Source: Hyphomicrobiales bacterium (GTDB taxonomy: Bacteria; Pseudomonadota; Alphaproteobacteria; Rhizobiales; Aestuariivirgaceae). From it: a stretch of 39,970 nt of DNA. Position numbers and translations under genes: made by a program. The notes below the pieces were generated by a model that saw only the letters and a program-made list of their open reading frames with translations, ran no database searches and was not told the DNA's origin. Numbering within the stretch: the first letter of the stretch is position 1; every line of letters starts with the position of its first letter. Positions 1 to 39,970 of the stretch are shown piece by piece. Where the stretch lies: positions 1-39,970 of the forward strand of contig JABDJG010000473.1 of the NCBI GenBank assembly GCA_013002595.1, read 5' to 3'.

Positions 1-378
1 ACTATCCTCATCTTACAGGATGCATCGGCGGCTGTAGACGACACGGCGCCGGGTGCCGACGACCCGGTCGCTGGAGATCCCGTGGCAGATGACCCGGTTG
101 CCGACGAGCCCACAGGGGATGTGGTGCTCGATGAGCCGGTTTCGGATCCGGTGGTTGATGAACCGGTTGTGGACGCAGCGGCGGACGAACCGGCCGGCGA
201 TGTGGTTCTGGATGATCCGGTCGGGGACCCAGTGGTTGACGATCCGGTGGCGGATGAGCCTGTCGTGGAGGGTGCAGCGGATGAACCGGTGACCGAATTG
301 CTGGAGCCTGACACAACGCTCCTGGACCCTGTCCTAACAGATCCGCTGATCGACAACGAAGATCCAGAAACGACCTAA
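1..378 (+). CDS. 3' fragment of an acidic Pro/Val/Asp-rich repeat protein (5' end outside window)
   Basis: Frame 1 is open from base 1 to TAA 376-378; track ORF 82-378 is its GTG-initiated tail. Codons are GNN-rich. The protein is built from P-V-x-D-(D/E)-P units with a higher-order repeat of about 30 aa (ADEPTGDVVLDEPVSDPVVDEPVVDAA / ADEPAGDVVLDDPVGDPVVDDPVADEPVVEGA). No family recognised. Confidence 0.45.
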   Translation, partial: TILILQDASAAVDDTAPGADDPVAGDPVADDPVADEPTGDVVLDEPVSDPVVDEPVVDAAADEPAGDVVLDDPVGDPVVDDPVADEPVVEGAADEPVTELLEPDTTLLDPVLTDPLIDNEDPETT

Positions 379-917
379 GGTTTAGCGGACCGCGCGGCGA
401 TCAGGCCCGCCGATGTCAATATCGACGGGCTATCGCTGTCGGCAATAAATGCAATGATGCGTCCGGCGCCCGGTATCGAGGAACCAACCTTGACCGGCCA
501 CAGTTTGCTGGCGCCCGATCTGGTCTCCGACACCAAAGCTGTGTCAGCATAGATTCCGAGCAGGACGAACCGTTCCAACCTTGGTGGCGCCGAGGGCGCA
601 GAACGCGGGTCCCCAGCATCGAAAGTGCTGGCCGTCGTGATGGGATCAGCGCTTACTCCCGTGGGCCGTGCGCCAACGGTCGGGCTGACGGGACGAACAT
701 CGGTACGGCTGTCATCATCCCTGGCAACTGACACCGTCTTAAAGATCAATCTGCCGTCGATGCCGGCTGCCGGATCATTGGTCCACATATAGCCGGCAAA
801 CATGGATGAGGCTGCAGCGGCGGCCAAGGCAAGCCCAAGCGTGATGTGGTCGCCTGTAGAGCGGTTTGATGCCGCAATGACGGTTCTTTTCGGCTGTTTA
901 TTGGGAGTTTTGGGCAA
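375..917 (-). CDS. hypothetical membrane-anchored protein
   Basis: 180-aa ORF with a TTG start. It has a basic N-terminus, one hydrophobic segment (ITLGLALAAAAASSMFAGYMW), a Pro/Ser/Asp-rich linker and a C-terminal globular part. Divergent from flgB. No family recognised; start uncertain. Confidence 0.45.
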   Translation of the reverse strand: MPKTPNKQPKRTVIAASNRSTGDHITLGLALAAAAASSMFAGYMWTNDPAAGIDGRLIFKTVSVARDDDSRTDVRPVSPTVGARPTGVSADPITTASTFDAGDPRSAPSAPPRLERFVLLGIYADTALVSETRSGASKLWPVKVGSSIPGAGRIIAFIADSDSPSILTSAGLIAARSAKP

Positions 918-1080
918 AATGTTTTCGTGCGTTTGATGAATTTTTCACCCCAAGACTGTGTTGTTCAAGGTTAACAAACTGTTAACTCAAACGGGACACC
1001 TGCCATGTCATGGCGGCAGGCCGCACAAGCCTGGTGCAAGTTTAACGGTCTAGTCTTTGGCGCATAGTCAGGAGATCGTT

Positions 1081-1464
1081 ATGAGTCCAGTACATCTTTT
1101 TGAATTTGCATCGCGGCAGGCTGAATGGCTGGCATCGCGGCAAGCCGTCATTGCCGGCAACGTCGCTCATGCGGACACTCCCAACTACAAGGCGAAAGAC
1201 GTGGTACCGTTTGCACGGGTGCTGGACCGCACGCAGCTGGCAATGGGCGCCACGCATGCCGGTCATCTTCAAGGTGGCGCTTCGGCGTCGCCGGAGGTTG
1301 AGGTCAAGCGGGACCGGGCCTGGGAAATTTCTCACTCCGGAAATTCGGTGCGGCTGGAGCAGGAACTGATCAAGACCGGCGAGGTCAACCGGGACATGTC
1401 ACTCAACACCAGCGTCGTGCAGACATTCCACCGCATGCTTTTGACCAGCCTGAGGAGCCAGTAA
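1081..1464 (+). CDS. flgB: flagellar basal-body rod protein FlgB
   Basis: Track ORF 1057-1464 trimmed to ATG 1081 (AGGAG 6 nt upstream). The N-terminus MSPVHLFEFASRQAEWLASRQAVIAGNVAHADTPNYKAKD is the FlgB-type rod N-terminal block. First gene of the conserved flgB-flgC-fliE-flgG order. Confidence 0.9.
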   Translation: MSPVHLFEFASRQAEWLASRQAVIAGNVAHADTPNYKAKDVVPFARVLDRTQLAMGATHAGHLQGGASASPEVEVKRDRAWEISHSGNSVRLEQELIKTGEVNRDMSLNTSVVQTFHRMLLTSLRSQ

Positions 1465-1466
1465 TC

Positions 1467-1880
1467 ATGGACCCCCTGATGGCATCTATGAAGGTTGCGT
1501 CCTCGGGATTGGAAGCCCAGTCGGTAAGGCTGCGGATCGTTGCCGAGAACCTGGCCAACTCGCAATCGACCGGCACGACAGCTGGCGCTGATCCCTATGC
1601 CCGCAAGACCATCTCGTTTGAGCGGGTTCTCGATCGTGCATCGGGCAGCGAGCTTGTCAAAGTCGGCAAGGTCGGCCGGGATCGCGTACCGTTTCGTGTC
1701 GAGCACCGGCCTGGTCATCCTGCGGCCGATGCGTCTGGCAATGTAAAAATGCCGAACGTCAGTCCGCTGGTCGAGCTCACCGACATGCGTGAGGCCAACC
1801 GGACATATCAAGCCAACCTGCAGATCATACGCCAGACGCGCCAACTTGTATCCATGACGATCGAATTGTTGAGGAGTTAG
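1467..1880 (+). CDS. flgC: flagellar basal-body rod protein FlgC
   Basis: 137 aa, starting 2 nt after the flgB stop. Rod-protein signatures SGLEAQSVRLRIVAENLANSQST (N-terminal) and MREANRTYQANLQIIRQTRQLVSMTIELL (C-terminal). Confidence 0.95.
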   Translation: MDPLMASMKVASSGLEAQSVRLRIVAENLANSQSTGTTAGADPYARKTISFERVLDRASGSELVKVGKVGRDRVPFRVEHRPGHPAADASGNVKMPNVSPLVELTDMREANRTYQANLQIIRQTRQLVSMTIELLRS

Positions 1881-1882
1881 TG

Positions 1883-2206
1883 ATGAGTGGTCTTCCCTTT
1901 GCTGTTGGATCTGTCAGCGGTGTCGCTGCCCCGGGCCTTTCGGTCACAAATAATGCCGGGCCGTCGCAGGCAACAAAAGCTGCCGCAGGCAGCAGCTTCG
2001 AATCCGTCCTGTCGCAGTTGTCCGATACTGCGGTGACCAACCTAAAGGCTGGCGAAGCGGCTGCGATTGCAGGGCTTCAGGGGCAGGCGACTACCCGCGA
2101 AGTGGTCGATGCCGTGATGAAGGCCGAGCAGTCTCTGCAAACCGTAATTGCAGTCCGAGACAAGGTTATTTCCGCTTATCAGGAAATCAGCCGGATGAGC
2201 ATCTGA
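1883..2206 (+). CDS. fliE: flagellar hook-basal body complex protein FliE
   Basis: ATG 1883 lies 6 nt after GAGGAG; GTG 1880 from the track is the alternative. The C-terminus [34 protein letters not shown] is the FliE signature. Confidence 0.9.
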
Positions 2207-2219
2207 GGAGAGTGAGTTC

Positions 2220-3008
2220 ATGAGAGCGTTAACAATCGCGGCGACCGGCATGACGGCCCAGCAGCTTAATGTCGAAGTGATTGCCAACAATATTGCCAAC
2301 ATCAACACGACCGCCTTCAAGCGAGCCAGAGCCGAGTTTACCGACCTCCTGTATCAGGTTGAACGCGGTGCCGGTGTGCCAAACCGTGGCGGCGAAAACG
2401 CGGTGCCGGAAGGCGCCCAATTAGGGCTCGGCGTAAGAACTACGGCGATCCGCAATCTGCACCTGCAGGGCGGATTGGCCAATACCGGCAACCGGCTCGA
2501 TCTGGCATTAAATGGACGCGGCTGGTTTCAGGTGACCAGTTCAGACGGTGAATCGCTTTATACTCGGGCAGGCTCCTTCAATACCAATGCCACCGGACAG
2601 CTGGTGACGACGGACGGCTATGCTGTCGAGCCAGCGATTACCGTGCCTGACAACACCGTGGAAATTACCATCAATCAAACCGGTCAGGTCTTTGCGCGGC
2701 TTGGCGGCGACAGCGTACCTCAAGAGCTTGGTCAATTGACCCTGGCAAATTTCGCCAATGAACCGGGCCTCGACCCGCTAGGTGGCAATCTTTACCGCGA
2801 AACGCCTGCCTCAGGGGCCGCAGTGACCGGTGTGCCTGGTGATCCCGGGTTCGCAACAGTGCAGCAGGGCTATCTGGAGACATCAAATGTCGATCCGGTC
2901 AAGGAGATCACCCAGTTGATTGCAGCGCAACGCGCCTATGAAATGAATTCGAAAGTGATCCAGGCCGCAGATTCCATGGCCGGCACCGTTTCAAACGGGC
3001 TGCGGTGA
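2220..3008 (+). CDS. flgG: flagellar distal rod protein FlgG
   Basis: 262 aa with GAGGAG upstream. N-terminus [35 protein letters not shown]; C-terminus [35 protein letters not shown]. Confidence 0.95.
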
Positions 3009-3499
3009 TGATCATTAACCCACACGACATGAGGTTGTACTGGGTCTTGCTGGCGGGCGTGTCGGTGCTCTTTGGCTGCCTGGCTTCGGTGACGCCGGCA
3101 TCGGCCGGGGTCGTGCGGTTGCCTGTTCCAAATGTCACGCTCTATCCCGGAGATATGTTGTCGGCAGACATGCTGTCCAGCCGGCGTTTCAGATCATCCG
3201 CTGCAGCGCGTACGCCCGTCGCCCGCAACGCTGATGAGATCGTCGGCAAAGTTGCCAGGCGCACATTGTTGCGTGGCAAGCCAATTGCCCTTCATGCGCT
3301 GCGCGAACCGTATCTGGTCAAGAAGGGCAATCCGGTCAGGGTCGTTTATTCCGTCGGCGGGCTGGTCATTACGACCTATGCCACGTCTCTCAAGTCTGGC
3401 TCGCTCGGTGAAGTCATTCAAGCCCGCAACATCGACAGTGGCAAGATCATTGTTGGCGTGATTGGCGAGGATGGATCTTTGATGATGAGGTTGCGGTGA
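3005..3499 (+). CDS. flgA: flagellar P-ring assembly chaperone FlgA
   Basis: Signal-like [26 protein letters not shown] and a C-terminal SAF/FlgA-type block ([25 protein letters not shown]...[17 protein letters not shown]). Sits between flgG and flgI. The start could be GTG 3005, ATG 3008 or ATG 3029. Confidence 0.85.
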
Positions 3500-4599
3500 A
3501 GTCTTTCCTGACGGCCATTGTTATCGCCGCTTCGCTTGCGCTTGGTCCGGCCCATGCTGAGGTCAGGATCAAGGACATCGTGTCGGTCCAGGGCGTGCGT
3601 GACAATCAATTGATCGGTTACGGCCTGGTGATCGGCCTGCAAGGTACCGGCGACAGCCTGCGGAACGCGCCTTTTACGGCGCAGTCGCTGCGCTCGATGC
3701 TCGAACGCCTGGGGATCAACTACGGCGCTGATGCGCCGCGGACCCGCAATATTGCTGCGGTCATGGTGACCGCCAACCTGCCGGCCTTCATCGGGCAGGG
3801 GTCACGCATTGACGTCACCATATCATCGCTGGGCGATGCAGCCTCGCTGACCGGCGGGACTTTGATCCAGACACCGCTGCATGGCGCCGACGGCAAGATC
3901 TATGCGGTTGCGCAGGGCCCTTTGGCGGTTTCCGGCTTTGCAAAGGAAGGCGATGCGGAAAGTATCAGCCAGGGCGTGCCGACGGTTGGCCGCATACCAA
4001 ACGGTGCGATCGTCGAACGCCGTATCATGGGCGCGTTCCAGGAGCAGGCAACGATTGTACTTGAGACACGCAATCCGGACTTCAACACGATCATCGATAT
4101 CACCGACGCCATCAATGCCTATACCCGGAAGCGCTTCAGGCGGCCGCTGGCCGAGGCACAGGATGCGCGCACCATCGTGGTCAAGAGACCGGCCAAGACC
4201 GACATTACTCGTTTCATCGCCGAAATCAGCCAGCTGAGAATCGAGCCTGATACGCCGGCAAGAGTGGTGGTTGATGAACGCACGGGCACGATTGTAATCG
4301 GGCACGAGGTCAAGATTGCCACGGTTGCGGTCGCACACGGCAACCTGCTGGTTCGGGTAACTGAGCAACCGGAGGTCTCGCAGCCGGCTCCGTTCTCAAA
4401 AGGCGAAACGGCTGTGGTGCCACGGACCCTGGTTGAGACGGCCCAGAAGGACGGCCGGCTGGCTATTTTGAAGGGCAGTAATCTTCATTCCCTGGTCGAG
4501 GGATTAAACGCGATCGGTCTGAAGCCTACCGGGATCATTGCCATTCTGCAGGCGATCAAGACGGCAGGTGCGCTGCAAGCTGAACTGATCGTTCAATGA
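3496..4599 (+). CDS. flgI: flagellar P-ring protein FlgI
   Basis: 367 aa, GTGA overlap with the flgA stop. A signal peptide is followed by RIKDIVSVQGVRDNQLIGYGLVIGLQGTGD, the FlgI signature. Confidence 0.95.
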   Translation: MKSFLTAIVIAASLALGPAHAEVRIKDIVSVQGVRDNQLIGYGLVIGLQGTGDSLRNAPFTAQSLRSMLERLGINYGADAPRTRNIAAVMVTANLPAFIGQGSRIDVTISSLGDAASLTGGTLIQTPLHGADGKIYAVAQGPLAVSGFAKEGDAESISQGVPTVGRIPNGAIVERRIMGAFQEQATIVLETRNPDFNTIIDITDAINAYTRKRFRRPLAEAQDARTIVVKRPAKTDITRFIAEISQLRIEPDTPARVVVDERTGTIVIGHEVKIATVAVAHGNLLVRVTEQPEVSQPAPFSKGETAVVPRTLVETAQKDGRLAILKGSNLHSLVEGLNAIGLKPTGIIAILQAIKTAGALQAELIVQ

Positions 4600-5138
4600 A
4601 CGGGAATATTGGCAGACACGGCAGTGTGGCGGCGGTTTTCGGGCTTACGTTCGCGATTGCTGCCAGCGCAGGTCTGGCTGAAGACAAAGCTGACCATAGC
4701 CTCACCACCGGTTCGGTCAACAAACCGGTGGCGTTGCCAATCTCTGCGGCCTACTGCGAGAATATCACCGATGCCGCCGAGGAAGCGCGTGTTGCCATTC
4801 GGGCAAAGTACCTGAAGAAACTTGAGGGCAGAATTGAAGAGCGCCTGACTGCACTTGAAGCCAAGCGGTCGGATGTCGAGACGTGGATGAAACGGCGCCA
4901 GGAGTTCATCGAGCGCGCACAGCGCAATCTCGTGGATATCTACACGGCAATGCGGCCGGAGGCGGCGGCCCAGCAGATTTCGATCATGGACGACGAAACC
5001 GCGGCGGCCATCCTGCTCAAGCTGAAGCCCCGTACCGCCAGTGCGATTTTGAACGACATCAAACCCAAACGGGCAGCGCGATTGGCGGCTGTGATCGCTG
5101 GATCGGCGAAAGTTCACGAGGCTGAAGACGAGTCATGA
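4596..5138 (+). CDS. motE: MotE-like periplasmic flagellar protein (MgtE-N-like domain)
   Basis: 180 aa, ATGA overlap with the flgI stop. Signal-like N-terminus, coiled-coil centre and the block IYTAMRPEAAAQQISIMDDETAAAILLKLKPRTASAILNDI. Same flgI-flgH position and similar size to Sinorhizobium MotE (MotC chaperone). Confidence 0.65.
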   Translation: MNGNIGRHGSVAAVFGLTFAIAASAGLAEDKADHSLTTGSVNKPVALPISAAYCENITDAAEEARVAIRAKYLKKLEGRIEERLTALEAKRSDVETWMKRRQEFIERAQRNLVDIYTAMRPEAAAQQISIMDDETAAAILLKLKPRTASAILNDIKPKRAARLAAVIAGSAKVHEAEDES

Positions 5139-5866
5139 TCAAGACAATATTTTCGCTGGTTCCGGTTCTTTTTGTAACCGGATGCATGACCAACATGGAG
5201 GACTTCGTCTCGCAGCCGCCTGTGCTGACACCAGTTGGTTCGGGGCTTACCAGTGCTGCCGTACCAGTGGATACCGGTGGCACGATGCTGCAACCGGCGG
5301 GCGTCGGCGGTGACTATTCAATCTGGCAAGACGGGGCCAGCAGATTGTTCCGCAACCCGCGGGCCATGGTCAATGGCGACGTACTGACCGTGCATATCCA
5401 GATCAACGACAAGGCATCGCTTGACAGCAGCATCGACCGCTCGCGCGATGCGCAGAATAAGATGGGTGTAGGATTGGGATATGGTTTCAACAGTTCGGTT
5501 TCTCCCGAGCCGTTCAGCCTCGAACTGGATGGCAGTGGGCAAACGAATTCCGCGACCTCCACCAAGGGGAAAGGATCAATTGCGCGCTCCGAGAATATCC
5601 GGCTTGCCGTTGCTGCTGTTGTCACACGGGTGTTGCCGAACGGAAATCTGCTGATCAAGGGTTCGCAGGAAGTGCGGGTCAATCACGAAGTGAGGGTTTT
5701 GACGATCGGCGGTATTGTCCGCCCGCAAGATGTGACCGGCGAGAACACGATCTCCTATGACAAGATTGCTGAAGCGCGGATTTCCTATGGCGGGCGTGGC
5801 CGACTGGATGATGTCCAGAAACCTGGATGGGGTCAGCGGATATTCGATGCTGTGACGCCGTTCTAG
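5135..5866 (+). CDS. flgH: flagellar L-ring lipoprotein FlgH
   Basis: 243 aa, ATGA overlap. Lipobox LFVTGC. FlgH block VAAVVTRVLPNGNLLIKGSQEVRVNHEVRVLTIGGIVRPQDV. Confidence 0.9.
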   Translation: MIKTIFSLVPVLFVTGCMTNMEDFVSQPPVLTPVGSGLTSAAVPVDTGGTMLQPAGVGGDYSIWQDGASRLFRNPRAMVNGDVLTVHIQINDKASLDSSIDRSRDAQNKMGVGLGYGFNSSVSPEPFSLELDGSGQTNSATSTKGKGSIARSENIRLAVAAVVTRVLPNGNLLIKGSQEVRVNHEVRVLTIGGIVRPQDVTGENTISYDKIAEARISYGGRGRLDDVQKPGWGQRIFDAVTPF

Positions 5867-5888
5867 GTAACTGAATTGAGGTCCCCGC

Positions 5889-6392
5889 ATGGCGGATGAA
5901 CAGACGACAGAAGAAAAGGCGGCTTCAAGTGAGCCGTCAATTGTTGTGTGGCTGGCCATCCTCGGCGTCCTTACGCTAATTGCCGGTGGCACCGGGGCCG
6001 GACTCGGGTTGCTGATAACCCCGGAACCGGCCGCGGTCGCAGAGCAAGAAGAAGACAAAGCCGAGACGGAAGAAGAAGAAAAGCCTGAATACTCTGCTGG
6101 TGAACAGGTCACCATGCTGCCGCCGATCATAACCAACCTGGTATCGCCGCGAGGCACCTATATCAGGCTTGAAGGTGCAGTCGTTTTTTCCAGTGTTCCC
6201 GAAGGCGGCACCGAGCTGCTGGTCAGCAAGATTACTGATGACATCTTGAGTGTGCTGCACACGATGACGTTGGCGCAGATTGAAGGCGCGAGCGGACTCC
6301 AGCACCTGCGCGAAGACCTCAGTGCGCGGGCCGCGATCAGGTCGGATGGCCTGGCAAAAGAGATCGTGCTTCATTCATTGGTGGTCGAGTGA
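5889..6392 (+). CDS. fliL: flagellar basal body-associated protein FliL
   Basis: 167 aa. Acidic N-terminus, single TM segment (IVVWLAILGVLTLIAGGTGAGLGLLI) and a FliL-type C-terminal domain (LPPIITNLVSPRGTYIRLEGAVVF...LHSLVVE). Sits between flgH and fliP. Confidence 0.8.
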   Translation: MADEQTTEEKAASSEPSIVVWLAILGVLTLIAGGTGAGLGLLITPEPAAVAEQEEDKAETEEEEKPEYSAGEQVTMLPPIITNLVSPRGTYIRLEGAVVFSSVPEGGTELLVSKITDDILSVLHTMTLAQIEGASGLQHLREDLSARAAIRSDGLAKEIVLHSLVVE

Positions 6393-7156
6393 TCAGGTTT
6401 TTGTGGATCATCGCCGGACTGGTTGCCAGCACACAGGCGCTGCACGCGCAGGTACCCGGCCTAGAAGATCTGATCCCCACGGGGGACACCGTTCTGTCCG
6501 GCCGAATGATCCAGTTGATCGCGCTGCTGACGGTGCTGTCGGTCGCGCCGGGCATCTTGATCATGGTGACCAGCTTCACGCGGTTTGTCGTTGCCTTGTC
6601 GTTTCTGCGCACTGGCATGGGCCTGCAAAGTACACCGGCCAACCTGGTCATGATCAGTCTGGCGCTGTTCATGACTTTTCATGTCATGGCGCCGACCTTC
6701 GAAAAGTCGTGGGACGAGGGTGTGCAGCCAATGATCGATAAGACGATATCGGAGAAGGAGGCCTTCAAGCGGATAGTGGATCCATTTCGCGAATTCATGC
6801 TGCAGCATGTGCGCGACAAGGACCTGATGCTGTTCGATGAACTGGCCAACCGCAGCAAGTCGCCGGATCAGACAGGCAATCAAGCCGATCAGGAAAAACC
6901 GGAGAAAGCTGAGGTCGAGTTGCGGGTGCTGGTACCGGCATTCATGATCTCTGAACTAAGGCGCGGCTTCGAAATAGGATTTCTTATCGTATTGCCATTC
7001 CTGGTCATCGATCTGATCGTGGCGACGATGACCATGTCGATGGGCATGATGATGCTACCTCCTACGGTTATCTCGCTGCCGTTCAAGATACTCTTCTTCA
7101 TTCTCATCGATGGCTGGAATCTACTGGTTGGCGGTTTGGTCAGATCGTTCTTTTAG
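6389..7156 (+). CDS. fliP: flagellar export gate protein FliP
   Basis: 255 aa, GTGA overlap with fliL. FliP motifs SFTRFVVALSFLRTGMGLQSTPANLV and GFLIVLPFLVIDLIVATMTMSMGMMMLPP. Confidence 0.95.
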   Translation: MIRFLWIIAGLVASTQALHAQVPGLEDLIPTGDTVLSGRMIQLIALLTVLSVAPGILIMVTSFTRFVVALSFLRTGMGLQSTPANLVMISLALFMTFHVMAPTFEKSWDEGVQPMIDKTISEKEAFKRIVDPFREFMLQHVRDKDLMLFDELANRSKSPDQTGNQADQEKPEKAEVELRVLVPAFMISELRRGFEIGFLIVLPFLVIDLIVATMTMSMGMMMLPPTVISLPFKILFFILIDGWNLLVGGLVRSFF

Positions 7157-7466
7157 AGCATGTTTTGCTTATACGAAATCATCTGACCGGGATTTCGCGT
7201 CTGCTGGCTAGAGCCCAGTCCACGCCGTGGTCTGGCCGACCACAAGTGGGCTGTAACGACGTCCAGCGGGCGCGAAAACCCGATCAAATGATTCCACATC
7301 AGCAAAATTTGTTCTGGAACGTCGATCCGTTAACGGTCTGGTAATCAGTCCGCTTAATCGTTTGGCAATTGTTGCGCATTATGTTGCGCTCCATAGCAGG
7401 TTGGATCCCCCCGCTAGTCCGGGTACCATAGGTATGAAACCGCGCTGCTATCCCGGCCGACCCGGA

Positions 7467-7504
7467 ATGTCCCGTACTCAATCTTACACTTACAAAAGGG
7501 ACAT
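7467..7504 (+). promoter_or_regulatory. flagellin-1 leader hairpin pairing ATGTCCC with the SD region GGGACAT
   Basis: ATGTCCC (7467-7473) is the exact reverse complement of GGGACAT (7498-7504), which lies within AAGGGACATACGTC immediately before ATG 7510. The loop is 24 nt. The same arrangement occurs upstream of the second flagellin. Confidence 0.4.
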
Positions 7505-7509
7505 ACGTC

Positions 7510-8436
7510 ATGAGTAGTATCAATACCAATCTCGCGGCCATGACCGCGCTTCAATCACTTCAGAAAACCAGCATGAATCTGCTTGAGACCCAGACACGGA
7601 TCTCGACAGGCTTCAAGGTTGGCACGGCAGCTGACAATGCGGCCTATTTCTCGATCGCAGCAACGATGCGTTCTGACAACTCGGCCATGTCGACGGTTCA
7701 GGACGCTTTGGGCCTGGGTGCAGCAACCGTAGATGTTGCCTACACGGCACTTGAATCCACGATCGACGTTGTCGATGAAATCAAGAACAAGCTTGTTGCT
7801 TCTCGTGAGCCGGGCATCGATCGTACGAAAGTTCAGGCGGAAATCTCCGAGCTGCAGAACCAGCTCACCAGCATCGCCGAATCTGCCTCGTTCAACGGCG
7901 AGAACTTCCTCAACGTGGATTCCGGCGCGGCCGACTACAACGCGACCAAGACGATCGTGTCGTCGTTCACCCGTAGCGGCTCCAGTGTATCCATCGGCAC
8001 CATCAGCATCGACATCACGACGACGACGTTGTTTGATGCCGAGGCGACTGCCACTGGTATCCTGGACGCCGAATCGACAACCACGAACGGTTCTGTGACG
8101 TACACGGTCGCCAATCTGGATATTTCGGCCTTGACGGACGCCGCAGATGACCTGGCCGATCTGGAGGAAATCATCTCGACGGTTGATGGAGCTTTGGCTT
8201 CAGTGATCACGGCTGCGTCTGATCTTGGTGCGTCCAGTAGACGTATTGAACTGCAGCAGACCTTTGTGTCCAATCTGATGGATGCGATCGAACGCGGTAT
8301 CAGTCAGCTGGTCGATGCAGACATGAACGAAGAATCGACGCGGTTGCAGGCCTTGCAGGTGCAACAGCAGCTCGGCATTCAGGCGCTCAGTATCGCCAAC
8401 AGCTCGAGCCAGAGTATCCTGTCGCTGTTCAGGTAA
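7510..8436 (+). CDS. fla: flagellin (short rhizobial type), copy 1
   Basis: 308 aa. N-terminus MSSINTNLAAMTALQSLQ...RISTGFKV...DNAAYFSIA and C-terminus DADMNEESTRLQALQVQQQLGIQALSIANSSSQSILSLFR are flagellin D0/D1 blocks. Confidence 0.95.
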   Translation: MSSINTNLAAMTALQSLQKTSMNLLETQTRISTGFKVGTAADNAAYFSIAATMRSDNSAMSTVQDALGLGAATVDVAYTALESTIDVVDEIKNKLVASREPGIDRTKVQAEISELQNQLTSIAESASFNGENFLNVDSGAADYNATKTIVSSFTRSGSSVSIGTISIDITTTTLFDAEATATGILDAESTTTNGSVTYTVANLDISALTDAADDLADLEEIISTVDGALASVITAASDLGASSRRIELQQTFVSNLMDAIERGISQLVDADMNEESTRLQALQVQQQLGIQALSIANSSSQSILSLFR

Positions 8437-8465
8437 ACTGACACCGACAGTACGATTCCAGAAAG

Positions 8466-8495
8466 CCGCGTCCGTACCTTACGGGCGCGGTTTTT
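8466..8495 (+). terminator. rho-independent terminator after flagellin 1
   Basis: CCGCGTCCGTA-CCT-TACGGGCGCGG forms an 11-bp stem (one G-U pair) followed directly by TTTTT. It starts 30 nt after the TAA stop. Confidence 0.65.
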
Positions 8496-8656
8496 CGTTG
8501 TCCTGAAAACCTGTTTCCTCGTTCAAAATGCCACTGCGATCCAACGCAACGTTCGCACAAGCTTGCTCGTGCATTGTGGGCTTAGTTTAGTTCAGTTGCG
8601 TCGGGAGTGTGGGACGCCAAAGGCATGGTGCAATGCCGCCATATCGGCAGGCCCGA

Positions 8657-8697
8657 TATGTCCCAGTGCGTAAATTGAAACAAGTGGAAGGGACATA
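8657..8697 (+). promoter_or_regulatory. flagellin-2 leader hairpin pairing TATGTCCC with the SD region GGGACATA
   Basis: TATGTCCC (8657-8664) is the exact reverse complement of GGGACATA (8690-8697) within GAAGGGACATAAGTTC before ATG 8703. The loop is 25 nt. Paralogous to the 7467-7504 structure. Confidence 0.4.
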
Positions 8698-8702
8698 AGT
8701 TC

Positions 8703-9629
8703 ATGGCGAGTATCAATACGAACTTTGCGGCGATGACCGCGCTTCAGTCGTTGAAGATGACTGATATGAAGCTGCTTGAGACCCAAAACCGGATTTCGAC
8801 GGGTTTCAGGGTCGAAACGGCGAAGGACAACGCGGCGTACTTTTCGATTGCTGCAACGATGCGATCCGACAATGCGGCGCTTTCGACAGTTCAGGACGCA
8901 CTGGGCCTTGGCGCTGCGGCGGTCGATGTCGCCTATACGGCGCTGGAAAGCGCCATAGATGTTGTCGACGAGATCAAGAACAAGCTGGTCGCGGCGCGTG
9001 AGCCGGGTATTGACCGAACGAAAATTCAAGCGGAAATCACCCAGCTGCAAGAACAGCTGATTGCAAACGCGGATACAGCGTCGTTCAACGGTGAAAACTT
9101 CCTGTCGGTTGATTCAGGGTCAGCCGATTACAATGTAATGAAATCAATTGTGTCCTCGTTCACACGAAGCGGCACCACGGTTTCAATCGGCACCATCAAC
9201 ATCGATATCACATCGACTGCGCTATTTGACGCCGAAGCTACTGGAACCGGAATTCTCGATGCCGAGTTTACGACGACCAATGGTGGCGTCGTCTATTCGG
9301 TTACGACCCTCGATATTTCATTGCTGACAGATTCGGCACTCGACCTGGCTGACCTTGAAGAAATGGTCCAGACCGTCGACAACGCGCTGGGCCTGGTTAT
9401 CACGGCGGCCTCCGATCTGGGTGCGGCCAGCAAGCGAATCGAACTCCAGCAGACCTTTGTGTCCAATCTGATGGATGCCGTAGACCGGGGTGTCAGCCAA
9501 CTTGTCGATGCGGACATGAACGAAGAATCGACGCGGCTGTCGGCCTTGCAGGTGCAACAACAGCTCGGCGTGCAATCCTTGAGCATCGCGAACGCGTCCA
9601 GTCAGAATATCCTGTCACTGTTCAGGTAA
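8703..9629 (+). CDS. fla: flagellin (short rhizobial type), copy 2
   Basis: 308 aa, collinear with copy 1 with no indels. The N- and C-terminal thirds are near-identical and most substitutions are central. Confidence 0.95.
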   Translation: MASINTNFAAMTALQSLKMTDMKLLETQNRISTGFRVETAKDNAAYFSIAATMRSDNAALSTVQDALGLGAAAVDVAYTALESAIDVVDEIKNKLVAAREPGIDRTKIQAEITQLQEQLIANADTASFNGENFLSVDSGSADYNVMKSIVSSFTRSGTTVSIGTINIDITSTALFDAEATGTGILDAEFTTTNGGVVYSVTTLDISLLTDSALDLADLEEMVQTVDNALGLVITAASDLGAASKRIELQQTFVSNLMDAVDRGVSQLVDADMNEESTRLSALQVQQQLGVQSLSIANASSQNILSLFR

Positions 9630-9656
9630 CCTGATTGCCGCAAACAACGTTTTGAG

Positions 9657-9697
9657 GGCCGCCTCCAGGCTTTGGAGTGCGGCCTTCGTGCTTTTTT
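9657..9697 (+). terminator. probable terminator after flagellin 2
   Basis: GGCCGCCTCCA-GGCTT-TGGAGTGCGGCC forms a stem with one bulged T. The T6 run follows only after a 7-nt spacer (TTCGTGC), so this is less canonical than the first terminator. Confidence 0.45.
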
Positions 9698-9776
9698 GAC
9701 CTTGGCCGCAATGCTCGGACAAGCTTGTTGGGCGACAATTGCGGCGTTTGTTGGGGATCAATTCTGAGGAAACAGA

Positions 9777-11423
9777 ATGCCAGGGCGTGAGCAGTTCACA
9801 CGAGTTTTGAGTAGTTTGGCAAGTCTTGGGCCCCGCCGCCTAATGTTGCTTTGCATGATCGGCATTACCGTGTTCACCGCAGTCGGTCTGAGTGGAATGT
9901 ATCTCAGTCAGCCGCAGAAAGAAGCGCTCTATGCCGGGTTGGAAACCCAGGATGTGACGCGCATAGGTGCTGCGCTCAATGCGGCGGGCATTGAGTATGA
10001 CATCAGCCCCGACGGCAAGGCCGTGCTGGTCAACGTAGGCCAGACGGCCAGAGCGCGCATGCTTTTGGCAGAAAAGGGCCTGCCGCGAAGTGCCAGCGCC
10101 GGCTATGAGTTGTTTGACGATCTGGGCTCCCTCGGCCTGACCTCTTTCATGCAGGAAATCACCAAGGTGCGGGCGCTGGAAGGCGAGATTGGCCGGACCA
10201 TTCAGTTGATGGAGGGGGTCAAGGCCGCCCGAGTGCATCTGGTGATGCCGGATCCTGGTTCGTTTCGCTCCAACCGGCAGTCGCCATCGGCGTCGGTAGT
10301 CATTCGAACTGCAACCGGAGACACCTTTGGTTCTGCGCGGGCCATTCGCCATCTGGTTGCAGCGGCTATTCCCGGGCTCAGGCTGGATCGTGTGACCGTC
10401 CTGAATACCGAAGGCACTCTATTGGCATCAGGCGATGACGCAATTGCCGGCGCGCCGCGCAAGATGGTCGACCTGGAGGGCACCATCGGCAAGGAAATCC
10501 AGGAGAAGGTCCGCAGAACCCTTGCCCCTTTCCTTGGAGTCGACAACTTTCAGATAAGTGTTTCGGCACAATTGAACGTCGACAAGAAACAGATAAAGGA
10601 AGTGATGTTCGATCCGGATTCGCGGGTCGAGCGGTCGGTGCGGGTGGTCAAGGAGGCTGGGGAGACCAAGAACAAGTCGGGACAGTCCGGCATCAGTGTC
10701 GAACAGGAGTTGCCTGAAACGGATTCCGAATCCAGTGATGGCGGTGAATCAAGTGAAACGCGCGAACGACGCGAGGAATTGACCAACTATGAAGTCAATT
10801 CCAAGACGGTATCGACCGAAACCAACGGTTATGTGGTTGAGAAGCTGGCGATCGCACTGGTGGTCAACAACAAGCGTATCGAAAGCCTCCTCGGCAAGAA
10901 CGCGACGGCAGACCAGGTCAAGGCGCAGATGGAAGAAATTCGTCTGTTAGTCGCATCGGCTGCCGGGTTCAATGAAACACGCGGCGACAGCATGAAGGTC
11001 ACAGCAGTTGACTTCTTTGAGACCAGCTCAATTCTGGCACCGGTGGCTGGCCCCAGTATTGCCAGCCAGTTGCTGAAGCACTCAGGTAGCGCAATCAGTG
11101 CACTGACTGTATTGATCGCGACATTCATGCTGATCTGGTTCGGTCTGCGGCCGGCAACGAAGTTGCTGGTTGAACCGGCCCCGCTTGCAGTTGATCCGGA
11201 TATGGCGGTTCTGGCTGCGCCCGAAGACGGGGCCGCCGAGAATGAAGCCGAACCTGACGCGCCCCAGGACACGAGCCGGGAGGCTTCTGTGCCAAATCCG
11301 CCAGCGGGATTGGCCGCACAAGTCGAAAGCCGCCCGCAACAGCGGCTTCAGCAAATCGTGGAGCTTGATGAGGAGCAAGCTGTCCTGATCATGAAACAAT
11401 GGGCGCAGGCCGAGGCTGTGTAA
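9777..11423 (+). CDS. fliF: flagellar MS-ring protein FliF
   Basis: 548 aa with GAGGAA upstream. N-terminal TM, FliF/YscJ-type periplasmic blocks (RALEGEIGRTIQLMEGVKAARVHLVMPD), a second TM near the C-terminus and an acidic tail. Confidence 0.95.
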   Translation: MPGREQFTRVLSSLASLGPRRLMLLCMIGITVFTAVGLSGMYLSQPQKEALYAGLETQDVTRIGAALNAAGIEYDISPDGKAVLVNVGQTARARMLLAEKGLPRSASAGYELFDDLGSLGLTSFMQEITKVRALEGEIGRTIQLMEGVKAARVHLVMPDPGSFRSNRQSPSASVVIRTATGDTFGSARAIRHLVAAAIPGLRLDRVTVLNTEGTLLASGDDAIAGAPRKMVDLEGTIGKEIQEKVRRTLAPFLGVDNFQISVSAQLNVDKKQIKEVMFDPDSRVERSVRVVKEAGETKNKSGQSGISVEQELPETDSESSDGGESSETRERREELTNYEVNSKTVSTETNGYVVEKLAIALVVNNKRIESLLGKNATADQVKAQMEEIRLLVASAAGFNETRGDSMKVTAVDFFETSSILAPVAGPSIASQLLKHSGSAISALTVLIATFMLIWFGLRPATKLLVEPAPLAVDPDMAVLAAPEDGAAENEAEPDAPQDTSREASVPNPPAGLAAQVESRPQQRLQQIVELDEEQAVLIMKQWAQAEAV

Positions 11424-12043
11424 TGAAGACGGTTCCAGCCATGTTGGGCCTGACTGACTTCTCGGCCGAGGCCGTGGGCTACCCGCCTTTGTCGGAGGCG
11501 ATTGTTCCGCCCGTTCCCGCCCATGAGACCGAGGAGACCGAACAGCAGTTCATCTCCCAGCAGCAGCTCGACCAGGCGGTTGCCCAGGCACGGGCCGAGG
11601 TCGAGGCCCGTTATGAGCAACAGCTTCAAAAACTGCGGGAAGATGGCGAACGACAACTTGAGGAAGAACGGTTGCGGGCGACCGAAAATCAGGCCGACCA
11701 GTTGGCTGGTGCGGTGATTGAGCAGTTCGCCGCGCTTGGCCCGGATTTGGCCGAGCGGTTGTTTGAAAGGTGCCGGCCGGTGCTGGCCAGGCTGGCCCGC
11801 GACCAGGCGGTCGGTGAGCTTAGCGATGTTCTAACAAGCATAGTTCAGGCCAACTGTACTGTCGTAGCGAGCGGGCCGGACGCTCTACTGAAGGCTTTGC
11901 GTGATCGATTGGAAGGTCATCCCCTGGATGTGGTTTGGACCGAAGCGCCAGGTGCTGACATCTCGATAGAAGCTGGCGACACAATCGTTGAGACCCAGTT
12001 GTCCGATTGGTTCTGTGCCGTGGAGGAGACGGCGGATGGCTGA
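11423..12043 (+). CDS. FliH-like flagellar export/assembly protein (tentative)
   Basis: Track ORF 11399-12043 trimmed to ATG 11423 (TAATG overlap with the fliF stop); 206 aa. Glu/Gln/Arg-rich coiled coil (QAVAQARAEVEARYEQQLQKLREDGERQLEEERLRA), then a C-terminal domain ending TVVASGPDALLKALR...DVVWTEAPGADISIEAGDTIVETQLSDW. This resembles the FliH/YscL C-terminus. Confidence 0.5.
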   Translation: MKTVPAMLGLTDFSAEAVGYPPLSEAIVPPVPAHETEETEQQFISQQQLDQAVAQARAEVEARYEQQLQKLREDGERQLEEERLRATENQADQLAGAVIEQFAALGPDLAERLFERCRPVLARLARDQAVGELSDVLTSIVQANCTVVASGPDALLKALRDRLEGHPLDVVWTEAPGADISIEAGDTIVETQLSDWFCAVEETADG

Positions 12044-13484
12044 CAAGGATCAAGCTGAACCGCTGCAACCGATCATCATCGTCAAACGGGGTGGCGGTGG
12101 CCATGATGAGCATCATGGCGGTGTCTGGAAGATCGCCTTTGCCGATTTCATGACAGCAATGATGGCGTTCTTTCTGGTCATGTGGCTGATCAATGCGGCC
12201 AACGAAGAGACGCGCGCGCAGGTCGCCAGTTACTTCAATCCGGTCAAACTGACCGACGCCGTTGCCGTGCCCAAGGGGGTGCGCAGCACTGAGCCGTTCA
12301 CCGAAACCGAAGAGCATGATGAAAAGGAAGGCGAGGGCAGCGGCGGTGCCAAGCCAAAGGGCAATAGTGGCTTTGCAGAAGAAGCCCCCGAGAAATCAGA
12401 GGCAGAAGACGAAGCTGAAGCCAAATCTGAGCGGGCTTTGTTTCAGGATCCCTATGCCGTGCTTGTAGAAATTGCAGGCGAAAAATCGCCCCCCGCCGTG
12501 CCGACAGCCGAAAGCGGGTCGGCGGAGCAGGGCGGCGGCCTGACCGGCGGTGAGGCATATCGTGATCCGTTCGATCCGGCATTTTGGCTGCGCCCGGACG
12601 ATGGAAGCCAAGGGCAGGAAGAAGAAGTCAATCCAAATGCTGCGCAAGATGATCCGGCAATGATTGCTTTGGTGGAGAAACTGCCTGCCGTCGCCAGTGA
12701 GCCGCAGTCCGATCCGCTGGTGGCAAAAGATCCGGCAACGGACATGGCTGGAAAACAGATGGTTGTCCTGGACAAGAAGCCGGCAGACGAAGCGAATGTG
12801 AAGCCAGGGGAAAAGCCGGCGAAGAATGATGCCAAAGAACCGGAGACAATGGCAAAGGCAAATGCCGGGGATGAGACTGCATCCGATCCCATGGTTGTGC
12901 CGCGCAATGGCATGGAGACCGGCGGCAAACCGACCGATGCCAAATTGGGCGACCCCACGCAGGATGGCTCCAAGCAGGACGATCCACCTAAATCGATGAT
13001 GGACAAACCAGCCAAGGCCGAGCTGGCGGCGGCCGAGTTGAAGGCTGAAATCATGGCGGCAACCCAGACGGCAGGATCGAACCGACAGCCTGTTCTCAGC
13101 GTGGATAGAACTCAAGAAGGACTGGTTGTCAGCCTCACCGATAATCTTGATTTTGGCATGTTTGCAAGCGCATCGGCGCGTCCCAATGCTGAAATGGTCA
13201 AGTTCATGGATCGCATCGCCAGTGTGCTTGCCAAGCGTCAAGGGCGGTTGGTGGTGCGCGGCCACACCGACAGCCGTCCGTTCCGGTCGGGCGCCTATGA
13301 TAACTGGCGGTTGTCGACGGCCCGAGCGCATATGGCCTATCATATGCTGGTGCGCGGCGGCGTTGACACCGACAGGTTCGCCCGCATCGAGGGTTATGCT
13401 GACCGTGATCCGCGCAACAAGTCCGATACCGAGGCTGCCGAGAACAGGCGCATTGAGATTCTTCTGGTGGGGGAACAGCCATGA
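12036..13484 (+). CDS. motB: flagellar stator protein MotB with a very long low-complexity periplasmic linker
   Basis: Track ORF trimmed to ATG 12036; 482 aa. MotB N-terminal TM/plug block GGVWKIAFADFMTAMMAFFLVMWLINA and C-terminal OmpA-like block RGHTDSRPFRSGAYDNWRLSTARAHMAYHML...AENRRIEILL. Confidence 0.9.
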   Translation: MADKDQAEPLQPIIIVKRGGGGHDEHHGGVWKIAFADFMTAMMAFFLVMWLINAANEETRAQVASYFNPVKLTDAVAVPKGVRSTEPFTETEEHDEKEGEGSGGAKPKGNSGFAEEAPEKSEAEDEAEAKSERALFQDPYAVLVEIAGEKSPPAVPTAESGSAEQGGGLTGGEAYRDPFDPAFWLRPDDGSQGQEEEVNPNAAQDDPAMIALVEKLPAVASEPQSDPLVAKDPATDMAGKQMVVLDKKPADEANVKPGEKPAKNDAKEPETMAKANAGDETASDPMVVPRNGMETGGKPTDAKLGDPTQDGSKQDDPPKSMMDKPAKAELAAAELKAEIMAATQTAGSNRQPVLSVDRTQEGLVVSLTDNLDFGMFASASARPNAEMVKFMDRIASVLAKRQGRLVVRGHTDSRPFRSGAYDNWRLSTARAHMAYHMLVRGGVDTDRFARIEGYADRDPRNKSDTEAAENRRIEILLVGEQP

Positions 13485-14659
13485 GGCGGGCCCTGCCGAT
13501 TTGTACAGCGATTGCCATGGCTCTGTACGTTGCTCCGGCGCTGGCAAAAGAAGCGATCGCAACGCCGTATGAACTCGTGCGCACCTTGCAACGGGTTCAG
13601 GACCGTATCGCGCTGGGCTCGACACAGGCGCATCATGCGCAGCGCAAACTGCTGCAGTATATTGCTGGCCGGTTCTCGTCCGTCGATCCTGTCGCCTGGC
13701 GCGAACCGCGCAATGTCCGGGCTTTGGCCATCTTCCTGCTGAGCGGCGGCGATCCCAAGGTAGGTCGCCGAATATATGCCGGCGGCATTGCTGAAGAGAG
13801 CGACCGTGAACTGATCAAGGCGACACTTGCTTATGCGGAGGGGCGTAAAGCGGCTGCAACGAAGTTGTTGAGCGTCATTGAACCTAAATCCCTGCCTGCA
13901 TCGCTGGGTGGTCATGTCGCGCTGGTCAAGTCTTCGCTCTATCACAAGACCAGTCCAAAGAAATCCATGGCCTATCTCGATGTGGCGCGGCTGTTGATGC
14001 CGGGCACCCTGATCGAGGAGGCTGCGCTGCGGCGCGGGGTGGTGGCGGCCGGCGATGATGGAAATCTTGAGCGTTTTGAGCGGTTGGCCGCTCAGTATCT
14101 AAACCGCTTCAGCTCATCGGTTTATAGCGCGGACTTTGATGCCAAATTCTCCTTGTATCTGGTCAAGCTGTCGTTTTTGGAAGTCGCCGCTCGGCAATCG
14201 CGTTTTGAGAGTATGGTCGTCGCTCTCGAGCCGGTCCGATTACGCAGGCTCTATTTGTCGCTGGCGCGCAATGCAGTAGTTGCCGGGCAGACCAGCCACG
14301 CCACCTTTGCGGCGAGCCGGGCAAGCAGCATGTCGCCGCCGAAGTCCCTAGCGCTTGAGCGAGCCCGGGCCTATGAAGCCATGGCGATCGTGACCCAGGA
14401 TCCCGATGCAGCAATGAACCGGTTGAAGCGGGTCGATCTGGCAAAGCTTGCAGAGGCGGATCGCCAGATCATCGGCGCGGCGATTGCGGTCTCAGAAACA
14501 CTTACCCGCATGCCGTCGATCGATGAACCTGAAATGGTGCACTCGCCACACGGATCATCTGAGACCATACCAGCTGAAATGCCGGCCGAAGGCGTGGCTG
14601 CCCGGGCGGAAAAACTGATTGAAGTGGTTGACGACATACTCATGGGAAAGATGCAATGA
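13481..14659 (+). CDS. motC: periplasmic motility protein MotC
   Basis: 392 aa, ATGA overlap with motB. Signal peptide MRRALPICTAIAMALYVAPALA. Position between motB and fliK(motD) as in rhizobia. Assignment rests mainly on synteny and overall character. Confidence 0.7.
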   Translation: MRRALPICTAIAMALYVAPALAKEAIATPYELVRTLQRVQDRIALGSTQAHHAQRKLLQYIAGRFSSVDPVAWREPRNVRALAIFLLSGGDPKVGRRIYAGGIAEESDRELIKATLAYAEGRKAAATKLLSVIEPKSLPASLGGHVALVKSSLYHKTSPKKSMAYLDVARLLMPGTLIEEAALRRGVVAAGDDGNLERFERLAAQYLNRFSSSVYSADFDAKFSLYLVKLSFLEVAARQSRFESMVVALEPVRLRRLYLSLARNAVVAGQTSHATFAASRASSMSPPKSLALERARAYEAMAIVTQDPDAAMNRLKRVDLAKLAEADRQIIGAAIAVSETLTRMPSIDEPEMVHSPHGSSETIPAEMPAEGVAARAEKLIEVVDDILMGKMQ

Positions 14660-16014
14660 CACAGCTACCAGCAACATTGCCGCAATCTGGCGGAGCATTG
14701 GCCAAACAGCGTGTGCCCGCGCCTCCTGGCGGGCAGCTAGCGGCCGGGTTGAAAGGCGCGGGTCGCGACAATGCACCCGGTCAGGACGCGTCGCGTGAGG
14801 ACGTTCCGCAGTTCATGGTTCCCGACCGTGCACCAACGCCACTGCCGGAAATGCCGGTTAATGCAGCGAAACCGACTGTGCAAGCAGTCCTGCCGGAGAT
14901 TGAACAGCTGCCGGTTGATGGCCTGGCTGATGGCGAAATGCATGCGGCCGTCCTCACTCTGCCTGAGCCGGCAATCTTGACAGAAGGTGCTGACGAAACA
15001 GATGAGGCAACGGCCAACCCGGATCGCCCTGTTGCCGTTGCTCACAGCACGCAGCCTGCGGACAGGCAGGACCCGCCGATCGGCGGGCAGACGCCGGCCG
15101 GGCGCCTGCGCTCGACAATGGCGTCACTCGTCACCCTGGCGCATCAATCACGCGACGCTCAGGCCACGCCGGTTGCCCATGCGACCGTGGAGCGGGCCGC
15201 CGGTGAGACGCCGGAGAACTCTGGTCGTCTCGATGGGCAGTCGCAGAGATTGGCTGGTGCGGGGCCTGACAGGACGCCGGGTCCATCTATTGGTCCGGCT
15301 CAATTGCAGTCCATGATGAGCGCACGCGTCGATGCCCGCCGACAACCGCAATCCAACCCGCAGGCAGACATCAAAACGGCTGGCGCCAGGGACGTAAAGA
15401 TGGAGTTGACCCAGGCTGGGCGGCCTGAAGTCAAGGTTACCGTTGTGCACCAGGAGACCCACTTCGGGTCGGCTCCACTCCAGGATATGCAACTGGCCGG
15501 GGGGCGGCCAGGGCGATCAGGCATGATTGCGCAGCCGGGTCAACCGGGGCAATCGGCGCCAGCACCTGCCAGCCTTACAACCAGTCAGCCGGGGCCTATG
15601 CGCGTTTTGCATCTTCATCTTGAACCGGCTGAACTGGGCGGTGTCGTGGTGAAGATGAACATGAAGGGTGAGGCGCTGACCGTTCAAATTCAGCCGCAAT
15701 TACCGCAAACCGCATTGATGCTGCGCAGTGACAGCGCGACGCTCAATTCGATCCTTCAGGCAGCCGGTGTCTTGGCCGACAACGCTTCTGTCCAGATCTT
15801 GGAGCCATCCAGCAATTCGCATACGTCGGGCAATGGAATGTTGGCGTCCAATCGAGATGCTGACCAAAGCGGTTCAGCTCAGCGTGGCAATGCGGATGCC
15901 GGTGAGGACCAAAGGACCGGAACGAGCGAGGAGCAGGATGATGGCAGGCAAGGTGTTCAAGACGGGCAGGGCGAGCCTGATTTGTCTGGTGTTCGCAGTG
16001 AGCTTTATCTTTAG
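14656..16014 (+). CDS. fliK: flagellar hook-length control protein FliK (MotD)
   Basis: 452 aa, ATGA overlap. Pro/Ala/Gln-rich N-terminal two thirds. C-terminal Flg_hook-type block LHLHLEPAELGGVVVKMNMKGEALTVQIQPQLPQTALMLRSDSATLNSILQAAGV. Confidence 0.75.
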   Translation: MTQLPATLPQSGGALAKQRVPAPPGGQLAAGLKGAGRDNAPGQDASREDVPQFMVPDRAPTPLPEMPVNAAKPTVQAVLPEIEQLPVDGLADGEMHAAVLTLPEPAILTEGADETDEATANPDRPVAVAHSTQPADRQDPPIGGQTPAGRLRSTMASLVTLAHQSRDAQATPVAHATVERAAGETPENSGRLDGQSQRLAGAGPDRTPGPSIGPAQLQSMMSARVDARRQPQSNPQADIKTAGARDVKMELTQAGRPEVKVTVVHQETHFGSAPLQDMQLAGGRPGRSGMIAQPGQPGQSAPAPASLTTSQPGPMRVLHLHLEPAELGGVVVKMNMKGEALTVQIQPQLPQTALMLRSDSATLNSILQAAGVLADNASVQILEPSSNSHTSGNGMLASNRDADQSGSAQRGNADAGEDQRTGTSEEQDDGRQGVQDGQGEPDLSGVRSELYL

Positions 16015-16531
16015 TTCGCACCCGGGCGCCAGTGCTGGCGAAGGATCGGTTTGCGAACGGCACATGACACGGTACGCAAAACTGTACGACGTACCGCTGG
16101 GCATTTTATATGCTGTCGGGCTGACCGAGACCGGCCGCAAAGGGTCCCTGCATCCATATGCGCTTAATGTCGATGGGCGGTCGATCTATGCGCGCAGTGC
16201 AGCCGATGCGATGCAACAGTTCCGGCGGGCCAAGCGCAATGGCGGGCGACTGATCGATATCGGGTGCATGCAAATCAATCATTACTGGCATCACAAGCAG
16301 TTTGTGTCGCTGAGCGATATGGTTGATCCGGAAAAGAATGTTGCCTATGCCGCCCGGTTTCTCCGGCGCCTCAAGGCGCGTGAGAAGACATGGACCATGG
16401 CTGTGGCCAGATATCATGCAGGGCCAACCAAAAATGCGGCTCAAAAGCGGTATGTCTGCACCGTGATCAGAAACATGGTTGCTACCGGCTTTGCCAGGTG
16501 GACCGGCCCGGCACGGAGCTTCTGCCGTTAA
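15938..16531 (+). CDS. lytic transglycosylase (SLT domain), flagellum-associated
   Basis: Track ORF 15728-16531 trimmed to ATG 15938 (GAGGAGCAGG upstream; ATG 15941 alternative). It overlaps the fliK 3' end. Signal-like ASLICLVFAVSFIFSSHPGASA. SLT motifs LYAVGLTETG (catalytic Glu) and IDIGCMQIN...VARYHAG. Confidence 0.8.
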   Translation: MMAGKVFKTGRASLICLVFAVSFIFSSHPGASAGEGSVCERHMTRYAKLYDVPLGILYAVGLTETGRKGSLHPYALNVDGRSIYARSAADAMQQFRRAKRNGGRLIDIGCMQINHYWHHKQFVSLSDMVDPEKNVAYAARFLRRLKAREKTWTMAVARYHAGPTKNAAQKRYVCTVIRNMVATGFARWTGPARSFCR

Positions 16532-16742
16532 CTTTCTTGCCGGCCAGCTGTCCTGACGGCATCTCCCAAATTGGCTGTATTGCTGGATTTATGGTGATTG
16601 GGCGCGCAAATGTGCGGCCCAAAATGGGTCCGCCTGTTTACCATTTATAAACTATAAGTTGCGATAAAAATTACAACACTACTTATGAGTGAAATTGCGA
16701 CAGAAATAAGTTGACCGTACGGTCATATTTGGGAGATTTCCG

Positions 16743-17417
16743 GTGATAATTCTCGTTGACGAACGTGAAATGGTAACGAGCGCGTATGGGACGGGGTTTG
16801 CCCGTGAGGGCATATCATCGGTTGGATTTGAACCACCTGAATTCGAGGATTGGGTCGAGAGCGCACCTGAGCCTGATCTGATGGCGGTCGAGGCTTTCGT
16901 CATCGGCAACTGCGAGCGTCAGGCGGCCTATCCGAAAATCATCCGCGGCCGTTGTCCGGCGCCGGTTTTGGCGATGAATGAGAACGAGGGCCTTGATCAG
17001 ACCCTGAAATTGTTCGAGGCCGGTGTTGACGATGTCATTCGCAAGCCGGTTCATGTGCGCGAAATTCTCGCCCGCATTGCAGCGATTGTCAGTCGCGGCG
17101 GTCTGGAGGCCGCGCCACATCAGGCCGTCGGTGAACTGACGGTTTACTTCGATGGCCGCGATCCGGAGGTTAGAAATCAGTTGCTGCCGCTGCCGCGGCG
17201 GGAGCGCCGCATTCTTGAGTATCTTGCAAAGAATGTCGGCCGCCGTGTGACCAAGACACAGCTGTTCAACTCGGTTTACGGCATTTTCGATGAGGATGTG
17301 GACGAGAGCGTCATCGAAAGCCACGTCTCGAAACTGCGCAAGAAGCTGCGTGCTCAGCTCGGGCACGATCCAATCGATTCAAAGCGCTATCTGGGATACT
17401 GCCTGGCGGCAACGTAG
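16743..17417 (+). CDS. rem: OmpR-family transcriptional activator of motility, Rem-like
   Basis: 224 aa, GTG start. Receiver-like N-terminal half, then a winged-helix OmpR-type C-terminal half (LPRRERRILEYLAKNVGRRVTKTQLFNSVYG...SVIESHVSKLRKKL). Lies between the fliK/SLT genes and flgE, as rem does in S. meliloti. Confidence 0.75.
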   Translation: MIILVDEREMVTSAYGTGFAREGISSVGFEPPEFEDWVESAPEPDLMAVEAFVIGNCERQAAYPKIIRGRCPAPVLAMNENEGLDQTLKLFEAGVDDVIRKPVHVREILARIAAIVSRGGLEAAPHQAVGELTVYFDGRDPEVRNQLLPLPRRERRILEYLAKNVGRRVTKTQLFNSVYGIFDEDVDESVIESHVSKLRKKLRAQLGHDPIDSKRYLGYCLAAT

Positions 17418-17684
17418 GGCCTGTGGACAATTAAGGTTGCAGTGCTGGCGAGGCCCATTTTGCCTCTGGCTAGCTTTGTGCAGCGCCGTAGGGTTGCCCC
17501 CTTCAAGCTGCTCAAATTGACGTCCAGAGGGAAAATGGGCCTTGTCCTTTCAGGATTTGACCCGGTTGGCCCATCTTCAGGGGTGTTCGTCGTCGAATAT
17601 GCCAGCATGTCCTTCCTCCTCACACCCCTAAACCTGAACCAATCGGATCAAACCAGCGCTACGACCTTAATTGTCCACAGGCCC
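17417..17684. mobile_element. 268-bp MITE/RIME-like palindromic element
   Basis: Perfect 21-bp terminal inverted repeats: GGGCCTGTGGACAATTAAGGT (17417-17437) and ACCTTAATTGTCCACAGGCCC (17664-17684). Pairing extends imperfectly for about 11 more bp. Nested internal inverted repeat 17451-17469 / 17524-17542 (18 of 19 match). TA flanks both ends (17415-17416, 17685-17686). No coding capacity recognised. Confidence 0.6.
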
Positions 17685-17770
17685 TAAGACCGTCTGTCCA
17701 GGCTCCAGCCCGACACAAGGTCGACCTGCTCTACTTGAGGCGAGTAGTAACTGGATCCGGAGACAGACCG

Positions 17771-19030
17771 ATGACCTTTAGCGGCGTAATGCGCACCAGC
17801 GTGTCGGGCATGAATGCCCAGGCAAGCCAACTGGCCACAGCGGCCGACAATATCGCCAACACCGATACGGCGGGATACAAGCGAGCCTCGATTGAATTTT
17901 CCAGCCTGATCCCCCAGCAGGCCGGCGGTGGATATACGTCGGGCGGAGTGCTGACGAATGTGCGCAACGAGATCAGCCGGCAAGGCAGTCTGGAATATAC
18001 GACCTCGGTCACGGACCTGGCGGTCAATGGCAACGGCTTCTTCGTCGTCTCGGACACAGATGGGGCAAATTTCCTGACCCGGGCAGGATCGTTTGTCCCC
18101 AATGGTGACGGCGAGTTGGTCAACGCTGCCGGTCTAAAGCTGATGGGATATAGCGTCACCAACGGCACCACCAATGCGGTCGCAAACGGCTTTGCCGGCC
18201 TGGAGACGATCAATGTCTTCGACCTTGCACTCCAGGCGACACCATCCACGACCGGCAGCCTTCAGGTCAATTTCCCGTCGAATGCGCCGATCACGGCGGC
18301 TGGCAGCCTGCCGTCCGACAATGTCGCGACGTCGGAGTTCGCCGGCAAGACATCTATTGTTGCCATTGATAATCTTGGCAATGAAGTCGTGCTTGATATC
18401 TACTCGGCCAAGACAGCTGCCGAAACGTGGGAAATTGCGGTCTATGACCGCGCTGATGCGGCTGCCGGTGGTGGCTTTCCTTATGCGGCCGGGCCGTTGA
18501 CGACCGAAACGTTGACGTACAATGCCACAGACGGACAGTTGACGGCGGCCAGCCCGACATTCATCTCGATTCCGGTGCCCAACGGCAACACGTTGACGAT
18601 GGACATGTCGCAGACCAGTCAGCTCGCGGCCGACTACACGGTTCTGGACGTATCGGCTGATGGCAACCCGCCAAGCAGCGTCGATCTGTTTGAGATTACC
18701 GGAGACGGTGTTGTCTATGCGACCTATCAAAATGGCCAACAGGTTGCGCTGTATCAAATTCCGCTCGCCGATGTGCCGAGCCCTGACAATCTGCTGCCGT
18801 CAACCGGCAATGTGTTCCAGGCAACGCAGGAATCGGGCGACATACAGATCAGCTTTGCCGAGCAGGGCGGCCTGGGCACGATCGTTTCGGGTGCATTGGA
18901 AGAATCGACCGTGGACCTGGCGCATGAACTTACCACCGTCATTCAGGCCCAGCGGAACTACACGGCTAACTCCCGGGTGTTCCAGACAGGTTCAGAGTTG
19001 ATGGACGTGCTCGTCAACCTGAGCCGATAG
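17771..19030 (+). CDS. flgE: flagellar hook protein FlgE
   Basis: Track ORF trimmed to ATG 17771 (GGAGA upstream); 419 aa. N-terminus MTFSGVMRTSVSGMNAQASQLATAADNIANTDTAGYKRA and C-terminus LEESTVDLAHELTTVIQAQRNYTANSRVFQTGSELMDVLVNL. Confidence 0.9.
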   Translation: MTFSGVMRTSVSGMNAQASQLATAADNIANTDTAGYKRASIEFSSLIPQQAGGGYTSGGVLTNVRNEISRQGSLEYTTSVTDLAVNGNGFFVVSDTDGANFLTRAGSFVPNGDGELVNAAGLKLMGYSVTNGTTNAVANGFAGLETINVFDLALQATPSTTGSLQVNFPSNAPITAAGSLPSDNVATSEFAGKTSIVAIDNLGNEVVLDIYSAKTAAETWEIAVYDRADAAAGGGFPYAAGPLTTETLTYNATDGQLTAASPTFISIPVPNGNTLTMDMSQTSQLAADYTVLDVSADGNPPSSVDLFEITGDGVVYATYQNGQQVALYQIPLADVPSPDNLLPSTGNVFQATQESGDIQISFAEQGGLGTIVSGALEESTVDLAHELTTVIQAQRNYTANSRVFQTGSELMDVLVNLSR

Positions 19031-19043
19031 AAGCTAGCAGCCC

Positions 19044-20522
19044 ATGTCGTTAACCGCCGGTCTCAGCATTGCCAAATCCGCACTAGCGGCCTTTTCGGCC
19101 GAGACGGCGGTTGTTTCGCGCAATGTCGCGAGCGCCGGCGAAGACGGCTATGTGCGCCGGGAAGCCAATGTCGTTACGCAGGCGTCTGGCGGCACAAGGG
19201 TGGTATCGGTCGGCCGCGCAGCCGATCGCGCGCTCCTTGAACGGCTGTTGAGCGTCTCTTCCAGCGCGGCGGGGCAGGAAGCCGTTTTGGATAGTCTCAA
19301 CACCCTGCAACGGATCATCGATGATCCGGAGTTTGGTCAGTCTCCTGCCGCACTGGTCGGCGATTTCCAGAATGCAATGCTGCTCTATGCAGACGCACCA
19401 CACGATCTGGTAAGAGCCAGCTCGGCCATTCGCAGCGCCAATGATCTTGTCGAGGCGTTGAACAATGCTTCGGATACGGTGCAACAGGTACGCCAGACCG
19501 CCGATGCCGACATGGCCGCGTCGGTCGACCGTATCAACTCAATCCTGGCCCAGTTCGAAGAGGTCAATTCAGCGATCATCAGAGGCGATAACAAGTCTCT
19601 GGAATACAGCGATCAGCTGGATCTGAGAGATCGTCTTCTACAAGAATTGTCGCAGGAGATGGGCATCCGGACCGTGCGGCGCACGGATGACGACATTGCG
19701 ATATTCACCGATGGGGGCGTGACGCTGTTTGAGAAAACAGCGCGCGATGTATCGTTCCAGGCAACGGAAATCTATACCCCTGGCACGGTCGGAAATGCGG
19801 TCTATGTCGATGGCGTTGCCGTGACCGGGGACAATGCGGTCATGCCGATGAGGGCCGGCAGGCTTGAAGGGCTTGCAGCCGTGCGTGACGATCATGCGGT
19901 CACCTTCCAGATGCAGTTGGATGAAGTTGCCCGCGGCCTGATAGAGGCATTTGCCGAACAGGATCAATCGGCCGTCCCGGCGCTGCCAGATGCTGCCGGC
20001 CTGTTCACCTATGCCGGCGGTCCGGCAGTTCCGCCTGCCGGGACCGCAATCACGGGACTGGCATCGCAGATTGTGGTCAATGCCAATGTCGATCCTGCCC
20101 AGGGCGGCGATGTGGAATTGCTGCGTGACGGCGCCATCTCGAACCCCGGTAATGCGGCATACATTTACAATTCCACCGGCGCGGCCGGTTTTTCCGACAG
20201 ATTGCAACAATTGGTCGATGCCCTGTCGCAGAGCCGTGCGTTCGACCCGGCGGCAGGTGCATTGACCGATACTTCGGTTTCCGGCTTTGCCGGTTCGTCA
20301 GTCTCCTGGCTCGAGGAAACAAGGCGAAGCGCTGATGCAGACGCCAGTTATCAGATTGCGGTTCGTGAACGCGCATCCCAGGCTTTGTCGCACAAAACCG
20401 GCGTAAATGTCGATGAAGAGCTCTCGATGCTGCTGGAACTGGAACGGTCCTATGAAGCATCTGCCCGCCTGATGTCGGCGATTGATGCGATGTATGCAGC
20501 ACTTCTGGATGCAGCGAGGTAG
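19044..20522 (+). CDS. flgK: hook-associated protein 1 FlgK
   Basis: 492 aa. N-terminus MSLTAGLSIAKSALAAFSAETAVVSRNVASAGEDGYVRR and C-terminus VNVDEELSMLLELERSYEASARLMSAIDAMYAALLDA. Follows flgE. Confidence 0.9.
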   Translation: MSLTAGLSIAKSALAAFSAETAVVSRNVASAGEDGYVRREANVVTQASGGTRVVSVGRAADRALLERLLSVSSSAAGQEAVLDSLNTLQRIIDDPEFGQSPAALVGDFQNAMLLYADAPHDLVRASSAIRSANDLVEALNNASDTVQQVRQTADADMAASVDRINSILAQFEEVNSAIIRGDNKSLEYSDQLDLRDRLLQELSQEMGIRTVRRTDDDIAIFTDGGVTLFEKTARDVSFQATEIYTPGTVGNAVYVDGVAVTGDNAVMPMRAGRLEGLAAVRDDHAVTFQMQLDEVARGLIEAFAEQDQSAVPALPDAAGLFTYAGGPAVPPAGTAITGLASQIVVNANVDPAQGGDVELLRDGAISNPGNAAYIYNSTGAAGFSDRLQQLVDALSQSRAFDPAAGALTDTSVSGFAGSSVSWLEETRRSADADASYQIAVRERASQALSHKTGVNVDEELSMLLELERSYEASARLMSAIDAMYAALLDAAR

Positions 20523-20527
20523 ATGGC

Positions 20528-21577
20528 GTGAAGACTACATTTATCTCAACGCCGGCGATTGCCAACGCGACGCGTTTGTCGCTGATGCGCATGCAAAATG
20601 ACATGACGGAGCTGAATACCGAACTGTCTACGGGGCGCCATGCCGATGTTGGTCTGCATTTGGGCCATCGGACCGGGCGCACGGTATCGCTGCGCAGCGA
20701 GCATGCGCTACTCAACCAGCTGACCGATACCAATTCGCTGGTTCAAAGCCGTTTGGAAACGACCCAAATCGCTCTGGGCGGCTTGACCGAACGGGCGCAG
20801 GGCTTTGTCGATATCACCATTGCATCGCGTGACGGTTGGACCGGGCCGCACGTCGGCGTTGCAGATGCACGTGACGCGCTATCGATGTTTGCGGCGCAAC
20901 TCAACAGCTCGATTGACGGCGAGTTTGTGTTTGCCGGCATCAACTCTGATGTTGCACCGATGGAGGATTACTTTGGCACGCCGGCAAGCGCAGCCAAGCA
21001 GGCAGTTGATGCAGCCTTTCTGGCTGAATTCGGCATCAACCAGTCGGACCCGGCGGTCGCCAATATCACTGCGGCCGATATGACGACATTCGTTGATGGG
21101 GCATTTGCCGCTCTGTTCGACGATCCGGCATGGGGGGCCACCTGGTCGAGCGCATCGGATCAGGATGTCAGCAGCAGAATATCGCCGGATACGGTGATCG
21201 AGACCGGCACGAACGCCAATATCAGTCCGTTTCGCAAGCTTGCCATGGCTTTCACGATGATGGCCGATCTTGGCGGGGAAACCTTGAACGACCAGGCCTT
21301 CAAGGTGCTGACCGACAAGGCAGCGGTGATCGCCAGCCAGGGTATTCACGAACTGGCCCTGGCGCAGGGCGATGTCGGCGTCGATCAACAACGGATCGAA
21401 CGGGCCGACCGGATCATGTCGCTGCAACTCGACACTTTGAACGAGGCCATCATCAATCTCGAAGCGGTCGATCCTTATGAAACGTCGACGCGCCTCAATC
21501 AACTCATCAGTCAGCTAGAAGTCTCGTACGCGGTGACGGGCCGCCTGCAGCAACTCTCGCTGGTCAGATACATATAG
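20528..21577 (+). CDS. flgL: hook-associated protein 3 FlgL
   Basis: 349 aa, GTG start. Flagellin-like N-terminus (LSLMRMQNDMTELNTELSTGRHADVG) and C-terminus (VDPYETSTRLNQLISQLEVSYAVTGRLQQLSLVRYI). Follows flgK. Confidence 0.8.
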   Translation: MKTTFISTPAIANATRLSLMRMQNDMTELNTELSTGRHADVGLHLGHRTGRTVSLRSEHALLNQLTDTNSLVQSRLETTQIALGGLTERAQGFVDITIASRDGWTGPHVGVADARDALSMFAAQLNSSIDGEFVFAGINSDVAPMEDYFGTPASAAKQAVDAAFLAEFGINQSDPAVANITAADMTTFVDGAFAALFDDPAWGATWSSASDQDVSSRISPDTVIETGTNANISPFRKLAMAFTMMADLGGETLNDQAFKVLTDKAAVIASQGIHELALAQGDVGVDQQRIERADRIMSLQLDTLNEAIINLEAVDPYETSTRLNQLISQLEVSYAVTGRLQQLSLVRYI

Positions 21578-21601
21578 GACGCTAACTTCTAAGGGAGCAA
21601 A

Positions 21602-21949
21602 ATGTACAAGTTCAATTATGCGGACGTCCTAGAGGACACCGGACAAGCGGCGCGCGAAGACGAGGCTACAGCAATCGAGCAATCGATCGAAATGCTGGAA
21701 AAGGCCCAGGCTGCCGGTGCCCGATCGCGAGAGGCCATCGAGGCGTTGTTCTATCTTCGCCGGCTTTGGTCGTTGTTGATCGAAGACCTTGCCAAGCCGG
21801 AAAACGATTTGCCGGAGTCGCTGAGAGCCGACCTGATTTCCATTGGCATGTGGATCATGCGTCAGGCCGAAAATATCCGAACCGGAAACTCGGACGACTT
21901 CAAGGGTCTGATCGACGTCTCCAAAATTATCGTGGCAGGTTTGAAGTGA
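21602..21949 (+). CDS. flaF: flagellin synthesis regulator FlaF
   Basis: 115 aa with AAGGGAG upstream. FlaF-type sequence ...REAIEALFYLRRLWSLLIEDLAKPENDLPESLRADLISIGMWIMRQAENI. Paired with flbT. Confidence 0.85.
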   Translation: MYKFNYADVLEDTGQAAREDEATAIEQSIEMLEKAQAAGARSREAIEALFYLRRLWSLLIEDLAKPENDLPESLRADLISIGMWIMRQAENIRTGNSDDFKGLIDVSKIIVAGLK

Positions 21950-22410
21950 GCCAATCATTCCACCTTTCTCTTCGCGCCGGCGAGAAAATCTACCTTAATG
22001 GAGCTGTCCTGAGGGCCGACCGGAAGGTCACGCTTGAACTGCTCAATGATGTGACTTTCCTGCTTGAAAGCCATGTCCTGCAGGCGGACGAGGCAACCAC
22101 ACCGCTACGTCAATTGTATTTTGTGGTTCAGACCATGCTCATGGAGCCGGATGAAATGGACGCCAAGCTTGAGCTGTTTCGTGAGTTCCACAAAGCGCAA
22201 CTCAACACGTTCGAATCGCCTGAGATTGTTACTGAGCTGGACGAGGTTGGCCGTCTTGTGGAGAGCAAAAAGCACTTCGAGGCGCTTCGCACCATTCGAA
22301 GGATGTTCGCGCTGGAGAGTGAAATCATGTCGCCGCCAGCGCCCCAGCCCGAGACCGGCGCTGTACCTGTGATCGAGAGGAGTATCAAAGATGGAAGTTA
22401 CGCCGCTTAG
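21946..22410 (+). CDS. flbT: flagellin translation regulator FlbT
   Basis: Track ORF 21766-22410 trimmed to GTG 21946 (GTGA overlap with the flaF stop); 154 aa. The N-terminus SLRAGEKIYLNGAVLRADRKVTLELLNDVTFLLESHVLQ is the FlbT signature. Confidence 0.85.
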   Translation: MSQSFHLSLRAGEKIYLNGAVLRADRKVTLELLNDVTFLLESHVLQADEATTPLRQLYFVVQTMLMEPDEMDAKLELFREFHKAQLNTFESPEIVTELDEVGRLVESKKHFEALRTIRRMFALESEIMSPPAPQPETGAVPVIERSIKDGSYAA

Positions 22411-22783
22411 TTCGTTTGCCCCATCGGCTCAAGCAGAGCCGACGTCGGCTGCCAGCCTGGACTACAATGCATTTTTGCGCCTGTTGATCGCACAGATGCA
22501 AAACCAGGATCCGCTCAATCCGATGGAGGGGACAGAATACACCGCACAGCTGGCCCAGTTCTCCAGCGTGGAGCAATCGATCCAGACGAACCAGAAGCTT
22601 GACTCCTTGATGACATCGTTCTCCCTGTCCCAGGCAGAATCAATGATCGGCCGGACACTCACATCGGCCGACGGCAAAGTGTCGGGCGTGGTCGAGGCGG
22701 TCAACATCCTGTCGTCTGGCAGCATCGCGCAATTGCAGGATGGTCAAAGGGTTCCTTTGGGGGCCGGCATAACAATAAGCTGA
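22391..22783 (+). CDS. flgD: hook capping/scaffold protein FlgD (short form)
   Basis: 130 aa with GAGGAG upstream; overlaps the flbT end by 20 nt. The block LDYNAFLRLLIAQMQNQDPLNPMEGTEYTAQLAQFSSVEQ is the FlgD N-terminal signature. Confidence 0.85.
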   Translation: MEVTPLSSFAPSAQAEPTSAASLDYNAFLRLLIAQMQNQDPLNPMEGTEYTAQLAQFSSVEQSIQTNQKLDSLMTSFSLSQAESMIGRTLTSADGKVSGVVEAVNILSSGSIAQLQDGQRVPLGAGITIS

Positions 22784-22818
22784 CACATGAACGAAGCTGA
22801 CACATGAACGAAGCTGAC
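22779..22818 (+). repeat. perfect 17-bp tandem duplication (2.35 copies) spanning the flgD stop and fliQ start
   Basis: GCTGACACATGAACGAA occurs at 22779-22795 and again at 22796-22812, followed by a partial GCTGAC at 22813-22818. Each full copy contains ATGAACGAAGCTGAC (M-N-E-A-D). Confidence 0.85.
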
Positions 22819-23070
22819 GCGCTGGAGATCCTGCAGGCTGCGATCTGGACGACCATTATCGCATCTGGCCCAGCGGTCGCCGTTGCGATGGTCGTTGGTA
22901 CGTCCATTGCGCTCATGCAGGCACTGACGCAGGTGCAGGAACTTACCCTGACCTTCATTCCCAAGATCGTTGCCATCCTGGTGACGATCTCATTTACCGC
23001 GACCTTCATCGGGGCGCAGGTCTATCAGTTTACCATTCTGGTCTATTCGCGGGTTGAGACCGGCTTCTGA
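22804..23070 (+). CDS. fliQ: flagellar export gate protein FliQ
   Basis: 88 aa. MNEADALEILQAAIWTTIIASGPAVAVAMVVGTSIALMQALTQVQELTLTFIPKIVAI is the FliQ signature. Confidence 0.95.
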   Translation: MNEADALEILQAAIWTTIIASGPAVAVAMVVGTSIALMQALTQVQELTLTFIPKIVAILVTISFTATFIGAQVYQFTILVYSRVETGF

Positions 23071-23140
23071 AACTTAAAGAGCATGTTCGCGCAAGGTTGG
23101 CGCACTACCGTGGCTTCAGTCAGTGATATTGGAGGGCGGT

Positions 23141-25231
23141 ATGTCGGATTCGACCATTTCCGCAACAGCACCATCATCAAATCGGGATACGCGTGACGTC
23201 GGCTTTGCGGTTGGTGTCATCATTATCCTCACGGTTCTGTTTTTGCCGATTCCGGCGGTGCTGATCGATATCGGCCTGGCCTTGTCGATTGCTCTATCGG
23301 TGCTGGTGCTGATGGTGGCGTTGTGGATCCAGAAACCGCTCGAATTCTCTGCATTCCCAACGGTACTGTTGATCGCGACGATGCTCCGGCTCTCACTCAA
23401 TGTCGCTTCAACGCGGTTGATCCTGGCCAACGGCGCGGAAGGCTATGGCGCGGCCGGGCGGGTGATTGGCGGGTTCTCCAGTTTTGTCATGAACGGTGAC
23501 TTTGTTATCGGCCTGATTGTCTTTGCCATTTTGATCACGGTGAACTTTCTGGTGATCACAAAAGGTGCCACCCGGATTGCAGAAGTCGGTGCCCGTTTCA
23601 CGCTCGATGCGATTCCGGGCAAGCAAATGGCGATAGATGCGGATCTTTCGGCTGGTCTGATCGATGACAAGGAGGCGCAGCAGCGCCGCCGGGAGTTGGA
23701 AGAGGAAAGTTCATTCTTTGGTTCCATGGACGGTGCGTCGAAGTTTGTCCGCGGCGATGCGATTGCGGGTCTCATCATTACCGCAATCAACATTTTCGGT
23801 GGCATCGTCATCGGCATCACACGGCACGGCATGGAGCTTGGAGAAGCAGCAGACGTTTATACGCAGCTTTCAGTTGGTGACGGGCTTGTGTCTCAGATCC
23901 CGGCGTTGATCGTATCGTTGGCCGCCGGTTTGCTTGTCTCGAAAGGCGGCACGCGAGGCTCGGCGGAAAAGGCGGTGCTCGGGCAATTGGGCAAGTATCC
24001 GCGCGCCTTGATGGTGGCTGCACTCTTAATGTTCATCCTGGCGCTGGTCCCCAAGCTGCCGCTGCTGCCGTTTGCGATGCTTGGCGTCTTGATGTCGGTC
24101 ATGGGACTGACAATTGTCGGCCAGCGCGAGACCGAGCGGCGGACAATTGAACTGCGGTCTGAAGAGGCTGAGCAACAGGCGGCAGATGAAGCACGCAACT
24201 CGGTAAAGGAATCTCTGCAGGCCAGCGAAATCGAGCTGTGCCTGGGCAAGCAACTTTCCACCAAGTTCATGTCCTCGCACAGCGAGCTGGCACACCGGGT
24301 GGCCAAGATGCGCCGCAAGTTCGCCCGGCAATACGGCTTTGTCATTCCCGATATCAAACTCAGTGACGATCTTTCGGTGGAGCCGAAGAACTATGAGATC
24401 AAGATACACGGCACCGCTGTTGCCGTGGAGAATTTGCGCCTAGGCGATGTGATGGTCATTATTGGCGATGGTCCGGGTCCGGACGTGCCCGGCGATGAAA
24501 CCCGCGAGCCGGCATTTGGCATGAAGAGCATGTGGACGTCGGAACACTTTGCCGATGAGATCAAAAAACAAGGCTTCACGACCGTCGATACCATGTCGGT
24601 AATGTTGACGCATCTGAGCGAGGTTGTACGCAACAACCTGTCGCAATTGCTGTCCTACAAGGACATGCGGGCGTTGATTGACCGCCTGGACCCTGAGTAC
24701 CATCGCCTTGTAGAAGAGTTGTGCCCAGCGCATCTGTCCTATTCCGGGCTGCAGGCCGTCTTCAAGTTGTTGCTGGCCGAACGGGTGTCGATCCGCAACA
24801 TGCACCTGATCCTTGAAGCGGTTGCCGAAATTGCGCCACATGTGCGCCGGCCCGAGCAGATTGTCGAGCACGTGCGGATGCGCGTCGGCCAGCAGATCTG
24901 CGGCGATCTCATGAGTGACAACAAACTGACGGTTCTGCGTTTGGGCAATCGCTGGGATCTGGTCTTCCATCAGAGCCTGAAACGCGATGCCAATGGCGAA
25001 GTTGTTGAGTTTGATATCGATCCCAAACTAGTCGAAGAGTTTGCCACCGAGGCTTCTGATGTGATCAAGGAGCACATGAACACAGGACGTAGTTTCGTGC
25101 TGGTAACCGCACCGGATGCCCGGCCTTACGTGCGCCTGGTCGTTGAGCGGATCTTTGCGACTTTGCCGGTTCTGTCACATGTCGAGATTGCGCGCGGTGT
25201 CACGGTTGAATCGCTTGGGACGATTTCGTGA
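23141..25231 (+). CDS. flhA: flagellar export gate protein FlhA
   Basis: Track ORF trimmed to ATG 23141 (GGAGGG upstream); 696 aa. FHIPEP-family TM region ([24 protein letters not shown]...[51 protein letters not shown]) plus a cytoplasmic domain. Confidence 0.95.
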
Positions 25232-25983
25232 CGCCCTATGCGTTTCCGCTGATCTTGTCAGCGTTCCTGGTGTTTTGCCGTGTCGGTGGCTGCTTGATGC
25301 TGATGCCGGGCTTTGCGAGCTCGCGGGTGCCGGTACGGGTACGCTTGCTGATCGTGCTGGCCATTTCGCTGACCATGAGCCCGCTGCTGGTGCCAAAACT
25401 CTACCTGCTGGTCTCGGCCGAAGAACCGGCTAGGCTGGTTCAGCTGGTTTTCTCCGAGACTGCCAAGGGCATGCTGATCGGCCTTGTCGGCCGGCTGTTT
25501 CTGGCGGCGATCGAGCTGGCCGGAAACTCAATGGCAGCCATGGCAGGTTTCAGCGCATTGCCCGGCGTTCCGATCGAAGGCAATGAGCCGATACCGGCGC
25601 TGGCATCCTTGATGGTCGTTTCGGCAACCTTGTTCATTCTGGTGCTTGATCTGCACTGGATGGTGCTGTTCATGATAGCAGACAGCTACAACGCATTGCC
25701 GGTCGGGGACGTTTTCGAGGCCCGCCCGTCGCTTGTCGTTCTGGCCGATAAGCTCTTTGAAACCACGCTTTTGGCCGGCAGGCTGGCAGCACCATTCATT
25801 ATCTATTCAATCCTGATCAACCTGGCGATGGGGCTGACCAACAAGCTGACGCCGCAGATACCTGTGTTCTTTGTGTCATTGCCCTTTATCCTGGCGGGCG
25901 GTCTGTTTTTGTGGTGGTTCACCGTGCATGATGCGTTGCGTACATTCGGTGCGGCCATGGCACGCTGGCTTGGCGGATACTGA
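25228..25983 (+). CDS. fliR: flagellar export gate protein FliR
   Basis: 251 aa, GTGA overlap with flhA. Polytopic membrane protein; N-terminus [36 protein letters not shown] is typical of FliR. Confidence 0.9.
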
Positions 25984-25986
25984 GCG

Positions 25987-26400
25987 ATGGCCGGGATCAA
26001 GACCAAGCGCATGGCCAGGGTGCTCAAGGTGTTGCAAAGTCTTCGTCAGCGCGAAGAGGCCAGACTTGGTGCGATGGAACGGCGGTCATACGCACTGAAG
26101 TCTGCCCAGAGCAGTGCAATCGCGACCCTTAATGACCAATACGAACTCGATCGGCCGCAAGCTGCCGGCTTTTCCCGATTGATAGCCGATCAGTTGCGGC
26201 TGTGCGCGGCACAGGAACAGGCCGCTGAACAGCAAGCAGCAAGACAGCGCGACAGGTTGGCGATGCGGCGCGGGCTTGAAAGGGTCACAGAGCAGCTTGT
26301 CAACGATCTCAGCCAGGCCGACCAGCGCAGTGATGAAGCGGCCGGGCTGCAAGACGTGATCGATGTCTATCGCGGCAAGCCTGCGGCAAGCAAACAGTGA
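25987..26400 (+). CDS. hypothetical coiled-coil protein in flagellar operon (FliJ-like by size and composition only)
   Basis: 137 aa, starting 3 nt after the fliR stop. Arg/Gln/Glu/Ala-rich and predicted helical. No motif recognised. Confidence 0.45.
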   Translation: MAGIKTKRMARVLKVLQSLRQREEARLGAMERRSYALKSAQSSAIATLNDQYELDRPQAAGFSRLIADQLRLCAAQEQAAEQQAARQRDRLAMRRGLERVTEQLVNDLSQADQRSDEAAGLQDVIDVYRGKPAASKQ

Positions 26401-26445
26401 CATGATTGTTGCTCAGGCCATTGTATGATCAAGGACCCTTAACGC

Positions 26446-27090
26446 ATGTCCATTTCACCACCAGGCGATATCGTTCTCGATGTGCTGCGCGCATCGGATC
26501 CGGTCCGCCAGCAGGCAGCCACACAAAAGCTGAGCCGTATTGCCGAACCGGTCATCAGGCCGACGGCAGCGACACCGGAGCGAGCATCGTTCGAAACCAA
26601 GATATCTGCGATGCAAGGTGGCTATCGGGCAAATCTGGCGGGCGCCGGGCGTCCGGCAGCCAATTCCGTGGTGGGTTCCGCTCATCGGCAGTTCGAAACA
26701 CTGATTTTGAAGGATTTTGTGCAGCGGATGCTGCCGGCCGAGGCCGAAGCAACTTTTGGCGAGGGTACCGCCGGCAGCATCTGGAAATCGTGGATGGCCG
26801 ATGCGGTAGCAACCGAGGTCGCCAAATCCGGCGGGGTCGGAATTTCCAATATGCTGGAGCCAGCGCCAGTTGCACAGCAGGCCAAGTTGACGGCTCCAAC
26901 GAATGTGGCCGAACAGGCCCAGCCCATTTCACAGCCTCAGGTGGTCGTCGGGCCGGTTGAACAGCCTTCCGGTTTGAGTGGCTTTGTTGCCAAACTGCAA
27001 GAGATTTTCCTGGGGATCTTCGGTGACGGCAGGTCTGCCGCGGCAGCTGGCGAGAACCAGCAACGATCGAGGCCCGCATTCGATGTATGA
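26446..27090 (+). CDS. flgJ: rod-binding protein FlgJ (single-domain, no muramidase)
   Basis: 214 aa. Central block RQFETLILKDFVQRMLPAEAEATFGEGTAGSIWKSWMADAVATEVAKSGGVGISNML matches the FlgJ N-terminal rod-binding domain pattern. Confidence 0.7.
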   Translation: MSISPPGDIVLDVLRASDPVRQQAATQKLSRIAEPVIRPTAATPERASFETKISAMQGGYRANLAGAGRPAANSVVGSAHRQFETLILKDFVQRMLPAEAEATFGEGTAGSIWKSWMADAVATEVAKSGGVGISNMLEPAPVAQQAKLTAPTNVAEQAQPISQPQVVVGPVEQPSGLSGFVAKLQEIFLGIFGDGRSAAAAGENQQRSRPAFDV

Positions 27091-27475
27091 GACGGGTCTC
27101 AATTCAGTATCGGGCGCTGGCATGCAAAGCCAGGAGCTGCTGACAATGGTGGAGCGCCTTGAGGAGGTCGTGGATGCAGAAACGGCGGCACTTACCGAGC
27201 ACCGGGTCATGGATCTTGCGGTCTATACGCGCAAGAAGAGCCAGTTGTTGCTTGAGGTCACCAGACTTACGCGGATGATGAAGCTGCCGAGTGCAGATGC
27301 CAAGCTGCACAGTCAGCTGCAGAGTTTGAGATCGAGTCTCGATCTTAATCGCACAACGCTGGATCTGCATTTAAGAGCCGCAAATCAGTTGACCGAAGTC
27401 ATCTCAGACGCCGTCAGGGCAGCAGAATCCGATGGAACCTATTCTGCATCCCAATACGGCGACCGGTTCGTCTGA
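27083..27475 (+). CDS. hypothetical helical protein in flagellar operon (FlgN-like guess only)
   Basis: Track ORF 26978-27475 trimmed to ATG 27083 (8-nt overlap with the flgJ end; ATG 27122 alternative); 130 aa. Helical and Leu/Thr/Glu-rich. No motif recognised. Confidence 0.4.
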   Translation: MYETGLNSVSGAGMQSQELLTMVERLEEVVDAETAALTEHRVMDLAVYTRKKSQLLLEVTRLTRMMKLPSADAKLHSQLQSLRSSLDLNRTTLDLHLRAANQLTEVISDAVRAAESDGTYSASQYGDRFV

Positions 27476-27942
27476 TGGTTCGAATTGTGGTCAGCGCGAT
27501 CTGGATCTGCCTAGTCACCGCCGGGTCGAGCTATGGAGCCTTGACGATGATGGGGGGCAGCGCCGGGCCAGCGACCGAGGTCGACGAGTTTTTTGGCGGG
27601 CTCGATTATGTCAAAACCCCGATCATCAGCGTGCCGATCGTCTCCGGCGGAGAGATCAAAGGCTACCTAATTGCCCAGTTCGTCTTTACAGCGGATGGCA
27701 AACTACTGCGCAAATTGTCGGTGCCACCTGAGATTTTTCTGACCGATGAAGCCTTCCAGGCGATCTTTGCCGGAGAAGCGCCGAACTTCAAGAACCTCAA
27801 AAAATACGATCTCGCGGGCCTCAAGACGAAAATTGCAGAGAACGTCAACAAGCGATTTGCGGCTGATATTGTTCGTGATGTGCTGATTGAGCAGTTCAAT
27901 TTTGTGCCCAAGGACCAGGTCCGCTACGGTCCCAGCCGGTAA
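27475..27942 (+). CDS. second FliL-family-like membrane protein
   Basis: 155 aa, TGATG overlap. N-terminal TM (IVVSAIWICLVTAGSSYGAL), then a FliL-like domain (PIISVPIVSGGEIKGYLIAQFVFTAD...DVLIEQFNFV). Confidence 0.55.
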   Translation: MVRIVVSAIWICLVTAGSSYGALTMMGGSAGPATEVDEFFGGLDYVKTPIISVPIVSGGEIKGYLIAQFVFTADGKLLRKLSVPPEIFLTDEAFQAIFAGEAPNFKNLKKYDLAGLKTKIAENVNKRFAADIVRDVLIEQFNFVPKDQVRYGPSR

Positions 27943-27956
27943 TGTTTCTGTAGATG

Positions 27957-29246
27957 CTACTCGGCCAGGACTTGCGCGAGCTTCTCAAACGGTGCGGTGT
28001 CTGTCAGGTCGTCGATCCCTTGTGAAAGGTGGGCATAGATCTTCGGCGTCAGCTGGACCGCCTTGTCGAGCTCAGGGTCCGCACCTGGTTGATAGCCGCC
28101 GACGAGACGCAGATCGCGGGTGTCCTCATACCGCGAAATCAGGCCGCGCAAGCTCAAGATCAGCGTGGCTTCTTCTGGAGACCAAACCTGGCCGGACAGC
28201 CGGGATACCGAGGCAAGAACGTCGATCGCCGGATAGCGGCCCTGTTCGGCAATCGCTCGTGACAGGACAATGTGACCATCAAGGGTGCCGCGTATACAAT
28301 CGGCAACGGGTTCATTGTGATCATCGCCATCGACCAGTACCGAATATATCCCGGTAATGGTGCCGCTGCCTTCCCTGCCGGTGCCGGCGCGCTCAAGCAG
28401 GATAGGCAGATCGCTGAACACACTGGGGGCATAGCCCCGGGCCACTGGCGGTTCACCGGCCGCGAGCGCGACTTCGCGCGCGGCATGGGCGAACCGCGTA
28501 ATGGAATCGATGATCAGCAATACAGTTTCTCCGCGATCGCGGAAATATTCGGCTACCGATGTGGCCGTCAATGGTGCCAGCTTGCGCATCATCGGGCTTT
28601 CATCGCCGGATGAGACGACGGCCACCGTGCGGGCGCGGGTCTGCGGTGCGGCGTCTTCGAGAAATTCGCGAACCTCGCGGCCGCGCTCGCCAACCATGCC
28701 GATGACGATGGTGTCGAAACCTTGCGCCTCGGCAAGCATGGCAAGCAACGACGATTTGCCGATACCCGAGCCGGCGAATATGCCGATGCGCTGACCGGCG
28801 CACAGCGGCGTGAACAGGTCGATGGCGTTCAGGCCGGTCCGAACCGGCTGTTTGATGCGCTGACGGTGCATTGCTGGCGGCGGCCGGACTTTCTTCGGGT
28901 CGACTTCTATGCCCCGGGTCACCGGGCGAGGATTGTCGATCGGATGCCCGAGCGAGTTCACCACGCGGCCTTTCCAGCTGATATCGGGCGCAACTGTCAG
29001 CCGGCCAAGATGCCAGGCCGGCGTGCCCAGGCCGACTGCAATATCGTTATGGAACGGTTTGACCAGCACGCCACTTGCATCGACATGCACGACCTCGGCG
29101 AGCATTTCTTCACCGTCCGTTTCGGCGCAAACACAGTCGCCAAGTTTTGCGGTCTGCGACAGGCCGGAAATCTTGCACGATGTCGAAGAGACTTCGCATA
29201 CTCTGCCGCCGACCCTGGTGAGGAACGGTTGGCGAGCGGATATCAC
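27957..29246 (-). CDS. fliI: flagellum-specific ATPase FliI
   Basis: 429 aa. Walker A GIFAGSGIGKSSLL, Walker B VLLIIDSITRFA, and F1/T3SS-ATPase blocks throughout. Confidence 0.95.
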   Translation of the reverse strand: MISARQPFLTRVGGRVCEVSSTSCKISGLSQTAKLGDCVCAETDGEEMLAEVVHVDASGVLVKPFHNDIAVGLGTPAWHLGRLTVAPDISWKGRVVNSLGHPIDNPRPVTRGIEVDPKKVRPPPAMHRQRIKQPVRTGLNAIDLFTPLCAGQRIGIFAGSGIGKSSLLAMLAEAQGFDTIVIGMVGERGREVREFLEDAAPQTRARTVAVVSSGDESPMMRKLAPLTATSVAEYFRDRGETVLLIIDSITRFAHAAREVALAAGEPPVARGYAPSVFSDLPILLERAGTGREGSGTITGIYSVLVDGDDHNEPVADCIRGTLDGHIVLSRAIAEQGRYPAIDVLASVSRLSGQVWSPEEATLILSLRGLISRYEDTRDLRLVGGYQPGADPELDKAVQLTPKIYAHLSQGIDDLTDTAPFEKLAQVLAE

Positions 29247-29968
29247 GAAGATTCACCCAGAGTCCGGATGGCATTCTGGAGCGTGGACTCCGTATCACTG
29301 ATGGCGCTGGCGAGGCTCTCGAATGTGCGTGATACGGCAATCAGGTCGGTCATCTGTTTGACCGGATTGACGTTTGATTGCTCAATGAAGCCCTGGGCGA
29401 CGCCGTTTGCGGTGAAGTCCAATATGGGTTCTGCCGGCAGATTGGGGACAACGCCGGAGTTCTCAAAGCGGGAGAGTTGCGCATTCTGCGGCAAACTGAA
29501 CAATCCGATGGCGCCAACTTGCTGATTGTTTTGGGTTATCATGCCGTCGCGGGCGATTTGCGGCGGTCCGGAACCGGGGTTGAGAACCAGGGGTGCGCCG
29601 CCTGCATCAAGGATCGAGTGGCCGTTGACGGTCTGCAATTCTCCGGTTTCCAGCATCTGCATGCGACCATCGCGGGTGTAGGCAACACCGTTTGGACTCT
29701 GAAATGCCAACCATGCATCGCCTTGAACAGCAACATCAAGCGGGTTGTTGGTGCTGATCAGAGCACCTGAGTTGCGTGAGATGTGCGTCCGGCCGGACGT
29801 TGCGAATGCAGTCGGCTGGCTGGTTTGCTGGGAGATCAGGCTCTCAAAGCTGATTTCGTCGGCACGAAAGCCCACGGTGGAGCTGTTGGCGACATTATTG
29901 GCGATGGAGTCCATGCGCTTGATCAGGGCCAGTTGGGCCGACAGCGCGACGTCCAGATTGACGGGCAC
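29243..29968 (-). CDS. flgF: flagellar proximal rod protein FlgF
   Basis: 241 aa; 4-nt overlap with the fliI start. N-terminus LSAQLALIKRMDSIANNVANSSTVGFRAD and C-terminus FIEQSNVNPVKQMTDLIAVSRTFESLASAI. Confidence 0.9.
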   Translation of the reverse strand: MPVNLDVALSAQLALIKRMDSIANNVANSSTVGFRADEISFESLISQQTSQPTAFATSGRTHISRNSGALISTNNPLDVAVQGDAWLAFQSPNGVAYTRDGRMQMLETGELQTVNGHSILDAGGAPLVLNPGSGPPQIARDGMITQNNQQVGAIGLFSLPQNAQLSRFENSGVVPNLPAEPILDFTANGVAQGFIEQSNVNPVKQMTDLIAVSRTFESLASAISDTESTLQNAIRTLGESS

Positions 29969-29970
29969 GT

Positions 29971-30765
29971 CTAGCGTCCTCCACGGAAGATGTTCTGCAG
30001 GTTGAGCAGCAGATCAGGGCCAATACCGTAAACGGCCGGACGCGAGGCAAGCACGTTCGGCACAGTCGGTGCTTCGCTCGGCCGCTCCAGTTCCCAAAGC
30101 GTGGTGAAGCGGTCAATGAAACGGGCAAGCTTGTCTGGATCCTGGAGGTCTTCGACATCAAGCCGCCTGTCGATCATTTCAATCTGCTTGTCGAGATCGA
30201 GCATCGACATGGTTGCCGGCAAGCCGAGTGCGGTTTGAGCAACCTGCAACATGGCCCGGTCGCCAAGAATATCCAGCGCGCTTTCGACTGAGCCGGCCTT
30301 GCGTTCGAAATAAAGTGCCAGCCGTACGCCCTGATTGTCTTCGCCAGCCGAAACTTCGAGCGTCTGACGAATGTACCGGTCTACGGTGCCCGACTGGGTG
30401 CGATCGAATGCGGTCGTTGTTTCCCCGTAGCGCACGAAATTAAAGGTCTCGGCGAACTCCTTGAAACGCGGGTCGCTCAGCGTGTTGGCAAAGCTGCGCG
30501 GTTCGTCTGTACCCTCGGTCAGCACCTTTCGCATGAAGGCCTTGGCATAGATCATGTCATCGAGGTTGAAGGCACGCATTGCTGTCGCATAAAGACGGTC
30601 ATCGCCCAGAAAATCGTCGATCGATTTCACAGACCGGATGTTCTGCTCATAGTACTCGACCTCTCGGGCAACGAACGGCTCTGCGGCAACCGACTCCAGC
30701 GAACGCTGCAGATTGCGGGTTAAGAACTGATAGCTTGCGGTGGTTGAAAGCACGTTTTGCTCCAT
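29971..30765 (-). CDS. DUF1217-like alphaproteobacterial flagellar protein
   Basis: 264 aa, ending 2 nt upstream of flgF. The block VKSIDDFLGDDRLYATAMRAFNLDDMIYAKAFMRKVL resembles the DUF1217 (FlaY/FlaE-like) family. Position between motA and flgF. Recognised by eye only. Confidence 0.55.
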   Translation of the reverse strand: MEQNVLSTTASYQFLTRNLQRSLESVAAEPFVAREVEYYEQNIRSVKSIDDFLGDDRLYATAMRAFNLDDMIYAKAFMRKVLTEGTDEPRSFANTLSDPRFKEFAETFNFVRYGETTTAFDRTQSGTVDRYIRQTLEVSAGEDNQGVRLALYFERKAGSVESALDILGDRAMLQVAQTALGLPATMSMLDLDKQIEMIDRRLDVEDLQDPDKLARFIDRFTTLWELERPSEAPTVPNVLASRPAVYGIGPDLLLNLQNIFRGGR

Positions 30766-30928
30766 CGAGACATGTCACGAGCCTCCAGTATGCACAGGCA
30801 AGCTTTCGTCAGGCTGGTTTAATGACGCGCTGCATAAGTGGCGGCGCTGATCAGGTTCGCGCAAGTCTGGAGGCCTAATTCTGACACCGACAAAAAAACT
30901 TCATCAGCGTTTCGCAAGGGATCGGTTT

Positions 30929-31792
30929 GTGAACATTATTCTCGGCCTGATTGTAACTTTTGGCTGTCTGTTTGGCGGCTTCATGGCGATGGGCGGGCAC
31001 CTCGGTGTCATCTGGCAACCATGGGAATTCGTGATTATCGGCGGATCAGCGGTCGGGATCTTTTTGATCGCCAATCCGATGAAGGTGGTGAAGGATGCCG
31101 GCAAGGCGTGTGTGGAGGCCTTCAAGGAATCCGTGCCGAAGCCGCAGGATTATCTTGATGTTCTAGGGGTGCTTTATTCGCTCATGCGGGTCTTGCGCGG
31201 CAAGTCGACGAATGAGGCTGAAGGCCATATTGACGATCCGGAAAATTCCTCGATATTTCAAGCAGCTCCAAAGGTTCTTGCCAACGAAGCGTTAACGAGT
31301 TTCATCTGCGACTACTGCCGCCTGATCATCATGGGCAATGCGCGCCCGCACGAGATCGAGGCGTTGATGGATGAAGAGATCCATACGCTGGCGCACGACA
31401 AATTGAAGGCGCAGGGCGCGATGCAGAACATGGCTGACGGTCTCCCGGCGCTCGGGATTGTCGCCGCGGTGCTTGGCGTGATCAAGGCCATGGGCGCACT
31501 CGATCAGTCGCCAGAAATTCTCGGCAAGCTTATCGGTGCTGCCTTGGTGGGAACATTTGCCGGCATCTTCATGGCCTACGGCATGGTCGGCCCTGTTGCA
31601 TCAAAGATCAAGATCGTGCGCGAAAAACAGATGCGGCCATACATTGTCATCAAACAGACGCTGCTCGCCTTCATGAACGGTGCCATGCCGCAGATTGCAT
31701 TGGAGCATGGCCGAAAAACCATCTCGGCATACGAGCGGCCGTCAATCGATGAAGTTGAAGAAGCAACCGTGACGGCCGGACAGACAGCTTAG
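30929..31792 (+). CDS. motA: flagellar stator protein MotA
   Basis: 287 aa, GTG start. Four-TM MotA/ExbB pattern with [19 protein letters not shown]...[16 protein letters not shown]. Confidence 0.95.
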
Positions 31793-31831
31793 CAAACGAG
31801 TTGAACCGACAACAGCAGGTCTTCACCGACA

Positions 31832-32773
31832 ATGGAATCTGAAGTCGCTCATAAAGATGCAACCGATCAACTGCTGCGGCCGGCCGGCTTCAAGCTCGAC
31901 GACTGGCCGGCATTCAGCGCGGCGATTGAGCAGGCTGCCGAATTGTTCGGACGTATGCTGGGTAAATTGGTGACGGGTGAATTGACGATTGAGGTCGCAG
32001 AGGTCGTGGCCGGACCGGCCGGCAATCTGATCGATCAGGACCAGGCATACGTGACAAACGTTGTGCATGCACCAGGATGGGATGCCAAACTGCTCGTTGG
32101 CACGTCGAGAAACTCGGCCTTGCGCGTTGTCGAGATGTTTTTCGGAGGCAGCGGACCGGCTGACGGTCTTGCCGTTGACCGCGATTGCAGCAGAATTGAG
32201 TTGGCAGCTGTCGGGTTGATGTTCCGGTATCTGGCCGCGGTGCTGCAATCCAGTTTTGCGCCGATCGCCGATCCTGAAATGGAGCCGGGTACGTGTGTGG
32301 ACGAGGTGATACTTGATGACCTCGGCGGCCCGGAAGAGCCGATCGTCATAGTGCGGTTGGCGTGCGTGCTCATGGAGCAAAACATCGAGGTGTTCATCGC
32401 TGTCGCGCAGCGAACGCTGTCGGCTGTCGGCGACCCATTGCGAATGGTTGTCGAAGATGCGGCTGAAGCAAGCGATCCAAAGTGGTCGGAGCATTTTGAT
32501 CGCCAGTTCCGGCGTGCCGATGTGGACTTGACGGCAGTCATGGATGGCGGTGCCTTGACGCTGGATGAAGTGTCACGTCTGCGCGCCGGGCAAGTGCTTG
32601 AACTGGAGGCAACGGTCGACAGCTTGATCAAGGTCGATTGTAACGGTCATCCGATGCTGTGGTGCCGTCTTGGACAGGCCGATGGCTCGTTCATGCTCAA
32701 GGTCGAACAGTTCTTTGATGCCGAACAGGATCTGATGGAAGAATTGCTAACCGCCACCGCGGTCAAAAATTAG
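31832..32773 (+). CDS. fliM: flagellar motor switch protein FliM
   Basis: 313 aa. C-terminal SpoA/FliN-like domain (LTLDEVSRLRAGQVLELEATVDSLIKVDCNGHPMLWCRLGQADGSFMLKV). Follows the motA-fliM-fliN-fliG order. Confidence 0.85.
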   Translation: MESEVAHKDATDQLLRPAGFKLDDWPAFSAAIEQAAELFGRMLGKLVTGELTIEVAEVVAGPAGNLIDQDQAYVTNVVHAPGWDAKLLVGTSRNSALRVVEMFFGGSGPADGLAVDRDCSRIELAAVGLMFRYLAAVLQSSFAPIADPEMEPGTCVDEVILDDLGGPEEPIVIVRLACVLMEQNIEVFIAVAQRTLSAVGDPLRMVVEDAAEASDPKWSEHFDRQFRRADVDLTAVMDGGALTLDEVSRLRAGQVLELEATVDSLIKVDCNGHPMLWCRLGQADGSFMLKVEQFFDAEQDLMEELLTATAVKN

Positions 32774-32789
32774 GTTGGAGTAGTAAAGC

Positions 32790-33173
32790 ATGCAGGAGAC
32801 GCAACCCGAAATCGAAGTCATGCAGGTGGCCGAAGATACAGCCGATGGCACCGATGCGCCGCAATCCGGTCAACCGGCGTCCTCGCCGGGCCAGAATTTG
32901 GACATCGTCATGCAGATCCCCGTTTCAGTTGATGTGAGGCTGGGGTCAACGAATATGCCCGTCTCGCGGCTGATGAAACTTGGGCGAGGGTCGGTCGTGG
33001 CGCTTGATCGCAAGGTGGGCGAACCGATTGATGTTGTGGTGAACGGGCGGGTCATCGCGCGTGGTGAAGTCGTCTTGCTGGAAGACGGCAGTTCCCGATT
33101 TGGTATTTCATTGACGGAGATTGTCAACGCCGGGCCTTCACAGAAGTCATCCAATGACGATGGAACGCAATGA
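32790..33173 (+). CDS. fliN: flagellar motor switch protein FliN
   Basis: 127 aa. The block IPVSVDVRLGSTNMPVSRLMKLGRGSVVALDRKVGEPIDVVVNGRVIARGEVVLLED is the FliN/SpoA signature. Confidence 0.9.
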   Translation: MQETQPEIEVMQVAEDTADGTDAPQSGQPASSPGQNLDIVMQIPVSVDVRLGSTNMPVSRLMKLGRGSVVALDRKVGEPIDVVVNGRVIARGEVVLLEDGSSRFGISLTEIVNAGPSQKSSNDDGTQ

Positions 33174-34198
33174 GCGCAGAAACTGCGGTCAACAGCAAGG
33201 TTTATTCAAGGCCGCTGAAGGGGTCTGAGAAAGTAGCTATTCTTCTGCTTGCTCTGGATCGCTCGTTGGCCAGCCAGTTGCTTCACCATTTCGAACCGGA
33301 TGAAATCACTACAATTCGTTCTGCGGCTGACAGCCTGGAACCGATTACTGCTTCTGATCTGGAATCGATTGTCGAGGAGTTCGCGAAGCAGTTCTCTTCT
33401 GGTTTGGGTTTTGTTGGAAAGCCCGGCGAGCTTCACAGTTTGCTGGAGACGGCGTTAGGTTCACCAGAGGAAACTGAAATACCCGAAGGAGATGATCCAG
33501 AACAGGCCGTCGAGTCAACGTCAGTGTGGGTGCAACTGGCCGAGATATCGATCGAAGAAGTTCTGCTGCCGTTCCTGCTGGAACAACACCCACAGACGGT
33601 AACGATTATTTTGTCGAATATGACGTCGGAAGTTTCAGCCAAGATCGTCGCGCAGTTGCCTGACAACCTTAGCGCCGAGATCATGCGCCGTATGTTGAGC
33701 CTCAAACAGGTGCACGAAGATGTCCTGTCGTTGATAGAAGATACGTTGCGGGAGGAGCTGCTGGCCGAGGAGGAGGAAGGCGCGGCAAATGCCGGCCATT
33801 CGCGTATCGCCAACATGATCAACCGGATGGATGGCGATCAACGCCAGCAGATCATCGACAATATTACAGCTGCGGCGCCGGAAGAGGCAGAAGCCATCAA
33901 GAAACTGCTGTTCTCGTTCGAGGACATCGAGGAATTGTCCGAGGAGGCCTGTCAGATACTTTTTGGCACGGTCCCGACCGAGGTGACTGTCATGGCGTTG
34001 CATGAAACAGAAAGTGGTTTGCGAGAAAAAATCCTCTCATCGCTGTCCGCAAGATCGCGGCGGATGGTCGAAGCTGAACTGAACGGTGCATCGGATATCG
34101 CGACGGAAGATATCAAGGAAGCCCGTCTCAAGGTTTCAGGCACAGCCCTCAGCCTGATCGAAAGCGAACAGATCCAGATCGAAGAAGAAGGCGATTGA
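33170..34198 (+). CDS. fliG: flagellar motor switch protein FliG
   Basis: 342 aa, ATGA overlap with fliN. FliG blocks GSEKVAILLLALD, LLFSFEDIEELSEEACQILF and SARSRRMVEAEL. Confidence 0.9.
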   Translation: MSAETAVNSKVYSRPLKGSEKVAILLLALDRSLASQLLHHFEPDEITTIRSAADSLEPITASDLESIVEEFAKQFSSGLGFVGKPGELHSLLETALGSPEETEIPEGDDPEQAVESTSVWVQLAEISIEEVLLPFLLEQHPQTVTIILSNMTSEVSAKIVAQLPDNLSAEIMRRMLSLKQVHEDVLSLIEDTLREELLAEEEEGAANAGHSRIANMINRMDGDQRQQIIDNITAAAPEEAEAIKKLLFSFEDIEELSEEACQILFGTVPTEVTVMALHETESGLREKILSSLSARSRRMVEAELNGASDIATEDIKEARLKVSGTALSLIESEQIQIEEEGD

Positions 34199-34234
34199 GG
34201 CAATTTCCGCCAACAGGACAATTGAACGACATTC

Positions 34235-35329
34235 ATGTCTGATCAACCTGACGACGACAGTAAAACCGAAGAAGCAACCTCCAAGAAGATCCAGGACGCG
34301 GTCGACAAGGGCAATTTGCCGTTCGCCAAGGAGGCGCCGGTATTCACTTCCATGGTGGGCATGTTGATGGTCATGATATTTGTCATCGTGGACGGTGCCC
34401 GGCGGTTGTCCTCGGTGTTTGCAAGACTGATCGAGAACCCCGGCTTATGGTCGTTTTCGGCCGGCGAAGACACCGTCATCCTGCTGTATTCACTCATCGG
34501 CGAGGTCGGCAGGCTGCTGATGCCTGTTATCGGTATTCTGCTGATTGCCGGGCTGGCCGGCTCGCTGTTTCAGAATACGCCGAGCATTGTCGTTGAGCGG
34601 ATACGACCGAAATGGTCGAAGCTGTCGATCCGTGAAGGCTGGAAGCGCATTTTCGGATCGCAAGGGCGCATTGAGTTTCTCAAATCGGTGTTCAAGTTCT
34701 CCCTGGTTGCAATAGTGGCTGCTGTCCTGCTGCGCACCGCCAAGGGGGACGTGATCACGGCGATGTTTGTAGATCCATTCCAGGTTCCGGCAATGATTCT
34801 CACATTGTCGATGAAGCTGCTCGGCGCTATTTGCGCGGCCACGCTGTTGCTAGCGGCGGCCGATGTTGTGTGGTCACGGCGTCTGTGGCGCGAAAAACTG
34901 AAGATGACCAAGCAGGAAGTCAAGGACGAGCACAAGCAGACGGATGGCGATCCGATCGTCAAGGCGCGTCTGCGCTCGATAGCCTGGGATCGCCAGCGCA
35001 GGCGGATGATGTCATCTGTTCCGCAGGCGACCCTGGTGATTGCGAACCCAACCCATTATGCCATAGCGCTGAGATATGTACCTGAAGAGGCCGGCGCGCC
35101 TCTGGTCCTGGCCAAAGGCAAGGACCTGATCGCCCTGAAAATTCGTGAGGTGGCCGCCGAGCACAACGTACCGGTGATCGAAGACAAGCCTCTGGCAAGG
35201 TCGATGTTCGATGTTGTCGAGGTCGACCAGATGATTCCCGCTGAGTTTTATCAGGCCGTTGCAGAAATAATTTTCTATCTCAATGAACAGGCTGCGAGGC
35301 GATTGCCGGCAGTGACAAGATATGGGTGA
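34235..35329 (+). CDS. flhB: flagellar export switch protein FlhB
   Basis: 364 aa. N-terminus DDSKTEEATSKKIQDAVDKGNLPFAKE, the block KMTKQEVKDEHKQTDGDPIVKARLRS, and the NPTH autocleavage site (VIANPTHYAIAL). Confidence 0.95.
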   Translation: MSDQPDDDSKTEEATSKKIQDAVDKGNLPFAKEAPVFTSMVGMLMVMIFVIVDGARRLSSVFARLIENPGLWSFSAGEDTVILLYSLIGEVGRLLMPVIGILLIAGLAGSLFQNTPSIVVERIRPKWSKLSIREGWKRIFGSQGRIEFLKSVFKFSLVAIVAAVLLRTAKGDVITAMFVDPFQVPAMILTLSMKLLGAICAATLLLAAADVVWSRRLWREKLKMTKQEVKDEHKQTDGDPIVKARLRSIAWDRQRRRMMSSVPQATLVIANPTHYAIALRYVPEEAGAPLVLAKGKDLIALKIREVAAEHNVPVIEDKPLARSMFDVVEVDQMIPAEFYQAVAEIIFYLNEQAARRLPAVTRYG

Positions 35330-35810
35330 GCTAATGCAAAGAGAAGCCGGTAGACACATGCAAGATTGCGAACAACTGCTCGCCCGGGCCCTGGTGGGCT
35401 TTGCGGCCGAATTGAGAATTATCGACGTTGTCCATTTGATCGCGGACATCCACCTGGAACGTCATGGCCATCTGGAAGACATGATCAACTCGGCAGCGGA
35501 ATTGTTCTTCAAATCCGGCACCCTCAAATTCTCCAAGGCCGGCCACGTGGAAATCAATTGGGGGAGTGCAGCGGCTGTCACGGTCTGCATGCAATTTTGT
35601 CATGAGCAGGTCGTTGCGCATTTTGATCTGCTGATTGAATCCGACGGGGCAGGGGTGCAGCTAAAACTGCTGGATACAAATACAGCAGGTGGCGAAAATG
35701 TGTGCCGCACCACACAACTCGCCGAGGCCCTGGCCGATGCCCAGCTGTTCCTGCCGTTCGAGGTCATATCCCGCTATCAACGAAATGTGCTGCAAGGCGA
35801 ACTTCTTTAA
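35322..35810 (+). CDS. hypothetical protein downstream of flhB
   Basis: 162-aa ORF overlapping the flhB end by 8 nt; ATG 35334 alternative. No family recognised. Coding status inferred only from length and operon position. Confidence 0.4.
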   Translation: MGELMQREAGRHMQDCEQLLARALVGFAAELRIIDVVHLIADIHLERHGHLEDMINSAAELFFKSGTLKFSKAGHVEINWGSAAAVTVCMQFCHEQVVAHFDLLIESDGAGVQLKLLDTNTAGGENVCRTTQLAEALADAQLFLPFEVISRYQRNVLQGELL

Positions 35811-35841
35811 ATCGACTTCAAGTTGCGGGGCGCGGCATGCT

Positions 35842-36837
35842 TCAATTGAAGAAACCTGCCAGTTTTACCTGCTGACCGCCCAATCCCTGCTTGAATTTCC
35901 TCACACCGGCCGCGCCTTCGTCGTTCACGCCGCCGAGGTCAAAGTCAGTGATGCCTCTTGCCTTGAGTTGCACGATAGCCTGCCAGAGCAGCTGATGGTG
36001 TGCACCCAGTTTGCGCCCGCCGGCACTGGTCCAGCCGATCTGATAGGTCGCCGATGTGCCGTGTAGCAGTATCAAGATGCCCGCAACGACTTGCCCGTCC
36101 TGTGTTGCATTCCAGATCACCGCCTCTTGCCGTGGCACCATGGATTGCAGCAGTGCAGTGAGCAGTTTAATGGGCGGGCCACTATAGGACTTTTCGAGAC
36201 GGTCGGTTTCGTAGGCCTTCATGAACGGAGCCGAACTTGCGCCGGTCCAGTCGTCGGTCACAATCAGGCTGCTGCGCTCGGATTTCGACAGGACATTGCG
36301 CCATTTGCCATTCAGACCGGCACGGAGCGTTTCCACGGTGCCGGTCAGATCAAGCCAGATTGTTTGATAGCCTTCAAAGTTCGACTTGCGGACGTATCCA
36401 GATGTCGTGATTGTTGCCCTATTGTCCTTGTTGTCTACAACCTCGGGCAGCAGGCGGATTTTGCGTCCGATGCGCCTTGGAAATTCTTGAGCAAGTGCCC
36501 GGAAGAACGCGGCCAGATGGTCTGGAGTGCCAAAGCCGGCAAACCACAATGGCCCCCGGTCGAGACTGATTGCATGCACCAGGTTCTTGATGACACCGAC
36601 CTCGGCCAGCTGAACCAGCCCGGCCTCGCATCCATCGATCTTGACGATACCGTGCCGGGCGCCGATCTGATTGGCCGCCCGGTTGGCCAGTGCGTACGGG
36701 TAGTGCTGCAACAGTGTGGAACGCCGAATGGATCTAAAATAGTCTTCCCATGTTGCAAGCGGTACGGGTGCCCAATCGATTTCACAGATTGCCATGTGCG
36801 TTGCCAGCAGACGCGAAAACCCGGTCAAATGATTCAA
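35842..36837 (-). CDS. FemAB-like / GNAT-fold acyl- or aminoacyl-transferase
   Basis: 331 aa, TTG start (ATG 36795 alternative). The C-terminal half VVAGILILLHGTSATYQIGWTSAGGRKLGAHHQLLWQAIVQLKARGITDFDLGGVNDEGAAGVRKFKQGLGG has the FemAB-like GNAT (BioF2-like acetyltransferase) pattern. Last gene of the YcaO operon. Confidence 0.7.
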   Translation of the reverse strand: MNHLTGFSRLLATHMAICEIDWAPVPLATWEDYFRSIRRSTLLQHYPYALANRAANQIGARHGIVKIDGCEAGLVQLAEVGVIKNLVHAISLDRGPLWFAGFGTPDHLAAFFRALAQEFPRRIGRKIRLLPEVVDNKDNRATITTSGYVRKSNFEGYQTIWLDLTGTVETLRAGLNGKWRNVLSKSERSSLIVTDDWTGASSAPFMKAYETDRLEKSYSGPPIKLLTALLQSMVPRQEAVIWNATQDGQVVAGILILLHGTSATYQIGWTSAGGRKLGAHHQLLWQAIVQLKARGITDFDLGGVNDEGAAGVRKFKQGLGGQQVKLAGFFN

Positions 36838-36879
36838 TTTAACAATGAACCGCTCTGGTGCCGAAGCTGTCTGTTCGGT

Positions 36880-37326
36880 TTATTTTCTGGTCTGCTGCGC
36901 CAGGATACTATTTGCCTCCACCCGGGCCATATCGACGAGATATGCCAGGAACTTCAGATCAGCCGCAAGACAGATGTCTTTGAGCTCTTCCGCCATATTG
37001 TGCACGTACAGCACAACATCCGATTTGCTTGCTTTGGACTCCAACCATACTTTTGAAATTTCTTGTTTGCCGGCAGATTCCATTTGTTCGGTTGTCGCGC
37101 CACTTGTGGTCGGCGCATCGTGCTGATCCTGTCCGGATGGTTCTCGCAACTCGGTTGTCAGCAACTCATAGAGTTCCGTGATGTTGGGGTCATCCAGCGA
37201 GGCAATGTCTTGTTGTAACGAGGTTGCCTTGTCGAGAACGTGTGTCCTAACGCATTTGCCCAGATGCGGGTTCGCAATGTGGCCCGCATCCTCAGTTTGC
37301 AAGAAAGTTGGTTGTCTCTTATTCAT
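36880..37326 (-). CDS. hypothetical 148-aa protein (orphan) inside the YcaO-TfuA operon
   Basis: Track ORF 36880-37494 trimmed to ATG 37326 (M57, GGGACGG upstream), because the long form would overlap tfuA by 97 nt. Acidic/Thr-rich N-terminal half and a helical C-terminal half (VVLYVHNMAEELKDICLAADLKFLAYLVDMARVEANSIL). No family recognised. Confidence 0.45.
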   Translation of the reverse strand: MNKRQPTFLQTEDAGHIANPHLGKCVRTHVLDKATSLQQDIASLDDPNITELYELLTTELREPSGQDQHDAPTTSGATTEQMESAGKQEISKVWLESKASKSDVVLYVHNMAEELKDICLAADLKFLAYLVDMARVEANSILAQQTRK

Positions 37327-37397
37327 TACTGCCGTCCCGTCATTTTTGTGTTGTCGATTGCCGGTAGCCGGTTCAATCAGGTTAAAAAGGTTTGCCC

Positions 37398-38144
37398 CTA
37401 GTGCGATTGGTTCGGAGCGGCGTTTTCGATTTCTGAGATCATGGCACGCCACTGGGATGATTGACTGAAACTCCAATCGTCTGGAGGAACACACTTCGTT
37501 TCAGGTAACTTGATCCACTCTACTAACTGCATTGCGTCTTGCTGCTTTATGTTGACCTTATGTTGATTGGCCCACGCAATCAGGCGTTGGACCCTTCGCA
37601 GCTCGATGATGGGCAAACTGCCCAGGACTGATGAGAAATTTAACTCCGCGTAGTGTGTCCGGCGTGCCGCAGTCGTGGCCGACTGCCATTCCAGCGTCGA
37701 GATCATCTTGTCTGCACGCATGGCATTGAGAGTGGCCAGGATGTTCACGCGAGGCTCAGACAGAGGCTGATAGCCAAATTCGTGTGTTGCATGCACCAGG
37801 GCCACATCGGAATCGTCGACCAGTTCTCCAGCCTGATACATCTGGAATACCTGCCCGATGCCGATCATCCCGAACGGGGCACATTCCGCGGCGCGAAGAG
37901 CGCCCATGCTGGCGGCGCCGGCGACCGACACGCCTTCGGACAACGCAAATAGAATTTCCTTGTGCCAAACCGACCGGGTCTGTTCAAAGCAGCCATCGAT
38001 AATTCCGATGGTGGATGCACCATTCAGCACCGCCTTGGCAACATCGCCCCAAACAACGGGCCCGGCGATAATCAGTTCAGGATCCTCTTGTTGAACTTGA
38101 TCGATCATTCCGGCCAGACTGGGGCCTGCGAACAAAATCCTCAC
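37398..38144 (-). CDS. tfuA: TfuA-like protein (YcaO partner)
   Basis: 248 aa; the GTG start overlaps the ycaO TGA stop (GTGA). Family pattern MRILFAGPSL...GPVVWGDV...IGIIDGCFEQTRSVWHKEILFALSEGVSVAGAASMGALRAAECAPFGMIGIGQVFQMY...DDSDVALVH. Confidence 0.85.
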   Translation of the reverse strand: MRILFAGPSLAGMIDQVQQEDPELIIAGPVVWGDVAKAVLNGASTIGIIDGCFEQTRSVWHKEILFALSEGVSVAGAASMGALRAAECAPFGMIGIGQVFQMYQAGELVDDSDVALVHATHEFGYQPLSEPRVNILATLNAMRADKMISTLEWQSATTAARRTHYAELNFSSVLGSLPIIELRRVQRLIAWANQHKVNIKQQDAMQLVEWIKLPETKCVPPDDWSFSQSSQWRAMISEIENAAPNQSH

Positions 38145-39385
38145 GCTGCGACCCCTTGCATGTGGCGAAGGCCGCGCTGGGTTATCTGAACGCGGTTGCC
38201 CTGAAGAGGAACCTGAAGTTCATCGGCGATCACACGAACGACGTGAATGCCAAATTCCTGCGCATCCAATTCGACGACCAGTATCTGTTCGATGCCAACC
38301 GAATTCAGCCGATCCGTTAAGTCCTCGACCTTTTGTTTCATGCTAGCCGGTTCGGCCGGGCTCCGGGAACTGGCTTGCGCTCGGCCAGGACGTGCATAGG
38401 AATTCGGCCGACTGTCCGGTAGGTCGTGGAGTTTTTCAGCCTCATAGTGCTCGGCGCGAATATCGTCTCGTGCACCAGCGACCAGGGCCAATCGGGCTTG
38501 GGCGGCCTCCGTGATGGCCTTGACCATGGCGCGCCCTGCATCGGGATGACACCCGCATCCGCCACACTTGCTGCCGGTCTGGCCCGCAGCTTCATGGCGG
38601 TAATGTTTGGGTTCCAGCAAGGCCAGAAATGCGGGTAATTCAGTGTCTGAGTGCATATGAAACATACGCAGACTCAAGCCAGCAGCCTCGATCAGTTGTA
38701 ACAGCGCGGGCAGGTGTACGTCTTCTTGCCCCGTTGGCTGAAATTCAGAGTTACGCAGATTCTGCTTGGGCAGAAACTGCATATTGGCCAACGCATCTCT
38801 TTCAATGAGCTCGCATAAGGCATGAAACACTGCTTCATCATGGGTGTTGCCGGATGCAAGGCCGTCAGATGCAACATAAAATGCATCGTGATAGCCGGTC
38901 GGGGACTCGCGGTGATCGAGGCCGACCAGGGACCAGGGCACAAATGTAAGGTCATCTGTTCCAAGGTTCCTGGCTTGCTTCCAGGCCGTGGTTTCAAACG
39001 CTGCAAATCGATGAGGGTGGCAACGGGCAATTGACGCCAGATCGATGATGGGTTGCCCTGAACGGTTCAAGGAATCAAACGATGTCCAAACGACTGTGTC
39101 TGGCAGGCGCTCGGCGATCGCCGTCTCTGCGGCTTCCATCGCAGCCGAGATCATCGCTGAATCAATATCCGGTCCCTTGCCCAGACTAACAGAAAGGCTG
39201 TGTGAGTTTGGACGCACAGCCAACGCCACCGGAATGCCTAGGTGATCCAGGCCGGTTAGTTCTCCAAGCCGCGATATGCCAAGGCTGTGGAAATGCGGCC
39301 GCAAGCGAGCCAATGTCTGGCGAGCGCCACATGATCTGTCATTGTGCAGGCTACTTGGACTTCGAACGGCATACTGTTGTGACAT
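38141..39385 (-). CDS. ycaO: YcaO-domain protein (ATP-dependent peptide backbone-modifying enzyme)
   Basis: Track ORF 38141-39433 (TTG start) trimmed to ATG 39385 (GGAG 10 nt upstream); 414 aa. YcaO blocks LGISRLGELTGLDHLGIPVALAVRPNSHSLSVSLGKGPDIDSAMISAAMEAAETAIAE, ASDGLASGNTHDEAVFHALCELIERDA and GGCGCHPDAGRAMVKAITEAAQARLALVAGARDDI. Confidence 0.9.
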   Translation of the reverse strand: MSQQYAVRSPSSLHNDRSCGARQTLARLRPHFHSLGISRLGELTGLDHLGIPVALAVRPNSHSLSVSLGKGPDIDSAMISAAMEAAETAIAERLPDTVVWTSFDSLNRSGQPIIDLASIARCHPHRFAAFETTAWKQARNLGTDDLTFVPWSLVGLDHRESPTGYHDAFYVASDGLASGNTHDEAVFHALCELIERDALANMQFLPKQNLRNSEFQPTGQEDVHLPALLQLIEAAGLSLRMFHMHSDTELPAFLALLEPKHYRHEAAGQTGSKCGGCGCHPDAGRAMVKAITEAAQARLALVAGARDDIRAEHYEAEKLHDLPDSRPNSYARPGRAQASSRSPAEPASMKQKVEDLTDRLNSVGIEQILVVELDAQEFGIHVVRVIADELQVPLQGNRVQITQRGLRHMQGVAA

Positions 39386-39462
39386 ACATTCAACGCTCCG
39401 GGTTCTCGAAAGGCGAACAAATCCGATGGCCAATTTCCGGCGTGACCATCGGATCTAGAAGT

Positions 39463-39777
39463 TTAGGACGGCAGGTTGGCGTCGCGGCAACCAAGCTCAG
39501 TTGGCTCGGAGCGCATGGTGAACATGACACCGTCGAGCTTGTCGCTCTGGTGTTCGGTGGGCTCGGAGCGCATGGTGAACATGACGCCGTCGAGCTTGTC
39601 GCTTTTGTGCTCGGTGGGCTCGGAACGCATGGTGAACATGACGCCGTCGAGTTTGTCGGTTGCGGTTGCACTCAGTCCATTGCCGGCAACGGCTTTGGTT
39701 GAGACCGGAAAGGCTTCACCGTTCGGTGAACCGAAGACCATTGTTCCCGCGGACTTGTCATACGAAAAACTGCTCAT
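39463..39777 (-). CDS. 104-aa tandem-repeat small protein; candidate multi-core RiPP precursor
   Basis: ATG 39777 is preceded by GGAGAGAG (5-nt spacer). The ORF ends 77 nt upstream of ycaO on the same strand. It carries three tandem copies of DKLDGVMFTMRSEPTE separated by HKS/HQS. All variation between the core copies falls on every third base. The precursor role is inferred from context. Confidence 0.6.
   Translation of the reverse strand: MSSFSYDKSAGTMVFGSPNGEAFPVSTKAVAGNGLSATATDKLDGVMFTMRSEPTEHKSDKLDGVMFTMRSEPTEHQSDKLDGVMFTMRSEPTELGCRDANLPS
39496..39657 (-). repeat. 57-nt tandem repeat, 2.8 copies, in-frame within the small ORF
   Basis: Units at 39601-39657 and 39544-39600, plus a 48-nt third unit at 39496-39543. 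Six variable sites occur across the 48-nt cores, all in the same codon register. Confidence 0.9.
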
Positions 39778-39970
39778 AATTCTCTCTCCATGTTTTTGAT
39801 TCAGAGATCAAATCATTAACGGGCAGGCGTGACTCCTGTGTGAGAGTCGACGATCAGCGTGTCACAACGCCGATCGACCGCAGTCACTATTTGAGACCTG
39901 CACGCCATAGTCCTTCGAGCAAGTGCTTGGTATCTTTGATGTTTTTGTCCGGGATCACCGTGAACAAACG

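Follow-up and report, generated by a model that had tools for sequence, protein, structure and literature searches.

A probable four-gene YcaO–TfuA cassette with a three-core precursor peptide in an alphaproteobacterium

The 39,970-nt stretch of DNA analyzed here (the window) carries five co-directional minus-strand ORFs that the first-pass annotation had listed as a repeat peptide, a YcaO, a TfuA, an orphan and a FemAB-like transferase, and all five were confirmed in place. The same annotation had suspected that the cluster continues upstream, and the C-terminus of a regulator is indeed encoded there; the window appears to comprise the entire contig. The DNA comes from an uncultured bacterium, for which an alphaproteobacterial origin is plausible. 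The features are listed below.

39887..39970, minus strand: C-terminus of a regulator (final 27 codons plus stop); the contig ends within the gene (tblastn)
39829..39866, minus strand: operator-like motif (T)GTGA-N17-TCAC-N7-TCAC between the regulator and precursor genes
39463..39777, minus strand: precursor peptide gene, 104 aa, ATG preceded by GGAGAGAG; leader of ~40 aa followed by three 19-aa modules
39616..39639, minus strand: core copy 1, MFTMRSEP, residues 47-54
39559..39582, minus strand: core copy 2, MFTMRSEP, residues 66-73
39502..39525, minus strand: core copy 3, MFTMRSEP, residues 85-92
39422..39453, minus strand: stem-loop directly downstream of the precursor stop, with a T-rich tract behind it (MFE hairpin)
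38141..39385, minus strand: YcaO, 414 aa, ATP-dependent backbone-amide activating enzyme (Pfam YcaO, 1.3e-56)
37398..38144, minus strand: TfuA, 248 aa, sulfur-delivery partner (Pfam TfuA, 2e-41)
36880..37326, minus strand: 148-aa orphan with only 8 homologues and no family match
35842..36795, minus strand: FemAB/Acetyltransf_6-fold protein, 317 aa from ATG 36795 (Pfam)

The precursor gene is separated from ycaO by 77 nt, the GTG start of tfuA overlaps the TGA stop of ycaO (GTGA), and the orphan follows tfuA after 71 nt. By their arrangement, ycaO and tfuA are translationally coupled. The FemAB-like gene probably begins at ATG 36795 (317 aa) and not at TTG 36837 (331 aa), since alignments with its homologues start at residue 12-15 and, among the matches listed, nearly all homologues are 299-351 aa long, mostly 317. 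With this start, the gap after the orphan is ~84 nt rather than the 42 nt first reported. As originally noted for the window, we found no protease, transporter or dehydrogenase gene there, nor in any related locus examined; across the related loci, the cassette has no conserved companion gene for a sulfur carrier, protease, exporter or immunity function.

Analysis of the small ORF with Tandem Repeats Finder yielded a 57-nt period with 2.9 copies and 91% matches at 39495-39658, which corresponds to the three 19-aa modules, each with one MFTMRSEP. This bears out the initial description of a repeat-bearing ORF beside YcaO–TfuA. The precursor family is rare, with 12 proteins among 5.8 billion in addition to the related metagenome loci. 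Its members carry two or three cores, the number of copies and the spacers differing between members, and the core itself is near-invariant (MF[TA][MV]RS[EV]P). Across 22 cores from nine loci, Met1, Phe2, Arg5, Ser6 and Pro8 are invariant, and codon differences are 698 synonymous versus 135 non-synonymous; the core is evidently under purifying selection. One related precursor terminates exactly at the final residue of MFTMRSEP. The ribosome-binding site is kept in relatives of the gene, and in clade C (L008/L009) the leader is only ~20 aa long and without similarity to the other leaders. In every readable locus, the precursor lies directly upstream of the YcaO–TfuA pair and downstream of the regulator, and a neighborhood check of orthologous pairs found the small ORF wherever the sequence reached far enough. 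On this comparative evidence, the small ORF represents a genuine, conserved precursor family.

The hairpin behind the precursor stop was found in five sequences, all close relatives (the window, L001, L003, L005 and L006), with 12 consensus pairs, six of which are kept through compensatory changes on both sides. The more distantly related L002, L008 and L019 did not show it. We regard it as a candidate leaky terminator or attenuator between the precursor gene and ycaO.

When the C-terminus of the regulator was compared by tblastn, it was 56-96% identical to the C-termini of genes in seven related loci (L001, L005, L006, L019, L002, L007 and L008); these genes are 650-690 aa long and lie immediately upstream of the precursor. 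The gene cut by the contig end is putatively a ~660-aa regulator of the SARP type, with a wHTH (Trans_reg_C), a BTAD and a TPR region. In Pfam searches of the full-length orthologues, BTAD scored above its cut-off, Trans_reg_C reached 22.3 versus 26.2 bits, and TPR fell below or near its cut-off. The first-pass annotation did not include an upstream BTAD/TPR regulator. The operator-like motif consists of three tetramers at spacings of 22 and 11 nt, with a TAAT-type -10 candidate ~8-10 nt downstream. It matches once in the window versus 0.01 expected, and once per related locus at the same position, across clades with protein identities of only ~50%. Putatively, the regulator binds at this GTGA/TCAC motif.

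Both enzyme assignments of the first-pass annotation hold in profile searches. The YcaO scored 192.8 bits against PF02624 (cut-off 25.7) and 150.5 bits against TIGR00702 (cut-off 75.65), and the TfuA scored 141 bits against PF07812 (cut-off 30). Among curated models and solved structures, the best matches for both enzymes come from the McrA thioglycine system of methanogens: TIGR03266, the McrA-glycine thioamidation YcaO, is the best NCBIfam model and MJ1094 the best PDB match for YcaO, while TfuA matches NF033432 and 6xp8 (1.6e-28). The two proteins are, by profile, most similar to this archaeal thioamidation pair. Since both remain below the NCBIfam equivalog cut-offs (166.7 versus 365 bits and 174.5 versus 235.2 bits), they are relatives rather than orthologs of the McrA system. 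The chemistry predicted for the cassette is the same, whereas the substrate in the McrA system is a large enzyme subunit and here a dedicated repeat peptide. Judged solely by the families of the two enzymes and by the coupling to TfuA, the pair very probably carries out thioamidation. Neither the precursor nor the YcaO had a close relative in pattern scans of 185,579 species-representative genomes.

The order regulator–precursor–YcaO–TfuA is common to three cassette clades among the related loci compared, in which YcaO is 54-91% identical to the window protein and the regulators are 46-59% identical between loci. In one MAG there are two paralogous cassettes, and both have a precursor of their own. 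We consider it likely that the minimal RiPP cassette consists of these four genes: the SARP-like regulator, the multi-core precursor, YcaO and TfuA. The initial view of a precursor-first, multi-core YcaO–TfuA RiPP cluster is upheld, whereas that of a five-gene operon with the FemAB-like enzyme as a pathway member is not. The 148-aa orphan, with its eight homologues, adjoins tfuA wherever the contig extends that far (L001, L014-L019) and, in the loci compared, is specific to one cassette clade. No family in Pfam, NCBIfam or PHROGs and no PDB entry matched it; it is predicted to be all-helical with a disordered middle (AlphaFold2 mean pLDDT 55). As far as its distribution and predicted fold go, it is a clade-specific helical accessory.

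The closest homologous system is a cassette abundant on Rhizobium plasmids (for instance R. phaseoli pRphaR630b and R. leguminosarum pRL11), in which a BTAD regulator, a 44-47-aa peptide, YcaO, TfuA and an ~88-aa protein follow one another. The two cassettes correspond gene by gene, as homologs in an unchanged order; identities are 41-43% for YcaO and 38-42% for TfuA, and 32-35% between the regulators of the related loci and those of Rhizobium. A small helical protein follows tfuA in both cassettes, and the ~88-aa protein has no detectable homology to the 148-aa orphan. Similarly, direct repeats ~11 nt apart lie upstream of the peptide gene in both, but the operator motif differs. The Rhizobium peptide has an unrelated leader and a single C-terminal core, ...HAL[RK]FR, without repeats, and [AT]-[LM]-[RK] is the sole motif that it shares with the MFTMRSEP core. 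These cassettes have been catalogued as 'TfuA-related' BGCs (Malit et al. 2021, PMC8120280), and we found no paper characterizing their product in the literature searched. The novelty first claimed for our locus was therefore too high, since the regulator–peptide–YcaO–TfuA arrangement is abundant in Rhizobium and already on record (PMC8120280). By homology, the cassette is an uncharacterized relative of this common Rhizobium plasmid cassette.

Thiovarsolin (var) of Streptomyces varsoviensis is the closest characterized analog. There, the repeat precursor varA together with varY and varT alone yields thioamidated peptides, no protease is encoded in the cluster, the thioamide lies at the Pro(C=S)–Arg bond, and the peptides are N-acylated after release (PMC6511847; Santos-Aberturas et al. 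2019). Both systems place a repeated short core, with a copy number that varies among relatives, beside YcaO and TfuA, and both lack a cluster protease; precursor, YcaO and TfuA are sufficient in var and form the conserved biosynthetic set here. However, var comes from an actinobacterium and our cassette from an alphaproteobacterium, the cores are an APR/GPR tripeptide and the MFTMRSEP octapeptide, and the precursors have no detectable sequence relation. The var cluster also includes genes for a heme-oxygenase-like VarO, an ATP-grasp protein, an amidinotransferase and an MFS protein. None of these accessory families was found in the window or related loci, where the BTAD/TPR regulator is the only constant companion. 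The locus has the features of a 'TfuA-related' RiPP cluster (a YcaO above threshold, an adjacent TfuA and a conserved small precursor gene) and, in its repeated core beside YcaO–TfuA, that of a thiovarsolin-like one. Given its MFTMRSEP core and the lack of var-type accessory families, we reject membership in the thiovarsolin family; judged by sequence, the cassette is an analog.

The thioamitides (thioviridamide, thiostreptamide S4) and thioamidated thiopeptides likewise use YcaO–TfuA on a ribosomal precursor. In their clusters a single core is combined with numerous genes for tailoring (AviCys formation, methylation and a protease); none of this is present here.

Three other explanations were weighed against these data. 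In one, the FemAB-like enzyme would add an amino acid from aminoacyl-tRNA to the released thioamidated peptide, or acylate an amine on it, with the 148-aa protein as partner, giving a hybrid product from a five-gene pathway. The protein does belong to the proposed families (Acetyltransf_6, 47.3 bits versus a cut-off of 22; FemAB, 31.5 versus 24), as first annotated, and its PDB profile matches include the aminoacyl-tRNA-dependent peptide synthase 9wqy (5.7e-06) and the FemX-type 6snr (0.007). That this fold includes such synthases, that the five genes run in one direction at short distances in the window, L001, L014-L017 and L019, and that acyl or aminoacyl transfer is chemically sensible given the N-acylation of released thiovarsolins all speak for it. 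However, the FemAB-like family is large in alphaproteobacteria (>314 matches) and highly conserved, with 42 columns invariant over 32 sequences, and orthologs of 57-67% identity, no further from the window protein than the copy linked to the cluster in L019, occupy unrelated neighborhoods without YcaO/TfuA (L010, L011, L012, L020-L022). The gene is missing from cassette clades B (L002, L007) and C (L008), two of the three, and from the Rhizobium cassette, and the orphan–FemAB spacer varies from 31 to 166 nt. All linked loci have one flagellar-flank synteny in common, and descent from a single ancestor may be all that the linkage reflects; co-occurrence with YcaO–TfuA does not exceed what shared ancestry explains. 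We hold the five-gene pathway to be unlikely and the FemAB-like gene, from its distribution, to be probably an independent conserved bystander.

The remaining two explanations concern the YcaO–TfuA pair itself. The YcaO superfamily makes azolines and amidines as well as thioamides (PMC13063428), and with TfuA as an accessory the invariant Ser (or Thr) could become an oxazoline, or an amidine could form. Ser6 is conserved in 22/22 cores, and the SagD-type model TIGR03604 also matches YcaO, at 3.6e-29, below its cut-off. Yet the best matches are thioamidation enzymes, an E1-like/Ocin-ThiF partner and a dehydrogenase are both missing, tfuA is coupled translationally to ycaO, and every characterized TfuA-coupled YcaO forms thioamides (PMC8120280); such a reaction is very unlikely. 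Lastly, YcaO-dependent protein thioamidation is established for McrA and E. coli uL16, and the pair might modify a housekeeping protein of this kind encoded elsewhere, the repeat ORF being unrelated or only regulatory. This we deem extremely improbable: uL16-type YcaOs have neither TfuA nor a nearby small ORF, whereas an ORF with repeated invariant cores accompanies the pair in every readable locus, and the paralogous cassettes of a single MAG have a precursor each. The pair is accessory rather than housekeeping; the 185,579 genomes scanned gave no close match to its YcaO or to the precursor.

Taken together, we favor as probable a reading in which the precursor with three MFTMRSEP copies is converted to thioamidated peptides by YcaO–TfuA. 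The regulator would activate the promoter bearing the GTGA/TCAC repeats just upstream of the precursor; precursor mRNA would end partly at the conserved hairpin, and read-through would express the coupled ycaO–tfuA. YcaO with ATP would then activate one or more backbone amides within each core, and TfuA would deliver sulfide, whose source, by analogy, would be a ThiS-type thiocarboxylate with its gene at another locus; the activated amide would thereby become a thioamide. As the cassette has no conserved protease or exporter gene, trimming of the precursor would probably fall to housekeeping peptidases; each precursor would yield at most three copies of a short thioamidated peptide that resists proteases, with release as in the thiovarsolins. 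Our guess for the modified position is the residue before the invariant Arg (the Met–Arg bond), based on the motif [AT]-[LM]-[RK] shared with Rhizobium and on the thioamide site of the thiovarsolins.

The 2021 genome-mining survey found that all characterized YcaO–TfuA thioamidated RiPPs came from Actinobacteria, while >1000 such clusters in Proteobacteria, >500 of them in Rhizobium, had no products (PMC8120280); we found no later characterization in the literature searched. The locus opens no new category, as its enzymology, multi-core logic and cluster type are already known. It is compact and readily testable, with four genes, an invariant 8-residue core in three copies and no obligatory tailoring genes, and a likely dedicated activator with a recognizable operator-like motif adds to its tractability. 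A solved product would reveal the output of the homologous cassettes in rhizobia and the amide that a TfuA-coupled YcaO selects. It is a long shot that the M-x-x-M pair and the thioamide sulfur form a soft-metal (Cu(I)) site or serve another non-antibiotic function, elaborated in the flagellar-flank clade by the orphan and the FemAB-like aminoacyl-tRNA-dependent transferase into a new ribosomal/tRNA-dependent hybrid scaffold, the first characterized proteobacterial thioamidated RiPP. If true, this hybrid or metal-binding reading would provide a handle on hundreds of homologous Rhizobium cassettes.

Upon checking the open reading frames of the window, we found all five minus-strand genes at the positions proposed by the first-pass annotation, which had read them as a candidate operon for a thioamidated RiPP. 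The 77-nt and 71-nt gaps were also as described, as was the GTGA in which the ycaO stop and the tfuA start overlap, and GGAGAGAG precedes the precursor ATG at 39777. Profile searches bore out each family call well past the Pfam gathering scores, with values of 1.3e-56 for YcaO, 2e-41 for TfuA, and 3.1e-12 (Acetyltransf_6) and 1.1e-07 (FemAB) for the FemAB-like ORF. For this last gene the family stood and the start did not. Nearly all of its homologues are 317 aa long and their alignments begin at residue 12–15 of the 331-aa ORF; therefore, translation probably starts at ATG 36795, which leaves a gap to the orphan of about 84 nt rather than 42 nt. The features we refer to are as follows.

39887-39970, minus strand: last 27 codons of the regulator, 56–96% identical to other loci
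39829-39866, minus strand: operator-like motif (T)GTGA-N17-TCAC-N7-TCAC, between regulator stop and precursor start
39463-39777, minus strand: precursor, 104 aa
39495-39658: tandem repeat within the precursor (Tandem Repeats Finder; 57-nt unit, 2.9 copies, 91% matches)
39422-39453, minus strand: hairpin of 12–14 bp followed by a T-rich tract, directly 3′ of the precursor stop, from folding
38141-39385, minus strand: YcaO
37398-38144, minus strand: TfuA
36880-37326, minus strand: orphan, 148 aa
35842-36795, minus strand: FemAB-like gene, from its likelier start
35322-35810: 162-aa ORF, orthologues precomputed as Atu0565-family; a Pfam scan of the ORF itself returned nothing
34235-35329: FlhB (Pfam)
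23123-25231: FlhA (Pfam)
7510-8436 and 8703-9629: two tandem flagellin genes (Pfam)

Positions 1-35810 are a Rhizobiales-type flagellar gene region, for which synteny with other loci also suggests FliI, MotA, FliM, FliN and FliG.

The small ORF encodes a genuine multi-core precursor that is conserved elsewhere: just 12 relatives turned up among 5.8 billion proteins, and a metagenome scan added a few further loci. Every relative consists of an N-terminal region, in most cases with the pattern (F/L)xYxxSxxxxV(F/Y)xxxxGxxFP(V/L), and then two or three near-invariant copies of an octapeptide. The consensus of 22 cores drawn from nine loci is MF[TA][MV]RS[EV]P, with Met1, Phe2, Arg5, Ser6 and Pro8 invariant, and pairwise codon comparison of these cores gave 698 synonymous versus 135 non-synonymous differences. 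These counts settle the reading frame and show that the peptide is under selection. Spacers, tails and copy number vary between precursors, and one related precursor terminates exactly at ...MFTMRSEP, so the C-terminal limit of the core must be Pro or a residue before it. The family is known from metagenomes and MAGs only: among 185,579 species-representative genomes we found no relatives by the core pattern or by YcaO 8-mers, a search that can miss MFTVRSEP-type variants and distant YcaOs. We also considered a likeness of residues ∼56–78 (39540-39625, minus strand), the spacer and core start EHxSDKLDGVMF, to motif 3 of peptide deformylase. The matches were sub-threshold in both Pfam (E 0.038) and NCBIfam (E 0.006–0.01), no stretch passed, and the likeness is probably due to chance.

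The repeat peptide placed ahead of YcaO and TfuA, as originally proposed, recurs with its neighbors. Wherever enough DNA was available (loci L001, L002, L007, L008/L009 and L019), the order is a regulator of ∼650–690 aa, precursor, YcaO and TfuA, and the same order is partly visible in L003, L005 and L006. Orthologues of the regulator carry a BTAD domain above threshold and C-terminal TPRs, together with an OmpR-type wHTH that scores slightly under its threshold. Three clades can be told apart. Clade A (the window, L001, L014–L017 and L019; YcaO 65–91% identical to the window) has the orphan and the FemAB-like gene after the cassette, with flagellar genes adjoining. Clade B (L002 and L007; YcaO ∼54–55% to the window) has two cores and a MerR-family gene after the cassette, while clade C (L008 and L009; YcaO 57%) has two cores behind a short unrelated leader, and no accessory gene is evident after the cassette. 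No conserved protease, transporter or oxidoreductase was found in any of the three clades, and the DNA flanking the related loci likewise yielded no transporter or protease. CueR-type sensors have a C-terminal Cys pair; by eye this pair is absent from the clade B MerR protein, which leaves a copper-sensing role, or any metal link, without support.

Several loci show further features. The MAG GCA_905169105.1 holds two paralogous cassettes (L001 and L007): a three-core version accompanied by the orphan and the FemAB-like gene, and a two-core version that precedes the MerR-family gene and adjoins GcrA-like and S24-peptidase repressor genes. In L008 (13018-13443; also L009, 7655-7915), the cassette is followed about 0.8 kb downstream by an extra ORF that resembles the C-terminal ∼90 residues of TfuA at 47% identity and may be a duplication remnant. 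In L019, an integrase-core (rve) fragment at 751-1284 lies ∼600 nt upstream of the regulator, a hint at possible mobility of the cassette or at its insertion beside the FemAB-like gene and flagellar region.

The first-pass annotation had also paired the FemAB-like transferase with YcaO–TfuA as a pathway enzyme. Its placement after the cassette in clade A would suit such a role, and its best PDB match by profile is an "aminoacyl-tRNA-dependent peptide synthase" (9wqy/9wqw, 5.7e-06), followed by the FemX-type 6snr. The wider family argues otherwise. The gene has >314 homologues, which their sources name as GNAT-family proteins of Rhizobiales, Hyphomicrobium, Rhodospirillales and other Alphaproteobacteria, and conservation is strong, with 42 columns invariant in 32 sequences. 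Neither YcaO nor TfuA was found near its orthologues in L010 (66% identity), L011 and L020–L022 (64%) or L012 (57%); neighbors of these cassette-free copies include SBP56, PhyH, cytochrome-c-like, FabA-like and PriA genes. The cluster-linked copy of L019 is 66% identical to the window protein, the same similarity as the cassette-free orthologues, and the gene is absent from clades B and C and from the Rhizobium cassette. Since every locus with the cassette–FemAB linkage also has the Atu0565–FlhB–FliG flank, the linkage may be inherited synteny. The pairing is thus unsupported, participation of the FemAB-like gene in the RiPP pathway appears unlikely, and the gene is probably a bystander. In cassette-free L011 (4389-4748) and L020 (6527-6886), a 119-aa cytochrome-c-like protein that has a CxxCH motif and whose N-terminus resembles a signal peptide precedes the FemAB-like gene and a FabA/ApeP-like gene follows it; these neighbors may hint at a separate function, unrelated to the cassette.

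The orphan behaves differently from its FemAB-like neighbor. It has eight homologues, a rarity like that of the precursor family, and adjoins tfuA wherever the contig is long enough (L001 and L014–L019), so it travels with clade A rather than with the widespread FemAB-like gene. Searches of Pfam, NCBIfam, PHROGs and PDB sequences gave no matches, and hhalign against the Rhizobium ∼88-aa protein and the clade B MerR protein gave nothing. Its conserved C-terminal segment reads YVHNxxxELKxICxxxDLKFLAYLVDMARVEA, and AlphaFold2 on the eight-sequence alignment returned an all-helical model of low confidence (mean pLDDT 55) with a disordered center. The protein may act as a regulator, an immunity factor or a chaperone.

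Turning to the enzymes, the best curated model for YcaO is TIGR03266 (the McrA-glycine thioamidation YcaO) and among solved structures MJ1094 ranks first and the M. kandleri YcaO second, while TfuA best matches NF033432 and PDB 6xp8. Both score well below the equivalog cut-offs and are therefore relatives, not orthologues, of the archaeal system. Among 1.84 billion representatives, 910 YcaOs had E <1e-30; just three were 49–56% identical and the others 45% or lower, so the YcaO clade is small. Plasmid records with a YcaO match were from Rhizobium in 157 of 296 cases, the nearest clade being 41–43% identical. Many Rhizobium plasmids carry a gene-for-gene homologue of the window cassette, in the order BTAD regulator, 44–47-aa peptide ending ...HAL[RK]FR, YcaO, TfuA and ∼88-aa protein. 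TfuA of the window is 38–42% identical to that of Rhizobium, and the regulators of the related loci, compared along their whole length with those of Rhizobium, are 32–35% identical.

The operator-like motif matches once in the window versus 0.01 expected. It also occurs once per related locus at a constant position, even though identity between the flanking proteins is only ∼50%. Spacings of 22 and 11 nt place its tetramers on one helix face, and a TAAT-like −10 candidate follows ∼8–10 nt downstream. SARP operators usually consist of direct repeats, spaced 11 nt apart, that sit immediately ahead of the −10 box, and we infer that the motif is a candidate operator bound by the adjacent BTAD regulator. 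Rhizobium cassettes have, in the same place, different TAACG-like repeats with 11–12-nt spacing. The hairpin after the precursor, which a simple terminator scan missed because its loop exceeds 8 nt and which folding recovered, is found in the five closest loci and is not evident in more distant related loci; 6 of its 12 consensus pairs are kept through changes on both sides. We read it as a candidate leaky terminator or attenuator raising the precursor:enzyme transcript ratio, and such an element after the precursor also occurs in other RiPP operons.

TfuA-coupled YcaOs install backbone thioamides, with TfuA supplying sulfide from a ThiS-type thiocarboxylate (PMC6511847, PMC8120280, PMC13063428). 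The nearest characterized analogue is thiovarsolin, which likewise has a repeated core; varA, varY and varT suffice for the thioamidated product, and release is by host peptidases (PMC6511847). The Rhizobium cores and MFTMRSEP have only one sequence feature in common, [A/T]-[L/M]-[R/K]; taken alongside the Pro(C=S)-Arg linkage in thiovarsolin, it tentatively suggests that the Met–Arg amide could be the thioamidation target.

Taken together, the RiPP core of the original interpretation holds, and its novelty was overstated. Malit et al. (2021, PMC8120280) had already cataloged TfuA-related clusters, 70% of them from Proteobacteria and >500 from Rhizobium, in a paper that does not use the word "repeat" and places all characterized thioamidated RiPPs in Actinobacteria. 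Our literature searches found no paper on the precursor or on the product of the Rhizobium cassette. What is new is the multi-core, metagenome-only precursor family, within a cluster type that is known and cataloged. The cassette is a good minimal system for learning the products of proteobacterial YcaO–TfuA cassettes.

Follow-up and report, generated by a model that had tools for sequence, protein, structure and literature searches.

A family of repeat-containing precursor peptides, predicted to be thioamidated, encoded beside YcaO and TfuA in uncultured marine-type alphaproteobacteria

The window, by which we mean the whole 39,970-nucleotide stretch of DNA that was analyzed, carries the features collected in Table 1 on its minus strand. 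In the direction of transcription, the conserved module consists of a gene for a SARP-like activator (BTAD plus TPR), a promoter with the direct repeat TCACA-N6-TCAC, a peptide gene, a hairpin, a YcaO gene, and a translationally coupled TfuA gene. The synteny of SARP-like gene, peptide, YcaO, and TfuA recurs in all loci of sufficient length. Individual orthologous loci are identified below by L numbers.

Table 1. Features of the peptide–YcaO–TfuA locus, in window positions
Feature	Position	Strand	Description
SARP-like activator gene, 3′ end	39887-39970	minus	last 27 codons and stop; cut by the window end
Direct repeat TCACA-N6-TCAC	39829-39843	minus	11-nt period; lies in the promoter of the peptide gene; putative site for the SARP-like activator
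−10-like element TAATGAT	39812-39818	minus	consensus TAnGnT, last T invariant (alignment T78); read from sequence
Shine-Dalgarno GGAG	39786-39789	minus	8 nt before the peptide ATG; GGAG/GGAGA columns in 12 of 12 loci
Precursor peptide gene	39463-39777	minus	104 aa: leader, three cores, 10-aa tail; ORF and homologues, always upstream of YcaO-TfuA
Leader	39658-39777	minus	codons 1-40, MSSFSYDKSAGTMVFGSPNGEAFPVSTKAVAGNGLSATAT; conserved residues across 12 family members
Unit 1	39601-39657	minus	DKLDGVMFTMRSEPTE + HKS
Unit 2	39544-39600	minus	DKLDGVMFTMRSEPTE + HQS
Unit 3	39496-39543	minus	16-codon core DKLDGVMFTMRSEPTE, then tail LGCRDANLPS; stop 39463-39465
Hairpin	39419-39456	minus	14-bp stem-loop, then UUUGUU; begins 7 nt past the peptide stop; folding
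YcaO	38141-39385	minus	414 aa from conserved Met; Pfam YcaO; start ATG 39385
TfuA	37398-38144	minus	248 aa; PF07812, 2e-41; start overlaps YcaO stop by 4 nt
148-aa protein	36880-37326	minus	cluster-restricted; no Pfam or PDB match
FemAB/GNAT-like protein	35842-36795	minus	317 aa; Pfam Acetyltransf_6 and FemAB

The most conspicuous property of the peptide gene is its repeat array. Tandem Repeats Finder reports a single array at 39495-39658 with a period of 57, 2.9 copies, 91% matches, no indels, and a score of 272. A preliminary description of this DNA had reported three units that differ in their cores only by six silent third-base changes, and all coordinates and base changes were reproduced when they were rechecked against the window. 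The sites that vary between the 48-nt cores are K AAA/AAG, G GGC/GGT, R CGT/CGC, P CCC/CCA, T ACC/ACT, and E GAG/GAA; each lies at codon position 3 and is silent. Residue changes are confined to the stretch after each core (HKS, HQS, and LGC). A random core substitution is silent with a probability of 0.21-0.25, and the chance that all six would be silent under neutrality is 8e-5 to 2.4e-4 (∼1e-4).

The same pattern recurs in independent orthologues. When the 8-codon core is compared in seven family genes, 19 of the 21 intragenic variable sites fall at position 3. Within each of the L002 and L004 genes, unit 1 departs from unit 2 at 22-27 of 48 nt, whereas between the two genes there are only 11 differences from unit 1 to unit 1 and six from unit 2 to unit 2. 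Since the units match by position between genes but are diverged within them, the duplication in these loci is old and has been retained by selection. Purifying selection acts on every core copy. The earlier proposals that the encoded peptide is under selection, and that the array is neither a very recent duplication nor a non-coding repeat, are thus borne out.

Two reading frames cross the array. The minus-strand ORF begins with ATG and encodes 104 aa, whereas the plus-strand ORF at 39476-39799 begins with TTG and encodes 107 aa in the same wobble register, so that the three units are likewise identical and the six changes are silent there too. The caution in the preliminary description that the pattern within the window cannot fix the strand is therefore correct. 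Its preference for the minus strand is upheld by the orthologues. Although the antisense frame remains mostly open in L001 and L010, which are close relatives, it is broken by three internal stops in L002, by three in L004, and by one in L003. In the plus-strand ORF, neither a start nor a ribosome-binding site is conserved, and there is no family match. The minus frame, in contrast, is kept in more than 20 loci together with its ATG, GGAG, promoter motif, leader, and place before ycaO. A comparison of dN/dS in both frames, which had been suggested, gave lower values for the sense frame in 11 of the 12 pairs computable for both, with the window–L010 pair favoring the antisense frame. This test is weak because the two frames share wobble positions, and the strand call consequently rests on the orthologue stop codons. 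As judged from these alignments, the peptide gene is on the minus strand. The reading in which the plus-strand ORF is the real gene, or in which the array is non-coding or arose very recently by neutral duplication, is at odds also with the silent-only variation and with the old, diverged cores kept in L002 and L004; it is already refuted by the orthologue comparison, and we assign it virtually no probability. More generally, repeat variation inside one gene cannot exclude an antisense ORF with shared wobble positions, but distant orthologues can.

A word-indexed search yielded 11 homologues of the peptide, and a profile search run exhaustively over 1.84 billion representatives added further one-, two-, and three-copy members; its other matches were chance repeat proteins, with no other credible match. 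In all, ∼25 related peptides are known to us, every one from metagenomes or MAGs. In the alignment of 12 leaders, Y6, G20, F23, and P24 are invariant and V14 is nearly so, and the motif G-x-x-[FY]-P-[IVL] is present in single-core relatives as well. The family core, x-F-[T/A]-[M/V/L]-R-S-[E/V]-P, is almost invariant, and its conserved heart in the window is the heptapeptide FTMRSEP. Among the members first aligned, M-F-[T/A]-M-R-S-E-P does not vary. The core Ser is invariant and the Thr is usually conserved, although several members have Ala at this position in their first core (MFAMRSEP). Variants such as IVFTMRSEP and IVCTLRSEP show that the MxxM pair (MFTM) of the window core is not conserved. 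Relatives carry one, two, or three cores with periods of 17-23 aa, always in frame, and their inter-core spacers and tails are poorly conserved and variable in length. This count, which had been proposed earlier along with the homologue search, agrees with the original view of a leader and a repeated core beside YcaO/TfuA: a short co-oriented precursor gene with conserved leader and core is found just upstream of the enzymes in each case.

Among GTDB representative genomes, the nearest YcaO genes (by YcaO alignment) belong to Rhizobiaceae-group and Anderseniella MAGs, where single-core peptide relatives sit upstream of YcaO. The focus of the preliminary description on Rhizobiales is plausible. 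A scan of these representative genomes with the pattern MF[TA]MRSEP gave 25 pattern matches, none of which was confirmed. No Pfam or NCBIfam model matches the peptide family, and a PDB search with two repeat units returned no match. A similarity of DKLDGVMFTMR to peptide deformylase is below threshold (E 0.006 in NCBIfam, 0.038 in Pfam) and was put down to chance, since distant family members do not conserve the D-x-L-D-G part. The strings MFTMRSEP, FTMRSEP, and TMRSEP were not found in any paper of the literature searched, and these three, FTMRS, and Anderseniella are all absent from the supplements of the 2021 survey. On the basis of these comparisons, the peptides are a previously undescribed family of repeat-containing precursors, predicted to be thioamidated, from uncultured marine-type alphaproteobacteria.

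The YcaO protein consists of a single domain (PF02624, 1.4e-56, profile positions 2-323 of 325). Its longest ORF begins at TTG 39433, whereas the Met at ATG 39385 is conserved in six of six aligned orthologues; with this start, the 77-nt spacing between peptide gene and ycaO given in the preliminary description holds. The protein scores 150 bits against the YcaO-type kinase domain model TIGR00702 (cut-off 75.65). Its best NCBIfam match is the YcaO for McrA-glycine thioamidation (TIGR03266), at 166.5 and below the cut-off of 365. Of the PDB structures, M. jannaschii MJ1094 scores best (1.6e-18); the match to LynD reaches just 6.5e-07 and covers its C-terminal half. The TfuA protein likewise matches NCBIfam ThioGly_TfuA_rel (NF033432) at 1.9e-51, with a score of 174.5 that is below the cut-off of 235.2. 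The closest curated and solved relatives are those of the McrA thioamidation pair, ahead of the azoline-forming LynD/TruD. Since both scores lie under the McrA equivalog cut-offs, function can be transferred at the family level only. TfuA adjoins YcaO in all orthologous loci, and the 4-nt overlap of the two genes is repeated in L001, L002, and L003. Neither an E1-like or Ocin-ThiF partner nor an azoline dehydrogenase occurs among the cluster neighbors, and the conserved module has no protease, exporter, or immunity gene.

The activator gene is truncated in the window, but its fragment, RLFTVIPDKNIKDTKHLLEGLWRAGLK followed by the stop, matches the C-terminus of the 661-aa protein encoded before the peptide in L001; this protein ends in RLIPDKNIHDTKHLLEGLWRAGLK and the stop. 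Full-length orthologues score above the Pfam cut-off for BTAD (27.6 and 37.6 vs. 22.1) and carry TPR repeats; Trans_reg_C, the OmpR-type winged helix, is weak at 22.4 against a cut-off of 26.2. Operators of SARPs (Streptomyces antibiotic regulatory proteins) are short direct repeats with 11-nt spacing just upstream of the −10 element. Direct repeats with this spacing lie beside the −10-like element of the peptide promoter in 12 loci. Across these 12 aligned upstream regions the TCACA-N6-TCAC columns are invariant, whereas the regions are elsewhere 56% identical, and the −10-like element follows the second repeat by ∼10 nt. The 40-kb window contains a single copy of the motif, and 17 loci each have one copy on the same strand ahead of the peptide gene; in L028 the sequence is instead TCACG-N6-TCAC. 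A generic sigma-70 scan found no full promoter, as is expected for an activator-dependent promoter without a −35 element. The likeness to SARPs consists of a weak winged-helix match with BTAD and TPR, and of the 11-nt repeats near the −10-like element. Here, the host is alphaproteobacterial and the operator role of TCACA-N6-TCAC is predicted, making this motif a candidate binding site for the SARP-like activator.

The terminator scan reported no minus-strand terminator. The loop of the hairpin between the peptide gene and ycaO, at 10 nt, exceeds the limit of that scan, and the hairpin was detected through folding instead. Equivalent hairpins with different stem sequences occupy the same place in L001, L003, L010, L015, L016, and L019. 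In an alignment of only five hairpin sequences, four of 11 pairs show double compensatory changes, and the folding z-score reaches only −1.46 for the entire 88-nt spacer. This modest support makes the hairpin a candidate attenuator or transcript stabilizer.

Downstream of TfuA, the loci diverge. The 148-aa protein belongs to a family of only eight proteins in 5.8 billion clusters, and its gene is preceded by TfuA wherever the contig reaches upstream (L001, L003, and L023-L025). Its AF2 model is helical, with a pLDDT of 55. In L028 a divergent 190-aa ORF takes its place, and in L002 and the Anderseniella loci a MerR-family gene does. The FemAB/GNAT-like gene is adjacent and co-oriented in the window, L001, L023-26, and L028, and its product has a weak PDB match (E = 3e-4) to an aminoacyl-tRNA-dependent peptide synthase. 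It has more than 400 homologues across Alphaproteobacteria, and those with 64%-67% identity occur elsewhere without YcaO, which makes it a possible rather than an assured cluster member. Three Anderseniella loci also have HupE/UreJ and DUF1775 (YcnI-like) genes within a few kb; these are not conserved across loci.

We consider it probable that the ORF at 39463-39777 is a RiPP precursor in which a 40-aa leader is recognized by the enzymes and three identical DKLDGVMFTMRSEPTE units are thioamidated by YcaO-TfuA. In the scheme that we infer for the thioamide chemistry, the modified residue, the cleavage, and the biological activity, the SARP-like activator would bind TCACA-N6-TCAC over the −35 region and turn on the operon. 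The hairpin past the peptide stop would keep peptide message in excess of enzyme message. By analogy with their families, YcaO would use ATP to activate one backbone amide per core, and the coupled TfuA would deliver sulfide, with sulfur replacing oxygen to form the thioamide. Three identical modified cores would result from each precursor. As the module is without a protease or exporter, housekeeping peptidases would most likely release them in the form of short thioamide peptides that resist proteases, a route also proposed for thiovarsolins.

A different, unlikely reading is that YcaO-TfuA modify a protein of ∼100 aa that is never cut, in which the repeats multiply the modified sites, for example for intracellular soft-metal binding or regulation. 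The lack of a protease or transporter in the module would fit such a protein, and the known non-RiPP substrates of thioamidating YcaOs, McrA (PMC5589413) and uL16 (PMC13063428), are whole proteins. The MFTM pair of the window core, the MerR-family regulator after TfuA, and the metal-related genes within a few kb in Anderseniella loci would be in keeping with metal binding. However, the MxxM pair is not conserved among core variants, and the metal-related neighbors vary among loci. The variable spacers and tail suit a discarded linker rather than a folded protein, the leader-plus-core layout, SARP-type activator, and hairpin are typical for natural-product operons, and thiovarsolins are released although their cluster lacks a protease (PMC6511847). 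Metal binding was rejected as the main reading and is retained only within this alternative because none of its features (MxxM, MerR, HupE/UreJ, and DUF1775) is conserved across the family.

YcaO enzymes form azolines and amidines besides thioamides. Given that the Ser of the core is invariant and its Thr usually conserved, cyclodehydration to oxazoline, or amidine formation, can be envisaged in place of thioamidation. In every locus, though, TfuA lies next to YcaO and is translationally coupled to it, and the partners expected for azoline formation are missing nearby. Several members have Ala instead of the Thr in core 1, and the top curated and solved matches are thioamidating YcaOs. We regard such other chemistry as highly improbable, and return to thioamidation of the cores as the preferred reading.

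According to a 2021 global survey, all characterized TfuA-YcaO thioamide peptides are actinobacterial and most predicted clusters are proteobacterial (PMC8120280). Our literature searches found no thioamide for any proteobacterial YcaO-TfuA peptide cluster and, up to 2026, no alphaproteobacterial TfuA-YcaO product. The family described here is a good and testable natural-product lead. It is a compact test case of four genes with a distinctive seven-residue core, the handling of several cores by a single leader can be tested directly in its natural one-, two-, and three-copy variants, and the candidate activator with its defined predicted operator is a possible switch for a silent cluster. It is a long shot, but conceivable, that the product is the first thioamide RiPP of Proteobacteria, a short FTMRSEP-derived thiopeptide made three per precursor, which in the window clade would undergo FemAB-like, aminoacyl-tRNA-dependent tailoring with the 148-aa protein as a novel partner. 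If true, such a FemAB-tailored thiopeptide would constitute a new RiPP subclass, beyond a new precursor alone.

Several known systems share parts of this arrangement. Thioamitides (thioviridamide, thioholgamides, and thiostreptamide S4) receive backbone thioamides from YcaO-TfuA on a ribosomal precursor. They have a single core, an AviCys macrocycle, and numerous tailoring enzymes (a decarboxylase, a kinase/lyase, and methyltransferases), none of which is present here. Cyanobactin precursors of the PatE type carry several core cassettes, on each of which a YcaO-domain enzyme acts, and they have been compared previously with the thiovarsolin precursor (PMC6511847). In cyanobactins, however, YcaO is fused to E1-like/RRE and makes azolines, and there are PatA/PatG proteases and cassette recognition sequences. 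Here, the cluster contains no protease domain, the YcaO is a single-domain protein, recognition sequences of this kind are absent, and the cyanobactin enzyme LynD is a far weaker PDB match than the thioamidating MJ1094.

The thiovarsolin system (varA-varY-varT of Streptomyces varsoviensis; Santos-Aberturas et al. 2019, PMC6511847) also places YcaO and TfuA beside a leader with a repeating core, and the analogy drawn in the preliminary description is apt. Relatives of VarA range from non-repeating to five repeats, compared with one to three cores here, although the resemblance is functional only. Both systems are without a dedicated protease, and varAYT is sufficient, so that precursor, YcaO, and TfuA are the minimal unit there (PMC6511847). 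The thiovarsolin core is an APR/GPR tripeptide rather than FTMRSEP, and the precursors appear unrelated, as judged from the published VarA core (PMC6511847). The hosts also differ, being Actinobacteria in one case and uncultured Hyphomicrobiales-like alphaproteobacteria in the other. The heme-oxygenase-like VarO, ATP-grasp ligase, amidinotransferase, and MFS transporter of thiovarsolin clusters do not adjoin the genes described here, which instead are accompanied by a SARP-like activator with a conserved direct-repeat candidate operator and by a clade-specific 148-aa protein.

For the enzymes, the closest curated models (TIGR03266 and NF033432) and the closest structure (MJ1094) come from the methanogen YcaO/TfuA pair that thioamidates a glycine of McrA (PMC5589413). 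The reaction predicted here is the same as that of this pair and of E. coli YcaO on uL16 (PMC13063428). Whereas those YcaOs modify one site of a large folded protein, the enzymes described here have a small dedicated peptide gene ahead of them.

Re-extraction of the three repeat units from the minus-strand precursor gene reproduced every detail of the preliminary description of this locus. The 48-nt cores have six variable sites, all of which lie at codon position 3 and are silent. As had been stated, residue differences between the units are confined to the stretch after the core (HKS, HQS, or LGC). Depending on transition bias, the probability that a random substitution in the core is silent is 0.21–0.25, and observing six of six silent changes therefore has a P value of ∼8e-5 to 2.4e-4. 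The accompanying caveat that a plus-strand ORF shares the wobble positions is also justified. Because this ORF has the same third-position register and likewise carries three identical units, the coding strand cannot be fixed from the sequence of the window by itself.

Features of the precursor locus and its surroundings in the window
Feature	Position	Strand	Remarks
GTGACA element	39860–39865	minus	22 nt upstream of the first TCACA
TCACANNNNNNTCAC pattern	39829–39843	minus	single occurrence in the 40-kb window
Precursor gene	39463–39777	minus	ATG start, 104 aa
Plus-strand ORF	39476–39799	plus	no family match in domain-model search
Tandem array	39495–39658		Tandem Repeats Finder: one array, period 57, 2.9 copies, 91% matches, 0 indels, score 272
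Segment with sub-threshold peptide deformylase matches	39544–39657	minus	peptide residues 56–76, ...EHKSDKLDGVMFTMR...
Hairpin	39456–39419		14 bp, 7 nt past the peptide stop codon, then UUUGUU
YcaO	start ATG 39385	minus	downstream of peptide gene; Pfam 1.4e-56
TfuA		minus	directly after YcaO, start overlapping YcaO stop by 4 nt; Pfam 2e-41
148-aa protein	36880–37326	minus	no recognisable domain, poor AF2 model
FemAB/GNAT-like gene	35842–36795	minus	weak resemblance to aminoacyl-tRNA-dependent peptide synthase
Flagellar gene cluster	1–35330		remainder of window; e.g., plus-strand genes 33170–34198 and 34235–35329

Used as a query against 5.8 billion protein clusters, the minus-frame product retrieved 11 relatives of 74–104 aa, all from metagenomes or MAGs; in each, an invariant M-F-[T/A]-M-R-S-E-P occurs two or three times. 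Their N-terminal regions are also conserved, with Y6, G20, F23, and P24 invariant. When DNA sequences were compared, the sense frame was found to be open from a conserved ATG in five orthologous genes, and the antisense frame that shares its wobble positions has three internal stops in each of two orthologous loci, L002 and L004. The Shine-Dalgarno GGAG, the promoter motif, and the position directly upstream of ycaO are conserved on the same strand at every locus. The comparison of dN/dS in both candidate frames (Nei-Gojobori), which had been proposed as a check, gave lower values in the sense frame for 11 of the 12 pairs with both frames computable, although this test is weak alone because the frames share wobble positions. 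The earlier preference for the minus strand is thus borne out, and on these comparisons it is the coding strand.

An exhaustive profile search that covered 1.84 billion representative proteins extended the family to P0013 (three copies, MFTVRSEP, 17-aa period), to P0014, P0015, and P0018 (two copies), and to P0016 (one copy); the other returns were only chance matches to long repeat proteins. Scanning GTDB representative genomes with the peptide pattern confirmed nothing. With a YcaO protein alignment as the query, eight loci were recovered from these genomes, in Rhizobiaceae-group MAGs, Anderseniella MAGs, and one Nitrosomonas MAG. Six of the eight have a small ORF just upstream of ycaO that combines the leader motif G-x-x-[FY]-P-I-[SA] with one core only (DVMFTMRSVPTEE, DIMFTMRSEPIG, IVFTMRSEPG, IIFTMRSEPG, or IVCTLRSEPG). 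Across the family, the core consensus is x-[F/C]-[T/A]-[M/V/L]-R-S-[E/V]-P, and core number is one, two, or three, with periods of 17, 19, 20, 21, 22, or 23 aa that are in frame throughout. The predicted organization of a leader followed by repeated cores agrees with this copy-number variation and with the conserved N-terminal residues. Members are scarce: of 15 billion predicted proteins, some 25 belong to the family, and every one comes from an uncultured bacterium. Neither Pfam nor NCBIfam has a model for the peptide, its motif was found in no paper in the literature searched, and the 2021 global survey of thioamidated RiPP clusters (PMC8120280) mentions neither the motif nor Anderseniella in its supplements. 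The peptide is a new precursor family inside a known kind of system. One segment of it resembles the C-terminal HExxH-LDGVLFxDR region of peptide deformylase at scores that stay below threshold (NCBIfam E 0.006, Pfam E 0.038). Distant family members do not conserve the part in question, so this likeness is probably due to chance.

Within the close clade, units of one gene resemble each other more than units of different genes do. There are 3–5 differences between units inside the window gene, 5–7 inside the gene of locus L001, and 6–9 between the two genes, and the residues shared by all units of a gene differ between the two (GV in the window gene, GI in that of L001). This pattern indicates gene conversion or recent expansion, as judged from the unit sequences. 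The two units in each of L002 and L004 are old and diverged (22–27 of 48 nt different), yet they are positionally orthologous, with 11 differences between first units and six between second units. Therefore, both copies have been maintained by selection. When the 8-codon core was compared among units of the same gene, for seven genes in all, 19 of 21 variable sites fell at position 3, which, together with the silent-only variation in the window gene, upholds the earlier reading of selection on an encoded peptide.

The 77-nt spacer noted between the peptide gene and ycaO holds with the conserved YcaO start. Among curated models, those for the YcaO and TfuA of McrA-glycine thioamidation match best, with scores under their equivalog cut-offs in both cases. 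The closest solved relative of the YcaO protein is M. jannaschii MJ1094 (1.6e-18), well ahead of the azoline-forming LynD, TruD, and MusD.

SARP operators are characterized by short direct repeats with an 11-nt periodicity that abut a −10 element. Upstream of the peptide gene, the window takes in only the last 27 codons of a gene; they match the C terminus of a 620–690-aa protein that precedes the peptide gene in L001–L004, L013–L016, L018, L019, and L028. Its domains (BTAD above cut-off, a weak OmpR-type Trans_reg_C match, and TPR repeats) constitute what is, by sequence, a SARP-like architecture. Twelve aligned intergenic regions, with 56% identity overall, have no long invariant blocks other than TCACA and TCAC, which lie exactly 11 nt apart. 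About 10 nt past TCAC is a TAnGnT element whose last T is invariant, and GGAG is next. The TCACANNNNNNTCAC pattern occurs once in each of 17 loci, always ahead of the peptide gene and in its orientation; L028 carries the variant TCACG-N6-TCAC. Besides these two blocks, GTGACA is conserved as a third element; it corresponds to the TCAC repeats in inverted, complementary form, is nearly invariant in 12 loci (G25, T26, G27), and may provide an extra regulator contact. A hairpin with different stem sequences is present at the equivalent place in L001, L010, L003, L015, L016, and L019. In a five-sequence alignment, double compensatory changes are present at 4 of 11 pairs. Support for the hairpin is modest (whole-spacer z = −1.46).

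TfuA precedes the 148-aa protein in every locus that reaches that far (L001, L003, L023–L025), and L028 has a divergent 190-aa ORF at this position. The whole database contains just eight proteins of this family, which has an invariant C-terminal helix (ELK.IC...DLKFLAYL.DM.R.EA) and is found only beside this type of TfuA gene. A MerR-family gene takes its place in L002 and the Anderseniella loci, and this substitution hints at a regulatory role. The FemAB/GNAT-like gene adjoins the module in all window-clade loci that extend far enough, but is only a candidate cluster member because its family is widespread in Alphaproteobacteria and occurs without YcaO at 64–67% identity. More than 400 members at ≥44% identity are present there in varied contexts, apparently with no functional name past "GNAT family N-acetyltransferase"; the sole PDB matches are to "aminoacyl-tRNA-dependent peptide synthase" entries 9wqy (E 3e-4) and 9wqw (E 1e-3). 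The conserved module of the orthologous loci contains no protease, exporter, or immunity gene.

Genes of the flagellar region have counterparts in syntenic loci that include FliG, FlhB (Bac_export_2), FliM/N, MotA, rod proteins, and a T3SS ATPase. The window, L023, L024, L026, and L028 all have the YcaO module directly beside this cluster. Since the Anderseniella loci lack this arrangement, it looks like a trait of the lineage rather than a functional link. GC content is 0.546 in the YcaO cluster, slightly under the 0.574 of the flagellar region. In L028, the SARP-like gene has a truncated integrase/transposase (rve) gene (2691–3224, plus strand) about 600 nt upstream of it, which suggests that horizontal transfer may have brought the module in. 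In the Anderseniella loci L017–L019, genes for a HupE/UreJ_2 metal transporter (7e-53) and a DUF1775/YcnI-like protein (5e-42) lie 1–3 kb downstream of TfuA–MerR (7289–8023, minus, and 8762–9271, plus, in L019), and a link to metals is possible; this pair is absent in L015 and L016.

Sequence comparison establishes the gene and its strand, selection on every copy, the variation in copy number, synteny, and conservation of the promoter motif and the hairpin. We propose that the SARP-like activator would bind the direct repeats to turn on the operon, that the precursor would be translated from the ATG at 39777, and that the hairpin would shift the transcript ratio in its favor. Guided by the leader, YcaO with ATP and TfuA (sulfide supply) would convert at least one backbone amide per FTMRSEP core to a thioamide, a chemistry predicted from the two enzyme families. 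Cellular peptidases would then remove the unmodified leader and linkers, so that each precursor would give rise to three identical thioamide peptides resistant to proteases. Such release is suggested by analogy with the thiovarsolin system, where varA, varY, and varT suffice and endogenous peptidases have been invoked (PMC6511847).

The most credible rival, although an unlikely one, is that the product is an intact thioamidated small protein. This would fit a module lacking a protease and exporter, and McrA and uL16 are protein substrates; however, the linkers are unconserved and variable in length. Azoline or amidine chemistry at the cores is quite improbable given the coupling to TfuA, the lack of an E1-like partner, and the existence of cores with a Thr-to-Ala change. 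A plus-strand gene or a noncoding repeat, the latter already argued against in the preliminary description, has a negligible chance of being correct, since both readings are refuted by the orthologues. The original observation is thus confirmed, and its interpretation is supported.

At the cluster level, the FTMRSEP system has every feature of the generic YcaO–TfuA ("TfuA-related") RiPP class that can be judged from sequence. It is not a thioamitide because AviCys machinery is missing, nor a cyanobactin because the PatA/G proteases and fused E1-like domain are missing. The scores under cut-offs and the dedicated peptide gene distinguish it from an McrA-type pair. A clean, compact, and experimentally tractable lead with natural one-, two-, and three-core variants, it is possibly the first proteobacterial thioamide peptide, even if conceptually unsurprising to a specialist. 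The functionally closest system is the thiovarsolin cluster, and the likeness drawn previously extends to the YcaO–TfuA pair, a leader with a repeating core, variable copy number, and absence of a protease. However, the FTMRSEP system is not a member of the thiovarsolin family because its core is unrelated to APR, the var tailoring genes are absent, its hosts are alphaproteobacterial, and it has its own candidate activator–operator pair.
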